Shown: piece by piece, positions 1-64,000 of the stretch
Layout: every line of letters begins with the position of its first letter
Position numbering within the stretch: the first letter of the stretch is position 1
Made by a program: the position numbers and the translations under genes
Notes under the pieces: generated by a model
What the model saw: only the letters and a program-made list of their open reading frames with translations
Told to the model about the DNA's origin: nothing
Databases searched by the model: none
DNA from: an uncultured delta proteobacterium
GTDB lineage: Bacteria > Desulfobacterota > Binatia > UBA9968
Reading direction: 5' to 3'
Length of the DNA: 64,000 nt
Assembly: GCA_963771465.1 (NCBI GenBank)
Contig: CAVYTU010000017.1
Span: 128,001 to 192,000 of the forward strand

Positions 1-316
1 CGAGCAGGATTCGTTGCACGATCGACGCGGTGGTTAGTAGCACGGCGGCACTGAGAATTCCCGCACCGAAGGGCGCGAGGACCAAGAATTCAAGGTAGAT
101 GACCGCAGAGGCTGCGAGAATCGTGCGCGCCAATTTAAGTCGCATGACCGGCGATACCAGACTATGCTTGGCGCTTTCGTACAGCATGCGCCAGTCGCGC
201 TCGGTATAGAGCGGTTGGTTATTGCGGTAACGGCGAATATGCACGATTCTGATGCCGAGCCACATGACGAAAAAAAATACCGGTGCTTCCGAAAGGATGT
301 ATCCCAGTTTTTCCAT
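1..316 (-). CDS. Hypothetical membrane protein (3' end runs off window)
   Basis: Manual translation from ATG 316: MEKLGYILSEAPVFFFVMWLGIRIVH...LEFLVLAPFGAGILSAAVLLTT; open to the window edge, with hydrophobic segments. Confidence 0.6.
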   Translation of the reverse strand, partial: MEKLGYILSEAPVFFFVMWLGIRIVHIRRYRNNQPLYTERDWRMLYESAKHSLVSPVMRLKLARTILAASAVIYLEFLVLAPFGAGILSAAVLLTTASIVQRILL

Positions 317-557
317 GAGTTGTCTGCGTGAATCTCGCGAAAAAGATTCTTTCTCCCGTTATTCAGTGTTCAATGCCGGGATTCTTATAAGAACAAGTGA
401 TCGTTGTCAAAGGCCGCAAATTGAGCCCGGCATAGGAAAATTTTACCTGATAACCTGAATAATTCTAGAAGCAACGGCGAAAAATTGAGCAATTATGGAT
501 ATGCACCCGAATTTCGCGCGCAACTCACGAAACGGGTAACTCACTCAGCCATCTCTA

Positions 558-1412
558 TCAGCGCCGCTCCGGCGCAATGGCGCCGAGTTTTTCCAGCACC
601 GCGGCCAGCGTCGGTCCCGGTTCCGTTTGATCCTTGAAACAGGCGAGCCGCTCGCTTACTTCCGCCGCGGCGTTGTGAAATCCGCTCGGCAAGCCGGCGG
701 CATCGAAGGCCGCCGCGATCTCTCTCATCTCGCCGACATAACGCCACATCTTCGGCGCGACATTGGCGGCGGCGCGCTCGCATTTATTTTCCAGCGCCGG
801 CTGTGAGGTGCGCCATTCTTTTAATAGCGCGTTGTCCACGCCTTCATGGGTGGCCAATGCGCGGATCGCGAGAATGAGCGCGTCGGTGCCTTTGGTCCAG
901 GCAGCGTAGACGACTTTCAGTGCGGATGCTTCGCCGGGGGTGGCGCTGATAATGCGCGCGTCCAACATGCTAGCAGAAAATAGCGCGGCGATATCTTTGG
1001 ATTTTTCACCGGAGAGATACATTCTAGTGGTGCCGGCTTTTTTCACCGGCGAGCCGATGATGCCGCCGTCGACGAAGCTGGCACCGCCTTTGGTGACGAT
1101 CTTGCCGATCTCTTCAGCAGTGGCTCGCGACACGGCGTTGGCGTCGACGTAGATACCTTTAAACTTCTGCGCTGCGACTTGCGCCGCCATATCCGCGGCG
1201 AACTCCGGCGGACAGACCGACAGTACGATATCGCTTTGAGTGACGGCAGCGGCGAGATCCCCTGCATCGATCAGGCCTGCTTGCTCGGCGCGCTTGCGCG
1301 ACTCGCCGCTGCGCTCTGCCGATGCCCATAGCACGCGCGCGCCACTGGTTGCGGCGCAAGCGCCGATGGTTGAGCCCATTTTGCCGGGATGGAGCAATGC
1401 GATGATTTTCAT
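558..1412 (-). CDS. NAD(P)-dependent oxidoreductase, 6-phosphogluconate/3-hydroxyisobutyrate dehydrogenase-like (DUF1932 C-terminus)
   Basis: N-terminal HPGKMG Rossmann motif, FVDGGIIG, ASALKVVYAAWTKG. Confidence 0.8.
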   Translation of the reverse strand: MKIIALLHPGKMGSTIGACAATSGARVLWASAERSGESRKRAEQAGLIDAGDLAAAVTQSDIVLSVCPPEFAADMAAQVAAQKFKGIYVDANAVSRATAEEIGKIVTKGGASFVDGGIIGSPVKKAGTTRMYLSGEKSKDIAALFSASMLDARIISATPGEASALKVVYAAWTKGTDALILAIRALATHEGVDNALLKEWRTSQPALENKCERAAANVAPKMWRYVGEMREIAAAFDAAGLPSGFHNAAAEVSERLACFKDQTEPGPTLAAVLEKLGAIAPERR

Positions 1413-1515
1413 AATTGGTCTCTCCTTGGAATGAAGCTAATCGAGTTATGTATCGTTAGTCAATGATTGTGGCGCTTGCCTTGACGATCTGTCAGCACGC
1501 TGATATTTCACCTGC

Positions 1516-2619
1516 ATGATCTTACTGAGCAATGAAGAAATCGAGTCCTTTCTTTCGATCAACACCTGTATCGATGCCCTCGAAAAAGCTTACGCGAGTT
1601 GGGACAAGGGCACGGCGATCAATCGTCCGCGCACCGATCTGGTAATGCCGTCGGCGAGCGAAGCGGGCGTCTATGCGTTCAAGTCCATGGAAGCCGGGCT
1701 TTACGATCCGCCGATCGTCGCCATGCGGATCAACTCCGATATCATCCGGTGGAATCAGCAGGGTAATCGCACGATCAAAACTAAAATCCCCGCGGCGCCG
1801 GGCGACAAGTACGTCGGCTTGGTCATGTTGTTTTCGACGATCACCGGCGAGCCGCTGGCGATGTTTCCCGACGGTGTGGTGCAGCGCATGCGCGTGGCGT
1901 CGAGCAGCGCGCTGGCTGCGCGTTACTTGGCGCGCGCGGACGCCAGCACCATGGCGCTCTTTGGTTCCGGATGGCAGGCAGGCAGCCACTTGCCGGCGAT
2001 GTGCGCGGTCAGAGCACTGAAGCGCGTCAACGTTTTCAGCCCGACTAAAGCGAACCGCGAAGCGTTTGTTAAAGAGATGCAGGCAAAAGTGACAGCCGAA
2101 GTGCGCGCGGTGGATTCGCCGGAAGAGGCGATACGCGGCGCCGACATCATCGCCGCGACGACCAACTCGCTCAGCCGCGTGGTCAGCGCCGACTGGGTCA
2201 AGCCGGGATTGCATTTGACCTGTGTGCGCGTTCCGGAGCTGGGTGATGATACGATCCGCAAAGTCGATCGTTTGGTGATTCACGCACACCAACACGCGCC
2301 GTTGAACTTTGTCGCCGGCTACGGCGAGGAAGGCATCGCCGCCCACGATGCGATCGACATTATCAAAAAAGGTCCGGTCCATGCCCATGAAGTCAATGTC
2401 GAGCATCCATTTTGGCTGAGCGCGCCCGATCTCAAAGATCTAGTGACCGGCAAGGCTGAGGGCCGCGTTAATGTGCAGGAATCGACTTGCTTCCTCAATA
2501 ACATCGGCATCGGCCTCCAATTCGCCGCCGTGGGCGCCGCGGTCTACAGCGAAGCCAAAGCTAAAGGCGTGGGTCGTGAATTGCCGACGGACTGGTTCTT
2601 AGAGAGCGTCCATCCTTAG
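1516..2619 (+). CDS. Ornithine cyclodeaminase/mu-crystallin family protein
   Basis: FGSGWQA, ADIIAATTNS, NNIGIGLQFAAVG motifs; 367 aa. Confidence 0.85.
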   Translation: MILLSNEEIESFLSINTCIDALEKAYASWDKGTAINRPRTDLVMPSASEAGVYAFKSMEAGLYDPPIVAMRINSDIIRWNQQGNRTIKTKIPAAPGDKYVGLVMLFSTITGEPLAMFPDGVVQRMRVASSSALAARYLARADASTMALFGSGWQAGSHLPAMCAVRALKRVNVFSPTKANREAFVKEMQAKVTAEVRAVDSPEEAIRGADIIAATTNSLSRVVSADWVKPGLHLTCVRVPELGDDTIRKVDRLVIHAHQHAPLNFVAGYGEEGIAAHDAIDIIKKGPVHAHEVNVEHPFWLSAPDLKDLVTGKAEGRVNVQESTCFLNNIGIGLQFAAVGAAVYSEAKAKGVGRELPTDWFLESVHP

Positions 2620-2717
2620 AGCCGGCAGTGACGATACTTTTGAATTTCTAACTCTCGAGTTGAGACTACTGATCGGTTTGAGTCGGCTCTCGGCGCAGCG
2701 AATTCACAATATCCACC

Positions 2718-3740
2718 GTGATCAATCAGCGCACTTACGCAGCGGCAGAGTTGGCCGCGCTGGCACTACTTTTTGCTGCGAGTTTTTGGGACCAGATTCA
2801 CGTCGGTGTCGATGGCTGGGTGATCGTCGCAACGTGGTTGTTTGTTTTGATCTTGCCGATTTCAGCGTTGCTCAGAAAACACGACTGGAAAGAATCTGGA
2901 TTCTGTCTCGATAACTTTGTTTCTGGTCTGCCTTTCACCGGCATCATCGTTGTCGTATCTGTTGCGGTGTTACTCGACATCGCAGCGCTTGTTGGAGTAT
3001 CTATTCAGACACCCACCGCGGCCAGCACCTTTCGATCGATCTCCTGGGGCTTGGTGCAGGAAGCGCTGCTGCTGGAATATTTTTTCAACGCTGGCGCGCT
3101 TTGCTGCAGAATACATGGCTTGCGGCTGCCGCCAACAGCTTGGTTTTCGGATTGTTTCATGCCCCGGAAATTGCGCTTGTCGCCGTCGCGTCGTTCGGCA
3201 GCTTTTTTTTCAATTGCCTGTTTCTCCGCAATCCGAATGTCTTCCTGATCGGCATCGCCCATGGTGTGTTTTCGATCGTGGCGCTGCCGCTCATGATTGG
3301 AACCGGTGTGATGGCGACGGGACGAATCGGGTCGGCGGAGTTGGCGCCGCTAGCGCAACGGGTCGCGAGCGAGTGGTGCGACGGCGATCGCCTCGGCATT
3401 TGTTCTCGTGTACTCTTTGAAGATCAGCTCCAATCACCTTTTGCCAAAGTGATCGAGCGGGTTTTACGGGGCAAACGCGAAACAGCGGCGATTCAAGACG
3501 CTTTGTCGCGCTATTTCGCCAGCGACCGGCGCGTTCTTCTGCCTGATCACGGAGCGTGAAGTGTCGCGTTACCGAACGGCGACGAGCGATCAAAGTATGA
3601 TGGTGTTGCAAGATTGGTATATTTGGCAGCGTTGGCGCAACCGACCTCATATGCGGAAGGGGGACTTGCTGATCGGTTTGTTTCGCGATCGCGGGTTGCT
3701 GCTGTCCAACAAGGCCGCGCCGAAAAAAATTAAGACTTAA
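2718..3740 (+). pseudogene. CPBP (Abi/CAAX) family intramembrane protease-like protein with C-terminal soluble domain; two apparent frameshifts
   Basis: ORFs 2718-3248 and 3101-3559 plus a third frame ending TAA 3740 join into one membrane protein with QE...FGLFH...IAHG motifs; shifts near 3088 and 3535. Confidence 0.55.
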
Positions 3741-3819
3741 TAAAATCCGCATTGACTACGCCAGCCAATCGCGGTAGCCGTTACTGAATCTTAGAACCGT
3801 GTTGAAAGGAGAATCTTTT

Positions 3820-4473
3820 ATGGCAGTTCGAATCAACGACGTGGCGCCGGATTTTTCGGCGGAAACGAGCGAAGGCAAAATTAATTTCCATGAATGGATC
3901 GGCGATGGCTGGGCGATTCTATTCTCGCATCCGAAGGATTTTACGCCGGTCTGCACCACCGAGCTCGGTTACATGGCGAGCCTCAAGCCCGAGTTTGAAA
4001 GGCGCAACTGCAAGGTGATCGGTCTCAGCGGCGATCCTGTAAGTGATCATACGGCGTGGGCCAAAGACATCCAGGAGACCCAGGGGCATGCGCCGAACTA
4101 CCCGATCATCGGCGATGCAGATCTCAATGTCGCCAAGCTTTACGACATGCTGCCCGCCAGCGAGACCCCTGGCAAACGCACCGCGGCGGACAACCAGACC
4201 GTGCGCTCGGTGTTCGTCATCGGCCCCGACAAAAAGGTGAAGGCGATGCTCGTCTACCCGATGACAACGGGGCGCAACTTCGACGAAGTGCTGCGCCTGC
4301 TCGATTCGATTCAGGTCACCGCTAAACATTCGGTGGCGACGCCGGTCAACTGGAAGCCGGGCCAGGACGTCATCATCCCTACATCGGTCTCCGACGACGA
4401 CGCGAAGAAAAAATACCCGCAAGGTTTTAAAACGCTCAAGCCTTACCTGCGGGTCGTGTCGCAACCGAAGTAA
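3820..4473 (+). CDS. 1-Cys peroxiredoxin (Prx6 family)
   Basis: FSHPKDFTPVCTTE, YPMTTGRNFDE; AAGGAG RBS before ATG 3820. Confidence 0.95.
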   Translation: MAVRINDVAPDFSAETSEGKINFHEWIGDGWAILFSHPKDFTPVCTTELGYMASLKPEFERRNCKVIGLSGDPVSDHTAWAKDIQETQGHAPNYPIIGDADLNVAKLYDMLPASETPGKRTAADNQTVRSVFVIGPDKKVKAMLVYPMTTGRNFDEVLRLLDSIQVTAKHSVATPVNWKPGQDVIIPTSVSDDDAKKKYPQGFKTLKPYLRVVSQPK

Positions 4474-4570
4474 GCGCCGCTTTCCATCATTAGCCAGATT
4501 GCAAAGGCGAGGGTTGCTTGGCGCATGTGCCGAAGCCCTCGCCTTTGTGTTTCGCGCTTGGCTCATTGCG

Positions 4571-5554
4571 CTATGGCAAATAGCCACGCTCGTGCCAAAA
4601 AGATTGCGCCGCAGGATGGAGCGGAACTTCGAGATGCCCTTCGGCAGTATCGGTTACGATTTGCCGCATGGGCAGTGGCTCGTCCTTGGCCCAGGGAATC
4701 CGCTCTTTGCTCTCGTCCAGGGCGCGGCAGAAATCTCTCACTAGCGCATCGGGCGTCGAGGCAATGGTGTAGATCGGCCAGCCGCTGAAGTCGAGCGTCG
4801 GAACATCGGCAGACAGTTTCGGGAAGCTGGATTTTTCAATTAAGCCGCGGCGCAGGCCGACCGAATCCAGACGCGGCAAAATCGTTTCATCCAGCGCGAG
4901 AAACGTCATGCCTAAATCTAAGGCCATGTTGCCCCAAGCGCTGGCGCCTTCGTCAAAGATCGCGTCGATCTCACCGCGCTGCACCGCGCCGATGCGATTG
5001 TCGCCATAGGGCATGCCGGCGTCGTAGCGTACTTCGCCGCCCCAGGCGGCGATGTCGGCGAGGCTGAAACCAGCGGCGGCGCAGACGTGATCGATAATAA
5101 CTTGTAGCGAGTGATCCGGTTGGCCGCGCAGCGATAACTTTAGGGGAAACTTGCGATTGCGGATATCGGTGATCGATTTCAAGCCGGTTGCTTGTCTGAC
5201 GGCGAAAACCATTTGATCTAGCGCCGGCAAGACGGCGACGATTCGCAGCGGTGTCGGTTTTTCGAACGGCGCGCTGCCCAAAGCGGCAAGTTTGAGCATC
5301 ATTCCCGGATTGATCATGGCGAATTGAACCTTGCCGGCGGCGACTTCGTGGATGGTCGCCGGACTGTCGCTGCCGAAGAGCGTCAGCGGCCAGTCCTCCG
5401 ATCCTTGCTCACGCAGGCTGATGCGGGCTTGAAGCAAATCCCAATCGCGCCGGTTGACCAGCGCCGAGGCGATCTCAAGCATCAAGCGCGAGCGTGTCGT
5501 GTGCGGATGGGTGCGCATGCGCGTGGGTTTAAGCGGAAAATCTCCATCATTCAT
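4571..5554 (-). CDS. TAXI-family solute-receptor-like protein, no obvious signal peptide
   Basis: C-terminal VPLHPAAQSFW motif typical of TAXI; paralog of 17963-18985. Confidence 0.7.
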   Translation of the reverse strand: MNDGDFPLKPTRMRTHPHTTRSRLMLEIASALVNRRDWDLLQARISLREQGSEDWPLTLFGSDSPATIHEVAAGKVQFAMINPGMMLKLAALGSAPFEKPTPLRIVAVLPALDQMVFAVRQATGLKSITDIRNRKFPLKLSLRGQPDHSLQVIIDHVCAAAGFSLADIAAWGGEVRYDAGMPYGDNRIGAVQRGEIDAIFDEGASAWGNMALDLGMTFLALDETILPRLDSVGLRRGLIEKSSFPKLSADVPTLDFSGWPIYTIASTPDALVRDFCRALDESKERIPWAKDEPLPMRQIVTDTAEGHLEVPLHPAAQSFWHERGYLP

Positions 5555-5563
5555 AAATCAGCC

Positions 5564-6535
5564 CTACTTAGCTTTGATTTCGCGATAGACTTCTCGCACC
5601 AAGGTGAAATCTGCGACCCGCGACGACGGCACGGTTTGTTTGCTGTTCGAGACTTTCAAGCTTTCATCGATGCCTGCTTGCAGTGCTTGGTCCGAAGCCA
5701 TACCGTTCTCCGACCAAGTTTTTATCGTCGAGTCGAAAGCCTTCTCGGCGACGTCTCGTTCGAGTTTCCACCTCGACATGATCAGGGCGATCGAATCATT
5801 GCGTTGCGCGCGCGCATGCGCCATGCCTCTGAACGCCACCGCGATCATTTTCTTGATCTGATCGGGGCGCTCCTGCAGCCAGCGCTCGGAGACGCCGAAG
5901 CCGCCGTTAATGCTCTCCAAGTATCCCCCATGAAGGCCAGCTTCCTAGCCCAACGTTCGCGTGATATCGACCGGGCGTTAACGTGGTCGCGTCCACGAGC
6001 CGCTCGAGCCGAGGCGGTCGGGCGTGTTGCCGATGACCCGCAGCGTTATTTCCTTTTCGACGTCGATGCCGGCGTCTTTGAGCAGGCGGCGGGATAAGAA
6101 AGATTCTCCAGAGGTGAGCGTCGCCACACCGAGGACTTTGCCTTTAAGTTCTTTGATCGAGCGAATGTCCGGCTTGGACATGAGCGAAAAGAGCGGCCGA
6201 TCGTTGTAGACCATGACTAGCTTCACCGGCAAACCGCGCACCGCGGCATTGAGCGTAGTGCCGGCGAAGATTACGTACTGTATGTCGCCGGATATCAGCG
6301 CCGTGACGGCAATTGTCGGTGGGATATTGATCAACTCAACATCCAACCCGGCTTGTTCGAAAAAGCGATTCTCTTTGGCGACGATCAGCGGAAAGGGGAT
6401 AAGGCCGCCGACCGAGTAGCCGATGCGCACGCGCTCGAGGTCGCGAGTAGCGGCGTCGGCGAGGGCCATAGCGCAGAGGATGACTAGGATTGCGATGACT
6501 GATCGGACCGATCCTATCTTGAGAAAGCGTTTCAT
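5564..6535 (-). pseudogene. ABC substrate-binding protein (NMT1/SsuA-like), frameshifted
   Basis: Signal peptide MKRFLK..., GLDVEL, IKELKGK; split into ORFs 5978-6643 and 5564-5920. Confidence 0.75.
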
Positions 6536-6536
6536 C

Positions 6537-7250
6537 TTACGGCCACCGGTTGCGGTTTTGTGGGCGCTTGGCCCAGTAGTCTTCGAACGCTCTTTGTCCG
6601 GCGCGCTCGTAGACGCGGCGGTGCGTCGCTTGATCAGCTTCATGGGCGATCACGCGTTCGGAGTATTGCAGATGCAGCACGCGACCCTCGGCAGCGGCTT
6701 TTTCCGCGGCAATGATATCTTCCAAGAACTGGCGCAGCTCGGTGGGATTGGCCATGTTGCTGCGGAAGATTAGCCGGCCATCTTTGTGGATGACGAACAG
6801 CGCATTGGGCCATAAACCATAAGCACGATGAATGCGGCCGTCGAGAGGGTCGACGAGGATCGGTAAACGCACATCTTCTAACCGCTGCAAGTCGCGTGCG
6901 TAGGCGAGCTTCTGTTCGAAGCTCGTGTGCGCGCTATAATTCTCCGCCGGATGGGATTCCCGGGTATAGAGGAGAAAGAAAGCAAATGCTTTATCGGCGA
7001 AGTCATCTTGCAGCCGATTGAGCGCTGGGACTTCAAATGCGCACATCGGGCTGGTGACAGCGCCGGTCATCATGACAACATGGCGCTGACCGCGAAAATC
7101 GCCGAGCCGGACGAGTTTGCCATTCAGCGTTGTGGCTTCGAATTCCGGCGCCGGCACGCCAACTTTCGCAGCCATCGTCTCGCCGGGATTGTTCAAGCTT
7201 GCGCCAACGGCGAACTCTTCTGAATTATAAGCGCGTTCCTGCTCGTTCAT
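6537..7250 (-). CDS. Thioredoxin-fold iodothyronine deiodinase-like protein
   Basis: APEFEATTLNG, TGAVTSPMC, YTRESHP, ILVDPLDG...AYGLWPN match the deiodinase-like layout. Confidence 0.7.
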   Translation of the reverse strand: MNEQERAYNSEEFAVGASLNNPGETMAAKVGVPAPEFEATTLNGKLVRLGDFRGQRHVVMMTGAVTSPMCAFEVPALNRLQDDFADKAFAFFLLYTRESHPAENYSAHTSFEQKLAYARDLQRLEDVRLPILVDPLDGRIHRAYGLWPNALFVIHKDGRLIFRSNMANPTELRQFLEDIIAAEKAAAEGRVLHLQYSERVIAHEADQATHRRVYERAGQRAFEDYWAKRPQNRNRWP

Positions 7251-7258
7251 TGTCGTTA

Positions 7259-8276
7259 TTAGCGGCTTTGCTCGCGATAAACGCCGATGGCTTCATGCAG
7301 CGGCCGGTTCGGTGGTGGAGAAAAGCAGCGCGGGTTTGCTCTTGGAATTCTTATGCCGGTGCCAGCTCCAGTTGGGCACGACAAAAAAATCGCCGGCGTC
7401 CCATTCCAACTTTTGGCCTTCGACTTCGCTAACGCCGCTGCCTTCGACCGCGTAGTAGAGCTGGCTCGACGTGTGGCGGTGCTCGGCGGTTTCTTTATTA
7501 CCATCAAGCATTTGTATCCAGCACGAAAACGTCGGAAACGTGGCGCCGCCAGTCACCGGATTGCGATACTCCAAACATTTGCCGTCGAAAGGGCTTTCAC
7601 TTTCGGCGAGCATTTCCTCGAGAGCTCGGCGCGTGTCGGACCCTTTGTAGACGAGTGATTTTAACGCCTGGCCCGGTGGCGCGAGCAGCCCAGGGTTCCG
7701 CTTGGTCGTGTCAACCGGGCTGTTGTAGAGCCGGACATCTTCGCCGGGATGCGGTTCCTGAAACATGGTGCGCAGCATGCGCATCAAGCCGGAGTCGAGG
7801 CCGTCGATCCAGATCGCGTCGCGCTCCGATTCGTTGATTTGATTATGCCAACCCCAACTCGGCTGGATCACCAGATCGCCGCGTTCCATGACGCATTTCT
7901 CGCCGTTGGTGATGATGTAGACTTTCTCGCCGCCGTCGATGACGAAGCGCATGGCGGCATTGGTGTGTCGATGGGAATAGACGGCTTCGCCGGCTTTGAC
8001 CAGCTGCACGGCCAGATTCAACGTGTGGCTGGTGCTCTCGTTCATATCGGGATGCACCAGGCTAATCGCCCGGCGCGCGCCTTTGTAGTTGGTCGTGATA
8101 AGTTCGCCGGCGGCTTCGAGACCGGCGCGAATCTTCGCCCATTTCCAAAGGATCGGTTTTCCGAAGGGCGCCGGCTCGCGGCGGATCGATTCCTCGCGCA
8201 CCCACAGCCCGCGCAGGTGGTCTTTCGCTAGCTCGGCGTCGAGGTTTTTTAGGTCGTTGGTTTGCGTTGGGGTCAC
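7259..8276 (-). CDS. Bicupin, gentisate 1,2-dioxygenase-like (probable frameshift near the C-terminus)
   Basis: HRHTNAAMRF, PSWGWHNQ, YRNPVTGG, HRHTSS, VPNWSWHRH; the C-terminus PLHEAIGVYRE lies in another frame ending 7259. Confidence 0.8.
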
Positions 8277-8287
8277 GATTCACTCCT

Positions 8288-9487
8288 CTATTGCGCCGCG
8301 AGATGAAAATACCTGACGGCATTGCCGACGGTCATCTGCCACATTTCCGCTTCGGGTACGCCGGCAAAGTTTTCGGCGATCACTGTGCGCGAATGTGGCC
8401 AGTCAGATTCCAAATGCGGAAAGTCGCTGGCCCACATCACCTTATCGACGCCGACTTCGTGGCGCGCGATGCGCACGCCGATGGGATTGCGGTTAAACCC
8501 CCAATAGACATTTTCCTTGGCGTATTCGCTCGGCATGCGCTTGAGGCGCGGCAGACCGAGCACCCGCTCGGCCCAATATTGTTGGCGGCCGTATTCGTTG
8601 TCCATCTGATCGAGCCAATTGGGCACCCAGCCGATTTGCACTTCGGCGACGTAAATATTCAGTTTTGGGAAGCGTTCGAACACGCCGCCCCAGATCATTT
8701 GCACGATCTGTTTGCTGCCGCGAAAGCCGTATTTGTTGAAACGCTCGATTACGTCCGGCACATGGTGCTCGGGGTCGGGTTGCTTGGCATATTTAAAAGA
8801 CGGTGCGTTGACGGCGACCGCTTGGGGACCGCGGCTTCGGCGTGGAAAGCCGAATTCGACATGGATCGTCAACGCCATATCGAGATCGACGGCTGCGGCC
8901 CAGAAGCGGTCGTCAGCCGCGGTGGGATAACGGTTGCCTGCGGGAAAATTGTCGATGATCACGGTCTTGAGACCGATCTTTTGGCAATGCGTCAATTCCG
9001 CGACGGCATCATCGATGTTTGTGATCGGAGTCACACCGACACCGATCAGCCGCTCGGGCGAATACGCGCAATATTCTTCCGCCAGCCAATCGTTGTAAGC
9101 GCGCACGACGGCTTTGTAAGCATCGTCATTGCGAATACCGCGCCAGAAGCCGGGCCCGACGTTGCCGGGAAATAGCACTTCGGCATCGACCCCGTCTTCG
9201 GCCTGCTCGGTGAGCCTCTGTGCCGGCGAGCCGGTTCCCGGAGAAGTTTCATAGCTCTCGCCGGGAAGCGGATCGAAGGGCCGGCTTTTTTCGTAGGGCA
9301 AGCCGCAAGAAATATTCGAAATCAAACGTTCGAGTGGTTGGCCTTCCTGCAGCACCGCAAGGGTGCCGTCTTCGAGAGTGATTACTTTCGGCGCCCGGTC
9401 GCGAAACTTTTCCGCTACGTGCTGGCAATAACGGTCGGGGCGGATTTCCAGGTGGGAATCGGCGGAGATGCATTTGTACTTCATCAC
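8288..9487 (-). CDS. Amidohydrolase family 2 protein
   Basis: ISADSH, AYNDWLAEEYC, GVFERFPKL, WASDFPH. Confidence 0.9.
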   Translation of the reverse strand: MMKYKCISADSHLEIRPDRYCQHVAEKFRDRAPKVITLEDGTLAVLQEGQPLERLISNISCGLPYEKSRPFDPLPGESYETSPGTGSPAQRLTEQAEDGVDAEVLFPGNVGPGFWRGIRNDDAYKAVVRAYNDWLAEEYCAYSPERLIGVGVTPITNIDDAVAELTHCQKIGLKTVIIDNFPAGNRYPTAADDRFWAAAVDLDMALTIHVEFGFPRRSRGPQAVAVNAPSFKYAKQPDPEHHVPDVIERFNKYGFRGSKQIVQMIWGGVFERFPKLNIYVAEVQIGWVPNWLDQMDNEYGRQQYWAERVLGLPRLKRMPSEYAKENVYWGFNRNPIGVRIARHEVGVDKVMWASDFPHLESDWPHSRTVIAENFAGVPEAEMWQMTVGNAVRYFHLAAQ

Positions 9488-9681
9488 TAACTCCTTGGTT
9501 GAACATCGGCACGGGTGTCAACTTAAAGCGCTCGGAAGGTCGGATCATGAATACCGCGAAGTGAATTCATGCATGCGCAATATCCTACTAACAGAGTGGA
9601 GTCAAAGCTCGTTTCAGTCTGAGAAGAAATGTTCAGCTGCCCCGATTACCGTTACAACGAAGTTTTGCAGTTCCTCCACGT

Positions 9682-11280
9682 TCAGGTAGCGGATAATTCT
9701 CTCTGCTTGGCTTTTTCGCGTGCCCGCTTCAGCGCCTCGCGCAGGTTTTGCTGGTGGCCAAACCAGAACCTCGAGAAAGTTGCGCTCATGCGCCCGTCGC
9801 TAAACTTCATCAATAGATAACCCAGAAGAAATCCGCTCAAGATCCAAACTAGACATGTCGGGTTGGCCAAAAGCTTGTCGCGTATCGAAGCAAGAGCCGA
9901 AAGAGGCGAGGTAGAAAGCGTGCCAATGAGCACGACTAAATTTTTTACAGTCGGCCACAAATTGAGGCCCGAAGGCGCCTCCGGCGAGCCAGCCACGACT
10001 ATCAACGTCCCAATGCATGACAGGAGGTAGATGTAGTAGGAGAATCGGCCGACGGTAATTATATTGCGGACCTGATCCAGTAGAGACTGCCCGCCGGTAT
10101 GAGCAGATTTCAAAACCAACTCAGCCGCGCTTGCTCTCACCAATGCGGCAGCGTCTTTTTCTGGATCTCTTGTGGGCGTAATCACAACGGTTGCGTTGGG
10201 CGGCAAGTTGCCGGGGCAATAATCCTCAGTCCCGTGTGCGATTCGCTCCAGGACCGTCAAATGAATTTTAGGTGGAACCCCGTTGTCTCGGCATAGCAGG
10301 ACGATATCGCGAGGTTTCCAGCGATAAAATACTCCGAGTCCGGCGCGCGGGTCGTAGAGCTTGTCGTCGACGTTCCCATGCTCATTGTAGTAATCGCGAT
10401 CTTCCGCAATGAAACGGAGGCCGGCCGATTGCGCCTTATCCATCAACCAGTCGAGGGCGACCAGTGACATGCCTTGTTTGGGATAACCCCCGCCCACATT
10501 CGAGTGTGCTCCGGCGAACCATACCTGCTCGATCTTCTGGGATTCGTTTTGACTGGGCATATCTTGTTTCCACAACAGAGGGACAAAGGAGTGACGTTCC
10601 TCGTCTACGGCGAGTGCATGGTACGCATGTTCGACGTGCTCGCTCAGTGTCTGATTCGGAAACTTAAAACGATAGAACACGCCGTTGATGATATCGCTGA
10701 TGTGGAATGGCATGCCGACGGCATCGACCGTATCCCACACACCGATGAAGTGGATCTTTGGCTGTTCGTTGTTGCAAAATTTCGCCTTGAAGTCGGCGGT
10801 CGCATCGGTCTTAGGATCGCCCAAAAACAGCCGCATGAGCGCGGTCCGGTAACAACTCCGATATGCCTTATAGGCGGCCTTGACGGTTGCTTCGAATGCG
10901 CGCGCTGTGATTTGTGTTTTAGCGTCGATGATCCCGCATCTGACGATAAGTCCCGCGAGTGTCCGGACGGTGAAAGCGCCGCGACTGAACCCAAATAAAA
11001 AAATCCTGTCACCAGTGTCGTAGATGCGGCATAGCTCCTTATAAAGCTGCCTGATGTTTCGGCCGAGGCCCCAGCCCGTCATGCCAGCGAATATTTTCAG
11101 TGGCTTGAAATCTTCCGTGCCGACCCCATCGTCGTAGATAGAAACCTGGGGGTCCAGCTTTGGATCGAAGCGGTGACCGTTGAGGTCAACGGACTCGAAG
11201 AGTTTGAAAACGTTCGTGCCTCGCCCCTTCACCGTCGTGTTTCCTGTTCCGTCGGAGCAAATAACAATGTTTTTTGCCAT
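9682..11280 (-). CDS. DUF2235 alpha/beta hydrolase (Tle1-like phospholipase domain) with C-terminal TM segments
   Basis: CSDGTGN, GFSRGA, GVWDTV, HALAVDE, WFAGAHSNVGGGY. Confidence 0.85.
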   Translation of the reverse strand: MAKNIVICSDGTGNTTVKGRGTNVFKLFESVDLNGHRFDPKLDPQVSIYDDGVGTEDFKPLKIFAGMTGWGLGRNIRQLYKELCRIYDTGDRIFLFGFSRGAFTVRTLAGLIVRCGIIDAKTQITARAFEATVKAAYKAYRSCYRTALMRLFLGDPKTDATADFKAKFCNNEQPKIHFIGVWDTVDAVGMPFHISDIINGVFYRFKFPNQTLSEHVEHAYHALAVDEERHSFVPLLWKQDMPSQNESQKIEQVWFAGAHSNVGGGYPKQGMSLVALDWLMDKAQSAGLRFIAEDRDYYNEHGNVDDKLYDPRAGLGVFYRWKPRDIVLLCRDNGVPPKIHLTVLERIAHGTEDYCPGNLPPNATVVITPTRDPEKDAAALVRASAAELVLKSAHTGGQSLLDQVRNIITVGRFSYYIYLLSCIGTLIVVAGSPEAPSGLNLWPTVKNLVVLIGTLSTSPLSALASIRDKLLANPTCLVWILSGFLLGYLLMKFSDGRMSATFSRFWFGHQQNLREALKRAREKAKQRELSAT

Positions 11281-11457
11281 GGCAAGTTTTCTTTCTAGGA
11301 GACGATACTTTGCGGTTGACTGATGTGACTCGATGCGGATCAGCTACCATCTCTCCAGGAGTGATCGTTATGCGCGAAAGCTTGTCGATAAATTTCCGGC
11401 AAGTCAAGAAAAATTCAGCAGTGGGACATCTATGAATCCGCGAGAGAGGGAGACTGA

Positions 11458-12174
11458 TCAGATCCCGAGATGCTGATGAAGCAGCTCCGGCTTCTGACGT
11501 AATTCGCCATTAGTGCCTTCGAAGGCAACCCGCCCTTTGACCAAAATGATATTTCGATCGGTGAGCGCGGAGACGGCGGCAAAATTTTTGTCGACGATGA
11601 TAGCGGCAATTCCGGTTTCACGAATTGTTTCGATAATGCGCCATATCTCTCGGGCGATCAGCGGTGCCAAGCCTTCCGTCGCTTCGTCGAGGATCAACAG
11701 ATTCGGATTCGTCATCAGCGCACGGCCAATGGACAGCATCTGCTGTTCGCCGCCTGAAAGTTGCTGGCCGCCGTGTCTCAAGCGCTCGCTTAGACGGGGA
11801 AAAGTTTCGAGCACGCGTTCATAGGTCCAGTAGGCTTGCCCATTGATTCCCGGACCCGCGGCCATGATGAGATTTTCTTTGACGGATAAGTTGGGAAAGA
11901 TGCCGCGCCCTTCGGGAACGTAGGCGATGCCTTGACGCGCGATCAGATGCGGCGCGGCGCCGGTCATCGTTTTGCCATTGATTCTCACTTCGCCACGGCG
12001 CGGTGGCACATGGCCGACCAACGTGCGAATCAGCGTGGTCTTGCCCATGCCGTTTCGGCCCATCAAGCCGACCGCTTCGCCGGCGCGAATCGAAAAGTCG
12101 ACGCCGTGCAAGATGTGGCTCACGCCGTAATAGGTGTGCAGCTGTCTCGCTTCGATGATCGGTGTGTCGCTCAT
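11458..12174 (-). CDS. Branched-chain-type ABC transporter ATP-binding protein (LivF-like)
   Basis: GRNGMGKT, LSGGEQQM, LLILDE. Confidence 0.92.
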   Translation of the reverse strand: MSDTPIIEARQLHTYYGVSHILHGVDFSIRAGEAVGLMGRNGMGKTTLIRTLVGHVPPRRGEVRINGKTMTGAAPHLIARQGIAYVPEGRGIFPNLSVKENLIMAAGPGINGQAYWTYERVLETFPRLSERLRHGGQQLSGGEQQMLSIGRALMTNPNLLILDEATEGLAPLIAREIWRIIETIRETGIAAIIVDKNFAAVSALTDRNIILVKGRVAFEGTNGELRQKPELLHQHLGI

Positions 12175-12929
12175 GGCGCGTCGTCCAATATGCCGAGATA
12201 AGCGGCTTGCACCTCGCGGTTGGCGCGGATCTCGGCAGGCGTTCCCGTGGCGAGAACTTTGCCGTCGACCATGACCGTGAGCAGTTTGGCTAATTGAAAC
12301 ACCGCATCCATATCGTGCTCGACCAGCAAGATTGCGTGAGTCTCGGCGAGGTTTCGGATGAGATCGATCATTTTAATCGATTCTTCCGTACCCATGCCCG
12401 CCAGCGGTTCGTCAAGCAAAAGCAGCTGTGGTGCGGTGGCAAGACACATAGCGATCTCTAGCTGGCGTTGCCCGCCGTGGCTCAAGGCTAGCGCGAGATC
12501 ATTGCCGCGCTCGGCCAGATCGGCCGCAGCCAATGCGCGCCGCGCATTTTGCATCGTCGCGTCGTAGGACAACGCGTCGGTCAGCCAATGAAACGGTCGT
12601 GGATCGCGCGCTTGCGCCGCCAGGCGGCAGTTTTCCAGCGCGCTGAAACTCGAAAAGACATTGGTCTTCTGGAAGCTGCGGCCGATACCTAGACGCGATC
12701 GCTTTTCAGGGGTGAGCCGCGTGATGTCCTCGGCGCGGAAACGAATGGCGCCGCTGCTCGGTGCGAGCTCGCCGGACAGCAAATTTATTAGCGTCGTCTT
12801 GCCGGCACCGTTGGGGCCGATGATCGCGTGCAGCTCGCCGACTCTTACCTCCAACGAAACGTCTTCCACGGCGGCCAGCCCGCCGAAGTGTTTCGTCAAG
12901 TCTTCGATTGAAAGGATCGCTTCAGTCAT
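12171..12929 (-). CDS. Branched-chain-type ABC transporter ATP-binding protein (LivG-like)
   Basis: GPNGAGKT, LSHGGQR, LLDEPLAG, VEHDM, AYLG. Confidence 0.92.
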   Translation of the reverse strand: MTEAILSIEDLTKHFGGLAAVEDVSLEVRVGELHAIIGPNGAGKTTLINLLSGELAPSSGAIRFRAEDITRLTPEKRSRLGIGRSFQKTNVFSSFSALENCRLAAQARDPRPFHWLTDALSYDATMQNARRALAAADLAERGNDLALALSHGGQRQLEIAMCLATAPQLLLLDEPLAGMGTEESIKMIDLIRNLAETHAILLVEHDMDAVFQLAKLLTVMVDGKVLATGTPAEIRANREVQAAYLGILDDAP

Positions 12930-13926
12930 TCGCGTGCTCCGCTAACGCTCGTGGATAATCCTTCCGGCGCAAGAAGATATCGATGAAGCCGCCGACGCCG
13001 TGGGGAAAAACCAAAACGATAAGCACAATCAAACTGCCCATCGTTAGTTGCCAGTGCTTAGCGTAGTCGCCGAAAAGGGCCTGCCCGGAGAGAAATTCTT
13101 GTAACAGGACGTAGACTGTGGCGCCGATGACGGCGCCGTGGAGCCGGCCCATGCCGCCGAGGATGACCATCATGAGGACGGTGCCGGATTGATGCCAGGC
13201 GAGAATCTCAGGATTGACGAAACCGTACTGGCAGGCCGCGAGATAGCCTGATAGACCCGCGATGGTTCCAGCGAGAACGAAAGCGCCGAGCTTGTACCAA
13301 AAAACCGGGAATCCGATGGAGCGCATGCGCTGTTCGTTGACACGGATGCCGGCGAGGGCGCGGCCAAAAGGCGCGTGGAGTAAATAATTCAAAAAAACGT
13401 AGACGGCGCTCAGCGTGATCAACGCGAGGTAAAAGAACTGCACGGGACTTTCAAGATCGAGTGTTTTGAAACTCCCGATGATCATTTCCGGCCGGACCGT
13501 GATGTATATGCCATCCGAGCCGCCGCCGAGTTTGGTGTCATGGAAGATTGAGTAGAGCATCTGCGCGAAAGCAAGAGTGACCATGATGAAATAGATTCCA
13601 GTCGTGCGCACGACGAGAAAGCCGATGACGAGAGCGGTGATGGCGGTGACGATCAGCGCCGCTGGCAAAGTGAGCCAGAGACTGGCCGCTTCGTACTTGG
13701 GCGCGAATAGGGCCAGCGCATAGGCGGCGACGCCAAAGTAAGCGGCGTGGCCAAAACTCACCAATCCGGCGTGGCCCACGAGCAAGTCGAGGCTCAAGGC
13801 GAAGATCGCCATGATCATGATCTTGGCGCCGAGCTGAATATAAAAGGTCGAGCCAAACAGCGGGAAAAGTGCCAGGACGAGCAAGGCGGCGAACAAAAGC
13901 GAGCGGGGCAAGGTGATGTGGGTCAC
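12922..13926 (-). CDS. ABC transporter permease (LivM-like)
   Basis: SFGHAAYFG, YFIMVTLAF, VILGGMG. Confidence 0.9.
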   Translation of the reverse strand: MTHITLPRSLLFAALLVLALFPLFGSTFYIQLGAKIMIMAIFALSLDLLVGHAGLVSFGHAAYFGVAAYALALFAPKYEAASLWLTLPAALIVTAITALVIGFLVVRTTGIYFIMVTLAFAQMLYSIFHDTKLGGGSDGIYITVRPEMIIGSFKTLDLESPVQFFYLALITLSAVYVFLNYLLHAPFGRALAGIRVNEQRMRSIGFPVFWYKLGAFVLAGTIAGLSGYLAACQYGFVNPEILAWHQSGTVLMMVILGGMGRLHGAVIGATVYVLLQEFLSGQALFGDYAKHWQLTMGSLIVLIVLVFPHGVGGFIDIFLRRKDYPRALAEHAND

Positions 13927-13932
13927 GGCGGG

Positions 13933-14790
13933 TTACGATTTATTCGCGAGCCCTTGCGGGCGCCACAAAAGAACGACGGCCATCAAGAGATAGATCGCAA
14001 CGCCGGAATACTCTGGCGCGAGGATTTTGCCGAGGGTGTCGGCGAGGCCGATTAAAAGAGACGCGATCATCGCGCCGTTGATCGAGCCGATGCCGCCGAT
14101 GACGACGACGACGAAACAGATGATCAAAATCGGATTGCCCATTCCCGGCGCGACGGATGTGATTGGCGCCGCGATCGCGCCCGCAAAGGCGGCAAGCGCC
14201 ATGCCCACGGCGAACACCAGCGCGAAGAGCAGAGGAATGTTGACGCCGAGGGAGGCCGCCATCTCGCGGTTGCTGTTGCCGGCGCGGATCATCATGCCGA
14301 TGCGAGTTTTTTGAATGACAAAGTACAGGACAGCGGCGATAACAAGGCAAACCGCAGTGATGAAAAGGCGGTAGATTGGATAGGATAGAGTTTCAGTCAG
14401 AGGAATGGAGAAATTCAGCAGCGCCGGCACAGCGACACCATGAACGTCGTTGCCGAAAAGAATGCTGCGCAATTCTTCGAAGACCAGGATCAGACCGAAG
14501 GTGAGCAGGACTTGATACAGATGATCGCGTTTATAAAGGCGTCTGATGATGGTCGTCTCAAGCAAGAGACCGATTGCGAAAGCGATGACAATGGCAATCG
14601 GGATCGCGAGCCACAGACTGCCAGTCGCTTTGGCTAGCCAATAGGCTAGATAGGCGCCGACCATGTAGAAACTGCCGTGGGCAAGATTGATTACGCCCAT
14701 AATGCCGAAGATCAAGGTCAGGCCGCTGGCGAGGAGAAAGAGCAGTAGGCCGTATTGGACCGCGTTTAGTAACTGTATTAGATAGAACAT
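13933..14790 (-). CDS. ABC transporter permease (LivH-like)
   Basis: GLTLIFGIMGVINLAHG, VVIGGIGS, WRPQGL; start moved to ATG 14790 because the upstream part is repeat sequence. Confidence 0.9.
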   Translation of the reverse strand: MFYLIQLLNAVQYGLLLFLLASGLTLIFGIMGVINLAHGSFYMVGAYLAYWLAKATGSLWLAIPIAIVIAFAIGLLLETTIIRRLYKRDHLYQVLLTFGLILVFEELRSILFGNDVHGVAVPALLNFSIPLTETLSYPIYRLFITAVCLVIAAVLYFVIQKTRIGMMIRAGNSNREMAASLGVNIPLLFALVFAVGMALAAFAGAIAAPITSVAPGMGNPILIICFVVVVIGGIGSINGAMIASLLIGLADTLGKILAPEYSGVAIYLLMAVVLLWRPQGLANKS

Positions 14791-14880
14791 GTTTGAATCG
14801 TTCAAGCCGTTCAAAACGTTCAAGCAGTCAGAATTCGGCCGGTTTCCGAAAACGATTTGAACTACTTGAACGGTTTGAAC
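14791..14880. repeat. Intergenic inverted array of 9-nt-period GTTCAA / TTGAAC units
   Basis: GTTCAA at 14800, 14809, 14818; TTGAAC at 14857, 14866, 14875. Confidence 0.85.
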
Positions 14881-14898
14881 GCGACGGCGAAGCCGTCG

Positions 14899-16074
14899 CT
14901 ATAATTTGCATCCGCGCGCCGGGTCGGCAAGCGCTTTATGGGCGACGCTGACATAGCGGTTTTCTTTACCGACGACTTTGCGGAGATAGATGTCTTGGAT
15001 TGGATTGTGCGCTTTCGACATAGTCCAGGCACCGCGCGGGCTGTCGATCTTGGCCTTTTCCATGGCAGCGATCATTTCCTTGCGCTTAGTGATATCGCCT
15101 TTAACCGCGTCGACTCCGGCGGCGAGCAGCAAGCCGGCGTCAAAGCCCTGCACGGCGTAAACATCCGGCTCGCTCGTGTACGTTTTCGCGTAGGCGGCGC
15201 GAAACTCCTTATCGCGTTTGGTATTCAGACCGTCAGCGTAGTGAAGCGTGGTTTCCAGTCCCTGTCCCGAGTCTTGGATCGCGTCTAAGATGCCGTCGGT
15301 AAGAAATCCGGAGCCGTAAAGTGGAATGGTCTTTCGCAGACCAGACGCTGCGTAGTCTCTGACGAATTTTGCGGCGCCGGCGCCGGCAAAAAATACGAAT
15401 ACGGCGTCGGGTTTGAGCGACGCGATCTCTGTCAACAGCGCTTGGAATTCGGCATTGGGAAATGGAATCCACAGGCCGCGCACCGACTTGCCACCGGCTT
15501 TGATAAATCCTTCGGTGAAGCCGGCGATGGCTTCTTCGCCGGCGCCGTATTTCCAGGCGAGAGAAACGACATTGCGGATACCGCGATCGGCAAGCACCTT
15601 GCCCATCGGGTAGGACGGCTGCCAATTGGAAAAAGAGGTTCGGAAAATATTCGGCGCGCAGAGCGCGCCAGTGGCGGCATCGAGTCCCGCGTTGGGAATG
15701 ATCATCAGTGTACTGGTTTCTTTGGCGATCTTGACCATGCCCATTTGCACGCCGCTGTGCACCGTGCCGACCAAGACGTCGATCTTGTCGCGTTGGACCA
15801 GCTTGTTGGTATTCTCCGGCGCCTTGGACGGATCGGCTTCGTCGTCGACGGTGAAATACTCCAGCTCTCGTCCGCCCAGCTTGCCGCCACGCTCGCTCAC
15901 CGCGAGCTTAAAGCCGTTGGTGATCGCGGTGCCGAGCTGAGCAAAGGTGCCAGTGTACGGCAGCATGATGCCGATGCGGATTTTCTGGGTTTGGCCGAAG
16001 GCGAATTTGGGCACGAAGGCGCCGGCGGTGAGCAGACTCGCTTGGGTTAAGAAATTGCGGCGATTCAACTTCAC
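14899..16074 (-). CDS. Aromatic-acid ABC transporter substrate-binding protein (Leu/Ile/Val family), Tat signal
   Basis: GTG 16074 after GGGAGG; NRRNFL twin-arginine motif; GTVHSGV, IDSPRG; downstream of benzoate-CoA ligase. Confidence 0.88.
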   Translation of the reverse strand: MKLNRRNFLTQASLLTAGAFVPKFAFGQTQKIRIGIMLPYTGTFAQLGTAITNGFKLAVSERGGKLGGRELEYFTVDDEADPSKAPENTNKLVQRDKIDVLVGTVHSGVQMGMVKIAKETSTLMIIPNAGLDAATGALCAPNIFRTSFSNWQPSYPMGKVLADRGIRNVVSLAWKYGAGEEAIAGFTEGFIKAGGKSVRGLWIPFPNAEFQALLTEIASLKPDAVFVFFAGAGAAKFVRDYAASGLRKTIPLYGSGFLTDGILDAIQDSGQGLETTLHYADGLNTKRDKEFRAAYAKTYTSEPDVYAVQGFDAGLLLAAGVDAVKGDITKRKEMIAAMEKAKIDSPRGAWTMSKAHNPIQDIYLRKVVGKENRYVSVAHKALADPARGCKL

Positions 16075-16124
16075 GGTTTCCTCCCAATTGGATCGATAGT
16101 GTTTTGACAATAATCCATGAGATT

Positions 16125-17666
16125 TCAAGCGCGCAGCTTGAAACGTTGGATTTTTCCCGTGGCGGTCTTGGGCAGCTCGGCGACGAATTCGATCCAGCGC
16201 GGATATTTGTAGGGCGCGAGCTGGGCTTTGACATGCTGCTGCAATGCCGCCGATAACTCATCGCTTTGCGGCACATTGGGTTGTAGGACGATGTAGGCTT
16301 TCGGTTTGATCAAGCCATTTTCATCGGCATGGCCAACGACGGCGGCTTCGAGCACAGCGGCATGCGACGCCAATGCGGATTCGACTTCAAAGGGCGATAC
16401 CCAAATGCCGCTGACTTTGAGCATGTCGTCGCCGCGGCCACCGTAGGTGAAATAACCGTCGGCGCTTTCGCTGTATTTGTCACCGCTCTTGGTCCACGGG
16501 CCGAGAAAAGTGTTGCGGCTCTTTTCGCGGTTGTTCCAATAGAACGCCGCGCTGGTCGGACCGGCGACTTGGAGCTCGCCAATCTCGCCTTTTGCTACCG
16601 GTTTGCCATCTTCGTCGACGAGGCGGATGTCGTAGCCGGACACGGGTTTCCCCGACGTGCCGTAGCGGTTGTCGTCGGGCCGATTGGACAAAAATATATG
16701 CAACATCTCAGTCGAGCCGAGGCCGTCGAGAATATCGACGCCGAAATGTTCCGACCAGCGCCGGCCGACCTCCGCCGGCAGCGCTTCGCCCGCCGAAGTG
16801 CAGCGGCGCAGCTTAGATTCCTCGCGTTTCGGTAAATCGGCACTCGCCAGGAGCGCGCTGTAGAGCGTCGGCACGCCATAGAATATCGTCGGCTGATATT
16901 GTTTCAAGATACGGCAAACTGCCTGCGGCGTCGGCCGCTCGCTTAACAAAATTGTCGTCGCGCCCACCGACAAGGGAAAACTCATCGCGTTGCCGAGACC
17001 GTAGGCGAAAAATAACTTCGCTGCCGAGAACACCACGTCGCTTTCTTGGATGCCGAGAATCGGCTTGGCATAATGCTCGGCGGTTTTGATCATGCTGGAT
17101 TGCACATGAACGACGCCTTTTGGGGTGCCAGTGGAGCCCGACGAGTAGAGCCAAAAACAGGCATCGTCCGGTCGAGTCGACGCGGCGGTGAAATCGTCGG
17201 AAGCCGCGGCCATCAAGTTCGCCAGCAGGGGATGACGCGATTCTCTCGCGCCAGAAACGATGACGTGCTTGAGGAACGGCTGATTCGCGAGAATCGGATC
17301 GAATACCGCGAGCAGTGGATCGGACACAACTAACGCTTGGGCGCGGCTGTCGCGCAACATGAACTCGAAATCGCCGGTCGTCAGCAGCGTGTTGACCGCG
17401 ATGGGCACCAGGCCGGCTTTGATCGCGCCGAGAAAAACCGCGGGAAAGTCGATGGTGTCGAGCAGGCACACCATTACTCGGCATTCCAGCGGCAAGCCGA
17501 GCTCGGTGAGCGCATTGGCCGCGCGATTAACCCTCGCGGCAAGCTCGGCGAAACTATACCTGCCGTTTTCGTCGATATACGCGATCTTTTCCAATCGCGC
17601 CGTAAGATTGCGTTCGATCAGGTCGACCGCGGCGTTGTAATGCGGGGTTGTCGATGGCCCGTCCAT
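16125..17666 (-). CDS. badA: Benzoate-CoA ligase family protein
   Basis: YNAAVDL, LYSSGSTGTPKG, AAKLFFAYGLGN, GSTEMLHIFLSN, LPKTATGKIQRF. Confidence 0.9.
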   Translation of the reverse strand: MDGPSTTPHYNAAVDLIERNLTARLEKIAYIDENGRYSFAELAARVNRAANALTELGLPLECRVMVCLLDTIDFPAVFLGAIKAGLVPIAVNTLLTTGDFEFMLRDSRAQALVVSDPLLAVFDPILANQPFLKHVIVSGARESRHPLLANLMAAASDDFTAASTRPDDACFWLYSSGSTGTPKGVVHVQSSMIKTAEHYAKPILGIQESDVVFSAAKLFFAYGLGNAMSFPLSVGATTILLSERPTPQAVCRILKQYQPTIFYGVPTLYSALLASADLPKREESKLRRCTSAGEALPAEVGRRWSEHFGVDILDGLGSTEMLHIFLSNRPDDNRYGTSGKPVSGYDIRLVDEDGKPVAKGEIGELQVAGPTSAAFYWNNREKSRNTFLGPWTKSGDKYSESADGYFTYGGRGDDMLKVSGIWVSPFEVESALASHAAVLEAAVVGHADENGLIKPKAYIVLQPNVPQSDELSAALQQHVKAQLAPYKYPRWIEFVAELPKTATGKIQRFKLRA

Positions 17667-17962
17667 AACTTGTTCTCCAACTGGCTGGAGTGTGGTGTAT
17701 TTACTATGGAACTGGCGCGCCCGGCAAGCGGAGTTAAGGCTCTAGCCCAGATTATTCTTGGTAAAGCAGCGATCGAGGCGAAAACCTTACGGAGTGAAGG
17801 CAAAGCGGCTCTGCCTTGGAGAGGCGAGCGAAGCGATCCGCTCTGAAATCAACTGTGAAAAGCTCAAATATCTTGCCGAGCGCCGAGCATGACGATGATA
17901 CATGTGCCCTGATGCGTTCACTCCTACAGGGTTCCACCTCAATCCACCCTCTGTCGTTCTAG

Positions 17963-18985
17963 CTATTTGAGATAGTCGCGTTCGCGATAGAAACGCCTGG
18001 CGCCGGGATGAAGCGGCACATCGTAGGGTGCTTCGTCGTCATTGGCGCAAAGCTGCGCCATGCTGAGCGGCTTGAAATTGTCTGTCGGAATGACTTTCTT
18101 GCGCAGTTCGATGGCCTCGCACAGCGCGTAGGCGATCTCGTTGGCCATGTCGGCGTGCACGATCATCGGCCAACCGCTGAAATCGACTGTCTGGACTTCT
18201 CCGTCGAGCCCGCGAAACCCGCAGCGCGACATAGCGCTGGGCCGGTAGCCAAGCGCTTTGAGAGACCCGAGCACGGCGCCGTCCACCGCCAGATAGCGGA
18301 AATCGTTGTCGAGAGCCGTTTGGCCCCAGCTTTTGATGCCTTCGTCAAACACCGCGTTGACCGCGCCGCTCGCGATGGCGGCGCGCCGGCCCGGGTCGCT
18401 CGGTCGCGGCACGGAGTGAATCTTGCCGCCCCATTTGCGAATGTCCGCCAATGAAAAACCCGCCGCGCGCAGCGTCGCGGCCACGGTAAACATTGTGGCG
18501 CTGCCAGCCAGATCGGACTTGGGCAGATAGCCGGTGGAGATGCGCAACGGAATCTTTCGCTGTTTGATCTCTGCCAGCGAGGCGATTCCGGTAGATTTAT
18601 GTACGGCGAAGCCCATCACGTCGAAGGATGGAAAGTTGGCGATGGTACGCAGCGGTAGGCGTTTTTGGAACGGACCCTTGCCGCGGTAAGCCATGGTCAG
18701 CAGCACCGATGGGTTGACCCAAGCTAACGAGTATTTTCCTTGAGCGACGGCGATGATCTCTTGAAAGCTGCCGGTGGCGAAAGATACCGGCACATCACTG
18801 GTGGCCGTTGTCGCTCTGGCGCCGAGGGAAATTCGGACAACGCGACCGACCCGTGAGTCGGTTTGTAAAACGCCCTCGGCGGCGCGCCGGGTTTCCTGTG
18901 ACAGCGAGCTGTCATAGAGTGCTGCGCCGATTTCCAACAATCCCTTGGCCCGCTGTACCCCCGAGTTGTAACGCTTGATCGCCAT
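17963..18985 (-). CDS. TAXI-family solute-receptor-like protein, no obvious signal peptide
   Basis: VPLHPGARRFY; shares AVFDEG and DFSGWP with 4571-5554. Confidence 0.7.
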   Translation of the reverse strand: MAIKRYNSGVQRAKGLLEIGAALYDSSLSQETRRAAEGVLQTDSRVGRVVRISLGARATTATSDVPVSFATGSFQEIIAVAQGKYSLAWVNPSVLLTMAYRGKGPFQKRLPLRTIANFPSFDVMGFAVHKSTGIASLAEIKQRKIPLRISTGYLPKSDLAGSATMFTVAATLRAAGFSLADIRKWGGKIHSVPRPSDPGRRAAIASGAVNAVFDEGIKSWGQTALDNDFRYLAVDGAVLGSLKALGYRPSAMSRCGFRGLDGEVQTVDFSGWPMIVHADMANEIAYALCEAIELRKKVIPTDNFKPLSMAQLCANDDEAPYDVPLHPGARRFYRERDYLK

Positions 18986-19115
18986 TGCGCGTTCGCCCTC
19001 CGATTGAAGTTGCTACACAGTAATCGCTATCGATTGGCGAAACAATATCTTCGAGTGGATTGGCCCTGAGGGAAGGGTCGGAGCAACTAAAAGTTGGAGC
19101 GGGTTGCAAATGATG

Positions 19116-19150
19116 CCGCCTGACCGCCAGTGCTACCGGCGGTCAGGCGG
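19116..19150 (-). terminator. GC-rich hairpin downstream of 19170-19730
   Basis: CCGCCTGACCGCC / GGCGGTCAGGCGG perfect 13-bp stem, 9-nt loop; weak U-tract. Confidence 0.55.
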
Positions 19151-19169
19151 GGAAGGGAAGCGTTGAAGA

Positions 19170-19730
19170 CTAGCGTTTGCGCAGGTCGTTTTTTAACTCC
19201 TGGCGCGCCGTATTCAGTGCGGTTTGGTCTTTGCGCAGTTCAACGCGGTCTTTTCTAATCTCGACCATATCGTCGCGAATTTCTTGTCGGTCTTTCATGA
19301 TTTCCGCCTTGCTTGCACCGTTGCGAATGTCACGGCGCAGTTCGGCACGGTCTTTTCTTAGCTCTGTGTAGTCTTTGCGTAGTTCGACGCGACCCTGTTG
19401 GACTTCCTTGCGAGCGTTACGGACGTCTTTGAAGTCTTGGCGAATCTCGGGTTTGTTGTGGTGGCCGCGGTTGCTCAGGCGAACGTCATGTCTCGGATAA
19501 TTGCGCCGACGATGATCCTCCCAATAGCCGCGACGATAATCGCGCCGGTCATGTTCCGAGTGGTCGAACTTTTTGTCGTGCTGCTTCTCCCAGCCCTTAT
19601 GCTTGCCGGGATTCTCCTTGCGTTCGTGCTGGTCGTCTTTCGCGAATGCCGATACAGTGACGCTGGGCATTATTAACCCGCCAGTCAATATCCCCGCCAG
19701 AAGCAATATGTTGGTCCGTTTCATTTTCAT
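19170..19730 (-). CDS. Secreted hypothetical protein with R/D-rich heptad repeats
   Basis: Signal peptide ending AFA; repeats RKDYTEL, RKDRAEL, RKDRVEL, RKDQTAL. Confidence 0.75.
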   Translation of the reverse strand: MKMKRTNILLLAGILTGGLIMPSVTVSAFAKDDQHERKENPGKHKGWEKQHDKKFDHSEHDRRDYRRGYWEDHRRRNYPRHDVRLSNRGHHNKPEIRQDFKDVRNARKEVQQGRVELRKDYTELRKDRAELRRDIRNGASKAEIMKDRQEIRDDMVEIRKDRVELRKDQTALNTARQELKNDLRKR

Positions 19731-19779
19731 TCTCCTTATTTCATTGAAATTTGGCCGATTGGTTTAGTTAGTGACTCGC

Positions 19780-20118
19780 TTAATACTCGATCCGTTGTTG
19801 GCGTTGGATATCCTGACGGTTACGATCGATGGTGCTTTGGTTTTGATAAATTTGTTGCTGGTTGTTTTGATACTGTTCCTGCCCCTGCATGTGATCGCCG
19901 ATCAACGCGCCACCGGCGAGGCCAGCGCCTGCGCCGATCGCCGCCCCCATGCCCGGACGGCCGAAAGCTGCGCCGATGAGCCCGCCGGCGGCCGCGCCGC
20001 CGAGGGCGCCGATGCCGGCGCCTTTTTCCCGCGTTGTCAACTGTCCGCCGGCGCATCCCGTTGCGATCGCCGCCGTCAGTCCGAGGGCCGCTACCCAGCC
20101 CGTATTCTTGATTTTCAT
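19780..20118 (-). CDS. Glycine-zipper lipoprotein
   Basis: Lipobox-like ATGC; TTREKGAGIGALGGAAAGGLIG; Q-rich tail. Confidence 0.85.
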   Translation of the reverse strand: MKIKNTGWVAALGLTAAIATGCAGGQLTTREKGAGIGALGGAAAGGLIGAAFGRPGMGAAIGAGAGLAGGALIGDHMQGQEQYQNNQQQIYQNQSTIDRNRQDIQRQQRIEY

Positions 20119-20171
20119 TTTGTCTCCCATTGTTTTGTTCCTTGGTTTCGATGGAGTCGCGAATGGCATAA

Positions 20172-20187
20172 AGCAACTGCGATGCCA
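20172..20187 (-). promoter_or_regulatory. Sigma54 -24/-12 promoter
   Basis: Minus strand TGGCATCGCAGTTGCT fits TGGCA-N6-TTGC(A/T), upstream of the glycine-zipper gene. Confidence 0.75.
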
Positions 20188-20466
20188 GCTAATTTTACGA
20201 AGTAAAAGTCTGTCTTTCCGGCATTGTCGGTGTTTGATCTCGCCGCCAGGCTGCGTAATTACTACCGGCCGGCGGTCAAAATTGTTTGAATCGAATGAGG
20301 AAGCCGGTACGACGCTTCGAGCGGCCGTCGAGCCGACGCAACTCTTGGTAATAATTTGACGCAGGTGGAATTGGCTTGAACTGTTGCGTCAAGCCATTGT
20401 AAGGCTGGGTCGATGTGGTTGTCACAATACCGGCGTTAAAGTCGTCAGGAGTTCTTGGGAGCTCAC

Positions 20467-21453
20467 GTGATCGTCCAATTACGAATCGCCTTCGGACTGC
20501 TGCTTATTACGTTCTGTTCCGCTTCCGTTGCCGCCCAGGAAAAGCCAAAAATCTACCTCGGTGCGTCGAGCAAGACTCTCGGCTACAGCCCGCTTTGGGT
20601 CGCGAGCAAGAAAGGATTCTTTGACCAACAGGGATTGGATGTTCAGCTGGTGCTTTTGCGCGGTGTGCCGATGACCGTGCAGGCGTTGGCGGCGAACTCG
20701 CTTCATTTCGGCTCCGGCGGGCCGGAGCCGTATATCGAAGCGTCGGAGCGCGGCCTCGACTTCATTGTCACCGGTGGGATCATCAATGGCATCGCGCAGT
20801 TTTTGATCGCCGGCAAGAATTACAAAGTTTGGGAGGACTTGCGCGGCGCAACTTTTGGTACCGCGTCGCTAACCGGGGGAACGATTACGGCTTTGCGCGA
20901 AGCTTTGAAGCTCAAAGGATTAGAGTATCCGCGCGATTACAAACTGCTGATCATCGCCGGCGGTTCGTCGGCAAATCTGGCCGCGCTGCAGTCCGGCCAG
21001 ATCGCCGCGACCACGGTTGCGGTGCCGCTCAATTATGCGGCGGAAGAATCCGGCTTGAACGTCATCGGTAGATTGAGCGAAGGTATCCCGCACTTTCAGA
21101 CCAATGCGTTCATCGCGCGCCGTTCTTGGGCGGAGAAGAACCGGCCGACGATGGTGCGCTTCATGAAGGCGATGGTTTTGACCTATCGCTGGATGTTTGA
21201 CAACCGTGACGCCGCAGTGGAATTTCTTGCTAGCGAGATGAAGCTCAAGCTCGTCCACGCTCGCAAGGGCTGGGAGTTCTACACGCAGAATCGCTACTGG
21301 CCGCCGGACGGCGACGTGACGATGGAGGGGCTGAAAAACAATATCCGTATTTACGCGGAGCAGACCGGCGCCAAGACACCCTTGCCGGACGCTGGCAAGT
21401 ATGTCGATCGAAGTTATTTGCTCGAAGCGACGAAAGAATTAGACAAACGTTAG
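20467..21453 (+). CDS. ABC substrate-binding protein (NMT1/SsuA-like)
   Basis: Signal peptide; KGFFDQQGLDVQL; ALQSGQIAAT. Confidence 0.85.
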   Translation: MIVQLRIAFGLLLITFCSASVAAQEKPKIYLGASSKTLGYSPLWVASKKGFFDQQGLDVQLVLLRGVPMTVQALAANSLHFGSGGPEPYIEASERGLDFIVTGGIINGIAQFLIAGKNYKVWEDLRGATFGTASLTGGTITALREALKLKGLEYPRDYKLLIIAGGSSANLAALQSGQIAATTVAVPLNYAAEESGLNVIGRLSEGIPHFQTNAFIARRSWAEKNRPTMVRFMKAMVLTYRWMFDNRDAAVEFLASEMKLKLVHARKGWEFYTQNRYWPPDGDVTMEGLKNNIRIYAEQTGAKTPLPDAGKYVDRSYLLEATKELDKR

Positions 21454-21585
21454 TGTCAAACGCTAGTGAGTACGGAAGTTTTGTAGCTGTGGGTTTTAAA
21501 CCCAACGCTATGCCTTTTGTTGAACTTCGCCCTGCCGGGTGTTACTTCTCAGCGAGCGATCAAAGACTATCGAGGGATTATTTAT

Positions 21586-22374
21586 ATGTCTGATTTCGTT
21601 CTCTTCGAGCAAAAGGGCCATGTGGCGATCGTCACGATCAACCGGCCCGATCGGATGAATGCGCTGGGCCACGACGTGCGCACCGGATTGATCGATGCGT
21701 TTTTGAAAATTCGCCACGAGCCTTCGATCAAGGTCGCCGTCATCACCGGCGCCGGTGACAAGGCGTTTTCTGCTGGCGCCGATTTGAAAGAGCACAACGA
21801 GATATTCCAAAAAAAGGCTTACCGCGTGGGCCCGGACTACGGCGCGCTGGACGAGCCACCGCATTCGAGCCAGATCGTCATCGAGACTTACAAGCCGGTG
21901 ATCGCGGCGGTAAATGGCTACGCGTTGGCCGGTGGTTGCGAGCTGACTCTGGCGTGCGATATTCGCATCGCGTCGGAAAACGCCCGCTTCGGCTTACCCG
22001 AAGCGAAACGCGGCCGTGGCGCCAACTTCGCCACCGTGATGTTGCAGTATTTGATCCCGCGCGGCGTCGCCATGGAAATGCTTTTCACCGGCGAACAAAT
22101 TTCCGCGCAAGACGCGCTGCGCTTCGGCTTGGTCAACCGGGTCGTGCCGCTGGCGGAATTATTGCCAACTGCGGTCGCGCTGGCGGAAAAGATCGCCGAG
22201 AACGCCCCGGTGTCATTGCGTCGCATCAAAGAGTTGTCGGTGAAGTCCATCGGTTCGCCGTTGTTATTTGCTCTCAAGATGGCGCCGGGCCCAAGTCCCT
22301 ATGAAAGTCAGGATGCGCGCGAGGGCGCCAAGGCTTTTGCCGAGAAGCGCTCGGCAACTTTTAAGGGCGACTGA
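21586..22374 (+). CDS. Enoyl-CoA hydratase/isomerase
   Basis: AFSAGADL, AGGCE and GLPEA (both catalytic Glu present). Confidence 0.92.
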   Translation: MSDFVLFEQKGHVAIVTINRPDRMNALGHDVRTGLIDAFLKIRHEPSIKVAVITGAGDKAFSAGADLKEHNEIFQKKAYRVGPDYGALDEPPHSSQIVIETYKPVIAAVNGYALAGGCELTLACDIRIASENARFGLPEAKRGRGANFATVMLQYLIPRGVAMEMLFTGEQISAQDALRFGLVNRVVPLAELLPTAVALAEKIAENAPVSLRRIKELSVKSIGSPLLFALKMAPGPSPYESQDAREGAKAFAEKRSATFKGD

Positions 22375-22408
22375 GAAATATCGTGACCGTCATCTCAAGG
22401 AGAGAGGC

Positions 22409-23572
22409 ATGAGCAATTATCCGAAAGTTCTTTTGACAGAAGAAGGCATGCGCGACGGTTTGCAGATCGAGCGCGCGGATATTCCGGTTGACGCCAAGAT
22501 TCAGCTCCTCGATATGTTGTCGGACACGGGTCTTAAGGAAATCGCCGTTGGCTCCTTCGTCAGTCCGCGCTGGGTGCCGCAAATGGCCTGCGTCGAAGAG
22601 TTGGTCCAGCGCTTTCATCCCAAACCAGGCGTGACTTATACGGCCACCGCGCTTAACGACATGGGTCGTGAGCGATTGAAAAAATACTGTCCGCCGCTGT
22701 CGGACTACAAGTATGAGGCGCAGACGGCGGTTTATCTTTGCGACGTGTTCGCCCAGCGCAACATCAACCGCACCATCGCGCAGCAGATGGCGCGCTGGCC
22801 CAAGGCGATCGAAGATGCCAAGAGTAAAGGTGCGAAAGAGGCGGGTATCAGTATCAGCGCGGCGTGGGGCTCCAACTGGACCGGCGAGGTGTCGGAAGCC
22901 GATCGCATGAAAATGTTGGAGCAGCAGTATCAGCTTTGGCAAGAAGCGGGGATACCCGTCACGAAAATCGGCATCTCCGATCCGATGGGTTGGAATATGC
23001 CGGATCAAGTCGAGCATCAGTTGGCAACGATCAAGAAACGCTGGCCGTCGATCAAGAGTTTTAATTTGCATCTGCACAACACGCGTGGCATGGCGCTGAC
23101 GTCTTCTTATGTCGCGCTGCGCGCTCTCGATGCCAGCGACACGTTGAGCTTACAGCCGGCCATCGGCGGTATGGGCGGCTGTCCGTTTTGTGGCAACGGC
23201 CGCTCGGCCGGTCTGGCGCCGACGGAAGATCTGATTCATATGATGGAAGGCCTGGGCATCGATACCGGCGTTGATTTGGAAAAACTGATCGAGGCGGTAT
23301 GGTTCGCGGAAGAAATCGTCGGCCATCCGCTTTGGGGTCATGTGTCGAAAAGCGGCCCCCGGCCGACCGGCAAAAAACTTTACGCCATGGATATGCCGTT
23401 TGTCGAAACACTCGATCACGCGCGCCACTTCATCAAGGGCGCCGAGGCCTATAAAGGCGCGCCGTCGCCGTGGAAAGAAACGATCAAAAGCCCGCAGCGG
23501 CCGGATAGCACGAACGGCGATGCGGCCAACGTGACACCAGCGCAGAGCGGCGAGCGCTGGTTGCCGTTGTAA
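22409..23572 (+). CDS. HMG-CoA lyase/citramalyl-CoA lyase-like DRE-TIM protein
   Basis: EEGMRDGLQ, GSFVSPRWVPQM, HLHNTRG, GGMGGCPFC, PTEDL. Confidence 0.85.
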   Translation: MSNYPKVLLTEEGMRDGLQIERADIPVDAKIQLLDMLSDTGLKEIAVGSFVSPRWVPQMACVEELVQRFHPKPGVTYTATALNDMGRERLKKYCPPLSDYKYEAQTAVYLCDVFAQRNINRTIAQQMARWPKAIEDAKSKGAKEAGISISAAWGSNWTGEVSEADRMKMLEQQYQLWQEAGIPVTKIGISDPMGWNMPDQVEHQLATIKKRWPSIKSFNLHLHNTRGMALTSSYVALRALDASDTLSLQPAIGGMGGCPFCGNGRSAGLAPTEDLIHMMEGLGIDTGVDLEKLIEAVWFAEEIVGHPLWGHVSKSGPRPTGKKLYAMDMPFVETLDHARHFIKGAEAYKGAPSPWKETIKSPQRPDSTNGDAANVTPAQSGERWLPL

Positions 23573-23607
23573 TTTCTATTCGCACGCAAAAAAATCATGG
23601 GAGATTC

Positions 23608-23753
23608 CGTCATGCCGGCGAAAACCGGCATTCAAGTGACTGTCGGCGTCCGTCATACCGTTGGAAACGGTATCCAGGATTCGGGAATGAGGATGGACCC
23701 GGTTTTCGCCGGAGTGCCGATAAAGCCTTGATTCCCACGTTCGCGGGAATGAC
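23608..23753. repeat. Cluster of four REP-like palindromes (CGTCAT...ATCCA family), two forward and two reverse
   Basis: Units at about 23608, 23651, 23694 and 23728, each a short hairpin; same family as 27034-27122. Confidence 0.75.
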
Positions 23754-23817
23754 CATCGGCAATTACGAATAACAATCGATCTATTTTTTAGTGAATAATT
23801 CATCGGAGGTAATTTTT

Positions 23818-25911
23818 TTGTCCGATCCAAGAGTCGGTTTACTTTTCGATCCCAAATCCGTCGCCATCATCGGCGCCTCGGCGGATCTCGCCAAGGCGTC
23901 CGGTTTGCCGCTACGTAACATCGTCAACTCTAAATTTACCGGTAAGATTTATCCGGTCAATCCGCGCGCTAAAGAAATCAGCGGGCTTACTTGTTATCCC
24001 ACGGTCACCGACCTACCCGAGCCGCCTGACGTGGCGATTTTCATGATCGACGCCAGGCTCACGGCGCCGATCATGGAAGAGTGCGGCAAAAAAGGCGTCA
24101 AGACTGCCATCATCGGCTCTGCCGGCTTCAGCGAAGACGGCGCCGAAGGGCAAGCCCGTCAAGACGAGGTAAGTGAAATCGCCAAGCGCTACGATGTTCG
24201 GGTTTGCGGACCCAACTGTCACGGCACATTCAACGTCTATAAAAATATTCCCTGCGGTTACGATCATTCTTATGCTTTGCCGATCAAGCCGGGACCGGTG
24301 GCGATTGCGTCACATAGCGGCGCTTTGCTCGGTGTCATCGGCCATCGCGCCGTGCAAGCCAACCAGGGCTTCAGTTACATGGTCAGCAACGGCAATGAGA
24401 TGGATTTGGATCTGTGCGACTTCACCGAGTTCTTCCTCGCAGACGACAACACTAAAGTCGTCGCCGTGCTCATGGAAAGTCTAAAAAATGGGCCGCGATT
24501 CTTACAACTCGCCGAGCGCGCCCACGACATGGGTAAAACCATCGTCGTGCTCAAAGTCGGCAAGTCGGAGCGCGGCGCGATCACGACCATGGCGCACACC
24601 GCGCGCATGGCCGGCTCGGGAGAAGTCTACGAAGCGGCGTTTCGTCAGTACGGCGTGATTTCCACCGACACGGTGGAGGCTTTTCTCGGTACGGCGCAAT
24701 TTGCCGCGCACCAGCCGGTGCCGCGCGGCGGGCGGCTGTTCGTCATGACTTCGAGCGGCGCCGGCGCGAGTCTTATGGCCGACAAAGCGAGCGAGTACGG
24801 CATCGAGCTTGCCGATATTTCCGAGGCGGCGAAAGCGCGCGTGCCGCAGCGGCGCTCGGCCATTTTGACCAATCCCTTCGACACCGCCGGCACTTCGCGC
24901 GCTCCGGGATTTCTCGCTGCCGTGTGCGACGCCTTCGCCGAAGACAATGCCAACGATTGTATGCTCATGTTCATGGGGCCGCTCGCCGTCCGCCACGAGT
25001 ACGGCCGACAATTTGCCGCGGCTGCTGAAAAGCACCGCAAGACCGCCGCGGCGATCATCAATCTTTCCGAAACCGACATGCGCGATATCTTTCAGGAGAA
25101 ACATATTCCCGTCTACGACGCGGCAACCGATGCTTGTTTCCGGATGCTGCGCGGTTATATCGACTACGGGCAGTTTCTTGAGCGGCGCAAAACGGCGCCG
25201 CGGCGTGATTCAGATTCGCAACGCCGCGCGAGCCAGTGTAGAGGCGATTTTGCATGCGCATCGCGGCGCCAAGATGCTGCCGGCGGGTGGCAACCGTCGA
25301 GTTGTTGAACGCTTATGGATTTGAATGCGCGAGATCGATTCTCGTGAAATCGATCCTTGAAGGGAAAACCGCCGCCACCGCAAAAATTGGCTATCCGGTG
25401 ATTCTCAAAGGGATGGTGCCAAACGTTGCGCATCGCAGCGATGCCGGGTTGGTGAGCGGCAAAATTTCGGACGCCACCGAGCTTGACAAAGAATTTGCCG
25501 CAGCTAGCTGCCAAAGCAAATGCTCTCACCGCAGGATCGACGCCGATCAGCGTCGAGAAGTTTGTCGCGCATGACCTCGAAGTTATTCTCGGAGTGAAAT
25601 ACGACCCAACTTTTGGCCCGGTGATTCTCTGCGGCCTGGGCGGTATTTTTACTGAAGTTTTGCAAGATTTCGCGCTCCGGCTAGCGCCGCTGACAAAAGG
25701 CGACGCCGAGGAAATGCTCGCGGCGCTAAAAGCGTATCCGGTTTTGAAAAAATCCCGGAAGAATGTCGACTTGCTCGTCGACGCATTGCTGCGCCTATCG
25801 GAACTCGCCGTGACGTTAAACGGCAAGATTCAAGCCGTGGACATCAATCCCATCGGCCTCGGTGGCGAATCGGCTCAAGCGATCGTATTGGATGCTAAGG
25901 TGCACTTGTAG
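23818..25911 (+). pseudogene. ADP-forming acyl-CoA synthetase (acetate-CoA ligase family), three apparent frameshifts
   Basis: SVAIIGAS, YPVNP, GPNCHG, VSNGNE, AHTARMAG, NPFD; ATP-grasp part (GYPVILK, DPTFGPV, DINP) in shifted frames near 25220, 25285 and 25500. Confidence 0.85.
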
Positions 25912-25933
25912 ATCGATTGGAGATGGATGCACC

Positions 25934-26981
25934 ATGAAATCATCGTTAAGCTTTTTTTGCCGGTTGTACACTGGCGGTCGCAATCGCGGCTCCATTGCGT
26001 GTCGAGGCGCAGAACGAGGCCGACTTCAAAGGCAAGACGATTCGGATCGTGATCGGCACCAGTACCGGCGGCGGTGTCGATCTCTATGCGCGGTTGGTCG
26101 GTCAATTTCTCGGCAAACACTTGCCGGGTGAGCCGCTCATTATCCCGCAGAATATGCCCGGCGCCAGCTCCGTGGTCGCGGCTAATTATGTTTACACAGT
26201 CGCCAAGCCGGACGGCTTGACCCTCGGCGCTTTGCAGGGCGGCGCATTTTTCGACCAGATCCTCGGTCACAACACGGTAAAGTTCGATTGGTCAAAATTC
26301 ACCTGGGTGGGATCGCCGGAACGGTTGGAGGCGCAACTCTACATGCGCGCCGACAGTCCGTACAAAACCCTCGACGACATTCGGCGCGCCAGCGAACCGC
26401 CCCGTTGCGGCGGCGCCGGCACCGGCGCGACAGGCTATTTCGTGCCGAAAGTATTGGAAGAGACGCTTGGACTGAAATTTAAAACCGTGACCGGTTATCA
26501 AAGCGGCGGCGAGATCGATATCGCCGTCGAGCGCGGTGAATTGCATTGCCGCGCCTTCGACATCGGCAGCTTTGTCGGCCGCGATCCAACTCGCACTTGG
26601 TTCAAGAATGGTTTCGTCAAGAGTCTGCTGCAGACCGGACGCAAACGCGACGCGCGTTTAGGCGACGTGCCGACACTCTACGAATTGATGGATAAGCAAA
26701 AAACTCCGGACTCGCTTCGGCGCATGGCGAGCGTGGTTTTGTCCTCTGGAGGATTCGGTCGGCCCATGGTGGCGCCGCCAGGGATGGCTAGCGAAATGGC
26801 GCGCGTGATTCGCGACGGCTACGGTAAAATGTTGAAGGACCCAGAGTTCATCGCCGAAGTGAAGAAGCGACGCTACGATCTTGAACCGGTGTCCTGGGAA
26901 GAAATGCAAAACTTAGCCAAGGAAGTCACCAGCCAGCCGGCCGAGGTGATCGAGCGGGTGAAGAAGATTCTGGAGAATTAA
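25934..26981 (+). CDS. Tripartite tricarboxylate transporter substrate-binding protein (Bug/TctC); signal peptide frameshifted in a T7 run
   Basis: GGGVDLYAR, QNMPGA, KPDGLTL, ERGE; removing one T near 25955 restores MKSSLSFFAGCTLAVAIAAPLRVEAQ. Confidence 0.85.
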
Positions 26982-27033
26982 TCGGTTACGAATCATTCTG
27001 ATTTTGCTAGTAAATTCGCCGTCGACATCCAAT

Positions 27034-27122
27034 CCGTCATACCCGCGAAAGCGGGTATCCAGTCTTTTTTCGCACTTAACCTAACAAGAGAACTTGGATT
27101 CCCGCGTGCGCGGGAATGACGG
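27034..27122. repeat. Inverted REP pair (REPIN-like) between convergent genes
   Basis: CCGTCATACCCGCGAAAGCGGGTATCCA ... TGGATTCCCGCGTGCGCGGGAATGACGG. Confidence 0.8.
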
Positions 27123-27179
27123 AGGTCGAGCAAAGTGAAAGGTTGCTTCGAATTGCTCGTTATCAAGCCGAAAGGGTCA

Positions 27180-28346
27180 TTATCCCTTATGTGCGCGAAT
27201 AATATTCTGCCCTAAGCGCCAGCGCAGCACTTCGTTGGCGCCTTCGGTGATACGCGTGCTGCGGATTTGCCGGTACCACCATTCCAGCGGTAGTTCTTTC
27301 ATCAAACCTAAACCGCCGTGCACCTGGATGGCGCGGTCGACCACGCGGCTCGCCATCTCCGTCGCCATCACTTTGACCATGTAAGACAGATCGCGCACGT
27401 CTTCGCCGCGATCGACTCTCCAGGCGCATTCGTAGACCATATTGCGCACGGTGTGTATTTCCATTGCCGAGTCGGCGATCATGAATTGGATCGCCTGGCG
27501 GTCGGCGAGCGGGCGGCCGAAGGTCACGCGCACTTTGGAATATTCGACCATCATGTCGAGACAACGCGAGGCGATGCCCACCGGGCGCGCGCCGTGGCCG
27601 CGGATGCGTCCTTCGCCGATCCACTTTTGCGCGATGGAAAAACCGCCGCCCACTTCGCCGATGACATTGTTCGCCGGCACGCGCACGTTGTCGAACACCA
27701 GTTGCCAGGGCGCTTCGCCCATCATCGCCGGCCACTGTCGCTCGAGCAGCACGCCGGGACTCTTCAGATCGACGGCGAAGCAGGTGATGCCGCCGCGCGC
27801 TTTCTTTTCTAAATCGGTAACGGCCATCAACTGCGCGTAATCGGCGCGGCCGGCAGCGGTGATAAATCGCTTGGTGCCGTTAATAATGAATTCGTCGCCG
27901 TCGCGCACGGCTCGGGTACGCATGTTCGCCGGATCGCTGCCGGCGTCGGGCTCGGTTTGGGCAAAGCAAAACTTTAACTCGCCGCTGAGGACCGGTTTGA
28001 GAAATCTCTCTTTCTGTTCATCGCTACAATAGAACAGCACCGGGCGCACTTCCGGACCGAACAGTTCGAGACTGCGAAAGGGCAGCGACGCCGCCCGGGC
28101 GATTTCCTCGTGAATGATGCAGCGCGGCAGCAGGCCAAGTCCCGCGCCGCCGTACTCAGACGGCACATCGAGCATCCACAAGCCCATCGCTTTGGTTTTC
28201 TCCTGCAGCGGCTTGAGTAAATGTTCCGGCATAGGCCCTTCGCTGTCGTGCCGGTATTCGCGCTCCAGCGGAATCAGCTCTTTGTCGACGAAGCGGCGAA
28301 CCGTGTTGCGGAGGATTTGTATTTCTTCGGGTAGGTTAAAGTCCAT
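27180..28346 (-). CDS. Acyl-CoA dehydrogenase
   Basis: FAQTEPDAGSD, NGTKRFIT, RVTFGRPL, AIQVHGG, RITEGANE. Confidence 0.95.
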   Translation of the reverse strand: MDFNLPEEIQILRNTVRRFVDKELIPLEREYRHDSEGPMPEHLLKPLQEKTKAMGLWMLDVPSEYGGAGLGLLPRCIIHEEIARAASLPFRSLELFGPEVRPVLFYCSDEQKERFLKPVLSGELKFCFAQTEPDAGSDPANMRTRAVRDGDEFIINGTKRFITAAGRADYAQLMAVTDLEKKARGGITCFAVDLKSPGVLLERQWPAMMGEAPWQLVFDNVRVPANNVIGEVGGGFSIAQKWIGEGRIRGHGARPVGIASRCLDMMVEYSKVRVTFGRPLADRQAIQFMIADSAMEIHTVRNMVYECAWRVDRGEDVRDLSYMVKVMATEMASRVVDRAIQVHGGLGLMKELPLEWWYRQIRSTRITEGANEVLRWRLGQNIIRAHKG

Positions 28347-28418
28347 ATGGGTCTCTCTTAGAATAAATGATTTGTCAGTTTGTAGCTCATGCAGTCCATT
28401 GTCAGCAAGTTTTCAGCC

Positions 28419-28973
28419 TTAATTGTTACAAAGCTTGAGTGTCCTTACTGTAGTTTCCAATGCCCATACCGTCGTCGCGTGCTGCCAATCGCCCGTGATT
28501 AGCAAGGAAACAGCATGTTTCTTGTCATAAACCATCATGTAATTCATGCCCATTGGCGGCATATTTCCTGATGGCAAACGGTAATAGGCGTTTGTTTTCA
28601 GGTCGTAAGTGTAGGTGCTACTGGATAGGGCGCCGGCAGGGCGGTTGGAACCGTTGCGCGGATTATCGACAACTAAGAGAAAAACACCTCGAACTTCGTC
28701 GAATGCCATTGGGAAGGATTGGCTCTTAGGGAGGCTATCGCCTTGTGGAATTCTTTTCTCCCATGTCCCCGGTGATCCGGATGCAATTGCTGACGTGTAG
28801 AGCCAAATCTCATTTATGCTTTGATATTCTCCAAAGACGGCGATTTTTTTATTGATCGTGTCGTATTCCATATTGTGATGAATGCTGTGATGGGTTTCCC
28901 GTGTTGCTAGTTTCCATTCGTCACGATTAGGGCCGATTTCCCAAACCCCTCCGCCGTGATATCCGATGATCAC
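28419..28973 (-). pseudogene. C-terminal fragment of a beta-propeller (Kelch-like) protein
   Basis: Repeating MEYD/MAFD/MVYD strands with W spacing; AT-richer; 5' end abuts the RHS remnant. Confidence 0.45.
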
Positions 28974-29009
28974 AACTCAGAGCGACGGCAATCAAATCAT
29001 TTGCTTAAA

Positions 29010-29688
29010 CGTACGACAAGGTTGGGAATCGGAAATCCAAAGCCGACAACGCCGGAACGGCGGACTACACCTACGATGTTTTAAACCGCCTCACCCAAGC
29101 GGTTAACCCGCTGCCGACCAATCCGCTGGAGACGTTCACTACGATCTGGTCGGCAACAGAACCAACTTCAATCAGAACGGCGCGTCGATCTTCAACATAG
29201 CGAACCAATTGTTGGAAGACGCCAACTTTACTTCCCAATACGACAACAACGGTAATATGACGATGAAGACGGCGAAGGTTGGCGCAGCCGTCACGAACTT
29301 TGAGCACGACGCCGAGAACAAGCTGGTTCGCGTCGTGTCGCCAAGTAACACCGCGAACTATAAGTACGACGGTTTAGGACGAAGAGTCGAAAAGCAAGTG
29401 ATTGCGGGCACGACGACGGTCACCAAATACGTCTACGACAACGAAGACATCCTGCTCGAACTGAATGGCTCCAATCAAATCGTCGCCCGTTACACCCATG
29501 GCCCCGGCAAGAATGATCAATGGGTACAAGACATTATCAAGAAAGAAGCACCGGTATATTTGGCATCTCCAACTCAGCTGTGGGATGCTGTAAATAATAG
29601 ACCGACAGTTCTCGCACGAGAAATTCAACAACTAGAGTCCGCCGGTTATAAGCAAATCGGCGATTATCCGGTTCCGCCAGGATGGTAG
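29010..29688 (+). pseudogene. RHS/YD-repeat remnant fused to a short toxin-like C-terminal tip
   Basis: TYDKVGNR, YTYDVLNRL, YDLVGNR, YDNNGNM, YKYDGLGRR, ARYTHGPG, then an abrupt 59-aa tail; frameshift near 29138. Confidence 0.8.
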
Positions 29689-29697
29689 GCCGGCGAT

Positions 29698-30200
29698 ATG
29701 AACAAACTTGAAGAGACAATAGGATTATTGCAAGAATTGGACGCTGCAAAGGTCCCAGGGTATGGAGCAAGTAAAATACCTGATGAGATCGACGAAAAAA
29801 TTACAAGAACATTGAAGAGCTACCTCGAACTTAACGAATAGGAAAAAAAGGAACTTAGGGGAAAAGTCATACGTGAGCACAAGTTTGTATTTCTGGCGTT
29901 CGCGGAACGAATGGCATCGTTAGCGATCCGGGCGAAATCACAAGAGCCATTGAGCGTAGTCATGATGGCGATGTTCTTACAAATAGATGTCGGCGATGTG
30001 AGGGAAGACATTGTGATTCTGATTCTAACATATGCAGCAGCACACAAATTTGGGCTCGATCCACGATCTGTATTCATGGAATCTGCTCGACAATTCGGAT
30101 TGAATGATACTTCTGGTTTGGAGGCGTTTCTCAAAAGATCAGATGAAGATAAATCATTAGATTCCATGGGCTACGTCGAAGGGGCGGATCGGTCTTCCAG
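29698..30200 (+). pseudogene. Putative immunity protein with in-frame TAG
   Basis: ATG 29698, 9 bp after the toxin-tip stop; MNKLEETIG...LNE*EKKELRG...RMASLAIR; TAG at 29839, in frame with ORF 29911; 3' end approximate. Confidence 0.55.
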
Positions 30201-30207
30201 ACTTGGT

Positions 30208-30909
30208 CTACGGTTTTCTATTAAACTCGAATGCGCCTCGCGCCTCGCCACTCTCCGGAACCGTAATCTCTTGGCTCTTGATCCCGCCGTCTTCATGCCA
30301 AGCCGTTAGGACATAATTGCCGGCCGGCAGATCGGGTATTGAAAATGTCCCCTGCTCATTGGTGACGGCATAGTATGGGTGATCGAAGACGTGGATGAAT
30401 CCCAACATCCACGCGTGGGTGTCGCAGACGACTCTTAAGATTCCTGCTTGCCTTATTCTCGAAGTCGTCTCAATGGTTGTGTTTCTGAAAGGCAAGGACA
30501 AATTGAAAACCGTCCGATCTCCCAGGTAGGCGTGTGGTACGTGCAGTTTTGGGTCGTTGCTTTTGACTTTTAACTTTTCTCCCCGCTGCATAGCCATCAC
30601 CCGCGGTGCGTAGCGACAGCCATCGTTGTAGAGAAAGTTTTCTTTCAGTGGATCAGCCGCTTTTCCTGCCGGCGCGGACTCGATAAAGACGACTACATTT
30701 TTAAGGCCGCCGTTTGATTCGATCAAATACGTCTCGTTAGGCAGCGTCTCGCCGCAATAGTCCTGATCTTTGCTGACCTTTATCGGTTTGAGTTGCGCTG
30801 GAGGATCAGTGAATCTGACCTCACCGGCGATCGAGCCGGCATGAATGTTAGCAACGGAAAACATGATGAGAGATGCGGCCAGGGTCGTCGTGAGTATTTT
30901 GGTTGCCAT
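30208..30909 (-). CDS. Secreted cupredoxin/carboxypeptidase-regulatory-like domain protein
   Basis: Signal peptide; GCRYAPRV, DPKLH, CDTHAWM, HPYYAVT, LPAGNY.LTAWHE. Confidence 0.75.
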   Translation of the reverse strand: MATKILTTTLAASLIMFSVANIHAGSIAGEVRFTDPPAQLKPIKVSKDQDYCGETLPNETYLIESNGGLKNVVVFIESAPAGKAADPLKENFLYNDGCRYAPRVMAMQRGEKLKVKSNDPKLHVPHAYLGDRTVFNLSLPFRNTTIETTSRIRQAGILRVVCDTHAWMLGFIHVFDHPYYAVTNEQGTFSIPDLPAGNYVLTAWHEDGGIKSQEITVPESGEARGAFEFNRKP

Positions 30910-31104
30910 CGTGAGCTCAGATATGTACGCTTTTGCAACGACCAACGGGCGACAGTACCCCAACTGCTTCGACAGGGTCAAGAATAGTTGTAACGCCGAA
31001 TATTCGAGTCGAGATATGGTAAGGTAGAGGTGAGTCCGTGGTCAATTGACAAGGTGGCTGTATCCGACTACATCCCGACGAGTCAGCGCTGCTACACTAA
31101 TACG

Positions 31105-32103
31105 ATGCATGGAGCCGTGAGCAAGATCCTCCGAACGGTCATCGGGGTCGGTATTCTCATTTTGTCGAGTTCGGTCGATCTCGGAGCGCAAAGCCGTAAG
31201 GTGCGCGTGGCGATGCCCGGCTACACGATTGCGGGATTGTCGTTTCTGACGGCGAAGCTTAACGGCTACTACGCCGGGGAAGGTTTGGATGTCGAGCTGA
31301 TCGCGATGCGCGCGCCGACGGCGAATTTGGCGGTGCTGAGTGGTAGCGTGGAGTTTTCCACCGTGCCCTTGGTCGGACTCAACACGGCGCTGCGCGGCGG
31401 CGCGTTGAAAGTAATCATGGTTCACTTCGACAAGCCGCAGCATGTGCTGTTCGTCAAAAAAGAGCTGCAAAATTTGCAACTATTGCGTGGGAAGAAGTTG
31501 GCGGTGTCCGGCCCCGGCGTGATCGACGACCTTCTCCTGCGGGAAGTTCTGGCGGCCAACGGCGTCGACGCCAACCGCGAAGTGACGATCCTAACACTGG
31601 GCTCGGCCGATACGCGCGTGACCAGCTTGATTACCGGCACGGTGGACGGCGCGATGATCATTGCGCCATTCACGTTCACGGCGAAGGACAATGGTTTCCG
31701 AGAACTGGTGGTGTTCAAGGATCAAGGCGTTCTCTTGGCCAGCGGTGGCATTGTGGCGCGAGACGAGATGCTCAGATCCGATCCGTTGCTGGTGGAGCGT
31801 TTCGTGCGCGCGTCGATGATGGGATTCATCCATTCGCGCGACAATCGAAATGGTGCGATCAGAGTTCTCACCAAGAGTCTCAAGATCGACGAATCCATCG
31901 CCGCGAAGGTCTACGATTCATCGCGGCCGACGATGACCGCCGATGGCACGCTGTCCGACGATAGCCAAAAAAAGATGGCCGCCTTCGTGGCCAAGACTGC
32001 GGGTCTCAAAGATATCGCGCCGGTGGAAAGGGTTTTCGATTTTTCATTCGTCCGCAAATCCCACGCGGCGCTGCACGCGAAAGGTTGGCAGCCCGGATCG
32101 TAA
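31105..32103 (+). CDS. ABC substrate-binding protein (NMT1/SsuA-like)
   Basis: GYYAGEGLDVEL, LRGKKLAVS, GTVDGA. Confidence 0.85.
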   Translation: MHGAVSKILRTVIGVGILILSSSVDLGAQSRKVRVAMPGYTIAGLSFLTAKLNGYYAGEGLDVELIAMRAPTANLAVLSGSVEFSTVPLVGLNTALRGGALKVIMVHFDKPQHVLFVKKELQNLQLLRGKKLAVSGPGVIDDLLLREVLAANGVDANREVTILTLGSADTRVTSLITGTVDGAMIIAPFTFTAKDNGFRELVVFKDQGVLLASGGIVARDEMLRSDPLLVERFVRASMMGFIHSRDNRNGAIRVLTKSLKIDESIAAKVYDSSRPTMTADGTLSDDSQKKMAAFVAKTAGLKDIAPVERVFDFSFVRKSHAALHAKGWQPGS

Positions 32104-32113
32104 CAGCTGTGAA

Positions 32114-32143
32114 TTGACATTCGTAAAGGACTGGCACTAGAGT
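32114..32143 (+). promoter_or_regulatory. Putative sigma70 promoter for the grdE/grdB-like pair
   Basis: TTGACA-N18-TAGAGT, 18 bp before ATG 32162. Confidence 0.45.
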
Positions 32144-32161
32144 CGGTGTCGAGAAAAACTC

Positions 32162-33436
32162 ATGCAACTGTCACTGGCGATTCATCCCGTTACATCGATT
32201 CAATTCGGCGCGCGCACGGGTTTGGTCGGAACGACGCTTTCGATCCAACAAGACGAGTTGCGTCGGCTCGTGCTTGAAGAGAGTTCATTCGCAGCCGTCG
32301 ACTTCGAGCTCGCTCGACCGGGGGATAGTCTACGGGCGGGGCCGATATTTGACATCGTCGAGCCGCGCGCTAAGGCGCCGGGCGGAAGTCCCGATTGGCC
32401 CGGCATTCTCGGCGAGCCGCATACTGCCGGCAGCGGTACGACCCATGTCCTTGAGGGCGCCGCAGTGGCCGTCGTGCGCGAAGACTCACCCGGCGAGTCG
32501 CGCGGCGCTACTGGCTACGTCTTGGAAATGAGCGGCGCACCGGCGGCGAGCTCGCACTACGCGACGCTCTGTCACTTGATCATGGTGCCCCATAGCAAAG
32601 CGGATGTGCCGGCGCATGCACGCCAAAGAGCTTATCGGCTGGCGCAATTGAAAATTGCCGTGCACCTGGCGCGCGCCGCGCTCAATGAAATTCCCGCGCG
32701 CACGCTCAGTCTTGATACGGCGATCGCTGCCGACCGCGTCGGACTGCCGCGGATCGCTTACGTTGGCCAAATATTTTCCCGCCAAAGAAAACCGGTCCAG
32801 GATGAGTCGATTCTTTACGGCGCCGATACCGACGGCATGCTGCCGACGGTGCTCCACCCCAACGAGTGGTTAGACGGCGCGCTGCTGCCGTCGTACCATT
32901 GTTCGCTGGGCGGCGCGGAAACCTATTTTTATCAAAACCATCCGGTCATCACGACACTGTATCGGCGCCATCAGGCGGGCGAATTGAACTTTGCCGGCTC
33001 CGTGGCGACCATCGCGTCGGCGGATAATTCCGACCGCGATCGCAACACGCACTTGGCGGCCAATCTAGTCAAATGGGCGCTTGGCGCCGACGCAGCGGTG
33101 CTGACTAAATTCGGCGGTGGCGTGCCGCACACGGACCTTGCAGAAACTGCACGCTTGCTGGAAATTATGGGAGTAAAAACCGCGGTGCAGGTCACCGACC
33201 TGGCGCGCGATCATAGGATCGAGTCGGCGCTGCTGTTTAATTTCCCCGAAGTGAACGCGGTGGTCTGTGTCGGCGGTAACGACACGAAGTGGAATCTGCC
33301 GCAAGTCGAGCGCGTCATCGCCGCCGACAGCGGCATGGCGGAATTGCTCGCCGGTCCGTTTGAAATCGACTCGCTCAACGTCATCGGTGTGGCCAATCAG
33401 CAGGGCGCGTCGCGGTTGCGGTCGATGGTTTACTAA
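32162..33436 (+). CDS. Glycine/sarcosine/betaine reductase component B proprotein subunit (GrdE/GrdG/GrdI-like)
   Basis: DIVEPRAK, GSGTTHVLEG, LPRIAYV, PTVLHPNEWLDGA, TYFYQNHP, VVCVGG. Confidence 0.85.
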   Translation: MQLSLAIHPVTSIQFGARTGLVGTTLSIQQDELRRLVLEESSFAAVDFELARPGDSLRAGPIFDIVEPRAKAPGGSPDWPGILGEPHTAGSGTTHVLEGAAVAVVREDSPGESRGATGYVLEMSGAPAASSHYATLCHLIMVPHSKADVPAHARQRAYRLAQLKIAVHLARAALNEIPARTLSLDTAIAADRVGLPRIAYVGQIFSRQRKPVQDESILYGADTDGMLPTVLHPNEWLDGALLPSYHCSLGGAETYFYQNHPVITTLYRRHQAGELNFAGSVATIASADNSDRDRNTHLAANLVKWALGADAAVLTKFGGGVPHTDLAETARLLEIMGVKTAVQVTDLARDHRIESALLFNFPEVNAVVCVGGNDTKWNLPQVERVIAADSGMAELLAGPFEIDSLNVIGVANQQGASRLRSMVY

Positions 33437-33439
33437 GTA

Positions 33440-33499
33440 AGGCAATAGGCAACAGTAAGATGGAGAAGGTTCTGCACTATTGTCTACTGCCTATTGCCT
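33440..33499. repeat. Heptamer-based inverted repeat between the grdE-like and grdB-like genes
   Basis: AGGCAATAGGCA (33440-51) and TGCCTATTGCCT (33488-99), perfect 12 bp, ending at the AAGGAG RBS. Confidence 0.75.
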
Positions 33500-33511
33500 A
33501 AGGAGTTCAGC

Positions 33512-34792
33512 ATGCGCATCGTTCATTATCTCAATCAGTTTTTTGCCGGACTCGGCGGGGAAGAACATGCTGGCACGCCGCTCGAAGTACATGACGGCGC
33601 CATCGGGCCGGGGAAATTGTTTCAGCAATTGCTTGGCGGCGACGCTCAGGTTGTCACGACGCTCGTCTGCGGTGATAACTATGCGGTGGAGAATCAGAAG
33701 ACGGTGGTTGCCGACGCGTTGAATAAAATTCGTGACGCGCAGGCTGAGCTGTTTGTCGCCGGGCCATGCTTTTTGGCTGGCCGCTATGGCATGGCCGCTG
33801 GCGCGCTGTGCGCCGCGGTGCAGGCAAAGCTTGGGATTCCTGTGGTTACCGGCATGGCGCAGGAAAATCCTGGTGTCGATCTCTACCGCGAGACTCTTTA
33901 TATCATCGACTCGGGCGACAACGCGGCCAAGATGCGCGATGTGCTCGTGCGCATGGCGGCGTTGGCGTTGAAACTGGCGCGCAAGGAAGCGATCGGCCGG
34001 CCCAAAGATGAGGGTTATATCGCGCGCGGCTTGATTCGCGATCAGTTGGTTACAGCGACAGCGGGGGAACGGCTGGTCGATATGGTTTTGGCGAAAGTGA
34101 CAGGCGAGCCATTCGAATCCGAAATGATGGCGACGGCGTTTGCGCCAATCCCGATGCCGCCGGGGGTAAAAGATCTCCGCAAAGCGAGAGTGATGCTGAT
34201 TACGGACGGCGGCTTGGTGCCGAAGGGCAACCCGGACAAAATTCAGGGCTCGGCGGCGACGCGATGGGGGTCGTATAGCATCAAAGACTGCACAGATCTC
34301 GATGGCTCGGATTACGAAATTTCGCACGGCGGCTACGACGCGCAGTTCGTTCGGCAAGATCCCGACCGGCTGGTGCCGTTGGACGTGATGCGCGACCTGG
34401 AGAAAGAAGGCGCCATCGGCGAGTTGCACGATGAATTTCTCTCGACTTCCGGTTTGGCCAATCCGCTCTCCAATACCCGGCGCATGGGGCGCGAGATGGC
34501 CGAGAAAGCCAAACGGCTGGGCATCGACGCGATCATACTTACGTCTACGTGAGGCACGAGTACTCGCAGCGGCGCTGCGATTACAACCGAACTGGAAAAA
34601 GCCGGCATCCCCACCGTGCAAATCACCGCAGCGTTGCCGGTCGCGAAAATGGTCGGCGCCAACCGAATCGTACTCGGTAACGGTATCGTCCACGTCGTCG
34701 GCGACGCCAAAATGCCGGCGGAGAAGGAAAAACAGGTGCGCCGCCGGCTTATCGAGCAGGCGTTGGCTACACTGCGCGGCGATGGCAATTAA
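33512..34792 (+). CDS. Glycine/betaine/sarcosine reductase family selenoprotein B (GrdB-like), Sec at TGA 34550-34552
   Basis: MRIVHYLNQFFAG, CGDNY, GPCFLAGRYG, GGLVPKGNPD, HGGYD, DPDRLVPLD, LTST-TGA-GTSTRSGA...ELEKAGIP...VGANRIV; the frame stays open 79 codons past TGA to TAA 34792 (426 aa). Confidence 0.92.
34560..34584 (+). promoter_or_regulatory. Bacterial SECIS-like stem-loop
   Basis: GTA-C-TCGCAGC-GGC-GCTGCGA-T-TAC; the 17-nt upper hairpin starts 11 nt after UGA and has G residues in the loop. Confidence 0.8.
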
Positions 34793-35131
34793 GCAGCCAC
34801 GTGCCGCCTACCGCAGGCATGCAAATCTAGCGCAGAAAGTTGTCGGGTCTCGCTTACGTAAGAGCGGCTTCCTTGTTAGGATATCGTCATGAAAAAACCG
34901 CCATTTGCGCTGCAGCTAAAGTAGCGGCGTGATCATCGTAAAAAGCTGAATTGACTCATTGAGTCTCACGACCATGAAACGGCGCCTGATCGGTCCAACC
35001 GTCATCCCATCGATGCTCACCGGATTGGTGGCGGATTCTTTGTACTTCGATGATTCGCCGCAGAGCGATGTGAATGTTCTGGCGAAAAGCGTATTAGTTT
35101 TTGGCGCGGTTTTTACCCTGCCCTCGACCCA

Positions 35132-36118
35132 ATGAACCTAGCCTGGCTTGACGAATATCTCCTGCCGATAACCATGATCGTGTTGGTGTTCGCGCTGTTG
35201 TGGTTAGCGATTACCCGTGCGAAGGAGGCCAAGCGGGAAGCTACCCAGGATGCCGAAACGTCGACGCCATCGGCAGCGCAGTCACAGTTGTCGGATATTC
35301 GTCAGGGCGTCGAGTTGGTCGCCGACGCCGAGCCCGCAACCGTGCCATCTCGACGCTATCCCCTGATCCGCCAGCTGACCTTCGGCTTTGGCGCCGTCGC
35401 GATTGTTTTTGGTTTCGCTACCTGCGTGATCGTGTTTGGTTCTATTTCTCGGGTCTACGAAAAGGAACTCACCAGCCGCACCCAGATCATTACTATCGGC
35501 TTGAGTGATCTCGTGACGCGCCGACTGGCGACCAAGTCGGTACAGGGGCTTGCCAACGACGTGGAAAAATATGCGGCGATGAAAGCGGTGGCCTATGTTT
35601 ACGTGGAAAACGCCAAGGGCGCGATCATAGCTAACGCGCCGGAAGAATTGCCAAGATATCTAATTCGAGACTTTCCAAGGTCAGCGGAGCGGGCGCTCGG
35701 CGGCGTCAATATGCGCTATCGCGGTGCGGACGTATACGAAGTTGCCAATCGAATCGGCGGCGTCAATACGGGCTTCGTTCACTTGGGGATTTGGCGCGAC
35801 GCGATCGCCGCGGAGGCGCGCATGGCGCTCTTGCCGATGGTGGCAGGGATCGTCGTGCTGATCCTCGGCATCACCGCCATGTTTATCGTCATCGCGCGGC
35901 GCTTGAACCGTCCCCTGCTCGACCTGGTCGTTCAAGCCGATCGTATCAGCCGCGGCGATTTCACCGTCACCCTGAGCTCAAAGCGTAGCGACGAGATCGG
36001 CGACATCGCGCGCTCCATCGAGCGGCTGCGGGCTAGCTTGTTCGCGGTCGTGCGCCGGTTGGATCAAGCCAACTCAACCGAACAGACGGATAAACTTCCG
36101 GCTCGTGGCGACCGTTGA
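35132..36118 (+). CDS. Membrane protein with sensor-like domain and terminal HAMP domain, no output domain
   Basis: TM segments; RPLLDLVVQADRISRGDF...DEIGDIARSIERLR, then stop soon after. Confidence 0.8.
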   Translation: MNLAWLDEYLLPITMIVLVFALLWLAITRAKEAKREATQDAETSTPSAAQSQLSDIRQGVELVADAEPATVPSRRYPLIRQLTFGFGAVAIVFGFATCVIVFGSISRVYEKELTSRTQIITIGLSDLVTRRLATKSVQGLANDVEKYAAMKAVAYVYVENAKGAIIANAPEELPRYLIRDFPRSAERALGGVNMRYRGADVYEVANRIGGVNTGFVHLGIWRDAIAAEARMALLPMVAGIVVLILGITAMFIVIARRLNRPLLDLVVQADRISRGDFTVTLSSKRSDEIGDIARSIERLRASLFAVVRRLDQANSTEQTDKLPARGDR

Positions 36119-36162
36119 AATTAACCCTCGGTTTTGGCAAAGAGTAACCCGGAATCAAACTC

Positions 36163-37392
36163 ATGAAAAAGCGCATTGCCGCAGTATTTCTTGCGATAAC
36201 ACTCACGGGCGCCCTGCTCGGGTGTGTGCTTTATTACGCGGCCAACTATGAGCAGGGAGCGATGACGCTGGCGGAGCTGAGCGCCGGCAGCCCTTCGGCG
36301 CCCGACGCGAATCCAAATCTCGCCTTTCTTTCGCAGCCGATTCAAAAAGTCGGCGCCTGGCTCAGCGAACTAGAAGCCGAAGTGATTATCTATAGCGTGG
36401 TCGGTTTTGTCGCGCTGTTAATTATCCTGCGGCTGCTATTGGCGGTGCTGCGGGCAATCAAAGATGAAATATCGTTTCGTGCCCAGGAGCGTAATAGCTA
36501 TCGATTTGCGGCTATGCCAGCCGATACGTTCACGTCGAGGCAAACACCGTTAATGCGCATACTGCCTAAAGACACCGTCCCCAGCGCTGAAGCCGAGACG
36601 CGAGTCTACGAGGCACGGTTCGCTGACACCATGCGTCATGGCGTAGACGCTTTGTGGTGGTATCTGCGCGAGCATGGGAAAGGCTTGAGCGGCAGGTTGA
36701 TTTTGACCTTTACCGGAGTGGTTACCCTGTTTGGCATAATTACCGCGGCGTTGGTCTACCATACCCTGACGCAATCCCTAACCGGCCACGCGATCCAACG
36801 CGCCAGGATCATTGCCCTGAACGTCAGCGACAGCGCGCCGGCCTATCTGATGAAGCAAGACGCGGATACGCTGCGCGAGCTGCTGCGCAAACAAGTCAGC
36901 AACCCGCCAATGGCGTATGTCCTAGTTGAAAGGCGCTCGGGAGAGATTTTCGCGCACAGCTTCGCCGCGTTGCCCGACGAGGTGCAAAACCAGAGCGCCG
37001 CCAGCGGCGCTGCCATTGCGGCGCAGCGCACCTTGCGTGTCGGTCAAGGCATGGTCTACGAAGTCTCGGTGCCTATCCTCGATGGCCAGCGCGGCGCGGT
37101 GCGCGTCGGTATTTGGCAGGATGATGTCGATACCGCGATCAGCGAAACCATCGCGCCCCTGATCAAGTGGCTGGTACTGATCGTTATCGGCGGCGCTTTG
37201 ACAGCGCTATTCCTGGCGTGGAACATCAGCCGGCCCATCGTCCGATTGGTGCAACTCGCGCGACGCATCAGTCGTGGTGACCTCGATGCGCCGTCGCTCG
37301 GCATGGAGGACAAGACCGAGTTCGGCGAGCTGTCGCGCGCTCTGGAGCGCATGCGCTCGAGCGTCAAAGCCGCTGTGATACGCTTGGGTTGA
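36163..37392 (+). CDS. Membrane protein with sensor-like domain and terminal HAMP domain, no output domain
   Basis: RPIVRLVQLARRISRGDL...EFGELSRALERMRSS then stop; paralog of the upstream gene. Confidence 0.8.
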   Translation: MKKRIAAVFLAITLTGALLGCVLYYAANYEQGAMTLAELSAGSPSAPDANPNLAFLSQPIQKVGAWLSELEAEVIIYSVVGFVALLIILRLLLAVLRAIKDEISFRAQERNSYRFAAMPADTFTSRQTPLMRILPKDTVPSAEAETRVYEARFADTMRHGVDALWWYLREHGKGLSGRLILTFTGVVTLFGIITAALVYHTLTQSLTGHAIQRARIIALNVSDSAPAYLMKQDADTLRELLRKQVSNPPMAYVLVERRSGEIFAHSFAALPDEVQNQSAASGAAIAAQRTLRVGQGMVYEVSVPILDGQRGAVRVGIWQDDVDTAISETIAPLIKWLVLIVIGGALTALFLAWNISRPIVRLVQLARRISRGDLDAPSLGMEDKTEFGELSRALERMRSSVKAAVIRLG

Positions 37393-37415
37393 GAACTATT
37401 GGCTTTTTTTCAACG

Positions 37416-37700
37416 CTACTTTCCGCTGTAGAGTTCTGTCACGAAGCCGCTGCTTTCTAGTTCCTGCAGAAATCGATTGTCGTAGAAATCTTTCGGGTTC
37501 GCCGCCGGTGCCTTGGCGTGGTCGGTCACTGACAACGCGGCGCGGATCGCTTCGTCGGTGACGTAGGGAACTTTGGGAAACAGCGGCGCAAAGCTCTTGT
37601 AGGCTTCGTCGATGATCTCCTGATCCTTCGAGGCGAGATATTTGCCGATCGCCCGCTTCGAGATCTCCGGCTGTTCGAGGAAAACCGTAGGCCGGTGACC
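37416..37700 (-). pseudogene. Orphan C-terminal fragment of an NMT1/SsuA-type substrate-binding protein
   Basis: Manual frame: VFLEQPEISKRAIGKYL...PKVPYVTDEAI...NPKDFYDNRFLQELESSGFVTELYSGK*; no room for the N-terminal two-thirds. Confidence 0.7.
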
Positions 37701-37802
37701 ATCGAAAATCGCAGCCCGACAAAAGTCTCTCGGTGAAGCGCCGCTCTTGTGTCCTGGGGAGCGTCTTCATCACCGGCTCTCGGGTAGTTTGCTGCGAGGT
37801 TT

Positions 37803-38651
37803 TTACTTAAAAGGTTTGGTAGCGCGAAAGCCTAGGTCGCGATACCAGTCCCGCACCTCGGCGAAGCCGTCGACGCGGGTAAAGTAATCGTCTTGGCCGC
37901 CGCTGTTTTTTAATTCCACGAGCATGGTGCGTGCCGCCGCCAGCGCGGCCATCGAGACGCTCGAAGTTACCAACGCTACTTTGAAGCCGAGGGCGAAAAA
38001 TTCCGCCAGCGTGTTGATACCGGCCCGTGGCCATGGATTCATCAGCGGCACCGCGACGTTGGCGCCGAACCATCGGTGCTCCTCGGCGTCACTCAGATGA
38101 ACGCCGATGGCGTCGATGCCGGCGCTGACATAGGCGTCGATACGCTCGAGCACTTGCTCACGGGATTCGGCGGCGCGGGCGTCGCAGCGCACGGCGAGAA
38201 TCATCGCCGCGTCGGAGCGCGCATCGGCCATCGCTTTGATCTTGTCGACCATCTCGGCAACGGTGACGGTCGGCCGCTCGGCGTCGATGCCGTTCTGGCC
38301 GAACATACTATCTTCAAAGCGGATACCGGCGACGCCGGCGCGTTCGAAGGCGCGCACAGCGCGCGCGGTTTGCAGCGGTCCGCCGTAACCGGTCTCGCCA
38401 TCGACGAGCATTGGGATGGTGAGAACTTCCGCGATGGAGGTCGCTCGTTCGGCCATCTCTGTCATTGTCACCATGCTGCAATCAGGCAGCACGCGGCTGC
38501 GATGCATGCCGTTGCCGGCGAGGTGAAAAAGCCGGTAGCCGCAATCTTCGACTAAGCGCGCGAACATGGGGTCGGGCGCGCTTGGGGCGATGATCCCGTC
38601 CGACGCTTTGAGGAGTTCCCGGAACTGCAGCCGTTTGTTGTGATCGTTCAT
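37803..38651 (-). CDS. Isocitrate lyase/PEP mutase family protein (lacks KxCGH loop; oxaloacetate-decarboxylase-like)
   Basis: VDGETGYGG, AGIRFED, KIKA, AVRCDA. Confidence 0.8.
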   Translation of the reverse strand: MNDHNKRLQFRELLKASDGIIAPSAPDPMFARLVEDCGYRLFHLAGNGMHRSRVLPDCSMVTMTEMAERATSIAEVLTIPMLVDGETGYGGPLQTARAVRAFERAGVAGIRFEDSMFGQNGIDAERPTVTVAEMVDKIKAMADARSDAAMILAVRCDARAAESREQVLERIDAYVSAGIDAIGVHLSDAEEHRWFGANVAVPLMNPWPRAGINTLAEFFALGFKVALVTSSVSMAALAAARTMLVELKNSGGQDDYFTRVDGFAEVRDWYRDLGFRATKPFK

Positions 38652-38655
38652 TGGG

Positions 38656-39603
38656 CTAGTTTCCTACCGGCGCGAACAGTTCGCTCAGCGCCGGCCGATT
38701 GGGGATGTAACCTTGCTCGTTGGCGTACTGGACGAACTTCTCCAGCACGACGCGATTTTCCGGCGTGAGGCCGTGACCCCAAGGATTTGCTCCGAATAGT
38801 TCTTCCTCTTCCTCCAAGATCAACACTGCCGAAGGAAATGCCGAGCGCTTGGCGTAGTCGTAGGATTTGCGGCAAAGCGATTCGGCTTGAGTGAATGCTT
38901 CAAGCAGGCTCGAGACGAGCCAGGGATTCTTCTCGAATAACGATTGCCTGACGACCAGCGTATGAGTGATCGGAAAAATTCGGGTCGTGCGGAAATAGTC
39001 GTTGACTGTGCGCCGCGCATCTTGGAAGAGACGGCGAATGCGCGGATCTTTATTGCGAAACGACGGCACGATGTTGGGTGGGATCAACGCGTCGATTTCA
39101 CCGCGCAGCAACAGCGCTTCGGTCGGCTCGTCGACTACGCTAATCTTTATTCCAGCCGGCGGCTGATAGCCGGCCCGTTCGGGTGCCGAAGTAAACCACT
39201 CGCAGTCCTGCGGCCGCACGCCGTAGTATTCTTGCAAGATTCCTCTCGCCCACAGGCCGACGGTCAGTCGATATTCGTCCATGCCGATTTTTTTGCCCTT
39301 CAAGTCTGCCGCACGTTCGATTGCCGATGATGTCGAGCAGAAGATGTAGGGATGAATTTGCATTCTCAGTGGAAAGATCGGCAGCGCGACCACGGGCTCG
39401 TTGCGTGAGCGCGCCATCATGTACCAGGAGAGCGACATCTCGGCGATGTCGAATTCTTCGTACACCGGCCGCATACAGGCTTCGCCGCTCTCAGCCCGGC
39501 GCGGTTGCAGATTGATTCCTTTTGCCGGCACTTCGCCGGCAAGCAAAGGCCGGGTGCGGTGATAGTCGGCGAGCATGATCGTCAGGTCGAGGGATTGAGA
39601 CAT
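38656..39603 (-). CDS. 4,5-dihydroxyphthalate decarboxylase-like protein
   Basis: DYHRTRPL, FDIAEMSLS, LPIFPLR, WARGIL, IFPITH, NPWGHG. Confidence 0.8.
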   Translation of the reverse strand: MSQSLDLTIMLADYHRTRPLLAGEVPAKGINLQPRRAESGEACMRPVYEEFDIAEMSLSWYMMARSRNEPVVALPIFPLRMQIHPYIFCSTSSAIERAADLKGKKIGMDEYRLTVGLWARGILQEYYGVRPQDCEWFTSAPERAGYQPPAGIKISVVDEPTEALLLRGEIDALIPPNIVPSFRNKDPRIRRLFQDARRTVNDYFRTTRIFPITHTLVVRQSLFEKNPWLVSSLLEAFTQAESLCRKSYDYAKRSAFPSAVLILEEEEELFGANPWGHGLTPENRVVLEKFVQYANEQGYIPNRPALSELFAPVGN

Positions 39604-39622
39604 ACGGGCTCCTTCTAATGAT

Positions 39623-40603
39623 TCAACGGCTCTGGCCTGTGGCTTTGGCAAGGAATTGCCGGGTAAAAAATTTGTCCGGGCCGCCGAATTTTTTTGCTTC
39701 CGCCTCGATCCGCGTCGCGGTGATGAGCGAGTCGATATCATCCCGGGTGATTGAGATCGAGTAAAGCGTGGCGAATTGGTTGATCACCTGGCGCACTGTA
39801 GCCGGATCGCCGAATTTGTTTTTCTTGATGACGGCGGCGGCGACTTTCTCCTGATTGCCGCCGAGAAAATCCAGTCCGCGCTTGAGCGCCCGCAGCATGG
39901 CGACGATGCCCTCTGGATCGGTTTCGATCTTTTGTTTGCTGGTAACGATGACGACGAAGGGAAATCCCGGCATGACACTGCCGATATCGAAGAGCGATGA
40001 AAAACCTTTTCGTTCGAGCTCCAGTCGTTCCAAAAAGGAAAATGGCGAGGCCTGAATCTTGCCGGTCTCCAAAGCCTGGGCGCGGGCCGGACTGTTACCG
40101 ACGCCATAGAGAATTTTATAGTCGCGGTCGCGCACCAAGCCCTTCTTGGCCAAGCCTTCCACGGCGGCGAATTCGGCGACCCCGCCGGGACCGGTGACGC
40201 CGACGACTTTGCCTTTCAAATCATTGATGCCGGTGATTCCCTTGGCGCCGATCAACGTGTAGTCCATGTAAGGCTGCATGCCGCTGATGATTTGCATCGG
40301 CGCGTTTTGCACGATGGCCCGCACCGCGGCGACTCCAGCCACAAGTGTGTACTCCACGCCGCCGCCGACCAGCGCGGCCATCGCCGTGGGACCGCCGCGA
40401 ATCAAAACGGTTTTAACGTCCAACCCTTCGGCGGCGAAGAAGCCAAAATCCTGAGCCACAACCAGCGGCAATGTGCCGCTCAACGTAGGAGTGTTGGAGG
40501 CGAAGTTGACGGTTTTAGCGGCGGCGAAGGCGGCGCCGGCAAAACCGACGATGCTCAATGCCAGCAGTATAGCGAGACCCATTCGCCTTTGGGTAAAATT
40601 CAT
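39623..40603 (-). CDS. ABC substrate-binding protein (NMT1/SsuA-like)
   Basis: Signal peptide ending AFAAA; GFFAAEGLDV; DLKGKVVGV. Confidence 0.85.
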   Translation of the reverse strand: MNFTQRRMGLAILLALSIVGFAGAAFAAAKTVNFASNTPTLSGTLPLVVAQDFGFFAAEGLDVKTVLIRGGPTAMAALVGGGVEYTLVAGVAAVRAIVQNAPMQIISGMQPYMDYTLIGAKGITGINDLKGKVVGVTGPGGVAEFAAVEGLAKKGLVRDRDYKILYGVGNSPARAQALETGKIQASPFSFLERLELERKGFSSLFDIGSVMPGFPFVVIVTSKQKIETDPEGIVAMLRALKRGLDFLGGNQEKVAAAVIKKNKFGDPATVRQVINQFATLYSISITRDDIDSLITATRIEAEAKKFGGPDKFFTRQFLAKATGQSR

Positions 40604-40625
40604 GGTTCCGACGCTCACTGCCTTG

Positions 40626-41639
40626 CTAAAGTTCACGCGTGCTCTCGGCGAACAGATCTTCGATCTTCGGCTTTTTTGTGATGAGTCCTTGCTCGTGGGA
40701 AAAGTCGATGAGAGTTTGCAGCAATTTCCGGTTGGCTTTGACGCCGTATGGGAACGGATCGCTGCCAAAGAGTTCTTGAGTCTTGAGTAAATATTCTTTG
40801 CCAAAAAAGAGTCCCGACGGAATGCTTTCCGCCAACCTGGCGTTGAACTGTTCCTTGGCTTTGACAAAGGCGCTGTACAGGTTGAAAGCGACCCAAGGAT
40901 ACTTTCGATGGATGTCGCCGCGAATCGTGTAGGTGTGGTTTACCGGCAGAAATCCCCACTTATCGAAGAACCGTTTGCCTTCGGCGATGCGGTCGGTAAA
41001 GAGTTCTTTCACTTTGCTCCAGTCGTGCTCGGAGCCGGTAATGCGATGGGAGCGGCCGAGCTGGTTGGGCGCGTTTTTCCATGGACTGTTGATCGCCGCC
41101 ACGTCCAGTTCGTGCTTGACCAGCATCGACGCCAAGCTTTGGTCCGGCGGCACGCGCTGGAATGATATTCCTTTGGGCGGAGTAAAACCGGTGACGCCGC
41201 CGTGGCTCATATCCTCAGTGCGCTCCATGTACCAGTCGACCTTGTATTGCGACACGCCGAAGTCGTGTTCAAGAATGCCGCGCTGCCAGAGCGCCGCAGT
41301 TTGTTGATATTCACTGACGCCGATGCGTTTGCCGACGATGTCCTCAGGTTTACGAATTCCAGAGTCGGTGTGGTAGGAAAGCTCGGTGTGAAATAGCCGG
41401 CGGCTGGGAAAAACCGGCAACGCGATCATGTCGAGGCCGCGCTCACGGGCGATCAGATACGACGACATCGACATCTCGCCCACCGGGAATTCCATATCTC
41501 TAAGCTGGCGCAGGAAGGTCTCCGATGGATGCGAGTAAGTCGGCACAATCTCGATCGCTTCAGCCTGAACGATGCCTTTCATCAGCGGCTCGACTCGTTC
41601 GTTGAATGCGGAAATAAAGTTTAAACGTAACTTCGCCAT
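40626..41639 (-). CDS. 4,5-dihydroxyphthalate decarboxylase-like protein
   Basis: EMSMSSY, LPVFPSR, EYQQTAALWQRGIL, FLPVNH, DPFPYG..ANR. Confidence 0.8.
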   Translation of the reverse strand: MAKLRLNFISAFNERVEPLMKGIVQAEAIEIVPTYSHPSETFLRQLRDMEFPVGEMSMSSYLIARERGLDMIALPVFPSRRLFHTELSYHTDSGIRKPEDIVGKRIGVSEYQQTAALWQRGILEHDFGVSQYKVDWYMERTEDMSHGGVTGFTPPKGISFQRVPPDQSLASMLVKHELDVAAINSPWKNAPNQLGRSHRITGSEHDWSKVKELFTDRIAEGKRFFDKWGFLPVNHTYTIRGDIHRKYPWVAFNLYSAFVKAKEQFNARLAESIPSGLFFGKEYLLKTQELFGSDPFPYGVKANRKLLQTLIDFSHEQGLITKKPKIEDLFAESTREL

Positions 41640-41673
41640 TATATCTCCTGCTGGTTACTTCGTCGGGCTCTAC

Positions 41674-42696
41674 TCAACGAAGCTTGAATATTTCGTTATA
41701 GAGTCTAACTAGTCCCTCGAAGTCTTTGTAATCTTCGGGATTCTCCACGACCCGTTTGTAGCCGCGAAAAAGCCGCGGCGGATGAGGCTCGACGTCTTTG
41801 CGCACGGGAATGCGCTGCATGCCGCGCATCATCTCCTGTCCCTCTTTGGACAGGCTGAAGTCATAGTAGAGCCGGGCGGCATTGGGATTGGGCGCTTTGG
41901 CCGCGATCATAATCGGGAAGGCGCTCACCACCGCCGGTTCCAGCGGCACCCAGTCGATGGGCGCGCCCCTGGCCACCATGCGTTCCAAGGTTTGATTGTA
42001 CGCTACGATTAGCGGATATTCTCCTGCCCCCGCCAGTGCGACTCGTTCCGAGTTGCCGCGCATCATGGCGGGATCGATGGCCGCGATGCGGCGAAAGTAG
42101 CTGATCGCTCTCTCTCGCCCCCATGCGCGCATCAGCCCTTGCAGCATACCGTACGCCTCGTTGTCGAAGGACAGTTGGCCGCCTTTCCATTTTGGCTCGA
42201 CGAGCGCCTCGTAGGTCCTCGGCACATCTTCGCGTTTGACCAGCTTGGTATGCCATCCCAAGACGTATGTGACGACATAATAAGCTGTCCAGTAGCCTTC
42301 CTTGTCGACCAGATCTTCGTCGATTGCCTTGGCTTCCGGAGAGCGATAGGAAGCCAATAGTTTTCGCTCCATCAGCGGCGCATACATCTCGGCTCGTCCG
42401 GCAACGACATCCCAGGCGTGACGGCCAGCGCGCGCCTCGTTGAGAATCTTATTGAGCAGCGGACCGCCGCCGGTGCGAAACAGGGTGGGCTTGATGAACG
42501 GATATTTTTTCTGAAAGCGATCCACGACCTCCTTGCTCTGATCGAGAGTCATGGTGGTGTAGAAAATCACTTCGCCTTCTTTTTTTGCTCCTTCGATCAA
42601 GCGCGGATCGGGGTTCGCTTGCGAGCTGGCGAACTCGACGGCAAAAATCAATGGCAGAATGAAAGCGACGATGGCGGTGTGGCTTCCTACTTTCAT
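41674..42696 (-). CDS. Extracellular solute-binding protein (Fe3+/thiamine-type family)
   Basis: AKKEGEV, FQKKYP, PKWKG, APNPNAA...SKEGQ. Confidence 0.85.
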   Translation of the reverse strand: MKVGSHTAIVAFILPLIFAVEFASSQANPDPRLIEGAKKEGEVIFYTTMTLDQSKEVVDRFQKKYPFIKPTLFRTGGGPLLNKILNEARAGRHAWDVVAGRAEMYAPLMERKLLASYRSPEAKAIDEDLVDKEGYWTAYYVVTYVLGWHTKLVKREDVPRTYEALVEPKWKGGQLSFDNEAYGMLQGLMRAWGRERAISYFRRIAAIDPAMMRGNSERVALAGAGEYPLIVAYNQTLERMVARGAPIDWVPLEPAVVSAFPIMIAAKAPNPNAARLYYDFSLSKEGQEMMRGMQRIPVRKDVEPHPPRLFRGYKRVVENPEDYKDFEGLVRLYNEIFKLR

Positions 42697-42732
42697 GACT
42701 TCCCTCCCAGCTGAGGCGACGTTGTCGATCGA

Positions 42733-43743
42733 TTATGTGTCAAGCGTGCTCTCGGCGAAAAGTTCTTCGACTTTCATTTCGCGCGGCGTCAAACCTTGCT
42801 CGTGGGAATAGCTGGTGATGGTGTCGAGCATGGCGCGATTGGCTTTAATGCCGAACGGAAACGGGTCGTCGCCGATCAGCGCGCGCGTAGTCGCAAGATA
42901 TTCCTGTCCAAATATCAGTGCTGTCGGAATCTGCTCCGTCAATTTTTCCTGGGCAAAGGCCTTGGCGCGGACGAAGCCTTCATAGAGTTTCGCGGCGAGC
43001 CAAGGATGTTTGCGGTGAATATCGCCGCGGATGATGTAGGCGTGATTGACCGGTAGAAAGCCATGCTGCTGGTAGAAGCGCGCGCCTTCGGCCATGCGGT
43101 CGGGAAACAGCGGCTCGATCTTGCTCCAATCGCCTTTGCCGGTGATACGGCTGGAGCGGTCGAGCGTGTTGGCTTGCAGCACCCACGGGCTTGAGACGTG
43201 GGCGACATCGAGTTCGTTATCGAGGATCGTCGAGGCAAGGCTTTTATTACCGGCGATACGGTTAAAAGATATTCCCGGCGGCGGCCTGAAACCCGTCGCA
43301 CCGCCGTGGCTCATCTCTTCGCTCCGTTCCATGTACCAGTGAATCTTATATTGCGACACGCCGAAGTCATGTTCGAGAATGCCGCGCAGCCACAACGCCG
43401 CGGTCTGCTGATATTCCGCCACACCGAGACGTTTTCCCGCGAGGTCTTGCGGCTTCGTGATGCCTGAGTCGACGTGGTAGGACAGTTCGGTTTGAAACAA
43501 GCGGCGGCTCGGAAACGCCGGCAGGGCGATCATGTCGGCTCCCTGCGAGCGGGCGATCAGGAACGACGACATCGACATTTCCGCCACTTCGAATTCGCCG
43601 AACTTCAACTGGCGCCAAAATGTTTCCGCCGGGTGCGAATAGGTCGGAACGAGACTAACGCCGTCGAGCTTGATCGTGCCGTTCATCAGCGGCTCGACCC
43701 GCTCGTTAAAGGCGGAAATGAATCCTAGGGTCAACTGTTCCAT
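42733..43743 (-). CDS. 4,5-dihydroxyphthalate decarboxylase-like protein
   Basis: EFEVAEMSMSS, FPSR, EYQQTAALWLRGIL, DPFPFG; close paralog of 40626-41639. Confidence 0.8.
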   Translation of the reverse strand: MEQLTLGFISAFNERVEPLMNGTIKLDGVSLVPTYSHPAETFWRQLKFGEFEVAEMSMSSFLIARSQGADMIALPAFPSRRLFQTELSYHVDSGITKPQDLAGKRLGVAEYQQTAALWLRGILEHDFGVSQYKIHWYMERSEEMSHGGATGFRPPPGISFNRIAGNKSLASTILDNELDVAHVSSPWVLQANTLDRSSRITGKGDWSKIEPLFPDRMAEGARFYQQHGFLPVNHAYIIRGDIHRKHPWLAAKLYEGFVRAKAFAQEKLTEQIPTALIFGQEYLATTRALIGDDPFPFGIKANRAMLDTITSYSHEQGLTPREMKVEELFAESTLDT

Positions 43744-43754
43744 TGCGGTCTCGA

Positions 43755-44441
43755 TTATTTATCGAAGCCGTCGATGGACCAGATGTCGTAGAGCAGTTCC
43801 ATGCGGCGAAACGTCGCTTTGTAGGTTTGCTCCTGGAGCGCGGGTGAGTGGAGGTAGCGAACAGCGATCTCCTCGGCGAGACTGCTATGCTCTTCATCCG
43901 CTTCGGTATGGACAGTGAAGAAGCGCACGTCGTCCGGCTTCATATTGTAGTTTTTGAGCAAACCGTTGCCGATCGCTGCCGCCGCCGGACCGAAAGTTCC
44001 CTCCGCGCCGATCTGGATCGACATGACCACGAACCAGGGCAAAGTGTGGATGATGAGCTCGACGTAATAAAGATGAGCTGCGGTTGACGGACGCAGTTCG
44101 GCGGACTCCAATTGTTGCTGGGTTAGACCGATGGCGTTAGCGAAGCGAATCGCCAGTTCGTTATGACCGGCGCTACCGGTATCCATGCCGCGAGTCTCTT
44201 CTTCGACCACGCCCCAGAGCTTTTGAGCGATCTCCGGATCGTTGCAGGCGAGATAGCGCAGCATGGCGATGCGCGGCACCGCGGCGCGAAACTGATAGTC
44301 TTGAAGCGCCCAGGCGCGAATCTGCTCCATGGTCGCCGTACCGTTGCAGACGGCTTTCAAGAAAGGATGTTTAATGCGGATTTTGGGAAACGCTTGGATA
44401 TCTTTCTTGAGCTGTGCGACGAATTCTGCGGATGTGGCCAT
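43755..44441 (-). CDS. Heme-oxygenase-like diiron protein (TenA/PqqC/CADD family)
   Basis: KHPFL, EEE...GHNEL, GAEG, FFTVHTEADEEH. Confidence 0.8.
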   Translation of the reverse strand: MATSAEFVAQLKKDIQAFPKIRIKHPFLKAVCNGTATMEQIRAWALQDYQFRAAVPRIAMLRYLACNDPEIAQKLWGVVEEETRGMDTGSAGHNELAIRFANAIGLTQQQLESAELRPSTAAHLYYVELIIHTLPWFVVMSIQIGAEGTFGPAAAAIGNGLLKNYNMKPDDVRFFTVHTEADEEHSSLAEEIAVRYLHSPALQEQTYKATFRRMELLYDIWSIDGFDK

Positions 44442-44510
44442 GGTGAAACTCCTCTTAGTTTTTGCACCAATTTCTGGAGTGCATAGCTTATCAATCCAGG
44501 ACTCCGGTGA

Positions 44511-45239
44511 TTACTCCAGTTGGTTTTTGCTTCCTTGCAGCCGGCTGACGAAATACTCCCAACCGCGCATGGGGAAACGTTGGTCGGCATTGTACACTTC
44601 CAACTCTTCCGCGGTCAGATAGCGCGGCTCGCCGTGTAGCAGCGCGAGATGATTCCACTCGCCGAGCATGGCGAGCCGGGTCGTGCGTTCGATGACTTGC
44701 TCGATGCTTTCGCCGACGACGGCGTCGCCGTGGGAGCGCAGTAAGACCACCGGGCCGGCGCCGAGCGCGGCGGCGAGCTCGTTGCCGCGCTCCACCGTGC
44801 GCACCAAGCCGATGCCTTGATAGATGGGCGGGCCGTCGGCGGAAAGAAATTTACCGTAGTGATGCATCGGCTTGAGCTTGATCGGCAAGACGCTGAAGAT
44901 CGTGCTCCACTTGGAATGGGTGTGCGCGACACTGACGATTTCTGGACGAGCTTTGAAGATGCACGCATGAATCGGCCACTCGTTGGGCGGCGTCTTGGCG
45001 CCGTCGAGATAGTTGCCGTCGAAGTCCTGCATGATCAGGCGATCGCGAGTCACACAGCCGGGACTAACGTTGGCGATGGTAATAAACGCATCCGCGCCGG
45101 GCACGCGCACGCCGATATGACCGTAGCCGTCGGTGACGCCCTCGTGATCGAGAATGTGACAGGCGGTCATCAACTTATCGGTGAGCTCTCTAAGATCGGA
45201 TGAGTCAATGGTAGGAATATCTTTGCGATCGGCGGGCAT
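44511..45239 (-). CDS. Class II aldolase/adducin family protein
   Basis: GYGHIGVR, EWPIH, VAHTHS, LLRSHG. Confidence 0.9.
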   Translation of the reverse strand: MPADRKDIPTIDSSDLRELTDKLMTACHILDHEGVTDGYGHIGVRVPGADAFITIANVSPGCVTRDRLIMQDFDGNYLDGAKTPPNEWPIHACIFKARPEIVSVAHTHSKWSTIFSVLPIKLKPMHHYGKFLSADGPPIYQGIGLVRTVERGNELAAALGAGPVVLLRSHGDAVVGESIEQVIERTTRLAMLGEWNHLALLHGEPRYLTAEELEVYNADQRFPMRGWEYFVSRLQGSKNQLE

Positions 45240-45311
45240 GGCTGCTCCTTCAAACTGAACGCGTGATGAATTAATTTATTGTCGCGACTCTAGTGGCCGG
45301 TTATCGCTCTG

Positions 45312-46034
45312 TCAAGCAACGCGCCGCTCGCCCAGCCGGCTCAAAAAATATTCCCATGGGCGTGCCGGAAAAGAGCGGTCGCCGGCGAAAGTCGCCAGTT
45401 CCTCTTCGGTCAAGTAGTCCGGCCCACCGTGGACCGCCGCTAAGTGCGACAGCTCGCCGAGAAACGCGAGCTGCACCGTGCGCAGGATAGCTTGCTCGAC
45501 ATTGGCGCCAACCACTGCGTCGCCGTGAGCGCGCAGCAAAGCGGCTGCGCCGTCTTTCAATGTGTCGGTTAGCGCCTGGCCTCGCTCAACGGAAGTGATC
45601 AGCCCGGCTTTGGGATAGATAGGCGCGCCGCCGACAGGAAGAAATCTGCCGTACATATGCACCGGACGCAGGCCTTTTTTCAGCACGCTAAATAGCGCGC
45701 TCCATTTGGAATGGGTGTGGCATACGCTCATGACGTCCGGGCGCGCGCGCATGATGCACGCGTGAATCGGCCACTCGTAGGGCGGCGGCTTGGCTCCGCC
45801 GAGAAAGTTGCCGTCGAAGTCCAGCAAAACGAGCTTGTCGAGTGCAGCGCAGCCGGGGCTCACCTGGGCGATGGTGAGAAGCGCGGCCTGTTCCGGTACG
45901 CGCGCACTCACATGGCCGAAGCCGTCGGTGATACCCTCGCGGTCGAGGATCAAACAGGCGTTGACGACTTTCGCTTTAAGCTCATTGAGTTCGCTAGAAT
46001 CGAACGCAGGTCCTGTGTATCGCGCGCTGGCCAT
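45312..46034 (-). CDS. Class II aldolase/adducin family protein
   Basis: GFGHVSAR, EWPIH, VCHTHS, LLRAHG; tandem paralog. Confidence 0.9.
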   Translation of the reverse strand: MASARYTGPAFDSSELNELKAKVVNACLILDREGITDGFGHVSARVPEQAALLTIAQVSPGCAALDKLVLLDFDGNFLGGAKPPPYEWPIHACIMRARPDVMSVCHTHSKWSALFSVLKKGLRPVHMYGRFLPVGGAPIYPKAGLITSVERGQALTDTLKDGAAALLRAHGDAVVGANVEQAILRTVQLAFLGELSHLAAVHGGPDYLTEEELATFAGDRSFPARPWEYFLSRLGERRVA

Positions 46035-46153
46035 TAATGCTCCTCTGATATCGTAAGATCGCAGATCGGTTCTAATTGTGCGTGAACGGGGTGTCAAGTC
46101 GCGCGGATTTTACTAGAGTTAAGGCGACTGTCGTAATAGAATTCGCAGCGAAC

Positions 46154-46723
46154 ATGATATCTTTGAGCGCTGCCTCGCTGACGCCGCATCCGTGGAATGT
46201 CGGTCAATTGGTCTATAGGGTCGAAGCCGAGCTGTTCTTCGATGAAAGCCAAAGGCTTAAATTAGTTTACCGAATAAATGGAGCACTGAATCGGCTCAAA
46301 GTTCCAGTTTCAAGCCAACCGCGGCACGCGGATGGCCTTTGGCAGCACACTTGTTTCGAGGCATTTATCAAAGAGAGCGGGAGTTCAGATTACTATGAGT
46401 TCAATTTCTCTCCTTCGGGCGAATGGGCGGCATATGCGTTTCGTAGTTACCGCGATGGCGGACGATTTGACGACGATTCGATGGATCCGGCGATCTCTGT
46501 AAATATAGAAGACGACCGTTTGGTTCTCAATGCGGCGATTGGTTTGGCTCGGTTGCCGGCAATTCGATCGGCGACGAGACTCCTGATCGGGTTGTCGGCG
46601 GTCATCGAGGCCATCGACGGTTCGCTTTCCTACTGGGCGTTGAAACATCCGTTGGACAAGCCTGACTTTCATCATTCCGATTCCTTCGCTTTGGAACTCG
46701 CACTTCCCGGAGAGAGAGCTTAA
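46154..46723 (+). CDS. DOMON-like domain protein
   Basis: LWQHTCFEAF, YYEFNFSPSGEW, SYWALKH...PDFH. Confidence 0.8.
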   Translation: MISLSAASLTPHPWNVGQLVYRVEAELFFDESQRLKLVYRINGALNRLKVPVSSQPRHADGLWQHTCFEAFIKESGSSDYYEFNFSPSGEWAAYAFRSYRDGGRFDDDSMDPAISVNIEDDRLVLNAAIGLARLPAIRSATRLLIGLSAVIEAIDGSLSYWALKHPLDKPDFHHSDSFALELALPGERA

Positions 46724-46735
46724 AATAGCCTCACA

Positions 46736-47947
46736 ATGAAATTCGGAATCGACCGACTGATCGAAGAGCCGACGCTGCGAAAGCCGCTCGCTGGAAAGCG
46801 TGTCGCTTTGCTCGCACATCCGGCGTCGGTGACACGCGACTTGATGCATTCACTTGATGTCTTGGCGGCGCTGCAAGAAATTAAGTTAACTGCGGCGTTC
46901 GGCCCGCAGCACGGACTTCGCGGCGACAAACAGGACAACATGATAGAGTCGGCCGATTTTAATGATCCGGTGCATGGCATTCCGATTTTCAGTCTCTACG
47001 GGGAAGTGCGCCGGCCGACGGCCGCGATGATGGAGAGCTGCGATGTGCTGCTCGTCGATCTGCAAGATGTCGGCTGCCGTATTTACACGTTTGTCACGAC
47101 GCTTCGCTACGTTCTTGAAGCTGCCGCGCAGCACAAGAAAGCTGTCTGGATACTCGATCGGCCCAATCCGGTTGGGCGACGGGTGGAAGGATTGCGCTTG
47201 CGACCGGGTTGGGAAAGTTTCGTCGGCGCCGGGCCGCTGCCGATGCGCCACGGTCTGACACTCGGCGAACTGGCGAAATGGTTTGTGCGCACACTGAAAC
47301 TAGATGTGGAGTGCGAAGTCATCACAATGGAAGGTTGGAATCCCGCGGCCGCACCCGGCTACGGTTGGCCGCTCGGCGAACGAAGCTGGGTAAATCCCAG
47401 TCCCAACGCTCCGAATCTCTCGATGGCACGCTGTTACGCCGGAACTGTCATGCTCGAAGGCACGACGCTGTCGGAAGGGCGCGGCACGACCCGCCCGCTG
47501 GAACTCTTCGGCGCACCGGACATCGACCCACGCGCGTTGTTGAAAAAGATGGCATCCCTGGCGCCCGAGTGGCTGCGCGGCTGCCGCCTGCGCGAGTGCT
47601 GGTTTGAACCGACCTTCCACAAACACGCCGGTAAGCTATGCGCGGGCATTCAAGTCCACGTCGACGGTCCGGGTTACGATCATGAATGGTTCCGACCTTG
47701 GCGACTGATGGCGTTGGCATTCAAAGCACTGCGTATTCTTCGACCCGATTATGATCTCTGGCGTGACTTTCCGTATGAATACGAGCACGACCGGCTCGCG
47801 ATTGACTTGATCAATGGTAGCGAGCTGTTGAGAGAGTGGGTCGATGATCAAGTCGCGATGCCGGACGATCTCAATGCGGCGGCGATACTTGATGAGAAGT
47901 CATGGCAAGATGAACAGGCACCCGTGCTGATCTACGATAAGGCCTAA
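46736..47947 (+). CDS. DUF1343 exo-beta-N-acetylmuramidase NamZ family
   Basis: FGPQHG, SLYG, DLQDVGCRIYT, LDRPNP, RHGLTLGE, PSPN, SEGRGTTRP. Confidence 0.9.
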   Translation: MKFGIDRLIEEPTLRKPLAGKRVALLAHPASVTRDLMHSLDVLAALQEIKLTAAFGPQHGLRGDKQDNMIESADFNDPVHGIPIFSLYGEVRRPTAAMMESCDVLLVDLQDVGCRIYTFVTTLRYVLEAAAQHKKAVWILDRPNPVGRRVEGLRLRPGWESFVGAGPLPMRHGLTLGELAKWFVRTLKLDVECEVITMEGWNPAAAPGYGWPLGERSWVNPSPNAPNLSMARCYAGTVMLEGTTLSEGRGTTRPLELFGAPDIDPRALLKKMASLAPEWLRGCRLRECWFEPTFHKHAGKLCAGIQVHVDGPGYDHEWFRPWRLMALAFKALRILRPDYDLWRDFPYEYEHDRLAIDLINGSELLREWVDDQVAMPDDLNAAAILDEKSWQDEQAPVLIYDKA

Positions 47948-48116
47948 GCCACCTAATCCGCTTTCGTCCAAATCGAGTATAGACTTACACGAGTATTCTT
48001 TTCGCCTTCGCAAATCTTCTTATCGGTAAGAATCGAGGTGGGAGATTCTCGCAGAAGTGAGAAGGTAAGTCGCGGCCAGATACATTTTCCCTCGCAAAAA
48101 AGCGGCAAGCTCTTAC

Positions 48117-48132
48117 TGGCATCCCTCTTGCT
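48117..48132 (+). promoter_or_regulatory. Sigma54 -24/-12 promoter with upstream dyads
   Basis: TGGCATCCCTCTTGCT; upstream TTCTTA-TCGG-TAAGAA (48017-32) and TGGGAGATTCTCGCA (48039-53). Confidence 0.75.
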
Positions 48133-48170
48133 CATAGTTGAATTAAATACTTGCGAGCGTGGAGGGATAA

Positions 48171-48887
48171 ATGTTTACGGACAAAATCGAAGCAAAAGAT
48201 TTCGACAAGATGGACCCAGAGTATAAAGAACTTTTGGGCCATGTGTTGGCCATACAAGCGGACTGCGAGATCGGTGGACCGCATCTTTACGTCGAGACCA
48301 TGTTACCGGCGGCGCCGACGAAGCTGGACCAACTCATCATCGCGCGCACTGCGGCGGAAGAGATCGATCACTTTCGCAAAGTCGCCCGCGTCGCCGGTGA
48401 TATCGGCGTCGATGTGTCGTTCGTGTTGAGCCAACCCAATGAGAAGCGCTTCGTCGACACGTTTCGCGGCTTGATCACGACTTGGGAAGACAACGCGGTT
48501 TTTGGTTTTTTGATCGACCGGGTTGGCCGCTATCAATTGGAGGAATTTTACGATTGTAGTTACCTGCCGCTACAGCGGATTCTTCCCGACATTGTCACTG
48601 AGGAACTCGGCCACATCGAGTATGGCTACAACAAAACCCTCGAACTGATTCAATCGGGGGATGAAGGAAAGGCAAGGACGCAAAAGGCGGTCGACTACTG
48701 GTACGTGCGCGCCCTCGATATGTTCGGCCGTAGCGCCTCGATCAAATCCGAGCGCTATCGGTACTGGGGTCTTAAGCGCCGGTCCAATGACCAGGCGCGC
48801 CAGGACTATATCAACGAAGTCGGGCCGATCCTCACACAGATGGGGTTGACGGTTCCCGATCCAAACAAAGGCCGTCGTTACATGTAA
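48171..48887 (+). CDS. Ferritin-like diiron protein, PaaA/BoxB-like (aryl-CoA epoxidase family)
   Basis: QADCE, EEIDH, LIDRVG, CSYLPL, EELGH, ALDMFG, WGLKRRSND. Confidence 0.75.
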   Translation: MFTDKIEAKDFDKMDPEYKELLGHVLAIQADCEIGGPHLYVETMLPAAPTKLDQLIIARTAAEEIDHFRKVARVAGDIGVDVSFVLSQPNEKRFVDTFRGLITTWEDNAVFGFLIDRVGRYQLEEFYDCSYLPLQRILPDIVTEELGHIEYGYNKTLELIQSGDEGKARTQKAVDYWYVRALDMFGRSASIKSERYRYWGLKRRSNDQARQDYINEVGPILTQMGLTVPDPNKGRRYM

Positions 48888-48904
48888 TCCACACAGGAGG
48901 AAAT

Positions 48905-49096
48905 ATGCCGCAAGCAGTAGCTAACATTGAACAGTTGGATGAACACCTGATGGAGGTCGTGCGCGCGCTTCACAGCGCGGTCAGACAAGGCGTGTCTCAC
49001 AAGGACAATTCCAAGGTGATGGATACGGCGATCAAAGATTGTAAAGAAATGCTCGATGAGGTGATGAAAGGCAACGTCAAAGAATGGCTGAATTGA
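48905..49096 (+). CDS. Small hypothetical helical protein (63 aa)
   Basis: Strong RBS CAGGAGG; about 18 bp after the diiron gene. Confidence 0.75.
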   Translation: MPQAVANIEQLDEHLMEVVRALHSAVRQGVSHKDNSKVMDTAIKDCKEMLDEVMKGNVKEWLN

Positions 49097-49134
49097 CACA
49101 GCGCATGGAGCAAGCACGTCATTGAGGCGAATCC

Positions 49135-50160
49135 TCAATGACTCGCCGTCAACGCCAATTTGACAATTCGCTGCACCAAGCGCGGAAAGCTGACGCCGGC
49201 TTTGCTGGCCGACTGGGCAAACTCGTCGTCGCGGTCGAGATTGGGATTGGGATTGGCTTCGAGGACAACGATTTCTCCCGCCGGGGTAACGCGCAGGTCG
49301 ATGCGGCCGTAGCCGCGAATGCGCAGCGCGCGGTAAACCGCCTTGCAGATTTTTCCGATGCGTTGGTCGGCGCCGTTGGGAAACGGTTCGGCGAAGACGT
49401 TTTGAATGCCCCAGCGTTTGCGGTAGGCGTCATCCCATTTGGCTTTGAACGTGGAAAATTTTGGCTGATCGTCCGGCATTTGAGTGAAGATCACTTCACG
49501 AAAGGGAAACACGCGCAAACTTTCGTTGCCGAGCAAGCTGACGTAAATTTCACGCCCTTCGATAAATTCCTCCGCTAGCGCGGGCTGGTTCATGCGCTCA
49601 TGAATGAAACGAATCCGATCCTCGAACGCTTCGTCAGTTTCGACAAACGAGTCCAATGAGATGCCGTAGGACGCTTCGTCCTCGGCCGGTTTGATGAACA
49701 GCGGAAACTTGAGCCGGCTTGGCCGTTTGATCGTCGCGCCGGGCGAATAGACCGCGAAATTCGGCACGCGAATTTTGTGATAGGCGAGGAGTTCTTTTGC
49801 CATACCCTTGTTCTTGCACAGAGTCAGCCCCGTCGGGGTCGAACCCGTGTAAGGCACGCCCATCATTTCCAGAAGTCCGGCGACGTTGCGGTCGTAGGCG
49901 GAGACTTCGTTGAAATGTTCGGTGAGATTGAACACCACGTCGGGAGGGTTGGCTTTGATCTCGTCGATGATCAGCGACGCTTCGTTCCAGATGCCGAGGG
50001 TGCGCACTTCGTGGCCGAGTTGTTTGAGCGCGGCGATCACATGGGCTTCGGCGGCGAAATCATCGGTCTTTAGTTCTTTGCTGAAATCTTGATCCGCCGG
50101 CGGCGTGCCGGCGCTGCCGAATAGCACGAGGACTTTGTAACGTTTCTTAGTGCGAACCAT
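49135..50160 (-). CDS. ATP-grasp ligase, D-Ala-D-Ala-ligase-like
   Basis: VFNLTE, VPYTGS, IKPAEDEASYGI, EEFIEGRE, GRIDLR, LEANPNP. Confidence 0.88.
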   Translation of the reverse strand: MVRTKKRYKVLVLFGSAGTPPADQDFSKELKTDDFAAEAHVIAALKQLGHEVRTLGIWNEASLIIDEIKANPPDVVFNLTEHFNEVSAYDRNVAGLLEMMGVPYTGSTPTGLTLCKNKGMAKELLAYHKIRVPNFAVYSPGATIKRPSRLKFPLFIKPAEDEASYGISLDSFVETDEAFEDRIRFIHERMNQPALAEEFIEGREIYVSLLGNESLRVFPFREVIFTQMPDDQPKFSTFKAKWDDAYRKRWGIQNVFAEPFPNGADQRIGKICKAVYRALRIRGYGRIDLRVTPAGEIVVLEANPNPNLDRDDEFAQSASKAGVSFPRLVQRIVKLALTASH

Positions 50161-50163
50161 CGG

Positions 50164-51219
50164 CTAGCGATCCTTGAACTTGCCGGTCAGACGATAATGC
50201 GACGCCAGCGTCGCCAGATAAGCGGCGATCTCCACGGCGGCGGATTCTTCCCGGAGCCGCAGATCGAGCTCGGCGCAGCGCTCGGTGAGCGCGCGCAGCA
50301 ACCGGCTAATCGTGAACTTGGGCTCGCCTGTGGAGGCGGATACGGCATTGAGAATCAATTTGTTGGCGCGACGCAAAAATGCCGCCGCGCGCTCGCCGTG
50401 GGGTGAGCCGTTGGCTTCGGCGAAAAGCCGTTTAAGATCGGCGTCGAAAAAATCCGGGAACTCCTCGGCATAAGTGCGCCGCCGCCTTTTATAATGGGCT
50501 TCCAGGCGGGAGCGTAGGCGCGACGCATCGCTGATCTTGGCTTTGGAAAAGACCAGCGGCGGCTTGCCGGCAAGCCGCTGCATCAAGTCGTCGACATATT
50601 CGAGTTTTTCCAGCGCCTTCCAGCCTTTGTATTGATGGCGCCAGTCGATGTCCGGAGTGAGCCAGATGGCGATGGTTTCGGCGAAGTCTTCCTCCGGGTG
50701 GCTTTGGGCATAGTAGCCGTCGAGATGGCGCACGAAGCGCTTGCTGTAGGGACGGGCGCGAAAGCTTTCGGAATATTCCAACGACGGCGGGCCAAAAAGT
50801 TGTTGCCAACGTTTGTCCTTGCCGAACAGATAGGCGTGGTTGAGCACGTGGCCCATCTCATGGCGCAACAGACGCAGACACCACGGTTCGGTGTCGCCTT
50901 CAACTTCCATCATCATTTTCGCTTCGAGTTTTTTTAAACGCGGATGTGCCAGGTAGAAGGGGATGGCGATGGTCGTCGAACCTTCGGGGCAAAACCATTC
51001 GTCGCCGAGATAACAGATCGGTTTGAACGAAATACCTTTGGCCGAGAGCTCGGCGTAGAATTTGTCGATGCGGGATTCGAGTTCCGTGCCGGCGATCTTG
51101 AGCTTGAGATCGCAAATACGCGTTCCGAGTAACTCTTCGTCGGTCAGCGTCGCTAAGTCGAAGTTGGCGTTAGCCGCCTGTACGGAAGCGGTCTTGCCCT
51201 TGTCCGATGAGCTTTCCAC
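50164..51219 (-). CDS. Putative zinc-binding metallopeptidase
   Basis: LRHEMGH (HExxH), YAQSHPEEDFAET. Confidence 0.85.
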   Translation of the reverse strand: MESSSDKGKTASVQAANANFDLATLTDEELLGTRICDLKLKIAGTELESRIDKFYAELSAKGISFKPICYLGDEWFCPEGSTTIAIPFYLAHPRLKKLEAKMMMEVEGDTEPWCLRLLRHEMGHVLNHAYLFGKDKRWQQLFGPPSLEYSESFRARPYSKRFVRHLDGYYAQSHPEEDFAETIAIWLTPDIDWRHQYKGWKALEKLEYVDDLMQRLAGKPPLVFSKAKISDASRLRSRLEAHYKRRRRTYAEEFPDFFDADLKRLFAEANGSPHGERAAAFLRRANKLILNAVSASTGEPKFTISRLLRALTERCAELDLRLREESAAVEIAAYLATLASHYRLTGKFKDR

Positions 51220-51398
51220 GCAGCCATTTTAGCAGACGAAGCGAAAAGCGGCCAGGGGGATTTGAGCGCGGAGATTGAAGTGAGTAGGCCGGACTCAGGA
51301 GGCGCCGAAAGTCACCCCTACGCTAACTTTTCCCCATCGGGGGAAGAGGACTCGGTCACAAATCCCGTCGATAGAATTGGTGGTCCGTGACTTGTTTA

Positions 51399-52370
51399 TC
51401 ACATCGACAACATGACTTTGCCGAAGTGCTCGCGCCCTTCGAGATAGCGCTGGGCGGCGCGGGTTTCAGCTAACGGAAATATCTTGCCGATGCCGGCGTC
51501 GAGTTTCTTTTCTTGAACCAGCTGCAGGATATTGTCGAGCTGCTTGAATTCTTCCGGCTTCGCCTTGAGATAATTGGTGATCGAAAAGCGCGTGGCTTTA
51601 CGCCCATCCGTCAGAGTCGGCGGCGGATCGGGAATCGGACCGAAGGCGCCGCCGATGGAGAACAAGCGGCCGCCGGGTGCCAGCACCTGCAAACTCTTCT
51701 GATAAACCTCGCCGCCGATCATTTCCAGCACGACATCGACGCCGCGATCTTTTGTCACGCGCATGACTTCCACTGCGAAATCGTTTGCCGAAACATCGAT
51801 GGTCACGTCGGCGCCGAGGGCGCGGAGTCTGCGGCACTTTACTTCGCTGCCGGAAGTGGCGATGACTTTGGCGCCGAGATGTTTGGCGATTTGAATCGCC
51901 GCGACGCCGACACCGCTGCTGCCGCCATGAACCAGCAACCATTCACCTGATTTCAAATCGCCGTCGGTGCGCAGACCGAACCATGCGGTGAGCGAAGCCG
52001 TTGGCAGCGCTGCGGCCTGCGTTGTCGTGACGCCCTCAGGCACGGGTCTGACTTCGGATGTTTTTGCCACGGCGTATTCCGCGTAACCGCCGAGACTCGG
52101 ATAGCCAACCGCGCGCTGGCCGACCGTGAATTCATTTACGCCGGCGCCAAGTTTTGCGATGGTTCCCGCGAATTCACGCCCAGGTATCACCGGCAGCGCG
52201 TCGGCGGCGATTCGGTACGTCCCTTTGCGCAGACCAAGGTCCGCACGATTGAGCGAAGCCGCTTCAACTTTGACGAGAATTTCGCCAGGCTTCGGCTCCG
52301 GCACCGGGACATCTTCGTATTTGAGAACGTCGTCCGACTGGCCGAATTCGTGGATGCGGATGGCTTTCAT
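51399..52370 (-). CDS. NADPH:quinone oxidoreductase / MDR family
   Basis: NRAD, PGREFAG, GGYAEY, HGGSSGVG, HFGKV. Confidence 0.9.
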   Translation of the reverse strand: MKAIRIHEFGQSDDVLKYEDVPVPEPKPGEILVKVEAASLNRADLGLRKGTYRIAADALPVIPGREFAGTIAKLGAGVNEFTVGQRAVGYPSLGGYAEYAVAKTSEVRPVPEGVTTTQAAALPTASLTAWFGLRTDGDLKSGEWLLVHGGSSGVGVAAIQIAKHLGAKVIATSGSEVKCRRLRALGADVTIDVSANDFAVEVMRVTKDRGVDVVLEMIGGEVYQKSLQVLAPGGRLFSIGGAFGPIPDPPPTLTDGRKATRFSITNYLKAKPEEFKQLDNILQLVQEKKLDAGIGKIFPLAETRAAQRYLEGREHFGKVMLSM

Positions 52371-52414
52371 GGGGTGACCTCCGACTTCGCGATCGATGCG
52401 GCAAACTTAGCGCC

Positions 52415-53004
52415 TCAAAAATCTTCGCCCATGCTGTCTAGTTCTTCAAGGCCCATCACGTTGTCGTATAGAACGCTCCGAGGGTTAGAGTTCTGTTCTT
52501 TATCGAAGTACAGGATGCCGATATTCTTGGTAATCATTTTTCGTAATCTGCTGGCCAGCAGTTTCAGATCGGCTGGCTCACGGAAATTCACCGGGTTCAT
52601 GCGCGCAGTTGCAATGACAGCGAATCGATTTTCCGCCCGGTAACCAAAGGCAAACTGCCAATTCATTTTATCGATGTACATGTCGCCATCGGTCAGCCCG
52701 ATGATGACGGCATTCTTATTGGTCGACTCCTTGGGATAGCTTCGCTTGATTTGGGACACCAATTCCTGGCGATCAACTGTCTTCGCGCTGAGCTAAAAGT
52801 TGTCTGGTCAAAAGGCAGCAGGGGTAGAACTTCAACGTTGATAGCAAACTTCTGTTGGTAATGACGCTTCAGTTCTTCCATCGAAATGCCGTCGAATGTG
52901 CCGATAGGAACAAGGTAAAGCGCTTTCGAACGATTGCAAGATGGCAAAATTAAACATGTTGCCGCGATAAAGACTGCCAAAAGCTTAATGGAGTGTTTGC
53001 TCAC
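52415..53004 (-). pseudogene. Archaemetzincin-fold-like lipoprotein lacking HExxH, frameshifted
   Basis: LYLVPIG, RRQL, IGLTDGDMY...FAFG...AVIATARM; KMITKNIG where KEAxHExGH is expected; shift near 52765. Confidence 0.55.
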
Positions 53005-53043
53005 GGATTCCTCGGTGAAAGCTATCGAAGCTTGGAGCACCTG

Positions 53044-53691
53044 TTAGAAATTGTCCTCGTAGTCCGCCATCGATGCGCGCACTACGTTCAACGCATGATT
53101 CCTGCCGTACGCCTTGGCGATGCGGATTTTGGCGCGTTCTCCTGGGACGAGCTTATAGGTCAGGAAATAGTGCTGGAGACGCTCGATGAAGACGGAGGGA
53201 ACGTTGTCGATGTTACGGGCTTGGCCCCACACATAGTCGTTTTCCAGTACCGCGATGATTTTATCATCGGCTTCGCCGTGATCGATCATTTGTAAGCCGC
53301 CGATGACCCGGCAGCGCACAATGATTTCGTTGCGCGCGATAGTCCGTTCGCTGAGCACGCAGACGTCGAGCGGATCGCCGTCGCCGCGTTTCGCTCCAGG
53401 CGCCAGTCTGCGCACGCGCTCGCTGCAGTAGGTCCGAGGAATGAAACCGTAGAGTGTCGGAGGCTGTGCCGATGAGCGCTGCGGTCGGTCGACGCGCAGG
53501 TAGCCGGAGACCTTATCCACTTCGTACTTCATCAAGTCAAACGGCGTGATCTCGATGTAGGCGTTGAGAAGTTCGGGCGGTTTAGAACCGACGGGAAGGC
53601 CGTGCCACGGATGCGGCCGGAATTGATTGACTGGCGCAGACTCACTGATTGTAGATTTCGCGATCAAAGTCCGAGCTTTGCGTGTTGTCAT
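53044..53691 (-). CDS. ppa: Inorganic pyrophosphatase (family I)
   Basis: HPWH, KYEVDK, YGFIPRT, DGDPLDV, DDKII. Confidence 0.92.
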
Positions 53692-53835
53692 TTTCTAACA
53701 AGCGCCCTATAGCTTTTACCCGCGAGCGATATGAATTGTAGGGTATTAATCACTCATTTCCTTTCAGATTAGGTCGAAAGAAAATTAGACGGAACGAAGT
53801 CGGGCTGTCAATGTACGAGTCGCTTTGCGAGCCGA

Positions 53836-54765
53836 TTATTTATTGCTCCGTGGGCGATACAGTTCCACCAGTTTCCGCCTGACTGATTCCTCGCCGCCCG
53901 GCAGGGGATCGAATTTGGTCGTGTTACCGGTTTGTCGGAGGATTTTCTGCCCTTCGTCGTCTTGATGCATGCTGAGAAGGATTTCTTTGAGACGCTTTAT
54001 GACTGGCTCTGGTAGATCCTTGCGCACCGAAACGAGATGGCGGGGCATCGATTCGCTTTCGCCGAGGATCGCGATCGCCGCTTTGCTTTTATCGTCCAAT
54101 TTCTCATGATCGTCGCTACTGAAGGCTCCCGCCGCCACCTTCTTTTGTAGCACGAGACTGGCGACATTCTTTTCAGTCCCGGTGAAAGTATAGCCGATCT
54201 CGCCGGCGGCGACTTTGGCTGCAAGACTCGGTTTTTCCACCAGCGAAAAGCCTTTCTTGAGCAGAAAGAGCTTGGGCAGAAAATAACCGGAGGTCGACCC
54301 TGGGTCTTCGAAGGCGATGATTTTTCCGCGCAGGTCCTCGAGCCGAGCGATACCGCTCTCTTTGCCGGTGAAGATGAGACTGCGATAGTCTGCCATCCCA
54401 CCTTTCCAACGTCTGAGCAGTAGCGTGGCGGTGCCCAAACGGTTTATCACATAGGTGGGATAAGGACTTTCCATGTAGAAATCGACACGCTTCTCTTCAA
54501 GCAACTTCATCATTTGCGCCGCAGTAGGAGCGACGATCACCGCTCCCTTAGTTTCCCCCGACGGGGACAGCCGGCGCGCCACATAGGCCGCCAAAGGGCG
54601 AAAGTGCTCCTCCACCGGCTCGCGAGGTTCTTGGAAAACGCCCCCTAGTGTGAGCGTCTTAATGCTCGTAACTTGATTCGTTTGCGCTTCGGCTTTTGGA
54701 CCAGCCGTGAGCAGGAGCGTCGCAACCAAGCATGCTATGGCGAGGTGATAAGGTTTTTTTTCCAT
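53836..54765 (-). CDS. Phosphate/phosphite/phosphonate ABC substrate-binding protein (PhnD-like)
   Basis: YRSLIF, DLRGKIIAFEDPGSTSGY. Confidence 0.8.
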   Translation of the reverse strand: MEKKPYHLAIACLVATLLLTAGPKAEAQTNQVTSIKTLTLGGVFQEPREPVEEHFRPLAAYVARRLSPSGETKGAVIVAPTAAQMMKLLEEKRVDFYMESPYPTYVINRLGTATLLLRRWKGGMADYRSLIFTGKESGIARLEDLRGKIIAFEDPGSTSGYFLPKLFLLKKGFSLVEKPSLAAKVAAGEIGYTFTGTEKNVASLVLQKKVAAGAFSSDDHEKLDDKSKAAIAILGESESMPRHLVSVRKDLPEPVIKRLKEILLSMHQDDEGQKILRQTGNTTKFDPLPGGEESVRRKLVELYRPRSNK

Positions 54766-54872
54766 GGCGGCACTCTCACCTTTGTCCAAGCGAAGAAAAG
54801 CGCAAGCAGAGAAGAATCCAAAATCTCCCCTGGCACGGTTATTCACGGCGGGACTAGTTCGTGTCTGCGCCA

Positions 54873-55448
54873 CTATCCACGGCCGAGCACCGCCTTTGCC
54901 GTATGCGTCGCGATGGCATCCATCAGCGGCGGCGACAGGCAGTCATAGGGTTCCAGTTTCAATTCTTTCAGTCTCGCTCTGACCGCGCTCATGTTGGCGG
55001 GATCGGCGCCAGACTCGATGATTGACGAGACGAACGCCGCAAATTCCGGGGGCGCCCAACCTTGTTCGGCGGACAGTTCGGTGTGGATGAAGTCAAAGCC
55101 GTACAATGGATGCTTGGTATTATCTATGCGACCGTACATGTGCACACCGCAACCGCTGCAAGCGTAGCGTTTGATGACCGCATTGGCATCGACGACTTTT
55201 AACTTGTCCGCGTTAACGGTCACGGTCAGATTCTCACGGCTACAGACTGCCACCTGGGAGAACAACGCGCCGGCAGGCTTCCAGCACTTGGTGCAGCCGC
55301 AAACATGATTGTGCGCGCATTGGCCTTTGATCGAAACAGCGACTTTCTTATCGGCGCAGTGACAGAGCAACGTGCCGCCGGCAAAGTTCGCTGCCGCGGT
55401 CTTTATGCCCTGATCTACTGCGGGATGGATGGAAATCGAGTTGGCCAT
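54873..55448 (-). CDS. gfa: S-(hydroxymethyl)glutathione synthase (glutathione-dependent formaldehyde-activating enzyme)
   Basis: [39 protein letters not shown]. Confidence 0.95.
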
Positions 55449-55466
55449 TGTGAGTTCCTCCCTTAT

Positions 55467-55697
55467 TCAATGGTTAATGATAAGGAGCACGTTGGTGTCT
55501 CTACGAGATCCAGCCTCTGGGTCAATCCAGTAAGCAAATCCATCTGGAACCAGCGGCCCAATGATGGGGACGACTAATGCAGCGGGCGCAATGAAAATCC
55601 CAACCGCTTGGACGGATCGCGCAAGCGCGAATGCTACGATGACTGCGACAATAGTTGCAGCGAAGCCAACAACAGATGAAGTGGCAAATCGCTTCAT
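55467..55697 (-). CDS. Small hydrophobic cassette-like ORF, probably truncated
   Basis: ATG 14 nt after the attC R' site; two TM-like segments. Confidence 0.45.
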   Translation of the reverse strand: MKRFATSSVVGFAATIVAVIVAFALARSVQAVGIFIAPAALVVPIIGPLVPDGFAYWIDPEAGSRRDTNVLLIINH

Positions 55698-55711
55698 TGA
55701 ATTCTCTGCCG

Positions 55712-55808
55712 GCCTAACCGGTCCAGATGAGCGGGCAACGAAGAGCGAAGCGACGCGAGAACCCAGCAGCGCAGACGGTGGGTGTTCCGCTCGTCCTGGG
55801 CGTTAGCC
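55712..55808 (-). mobile_element. attC-like integron recombination site
   Basis: Minus strand: GGCTAAC-GCCCAGGACGAGCGG...CCGCTCATCTGGACCG-GTTAGGC; 97 bp imperfect inverted repeat with an extra base in the left arm; between two co-oriented ORFs. Confidence 0.7.
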
Positions 55809-55811
55809 CGC

Positions 55812-56393
55812 CTAACCGCAGGCATCCATTTTGTCGAACTTTTCAGTCTCACGGCTCCACCCGGTTTTTCCGTTCCGGTTCTGGATTTTGACCCACCAGT
55901 TATTCTGTGGAACAGAGATTACCTGCACATTGAGATCAGGTGGAGGCGGGTCGGTATCGGGATCGCGTGCGGAAATTTGGTCCGAATACAAATTACCTTT
56001 GTACCAGAACAGATCAACGCCTTCGCCAAGATAGTGCAATGTGTAGAGCAGTTCCCCAGGTTGCAGTGATAGCACAGGCTTGTCACCTTTCAGCGGATAG
56101 CCGAGTGTAATTGGCTTTAGCACCTTTGACACTCCGTAGTGGTGGGTAATGACCACACCTGTGACACCACGTACTGATTCACCTTGCTTTACCTCGAAAA
56201 CAACTTTTCCCTTCACGCTTCGCGTCTCGTACACCTTCAGAGGCGCGTTCGCTATCCAATCACGGTACGTGCAGCACTCAAACGGGCAGGCATCCCAGTC
56301 AAGATACGGCAAAGGTGGCCGCTCCCGCGCGTTCTCTGCGGCCGATACATCGCCGAGAGCGACTACGATTGCGAGAAGAACAAGAAGTTTCAC
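55812..56393 (-). CDS. Secreted hypothetical protein (gene-cassette-like)
   Basis: Signal peptide; ACPFECC; WWVKI...GKTGW; GTTAGCT 4 nt before the start; attC after the stop. Confidence 0.7.
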   Translation of the reverse strand: MKLLVLLAIVVALGDVSAAENARERPPLPYLDWDACPFECCTYRDWIANAPLKVYETRSVKGKVVFEVKQGESVRGVTGVVITHHYGVSKVLKPITLGYPLKGDKPVLSLQPGELLYTLHYLGEGVDLFWYKGNLYSDQISARDPDTDPPPPDLNVQVISVPQNNWWVKIQNRNGKTGWSRETEKFDKMDACG

Positions 56394-56609
56394 GGTCAGC
56401 TAACTACCGACTAACTTGGTCTACCTACTTACCAATGTTGGATTTCGATGACATTGCCCGGGTTGTATTGTTAATCGGACGCCTTGTCAACTTTTTCGTT
56501 TTGTAGCGGCACTAATCGTGTACTCATGTTGACGTGAACGAGAAGCCGGTAGTAGAAGAGCGGTGGAGCATTTGCATTTCGCCGATCGAACAGATTTGGA
56601 GAAAAAGGT

Positions 56610-57656
56610 ATGAGGCGATCTTATCCAGTCATCGATTCCGACGGACACATTCTTGAAAAGGATCATGAGCTGCGGGAATTTCTGCCGCCGGAGTTTCGCG
56701 CGGTGCCGGGGAAGCGGGAGTATCCACTGTTTGCCTGGGATGGCTGGGCGCGCGGCGCATTGTCGCCGCATCAGCGTGAGCATCCAAGCGTTGAGCTGTG
56801 GACGCGCTTTCTCGATGCAACGGAGATCGCACTTACGGTGCTCTATCCCAACGAAGGTTTGAATATTGGTTTGCAGCGCGACCATGATTGGGCGGTCGGC
56901 TTGGCGCGGGCTTACAACCACTGGCTGCATCATGAGTTTTTGAGTGTGAGTCCGCGCTTTCAAGGCGTCGCGTTACTGGCGACGCAGGAGCCGCTGGAAG
57001 CGGCCAAAGAGTTGGAACGCGCTGTGCGCGAGCTTGGCATGGTTGCCGGCATGCTGCCTGGTGTGATGAGTCCGATGCGTGGTTTGGGCCTGTCTGAGTT
57101 CGATCCCATTTACCATATGGCTGAGAAACTCGACGTGCCGTTGGCGGTGCACAGCGGCCCGGCGGTGGAGTTGGGACTGGATCATGTGCAATCGTTCGCC
57201 GGTGTTTATCCTCTGAGCCATCCATTCGCGCAGATGCAGCAGTTGACCAGCATGATGATCTACGGCGTGTTCGAGCGCTTTCCCAAGCTGCGGGTTGCCT
57301 ACCTCGAATCGGGCTGCGGTTGGGTGCCGTATTTAGCGGACCGCTTGGACGAAAGTTGGGAGCACCGGCGCAGCCGTTGGCCGCATCAGACCGAACAATC
57401 GCCGAGCGAGATCATGTCCGGCGGCAATCTCTTCTACGCTTGCGAGCGTGAAGAGAAAACGTTGGCGACGGTGGCGGAGCTGATCGGCGCCGGACAGTTG
57501 CTTTGGGCTTCCGACTTCCCCCACGAGCGGCCCTGGGATGAGTTTAGCGGCGATATCGATACGCTAATCAATCGCAAAGATTTGCCCGAGTCGCTACCAC
57601 GGCAGATTTTGTTCGACAATCCTCGGCGGTTTTATAAGTTGAAAGTTGACGAATGA
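56610..57656 (+). CDS. Amidohydrolase family 2 protein
   Basis: IDSDGH, AYNHWL, GVFERFPKL, ESGCGW, WASDFPH. Confidence 0.9.
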   Translation: MRRSYPVIDSDGHILEKDHELREFLPPEFRAVPGKREYPLFAWDGWARGALSPHQREHPSVELWTRFLDATEIALTVLYPNEGLNIGLQRDHDWAVGLARAYNHWLHHEFLSVSPRFQGVALLATQEPLEAAKELERAVRELGMVAGMLPGVMSPMRGLGLSEFDPIYHMAEKLDVPLAVHSGPAVELGLDHVQSFAGVYPLSHPFAQMQQLTSMMIYGVFERFPKLRVAYLESGCGWVPYLADRLDESWEHRRSRWPHQTEQSPSEIMSGGNLFYACEREEKTLATVAELIGAGQLLWASDFPHERPWDEFSGDIDTLINRKDLPESLPRQILFDNPRRFYKLKVDE

Positions 57657-57677
57657 CGGGTCATTCGAGGGCTCAGG

Positions 57678-57732
57678 TTTCAACGTTCAACGAAAGAATC
57701 CGAATCCGACCTTGAACTTTTGAACGTTGAAC
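57678..57732. repeat. Second inverted (G/T)TTCAA / TTGAAC array
   Basis: TTTCAA 57678, GTTCAA 57685; TTGAAC 57712, 57720, 57727. Confidence 0.7.
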
Positions 57733-57757
57733 GGGCTTCGAGACTTTGGAGGCGGCG

Positions 57758-58702
57758 ATGCGAGTTCTGATTACTGGTGCCGGATTGATTGGCACTCACA
57801 CGGCGAAGGAGTTGCTCGACCGTGGCGATGACGTGACGTTTTTCGATTTCGCGCCGCGGCCGGATTACATTCGCCATGTAACGGGGAAAGATTTGCCGGT
57901 GATTCGCGGCGACATTCGCGATCTGGCAGCGCTGATCGATGCGTTTCAGACGGTGCGGCCAGATTGCGTAATTCATTTGGCCGCCTCGGTGGGCGAGGCG
58001 AACATCAACAATGTTTACGCCGGCTTTCAAGTCAATCTGGTTGCGGCGATCAACGTTGCCGAAGCTGTGCGCCTCGCCGGTGTGGGCAAGCTGATTCATG
58101 CCAGCACTCAGGCGGTCTACAGCGGCGAAGATCCCAAAGAGCTGCTGCGTGAAGATTCACCGATGGATTGCCGCGACCGCGTCTATAACGCGTCGAAGAT
58201 CGGCTGCGAGCATGTGCTGAGAACATACGCGGCGAAACACAAGATCGAGTTGGCGTTGCTGCGCTTTGCCGGCGTGTACGGCTATCATTCCGTCGCCGGC
58301 GGACCGGGCGTCGCAGTCCAGCAGGCAGTGTGGGACGCAATGGCAAACAGAGCGGTGGAGCTCAAAGTTTACGAGACCGTCGATTTCATCTATGTAAAGG
58401 ATTTAGCCAATGGCATCGCGCTCGCCGTACACACCTCGCCGTTGCCGCATAACGTCTACAATTTGGGCAGCGGCACGCTGACGACGGTCGAGCACGTCGA
58501 AGCTGCGCTGCAGGCGATTTTTTCCGGCATCAGCATGAAACGCGGCAAGCTCACGCCGGCGCGCCCGCGCATGGACATCACACGGGCGCGAACAGAGTTA
58601 GGTTTCAATCCCGAGTACAAGTTGGAAGCGGGACTGCGCGACTATCTTGCCGAGTTGAAAAGAGGGGATTGGCCACCAAGGGCGCAAGGGTCACCGAGCT
58701 AG
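57758..58702 (+). CDS. NAD-dependent epimerase/dehydratase (extended SDR)
   Basis: [24 protein letters not shown]. Confidence 0.9.
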
Positions 58703-58813
58703 CACAGATTCGGACTCGAAGAATTAGCCGCATTAAGCGCAGTGGTTGCCCTCCGGATTGCAGTTGGGGTAATAGGAAGGTCCAAAGGGAATCAAAAGAA
58801 GGAGACGGAACAG

Positions 58814-59785
58814 ATGAAAATCGCGGTTATCGATGACTATCAAAATGCTTTCAAAACTTTGAAGTGTTTTCCGAAGTTGGCCGGCCACGATGTGGTTGTT
58901 TACTCGGATACGGCGAACGATGTTGCGAGCCTGGTTGCTAAACTGAAAGACGCCGATGTCGCGGTGTTCACCCAGCAGCGGTCATTTATTCCCCGCGCGG
59001 TGATTGAGCAGTTGCCGAAATTGACACTCATCGGCCAGACCGGGCGCGCCGCGGCCCACATCGATTTGGAGGCGTGCACGGAGAAGGGAATTGTCGTGTC
59101 TGCGGGCGGTTCGGGAAACTCGAGCGCGACCGCGGAGCTGACTTGGGGACTGATTCTTTCCGCGCTGCGCAGTTTGCCTTTGGAAGTTAACCGGCTGAAA
59201 AGCGGCCAATGGCAGTCGACCGTCGGCATCGGTGTAAAAGGCAAAACCATCGGCATTTATGCCTATGGAAAAATCGGTAGTATCGTCGCCGCGGTCGGTA
59301 AGGCGTTCGGCGCGCGAGTGATTTGCTGGGGGCGCGAGGGATCGACGGGACGGGCGAAAGCCGCGGGCTTCGAAGTCCCCAAGAGCCGCGAGGATTTCTT
59401 TGCGGAAGTGGATATTGTCAGTCTCCACTTGCCGCTCAATAAGGACACCCGCGGCATCGTCAAGCGCGACGATTTGGCGCGCATGAAGCCAACCGCATTG
59501 ATCGTCAACGCCAGCCGCTCCGGTCTGATTGAAAAGGGCGCGTTGGTGGATGCGCTCAAGGCGGGCCGGCCTGGTTTTGCCGCCGTCGATGTTTACGACA
59601 AAGAGCCGGTGGGAGCCGATGAGCCGTTGATCAAGATGGCCAACGTCACCTGTACGCCACATCTCGGCTATGTCACGCGTGAAAGCTACGAGGAGTACTA
59701 TGCGACCGTGGTCGACGACATCGTCAGCTTCGCCGCCGGCAAGCCGAATAACGTGTTGAATCCAGACGCGCTCGGAAAAAAGTGA
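58814..59785 (+). CDS. D-2-hydroxyacid dehydrogenase family protein
   Basis: IDDYQ, YGKIG, NASRSGLI, DVYDKEP, TPHLGY. Confidence 0.92.
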   Translation: MKIAVIDDYQNAFKTLKCFPKLAGHDVVVYSDTANDVASLVAKLKDADVAVFTQQRSFIPRAVIEQLPKLTLIGQTGRAAAHIDLEACTEKGIVVSAGGSGNSSATAELTWGLILSALRSLPLEVNRLKSGQWQSTVGIGVKGKTIGIYAYGKIGSIVAAVGKAFGARVICWGREGSTGRAKAAGFEVPKSREDFFAEVDIVSLHLPLNKDTRGIVKRDDLARMKPTALIVNASRSGLIEKGALVDALKAGRPGFAAVDVYDKEPVGADEPLIKMANVTCTPHLGYVTRESYEEYYATVVDDIVSFAAGKPNNVLNPDALGKK

Positions 59786-59917
59786 AAAGATTGTCACCGC
59801 AAAAGCGGCGAGCTCGAAAAATGGCTTTCTCGACGCCTCTGCGGTGAACGGTCAAATATTTTTTTCGGCTCCCATCCTAGCAGTGTCTCTTTAAGAAGCC
59901 GCGCTAAAGCGTTGCCG

Positions 59918-61639
59918 TCAGCGATTCGTCACAATGCTGTATTCGTCTGTTTTGGTAAGCGTCTTCGTCGGTGCTGCGCCGGATTCGGCTAGTCGGGAGA
60001 TGTTCTTGTCTTTGATGAAAACCAACAAAGGCTGCTTGGATTCTTTCCACTCTTTGGTAAATTCGTCAAAAGTAAAAAGCACCGGTCCGTAGCCGGTGGC
60101 GGGCGGCGGTTGCTTCTCCGCCACGTAGATATTGTGCATGATGATGGTTTTCTCGCCGGACCAGACGACCCAAATCGGCTGTTTGGCGCGAAGATAAAAC
60201 GGGAGCCCGGTCAGATAGCCGTCATAGAAGGCGAGCTGATGCTCGAGGTTGATGAAGGGTGCCACGTTTTTGGCGAGTTGTTTAGCCGAACGTTCGTAGG
60301 ACACTGGCACAGCAATGTGCCCCATTAAAAGCGCAAAGATAATTGTGCTACAGCAGTAACACAAATAAACGAGTCGCTGTTCCCGCCACTTGCCCAGACT
60401 GCCGGCGAAGGCGAAGATTCCCAACACAACAGCGAGCATTCCTCCGAAAGCCCAGATCGATGGCCCGGTCTGGCTCACGATTGGGCGAATCTGATGAGGC
60501 AGTCGACTGGCCCAGACTGAGCCAGCGATCAAGAAACCCACCCATAGGCCTATAGTGAGAAGGGGTAGAGTCAGCGGCCACCGCGACCTGGCTGAGGTGT
60601 CGCCGACAATTGCCGTGAGTGTTTTTGCCGTCAGTATCGCTAACGCTGGAAAGATCGGCAGAATGTAATGGGGTAGTTTTGAGTTGGACAAGGTGAAGAA
60701 AACGAACGGCACTGCGACCCAGAGAATCAAGTAGAGACTCCCGTCGTCCATCGCCTTTTTGCGCAAGTCTTTGACAATGAATGGAATGAGGACGCTCCAC
60801 GGTGCGAAGCCGGCGGCGACGACTAAAAAATAGTAATACCAAGTTTTGCTACGATGGAAATGTGGCGTAAGAAAACGGAGATAGTTTTCCTCTAACAAAA
60901 AATAGCGTAGGTAGCCCGGACTCCTCGCTTCGGCCCACACGTACAATGGGGCAACCATTGAGATAAAAACCAACGCGCCGATCGCCACGTCCATTTGCGA
61001 CAGCAGACGCCATCTGCGGGTGAGTAGCAGATAGAAAAAGAACACCATGCCGGGAATCATGACGCCGATGGGACCTTTGAGTAGGGTGGCCAGTGCCATT
61101 GCGCCATACATGAGCAGGCAATGGCGCCGTCTGGTATTTTTATTCTCGGCCTGTGCCGCCGAGTAGAATTCGCACAGGGCGATGGTGGTAAAAAATGTCA
61201 GCGTCATATCGAAGATGACGAGCCGGGAAAAAATAAAAAATTCTACGCCGGTGGTTAAAACCAGAACGGCCCACAAGGCTTCCCAAAGGCCCCAATGAAT
61301 GCGCGCAAACCGATAGAGGACAAAGAGACAACCAAGCGCCGCCAGCGCCGAAGGTAGCCGCGCCGACCACTCAGAGATGCCCAAAACTTTGTAAGCAATC
61401 GCGATCAACCAATATAAGAAGACAGGCTTGTCCAACGCCGGCAGAAAATTTTCATGGGGGATGACCCAATTATCGAGCACCAAGATTTCTCGCGCGCGCT
61501 CGGCATTTCTGCCTTCATCGGGCTCGAACAGGGCGGCAGCGCCGAGATGATAAAAGATCACTAGCAGACAGCTGGCGCAGAGTAACCAAGGCAAGCGTTT
61601 GTCGGCGAGAATAAAATCAAACCGTTCTTTTATGTTCAC
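59918..61639 (-). CDS. ArnT/GT39-like lipid-linked glycosyltransferase
   Basis: EPDEGRNAE.ARE, DKP..YW, ARLPSA, LLKGP, SKLPHYILP. Confidence 0.88.
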   Translation of the reverse strand: MNIKERFDFILADKRLPWLLCASCLLVIFYHLGAAALFEPDEGRNAERAREILVLDNWVIPHENFLPALDKPVFLYWLIAIAYKVLGISEWSARLPSALAALGCLFVLYRFARIHWGLWEALWAVLVLTTGVEFFIFSRLVIFDMTLTFFTTIALCEFYSAAQAENKNTRRRHCLLMYGAMALATLLKGPIGVMIPGMVFFFYLLLTRRWRLLSQMDVAIGALVFISMVAPLYVWAEARSPGYLRYFLLEENYLRFLTPHFHRSKTWYYYFLVVAAGFAPWSVLIPFIVKDLRKKAMDDGSLYLILWVAVPFVFFTLSNSKLPHYILPIFPALAILTAKTLTAIVGDTSARSRWPLTLPLLTIGLWVGFLIAGSVWASRLPHQIRPIVSQTGPSIWAFGGMLAVVLGIFAFAGSLGKWREQRLVYLCYCCSTIIFALLMGHIAVPVSYERSAKQLAKNVAPFINLEHQLAFYDGYLTGLPFYLRAKQPIWVVWSGEKTIIMHNIYVAEKQPPPATGYGPVLFTFDEFTKEWKESKQPLLVFIKDKNISRLAESGAAPTKTLTKTDEYSIVTNR

Positions 61640-61837
61640 AATCTCGTTGCTTTCGGAAAGTTGTTGAGTTCATGGGGGCTGCGGAAAAATGCCAATACCA
61701 AAACTTGTTGATCGCTGCCGTCGTCATCGGCTAGCCACTCCCACGGCTTAGTCAAAGCTTTTGAAGCGCTGGACAGCACTCAACCGTTAACCCTTTCCCG
61801 CGCGAAAATCTGCGCCTTTGGCGCACCTTTCAGGAAT

Positions 61838-61865
61838 GTAATCTTGCTGAAATGTTTCGGTAAGG
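61838..61865. promoter_or_regulatory. Candidate OmpR-family tandem binding site
   Basis: GTAATC, GAAATG, GTAAGG at 11-bp spacing (61838, 61849, 61860) in the divergent arnT/regulator gap. Confidence 0.45.
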
Positions 61866-61999
61866 TTCGGTGGGTTACTCGCTAACAACTTCTCTGACCC
61901 ATGCGATCGCTGCCGGATTAATGCGCCGGCGCGCCCTGGGTTGAGTTCCATGCGTCTTTAAAGGTAACTATGAATGTAATTGATGTCGGTGACTTATCC

Positions 62000-62674
62000 A
62001 TGCGCGTCCTAGTCGTCGAAGACGACAAGAAAATTGCCGCGTTCGTGACGAGGGGCTTGAAAGAGGCGGGTTTTGCCATTGACCATGCCGACGATGGCGA
62101 AGACGGGCTCCATCTCGCTCTGTCCGAGTCCTATGACGCCGCGGTCATGGATATCATGCTCCCCAAGCTCGATGGGTTAAGCGTGATCGGGCGACTGCGG
62201 CAAACCAAGATTCATACTCCCGTGCTGATCTTGAGCGCTAAGCGCAGCGTCGACGATCGTGTCAGAGGACTTCAGGCGGGCGGTGATGACTACCTAACTA
62301 AACCGTTTTCCTTCGCTGAGCTTTTAGCCCGCGTGCGAGCGTTAATCCGCCGGGCCAACCACGAAACCGAACCGACCCGGTTAGCCGTGGGCGAGCTATC
62401 CCTAGATTTGCTCACTCGTGAGGTCAAACGCGCGGTTAGCAAAATTGATTTGCAACCGCGCGAGTTCGCTTTGCTCGAATATCTCATGCGCAATGCCGGC
62501 ACAGTGGTATCGAAGACGATGATTATCGAGCATGTATGGGGTTATGATTTCGACCCGATGACCAACGTTGTCGATGTGTTAGTATCGCGCTTGCGCAACA
62601 AACTGGACCGCGATTTCGACAACAAGCTGATTCACACGCACCGGGGTGTGGGCTATGCCCTTAAAATTCAATAG
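62000..62674 (+). CDS. OmpR/CusR-family response regulator
   Basis: VVEDD, DIMLP, DDYLTKPF, REFALL, TNVVDV, RGVGY. Confidence 0.95.
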   Translation: MRVLVVEDDKKIAAFVTRGLKEAGFAIDHADDGEDGLHLALSESYDAAVMDIMLPKLDGLSVIGRLRQTKIHTPVLILSAKRSVDDRVRGLQAGGDDYLTKPFSFAELLARVRALIRRANHETEPTRLAVGELSLDLLTREVKRAVSKIDLQPREFALLEYLMRNAGTVVSKTMIIEHVWGYDFDPMTNVVDVLVSRLRNKLDRDFDNKLIHTHRGVGYALKIQ

Positions 62675-64000
62675 ATTCTTTTTCAGAACACTCGGCTTTC
62701 GCCTCACGTCATGGTACTCGGGAATCTTCATCGTCAGTTCCTTAGTCCTGTTGTCGGTATCCTATCTGTTCGTATTTTCGACCATTCGCGACCAGCGCAG
62801 CGCGATTCAGTCACGGTTGCGTGAATATGCGTCTATAGTCGAGACCGGCGGCGTCCCGGCGCTCGAAAGCAAATTCCGCGAGCAGCGCCGCCCGAGCCGG
62901 CGCAATTCGTTTTTCGCACGCGTAACCAATGCGGCGAACGCGACGAATTTCCTCGGCAACCCACGGCTCTGGGAGACGTTCGATTTTACCAATCCGCAAA
63001 AGGTGCCGCTGATCGATCAATGGCAATATTATTCATCGAAGCGCGACGGCGATTTGTTGGAAGTCTTAGCCGTGCGGCTTCCCGACAATAACGTTTTGCA
63101 GGTCGGCAAGAGCATCCAGGATCGAGAGGAGGTGCTGGAGCGCTTTCGCGACACGCTGCTCGCGACCATCATTCCGATGATATTTATCGGTGTGGCCGGC
63201 GGCGCGTACTTTGCTGTGCGGGCGCTGCGGCCGCTGCGCAGTCTAAGTAACGTTACTCGGTCGATCATCGATACCGCCCGCTTCGACGCTCGGGTTCCCG
63301 ACAATCAGGGCGGCGATGAGATCAATCAACTGATCGTTCTGTTCAATCAAATGTTGGCCAGGATCGAGACTTTGATTGGCGGCATGAAAGAGGCGTTGGA
63401 CAACGTCGCGCACGATCTGCGCACACCGATCACCCGACTGCGCGGTACAGCGGAGCTGGCGCTACGGCCTGACGCCGACCCGGAAGTCTGTCGCGAAGCG
63501 CTGGCGGACTGTTTGGAAGAGTCGGATCGCATCATGACGATGCTCAACACGTTGATGGATATTTCCGAGGCTGAGACCGGCACGATGAACCTCTCCCTCG
63601 AAGACGTGAACCTAGCCGCGCTGATTCATGAAGTCACGGATCTCTACGAGCATGTCGCCGACGAGGCGAAGGTCGGCGTCATAACCCACGTGCCACAGGA
63701 TATCACCTTGCGAGCCGACCGCGCTCGGCTGCGCCAGGTGGTGGCCAATCTCGTCGATAACGCGATCAAATATACGCCGAGCGGCGGGCGCGTTGAGATC
63801 GACGTCGCGCGCGTTGAACAGCAGGCGATGCTGCTCGTTCGCGACACCGGCGTCGGCATACCGGTCGACGAACTGCCGCGAATTTGGGATCGGTTATACC
63901 GCGGCGATAAGAGCCGTTCGCAGCGTGGTCTCGGCCTTGGCTTGAGTCTGGTCAGAGCAGTCGTCCAGGCTCATCAAGGGTGGGTTGAGGCTTCGGCCAA
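62655..64000 (+). CDS. Sensor histidine kinase (runs off window)
   Basis: ATG 62655 overlaps the regulator; HAMP, AHDLRTP H-box, NLVDNAIKY, DTGVG, GLGLGL. Confidence 0.92.
   Translation, partial: MPLKFNRFFFRTLGFRLTSWYSGIFIVSSLVLLSVSYLFVFSTIRDQRSAIQSRLREYASIVETGGVPALESKFREQRRPSRRNSFFARVTNAANATNFLGNPRLWETFDFTNPQKVPLIDQWQYYSSKRDGDLLEVLAVRLPDNNVLQVGKSIQDREEVLERFRDTLLATIIPMIFIGVAGGAYFAVRALRPLRSLSNVTRSIIDTARFDARVPDNQGGDEINQLIVLFNQMLARIETLIGGMKEALDNVAHDLRTPITRLRGTAELALRPDADPEVCREALADCLEESDRIMTMLNTLMDISEAETGTMNLSLEDVNLAALIHEVTDLYEHVADEAKVGVITHVPQDITLRADRARLRQVVANLVDNAIKYTPSGGRVEIDVARVEQQAMLLVRDTGVGIPVDELPRIWDRLYRGDKSRSQRGLGLGLSLVRAVVQAHQGWVEASA

Follow-up and report, generated by a model that had tools for sequence, protein, structure and literature searches.

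An in-frame UGA in a GrdB-family gene of Binatia: a probable selenoprotein with serines in place of the CxxC cysteines and a partner subunit lacking processing cysteines

Does the in-frame TGA of a glycine-reductase-like gene in an uncultured member of the Binatia terminate the protein or encode selenocysteine (Sec), and what kind of enzyme would the full-length product be? The gene lies in a 64,000-nucleotide stretch of contig CAVYTU010000017.1 (positions 128,001 to 192,000; hereafter the window). A sequence-only reading of the window had proposed a GrdB-like selenoprotein of 426 residues, read through the TGA with the help of a SECIS hairpin and truncated by standard gene callers. The features discussed below are these:

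31030..32103, + strand: gene for an NMT1/SsuA-like solute-binding protein (PF09084), upstream of the pair on the same strand
32162..33436, + strand: gene for the GrdE/GrdG/GrdI-like partner subunit, 424 aa, without processing cysteines (PF09338; below the GrdG and FarE cut-offs)
33512..34792, + strand: GrdB-family selenoprotein gene (grdB-like), 426 aa with putative Sec347 (TIGR01918, PF07355, structural model)
33767..33769, + strand: codon of the clade-specific Cys86 (GPCF; GPAF in the references), a candidate resolving thiol, 79/79 loci scored
34550..34552, + strand: in-frame UGA, putative Sec codon, within STU-GTSTRSG (UxxSxxS), 80/80 loci
34553..34792, + strand: post-UGA segment of 79 aa, missed by gene callers (predicted secondary structure, pN/pS 0.22)
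34564..34580, + strand: SECIS hairpin, core 34565-34579, loop GGC 34571-34573 (fold, frozen codons, covariation)

The reading frame opens with the ATG at 33512, preceded by AAGGAG at 33500-33505, runs for 346 codons ending in LTST up to the TGA at 34550-34552, and remains open for 79 further codons until the TAA at 34790-34792. The proportion of G and C at third codon positions is 0.71 after the TGA and 0.70 before it. In the AlphaFold model of the read-through product (mean pLDDT 95.3, with Cys modelled in place of U), residue 347 lies between strand 340-344 and helix 348-363, and the post-UGA segment contributes three helices and two strands to the second domain (H348-363, E368-372, H375-380, E385-388, H403-421 in the model). 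TGA is the ordinary stop codon of 17 among 49 window genes picked as clear, which rules out a code-wide reassignment of UGA; recoding is therefore local and context-specific. A scan of the window and of the related loci for other conserved in-frame TGA codons returned, among the 40 largest groups, the grdB-like gene and its shadow frames alone.

The relatives of the gene tell the same story. A scan of GTDB genomes gave 119 of them, of which the best 80 loci, spread over 68 genomes, were analysed and the 39 weaker ones left out; the 80 are labelled as Ca. Binatia (44), Deltaproteobacteria (21) or other (15). All 80 carry TGA at the Sec codon, followed by 76-103 open codons, and none has TAA, TAG or a Cys codon at this site, so an error in a single assembly is ruled out. 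The downstream sequence evolves under purifying selection, with pN/pS of 0.22 over codons 359-422 vs 0.27 over codons 1-346. The read-through proposed by the sequence-only reading is thus borne out, and the lack of downstream conservation in homologues, which that reading had named as the observation that would count against it, is not what we find. Out of 3975 protein homologues, each of the 120 listed aligns only with the initial 81% of the query, its own last residues being xxLTST or xxVTST; gene callers have therefore cut all of them at the UGA codon, in agreement with the earlier claim of a 426-residue GrdB-family selenoprotein shortened by annotation. Damaged copies occur as well: the selenoprotein gene at L075:1064-2329 is interrupted by an additional stop, at codon 255, and the partner gene at L002:8629-9901 has a frameshift near codon 394.

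What directs the recoding? The hairpin that had been noticed 11 nt after the UGA is indeed present at 34564-34580, where 17 nt form seven pairs around a GGC loop; the leading GG of the loop lies 18 nt downstream of the UGA, and the 17-mer has an energy of -9.9 kcal/mol. According to PMC13188914, bacterial SECIS elements are recognized by a loop of 3-9 nt, a stem of 4-16 pairs, a G in the first two loop positions, a distance of 16-37 nt from the UGA and a minimum free energy of at most -7.5 kcal/mol; with its 3-nt loop, 6-7 pairs, leading GG, 18-nt spacing and -9.9 kcal/mol, the window hairpin falls within all of these bounds. Fold energy by itself is weak evidence for a SECIS: the z-score of the 51 nt starting at the UGA is -1.45 and that of 101 nt is -0.30, the value of -3.47 belongs to a 31-nt piece chosen around the hairpin, and 62 of the 1936 TGA triplets in the window are followed by a hairpin of the same geometry.

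The strong evidence comes from synonymous-site conservation and compensatory change. The stem codons CGC, GCT and GCG are fixed in 81/81 sequences and AGC in 80/81, the one exception retaining a G-U pair, while elsewhere in the gene GCT accounts for 271 of 3627 other Ala codons. Six core pairs are intact in 80/80 loci; the outer U-A pair is retained in 53/80, and the conserved element is therefore the 15-nt core at 34565-34579. The reference genes, namely grdF of P. acidaminophilum, grdH of E. gilvus and the Acetoanaerobium and Photobacterium genes (unannotated, but satisfying the published GrdB motif), have the same stem in the same place, and two pairs differ between them and the window clade by compensatory changes. 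The covariation score was reached by 0/500 shuffles, a count that is not a probability given nine related, hand-picked rows. Because the same stem recurs at the same place in the references with two pairs changed, and because the hairpin has the properties of a bSECIS, we conclude that it is a grdB-family (grdB/F/H) SECIS. Its proposed likeness to the E. coli fdhF element stands for the geometry, since in the K-12 sequence a 17-nt upper hairpin likewise begins 11 nt after the UGA and its apical loop starts with GG 18 nt after it, but not for the architecture, which in fdhF includes a 4-nt loop and a bulged U and in the window a 3-nt loop on an unbroken stem of 6-7 pairs. We regard decoding of UGA347 as Sec, via SelB and the in-frame hairpin and yielding 426 aa, as close to certain. 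A second, distant pair of partner and selenoprotein genes at L066:13554-16128, 45% identical to that of the window and bearing UxxSxxC, has a hairpin with an A-U to U-A change, intermediate between the window clade and canonical grdB.

Membership in the selenoprotein B family follows from the profiles (TIGR01918, 464 bits vs a cut-off of 65.45 over residues 2-422 of the read-through product; PF07355, 438 vs 22), from the in-frame UGA with conserved downstream sequence and from the adjacent PF09338 partner. The arrangement also resembles that of GrdB/GrdE (TIGR01917) and GrdF/GrdG (NF040794/NF040793), in which the partner gene precedes the selenoprotein gene, the STU motif occupies the same place and the SECIS has the same position and stem; U347 aligns with the U of the GrdF, GrdH and GrdB references, and identity to the window protein is 45% for P. 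acidaminophilum GrdF and 40% for Enterococcus GrdH. Identity with any of these three enzymes is ruled out by profile cut-offs, by motifs and by the change of UxxCxxC to UxxSxxS. The product scores 429.5 against the GrdB cut-off of 602.2 (TIGR01917), 474.9 against the GrdF cut-off of 800 (NF040794) and 427.4 against the GrdH cut-off of 775 (NF040795). With the motifs taken from PMC9751293 as given there, the GrdB motif is found in 2/4 references, not in the window and in 0/80 loci, and the GrdF motif in the GrdF reference and in 0/80 loci. UxxCxxC is present in 4/4 references, GrdH included, and in 0/80 loci, all 80 of which have UxxSxxS. The term GrdB-like therefore holds at the level of the family and fails at the level of GrdB, GrdF or GrdH, and the supposedly clear GrdB C-terminal sequence turns out to have serine at both cysteines of the motif.

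A quick midpoint-rooted tree of 78 rows (the window, 26 of the 80 loci, one paralogue, 4 references and 46 of 150 distant representatives) places the window and the loci, joined by two of the representatives, on a single branch (SH-aLRT 100) that is separate both from GrdB/GrdF and from GrdH, the latter represented by one reference. The three Atlas clusters that best match the partner are commonest in Binatota.

The partner gene is found directly upstream in 76/80 loci, the remaining four beginning at a contig edge. Both processing cysteines, present in 3/3 GrdE/GrdG references, are absent from 75/75 clade partners, with 0/75 at either column, and these proteins do not have the make-up of GrdE/GrdG pyruvoyl proproteins. 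In this the clade resembles GrdH/GrdI, where the partner also lacks a pyruvoyl-forming site and Sec is the nucleophile, as well as FarE/FarB of Cloacibacillus porcorum, where, as PMC10838667 describes, FarB has lost the CxxC and FarE both processing cysteines. The likeness to FarE/FarB, in which FarB was compared by description only, does not extend to orthology of the partner: the window partner reaches 141 bits on the FarE profile (NF053623; cut-off 675), below both GrdG (206) and GrdI (172), which rules it out as a FarE orthologue. In the window, unlike at FarE/FarB, the pair has neither a radical SAM gene nor an antiporter gene as a neighbour, and the host lineage is described as aerobic. 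GrdH/GrdI differs in turn by its retained UxxCxxC and its separate branch, and by the BCCT transporter and the grdACD-trx cluster, neither of which adjoins the window pair. The absence of the processing cysteines argues that the partner is very probably not cleaved to a pyruvoyl enzyme and that the substrate is not glycine or sarcosine held as a Schiff base. At two positions that are Glu and Asp in the references, the clade partners invariably carry Lys316 and His323, a replacement of the acidic motif that would fit an anionic or non-amine substrate. A promoter-like site at 32114-32143 was not used, being one of 3 found vs 2.5 expected by chance.

The other distinctive residue is Cys86. It is present in 79/79 loci scored, giving GPCF in place of GPAF; the position is Ala in 4/4 references and in 68 of the 73 distant relatives that have a residue there, while Cys96 of the references is missing from the clade. 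Self-alignment of the two domains sets Cys86 opposite U347, at the weak level of 11-14% HHalign probability (E 0.002-0.003), and we treat this placement as a lead to a candidate resolving thiol. Solved structures gave no sequence match to the family, and fold searches returned only generic alpha/beta matches for the whole model (best Z 10.8, rmsd 3.4, 124 aligned) and for the second domain (best Z 9.6, rmsd 3.7, 130 aligned); they offer no support for kinship with two-cysteine racemases.

What could be the reaction of such an enzyme? Sec of protein B is described as attacking the alpha-carbon of the substrate, the pyruvoyl group being required for the activation of amines (PMC13188914, PMC3091704 and PMC10838667). 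We propose that the gene encodes the Sec-bearing half of a protein B of the glycine-reductase type, whose other half would be the GrdE-like subunit encoded upstream. SelB would bind the in-frame hairpin, allowing UGA347 to be read as Sec in a 426-aa chain, and the partner would stay uncleaved, with no pyruvoyl group and hence no Schiff base with glycine or sarcosine. The selenolate of Sec, located where helix 348-363 begins, might then displace a good leaving group (halide or onium) from a 2-substituted acetate, leaving a carboxymethyl-selenoether. By analogy with GrdHI and FarEB, we consider Sec displacement on a 2-substituted acetate reasonably likely. Where grdC and grdA precede the pair, the carboxymethyl group would pass to GrdA and GrdC; in the majority of loci, including the window, the pair would lack these proteins and Sec may be regenerated through Cys86 and general cellular thiols, replacing the lost CxxC. 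The clade's protein B probably does a different job from the usual one of its family, and the chain as a whole, from a Sec-containing protein B without a Schiff base, acting on a non-amine 2-substituted acetate, to recycling by GrdA/GrdC or Cys86, is the reading we lean towards, by a modest degree of confidence. A bolder version is doubtful, namely a free-standing, oxygen-tolerant Binatia selenoenzyme in which Sec347 and Cys86, paired by the two duplicated domains, would replace both UxxCxxC and the GrdA/GrdC relay. Its reaction would be the reductive cleavage of substituted acetates at a carbon-halogen or carbon-onium bond, perhaps also at C-F, as has been proposed for FarEB. If this version were true, the enzyme would be at work in abundant soil, sediment and host-associated bacteria, and a pair that alone cleaves carbon-halogen bonds would be a compact new dehalogenase.

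The flanking genes bear on whether the clade instead retains an ordinary energy-conserving reductase, in which a protein B specific for betaine or some other amine would supply GrdA, GrdC/GrdD and thioredoxin made from genes elsewhere in the genome, with acetyl phosphate as the product. In four loci (L030, L041, L056, L066) the pair is preceded by grdC and then grdA, giving an intact grdC-grdA(U)-grdE-grdB order; both GrdC and GrdA pass the NCBIfam cut-offs, and each grdA has a TGA at CxxU with its own hairpin bearing GG at the loop, which makes it a second selenoprotein gene in the same operon. Separate protein B pairs sharing one A/C system have been described (PMC10838667), the grdGF pair of P. 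acidaminophilum likewise has no grdA, grdC or grdD annotated within 12 kb, 12 of the 68 genomes gave two loci, and GrdI also lacks the processing site. Against this, grdD was found in 0/80 loci and not in the window, even beside grdC-grdA. Matches to grdA or grdC are also absent from the window and from the flanks of the other 76/80 loci, and trxA was found in none of the 80 loci nor in the window, with trxB matching weakly in L041 alone. In 61/80 loci the flank upstream of the partner is 2.5 kb or longer, and in 37/80, three of which have grdA/grdC adjacent, there are at least 9 kb on both sides; absence from the flanks is not absence from the genome.

Tests of genome-wide absence of grdA and grdC lean toward absence and are not decisive. 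Among the 120 GrdC matches listed, 12 group with the Binatia type, vs 120 of 120 listed GrdB matches at 77% identity or above; the other 108 GrdC matches are 61-70% identical, roughly as distant as one would expect of this subclade, and the three Atlas clusters that best match Binatia GrdC are commonest in other phyla. A GrdA homologue search was of little use, since database GrdA entries are short and split at the UGA. The loci with grdCA sit low in a 12-row subclade, of which L043, L045, L048, L053, L062 and L071 keep the DUF255 neighbour with no grdCA in between, and this suggests local loss or relocation of grdCA there. Taken with the GrdH score, the separate position of the clade from GrdH, GrdB and GrdF and the loss of the UxxCxxC that GrdH retains, these counts make an ordinary reductase seem unlikely, if still a serious contender. 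In the Binatia grdC-grdA loci without grdD, GrdC lacks about 30 C-terminal residues relative to the Enterococcus reference; a GrdD-free route in these loci, perhaps to acetyl-CoA, is our guess.

Neighbouring genes vary by subclade, none is conserved across the clade, and they give no clue to the substrate. The NMT1/SsuA-like cluster is beside the pair in only 4/80 loci, and the system does not regularly include this gene. In 34/80 loci (for example L060:7039-8607) the pair has as its neighbour a thioredoxin-like DUF255 gene with CxxC, which shares the strand of the pair in 21 loci and runs divergently in 13; this gene is absent from the window and its subclade. Following the pair in the window, at 35132-37392 (+), are two membrane proteins that have a HAMP domain but no kinase domain, each also seen after the pair in 13/80 loci. 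A block of an amidohydrolase, a 213-aa protein without assignment and a CmcJ/NvfI-family oxidoreductase occurs in 16-18 loci (L001, L004 and L009 among them), upstream and on the opposite strand, within the window's subclade and not in the window itself.

Could the enzyme instead have been turned into a selenium peroxidase or thiol-dependent oxidoreductase, with a Sec347-Cys86 cycle and no cleavage of a C-X bond? Peroxidase activity of GrdB is named in the title of a work cited in PMC3091704, Binatota are described as aerobic in the abstract of PMC8262859, and the thioredoxin-like DUF255 gene lies next to the pair in many loci. Yet the motif reported as protective in PMC6778437 is the very CxxC that the clade has lost; a two-subunit enzyme of 850 residues, whose partner is kept wherever there is room, would be costly beside the window's own peroxiredoxin; and the DUF255 gene is missing from the window's subclade. 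We consider such a repurposing improbable, and prefer displacement on a 2-substituted acetate.

Least tenable is the view that UGA347 does not encode Sec, either because it truly terminates the protein, the gene being truncated or split, or because Cys or some other standard amino acid is inserted there. Some Deltaproteobacteria have tRNAs that insert Cys at UGA, which would favour it, and some distant database relatives have Cys at the Sec site, including P0238 with the same GTSTRSG tail; moreover, of the selABCD genes that the sequence-only reading predicted for the genome there is no sign in the window and the 80 flanks, which contain no tblastn match to E. coli SelA, SelB or SelD and no tRNA found by ARAGORN, and the window has no Rfam match at gathering thresholds. 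This view is nonetheless very improbable, given TGA without TAA, TAG or Cys codons in all 80 loci, frozen synonymous sites in the hairpin, the loss of two strands from the modelled second domain that a stop would entail, and the 17 window genes ending in TGA, which exclude a code-wide reassignment.

A GrdB-family selenoprotein cut at its UGA is textbook material, and NCBI already names some of the relatives as family members. The distinctive point is the anatomy of the clade, for which a literature search, with most subscription journals and the primary GrdB/GrdE biochemistry outside its range, found no description among the papers listed. The known GrdB-family enzymes come from anaerobes that ferment amino acids, and according to a recent review aerobes rarely retain selenoproteins (PMC13188914); the Binatia lineage, described as aerobic, retains one, often in two copies, after shedding cysteines and a cofactor thought necessary. 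In the databases every listed relative is cut at the UGA, and many are labelled glycine or betaine reductase, labels that would wrongly assign a Stickland or trimethylamine-forming metabolism. The UxxCxxC motif has also served as a filter for calling such genes pseudogenes (PMC6778437), and the clade shows that copies without CxxC can be under strong selection.

Several other features of the window deserve mention. Solute-binding protein genes (NMT1, TctC and related) are numerous and lack adjacent permease genes, and there are several amidohydrolases and ring-degradation enzymes. A deiodinase-like redoxin at 6537-7250 (-) has Ser at a motif position that we take to be usually Sec or Cys in such proteins. 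Genes at 5564-6643, 23791-25574, 2718-3420 and 7259-8276 look split or shortened by frameshifts in the ORF list when judged by eye, possibly as assembly errors. A Tle1-like phospholipase domain with a C-terminal hydrophobic stretch is encoded at 9682-11280 (-), and a short RHS/YD-repeat ORF lies at 29209-29688 (+).

Follow-up and report, generated by a model that had tools for sequence, protein, structure and literature searches.

Serines replace both motif cysteines in a GrdB-family selenoprotein branch of Binatia and SAR202 bacteria

Introduction

Reductases of the GrdB family follow a common scheme, set out in PMC10298544, PMC3091704 and PMC13188914, in which protein B binds the substrate and takes the carboxymethyl group on its selenocysteine (Sec, U), GrdA is the thioredoxin-reduced carrier and protein C forms an acetyl thioester. 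The canonical Sec site is UxxCxxC, as the first-pass annotation of the DNA considered here had noted, and this form is indeed carried by three annotated sarcosine/betaine reference proteins (two P. acidaminophilum GrdF-type proteins and E. gilvus GrdH). A grdB lacking CxxC is called a likely pseudogene in one report (PMC6778437). Serine at position +3 after Sec is a catalogued motif in PMC13188914 and PMC1088965; the former, a 2026 review, gives GrdB as UxxC only and several other families as UxxS. The UxxS selenoproteins compared here (arsenate reductase TIGR00014, rhodanese form 1 and Prx-like cd02970) have other folds and belong to unrelated families.

Several described systems depart from the canonical pattern. 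PrdB of D-proline reductase (TIGR04483) has a homologous Sec domain and, in annotated PrdB-type genes, reads UxxCxxS/T, with Ser or Thr at the second position, but it is a single-domain protein that keeps the first Cys and works with PrdA and PrdC rather than GrdA and GrdC. Betaine reductase GrdH/GrdI has a non-cleaved partner (PMC10838667), and the partner in E. gilvus also lacks the cleavage motif; GrdH itself nevertheless carries UxxCxxC, is found with grdC–grdD and a BCCT transporter, and falls on another branch. FarEB of Cloacibacillus porcorum (PMC10838667; NF053623) is reported to be without the CxxC of GrdB and without the two proprotein cysteines of GrdE, is thought to feed GrdA and protein C, and is set beside the present locus by description. 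FarB has been linked to fluoroacetate reduction in an anaerobe by expression and comparative evidence, with no purified enzyme (PMC10838667).

The locus analysed here resembles the GrdB, GrdF and GrdH reductases in its full-length family match, its STU site, its upstream GrdE-family partner and a genome with one GrdA (CxxU) and one GrdC; P. acidaminophilum GrdF is ∼45% identical to its GrdB. It differs from them in a UxxSxxS site, a Cys86/Ala96 swap, the lack of GrdD, a short-tailed GrdC, a host with haem-copper oxidases and a grdA–grdC pair on another contig. It also differs from FarEB in that no radical-SAM or MFS gene was found among its neighbours. The first-pass annotation, centred on the two serines, had passed over the larger departures, namely the missing grdD, the non-cleavable GrdE and the Cys86/Ala96 swap.

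The gene and its surroundings

The window (the whole 64,000-nucleotide stretch of DNA analysed) carries a grdB-family selenoprotein B gene at 33512–34792, an open frame of 426 aa with a single in-frame TGA; this and all features of the locus lie on the plus strand. The motif peptide T-S-T-U-G-T-S-T-R-S-G-A-A-I is encoded at 34541–34584, and the U-G-T-S-T-R-S read by the first-pass annotation is present in an intact frame, with TGA at 34550–34552 as the predicted Sec codon (U347), AGT at 34559–34561 (Ser350, in place of the first Cys of UxxCxxC) and AGC at 34568–34570 (Ser353, in place of the second). UGA occupies the Sec position in 67 of 67 distinct sequences of the branch defined below, and the host genome (G000) encodes the Sec machinery (tRNA-Sec, selA, selB and selD). 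This genome of 6.9 Mb is 99.4% complete and 6.3% contaminated, and among named relatives the closest are chiefly Candidatus Binatia and ‘delta proteobacterium’ soil MAGs.

The general profiles of the family are matched, with a hit to PF07355 over the whole length (E 3e-131; 438 bits against a cut-off of 22) and to TIGR01918 (464 bits; cut-off 65). Substrate-specific cut-offs are not reached for TIGR01917 (glycine GrdB, 430 of 602 bits), NF040794 (sarcosine GrdF, 475 of 800) or NF040795 (betaine GrdH, 427 of 775), and the two-domain protein scores 92 bits against TIGR04483 (PrdB), where 300 are required. The GrdB and GrdF sequence motifs of PMC9751293 are found in 0 of 62 branch proteins, with two hits among GrdF controls and four among GrdB controls. 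By these profile and motif tests, the window protein is a PF07355 member but not a glycine, sarcosine or betaine reductase nor, judged by the FarE score of its partner given below, a fluoroacetate reductase. The gene very probably encodes a working, substrate-specific protein B.

A grdE-family partner (32162–33436, 424 aa, PF09338) lies 75 bp upstream of grdB and scores 141 bits against the FarE profile (cut-off 675). Consensus matching alone gives a sigma-70-like promoter match (10/12) at 32114–32143, 18 bp before grdE, and a weak terminator-like match at 34850–34867, after grdB. Just upstream of grdE stands a gene for an NMT1-type solute-binding protein (31030–32103), found in the same place in five related loci (L009, L010, L026, L039 and L041). 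Elsewhere in the window, an acyl-CoA synthetase (NDP-forming) gene at 23791–25911 occupies two frames with an apparent frameshift near 25300–25480, an RHS-repeat fragment with small ORFs at 28419–30309 is probably a degraded insert of toxin–immunity type, and the minus strand at 38656–46097 bears consecutive genes for NMT1-like binding proteins, together with a TenA/haem-oxygenase-like gene and two class II aldolases.

Serine codons and the SECIS-like hairpin

The bases of the motif were compared with independent public contigs (assembled contigs, not raw reads), and none shows a Cys codon among the changes listed. Near-identical contigs from three runs (X5, X7 and X15) span the motif; no A>T change is listed for them anywhere in the stretch, and the only listed change inside motif codons is T34561C, which is synonymous (AGT to AGC). 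Run X2 has four A>T places, of which 34537 is the one among the changes listed. An RNA run (X16) also gives a contig spanning the motif, with one synonymous difference. In five metatranscriptome runs, parts of both genes of the pair are matched by near-identical RNA contigs, which, without a silent-stretch control, is not taken as evidence of expression.

A SECIS-like hairpin follows the Sec codon at 34564–34580, with a conserved core at 34565–34579 and a GGN loop. Support for it comes from covariation, since the folding energy of the hairpin alone is not significant (z from −0.3 to −1.85). The core is paired in all 67 distinct branch sequences. The first base of the second Ser codon (in the window, the A of Ser353 facing T34576) forms an A–U pair in 67/67 UxxSxxS, 9/9 UxxCxxS and 4/4 UxxGxxS genes, and genes with Cys at the second position have a U–A or U–G pair there in 28/28 cases. 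The hairpin has thus been retained through a compensatory change, which supports Sec decoding and shows that the serines are not forced by the RNA. The idea that the SECIS element imposes them was accordingly rejected: the stem is kept equally well with Cys (U–A), Ser (A–U) or Gly (G–C) at the second position. The constant use of AGY for the second Ser is, however, accounted for by stem pairing. In the 67 distinct sequences AGY encodes both serines, while the Gly and Thr codons vary freely; among long ORFs of the host genome, a crude count puts the AGY share of Ser codons at ∼40%. The proposal that both Ser codons overlap the SECIS stem thus holds for AGC, which lies within the conserved stem, but hardly for AGT, which is marginal, with its A unpaired in the window fold and a lower stem that is not conserved in relatives.

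Distribution and phylogeny of UxxSxxS

Most database proteins stop at the UGA, and the 79-aa part after Sec (34553–34789) is missing from them, which hides the motif: all 120 matches listed cover only ∼81% of the query, and the post-Sec part is matched by one database protein among 107 candidates. A GTDB search with query peptides, which samples close kin, gave 55 loci, of which 52 reach the motif and contain 53 sites: 50 UxxSxxS and 3 UxxCxxC, the latter from two clostridial MAGs. Across the order, other Desulfobacterota and references (114 sites, not de-duplicated by genome), eight motif patterns occur: UxxSxxS 70, UxxCxxC 15, UxxCxxS 11, UxxSxxC 7, UxxGxxS 4, UxxGxxC 4, UxxAxxC 2 and UxxCxxG 1. 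In a class sample of 150 genomes, grdB is present in 15 of 20 genomes of the same order and in 0 of 130 others, and all 15 have the UxxSxxS form; five genomes of the order hold a UxxCxxC paralogue beside it. Within Bacillota, 30 loci scoring best against FarE yielded seven readable sites, all UxxSxxC (the other 23 did not reach the motif), and none of 401 Bacillota genomes has a FarE over the cut-off.

For tree building, the motif columns and positions 86 and 96 were left out. In the first (59 of 82 rows, 22 near-duplicates and one PrdB-like row being left out), UxxSxxS forms a single branch (24/24 rows, support 100/99). The second (56 rows) recovers it at 17/17 with support 100/100, within a 97/96 group completed by 15 UxxSxxC rows; a loss of the first Cys followed by that of the second fits this unrooted nesting. 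Its members include Binatia and SAR202/Dehalococcoidia. The mapping that the first-pass annotation had called for thus gives a real and distinct subfamily, and UxxSxxS appears in none of the characterised glycine, sarcosine or betaine reductases compared, the nearest precedent, by description, being FarB. Loss of the cysteine pair is less exceptional than had been supposed, given the eight patterns, UxxCxxS/T in PrdB, the reported absence of both cysteines in FarB and UxxSxxC in Bacillota. Among the papers listed for the open PMC and bioRxiv literature, none has ‘UxxSxxS’ or ‘UGTSTRS’; none joins Binatia or SAR202 to these reductases, and none describes a GrdD-less system in its listing or the opening of its abstract.

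The host genome itself has five grdB/E pairs with four motif patterns, none canonical. A second UxxSxxS grdB (contig C15, 776900–778173; L152) has two frameshifts in its 5′ part, from assembly error or decay, and adjoins a grdE and a divergent DUF255 thioredoxin-like gene. Further pairs on contigs C11, C7 and C13 (L153, L073 and L154) read UxxSxxC, UxxCxxS and UxxGxxS, the last being likewise cysteine-free; the GrdE on C11 scores best against FarE, at 228 bits (cut-off 675).

GrdA, GrdC and the missing GrdD

A single grdC–grdA pair was found in the host genome, on contig C12 (about 166004–167894; L001), where grdC is directly followed by grdA and no grdD or thioredoxin genes are present. In the order, grdC and grdA occur in 14 of 15 grdB-bearing genomes versus 0 of 5 grdB-negative ones; the exception (G268) is 95% complete and in 80 contigs. 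In the single-contig genome G236 the UxxSxxS protein is the sole GrdB, and its gene is clustered with grdE, grdA and grdC. GrdA carries CxxU in the host and in all 26 readable loci of 30 (the pattern did not read the other four, among them that of G236). Up to six protein-B paralogues in a genome would feed one GrdA/GrdC.

GrdD was sought with controls of which four genomes pass the cut-off and a fifth has the gene split over contigs. The best match in the nearly complete host genome reaches 21 bits (cut-off 350), and E. gilvus GrdD gives no tblastn hit there. No grdD over the cut-off was found in any of 20 genomes of the order, including the single-contig G220, G236, G252 and G324, nor in three Chloroflexota carriers, and it is absent in seven of ten other grdB-bearing Desulfobacterota. 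The shape of GrdC follows this distribution: the tail after the anchor measures 21–33 aa in 22/22 readable GrdD-less genomes versus 52–59 aa in 6/6 with GrdD, and host GrdC is without the roughly 30-aa tail. Three GrdD-less loci were unread by the tail pattern, among them L107 with a long, different tail. The tail may dock on GrdD. Residues C253, E366 and H422 of GrdC are invariant (28/28) with or without GrdD, and the GrdC model (pLDDT 89.8, pTM 0.92) shows low-identity matches to SpoVAD, FabH, OleA and thiolase chains.

Acetate kinase is present in 5/5 genomes with GrdD and absent from 15 of 26 GrdD-less ones (including single-contig G220, G236 and G252). The host has an acetate kinase, two genes from another grdB/E pair, and no match to PTA_PTB (phosphotransacetylase). 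That region (contig C7, 3951–11229) comprises grdB–grdE (UxxCxxS), one more gene, the acetate kinase and a probable phosphoketolase, an arrangement that may be due to chance. A DUF255/Thioredox_DsbH gene with CxxC stands next to second sub-branch genes or grdC in L024, L037, L044–L048, L055, L104, L106, L108 and L109, and its product is a candidate electron donor for GrdA.

The GrdE partner and substrate clues

A GrdE-family gene adjoins grdB in 47 of 53 related loci, some of which are cut by contig ends. The two-Cys proprotein cleavage motif of GrdE is found in 0/56 branch partners versus 12/21 partners beside UxxCxxC genes, and in the window the segment aligning to the cleavage site (32873–32944) is without it; the motif is reported to be missing in GrdI and FarE also (PMC10838667). 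Close to the former cleavage site, 46/56 partners retain a Ser; it is replaced in the second sub-branch and SAR202. The pyruvoyl group at GrdE residue 242 is described in PMC9908766 as confirmed in C. difficile and its role in substrate binding as debated; a carbonyl on GrdB is discussed there but not identified, and the Ser of the STU motif has been proposed as a carbonyl source (PMC10838667). As the part played by the GrdE pyruvoyl in substrate binding is debated, an amine substrate may still be bound in the absence of its site.

Neighbours offer no substrate-specific gene: amidohydrolase, CmcJ-like oxidoreductase and HAMP genes are mostly divergent and seem to reflect gene order common to the kin, and a search of the ESM Atlas returned only the GrdE family. 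Three GrdB-domain proteins of 774–789 aa (P0159, P0197 and P0232), in which the domain starts near residue 430–445, are probably GrdE–GrdB fusions.

A proposed route and the fate of the acetyl group

The reading that we tentatively prefer, with somewhat less than even confidence, is that the window holds an intact Sec gene of a conserved GrdB branch whose product, with GrdE, is a substrate-specific protein B for the single GrdA/GrdC of the genome, a substituted acetate being cleaved without a Schiff base and acetyl-CoA being formed instead of acetyl phosphate. Following the family mechanism, the U347 selenolate would displace the leaving group from X–CH2–COO⁻, of betaine/onium or halide type; by analogy with betaine and fluoroacetate, the substrate would have a ready leaving group. 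GrdA, with its intact CxxU, would then receive the carboxymethyl group on its Sec, and the two-electron step and the selenenylsulfide form would be located on GrdA, so that GrdB would need no resolving cysteine. In the GrdB model, Ser350 and Ser353 lie at the start of the helix after U347, where they could act as hydrogen-bond donors. GrdC, with its predicted FabH/thiolase fold, would take the acetyl group on the invariant Cys253 and, without GrdD, pass it to CoA, an acceptor suggested by the modelled fold. Thioredoxin and thioredoxin reductase, or the DUF255 thioredoxin-like protein, would re-reduce GrdA.

GrdD is reported to carry the Cys that forms acetyl phosphate; the glycine reductase papers cited here assign that step to protein C as a whole. 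Several observations weigh against acetyl-CoA formation from a substrate with a ready leaving group: the neighbours hold no substrate clue, the invariant residues of GrdC do not change with the presence of GrdD (so that hydrolysis to acetate or direct phosphorolysis could occur), the debated role of the GrdE pyruvoyl (PMC9908766), together with the Ser near the site in most partners, would allow an amine substrate, and the kin are not independent, the branch counting as one evolutionary event. In addition, the host and ten other GrdD-less genomes have acetate kinase.

The most serious competitor retains the same protein B but has GrdC release acetate or acetyl phosphate alone, or takes the substrate to be an N-substituted glycine held by a different carbonyl cofactor, such as one derived from Ser. 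Besides the 11 of 26 GrdD-less genomes with acetate kinase, the preserved GrdE Ser, the preserved STU motif with its proposed carbonyl-forming Ser (PMC10838667) and the GrdB carbonyl discussed in PMC9908766 speak for it. It is nonetheless rather unlikely, given the three single-contig genomes that have the system without acetate kinase, the replacement of the GrdE Ser in the second sub-branch and SAR202, and the absence of the published GrdB and GrdF motifs from all 62 branch proteins.

A broader form of the acetyl-CoA proposal is more doubtful than the proposal itself. Binatia and SAR202 with oxygen-respiration genes would have remodelled the clostridial glycine reductase into an assimilatory, CoA-yielding selenium relay in which up to six protein-B paralogues remove leaving groups from substituted acetates (betaines, sulfonium acetates and haloacetates) and supply one GrdA and a tail-less GrdC, the UxxSxxS protein being the core member and perhaps carrying Cys86 in the mirror loop of a duplicated domain.

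The Cys86/Cys96 swap

The branch is also marked by Cys86 in a GPCF loop (33767–33769; Ala in others) and by Ala96 (33797–33799), where nearly all other family members have Cys. Cys86 is present in 62/62 branch proteins and 0/48 others, with Cys96 in reverse, and a second, metagenomic sample (74 of 80 loci readable) gives Cys86 in 32/32 versus 0/42. Among 150 representatives at 50% identity, 24 have Cys86, of which 21 are without Cys96 and 3 have both; Cys96 occurs in 119 of the 125 without Cys86. One of the probable fusions (P0159) has both cysteines.

Either a relocated thiol or a packing swap could account for Cys86. As a relocated thiol, it would resolve or protect Sec from the matching loop of the N-terminal domain, in place of cysteines at 350 and 353. 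The association in both samples agrees with this, as does the GrdB model (pLDDT 91, pTM 0.58), in which the elements of two alpha/beta domains follow one another in the same order; hhalign of the two halves sets C86 on U347. That repeat is weak, however (E 0.029, probability 1.7%, 7 of 150 block shuffles as good), and a pTM of 0.58 leaves the domain arrangement uncertain. No solved relatives were found by sequence, and a fold search with residues 1–173 returned only generic flavodoxin/CheY/LacI-like matches (best Z 10.8, rmsd 3.2 over 123 residues), with the Sec domain barely covered. One Cys gained and another lost ten residues on fits a plain packing swap, the cysteine-free UxxGxxS branch is without Cys86, 3 of 150 representatives carry both residues, and the association is again one evolutionary event, all of which makes a relocated thiol improbable.

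Oxygen, direction of the reaction and gene decay

The first-pass annotation had tied the serines to a different Sec chemistry or protection in an organism with O2-dependent enzymes. Such enzymes are there: the host has two full-length haem-copper oxidase subunit I genes, and COX1-family genes occur in 18 of 20 genomes of the order and in two of three Chloroflexota carriers. A third COX1-family gene of the host, on contig C12 (47757–48717), is in five pieces. That oxygen respiration by the host led to loss or replacement of the cysteines is still most unlikely. If cysteines protect Sec from oxidation (PMC6778437, PMC10838667), an aerobe should retain them; Cys loss is also found in Bacillota and FarB, and five genomes of the order, three of them with COX1, retain a UxxCxxC paralogue. 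Of the original proposal, the distinct subfamily thus stands, and the link of its serines to oxygen does not follow from the data.

Marginally less credible again is a system that runs in reverse or biosynthetically, with acetyl-CoA used to carboxymethylate an acceptor. FabH transfers acetyl groups from acetyl-CoA, so a FabH-like GrdC could load acetyl from it, and the system has no ATP-yielding end step; up to six protein-B paralogues on one GrdA/GrdC nevertheless fit the scavenging of several substrates better, and we know of no characterised family member that acts physiologically in this direction.

Sequencing error or a decaying pseudogene, the latter assumed for CxxC-less grdB in PMC6778437, can draw on the frameshifted second copy on contig C15 but is effectively refuted for the intact window gene, with the motif in 50/53 related sites and fixed over 70 sites with synonymous variation, the C-terminal part retained, the SECIS pairing compensated and independent assemblies in agreement.

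Implications

The UxxCxxC cysteines, which have served in print as a test of a real grdB (PMC6778437), are dispensable in a large and conserved lineage. The variant is invisible in databases, where the proteins stop at UGA and many bear the name of a glycine or betaine reductase, and metabolic reconstructions in which these soil and marine bacteria ferment glycine and make acetyl phosphate are probably in error. The branch also supplies natural variants with which to separate the roles of the UxxCxxC cysteines, the GrdE pyruvoyl and GrdC in glycine reductase. Should acetyl-CoA prove to be the product, an enzyme regarded as serving anaerobic energy metabolism would serve carbon uptake in abundant uncultured bacteria, and the CoA-yielding relay, if true, would be a widespread and overlooked route of osmolyte or organohalide carbon into central metabolism.
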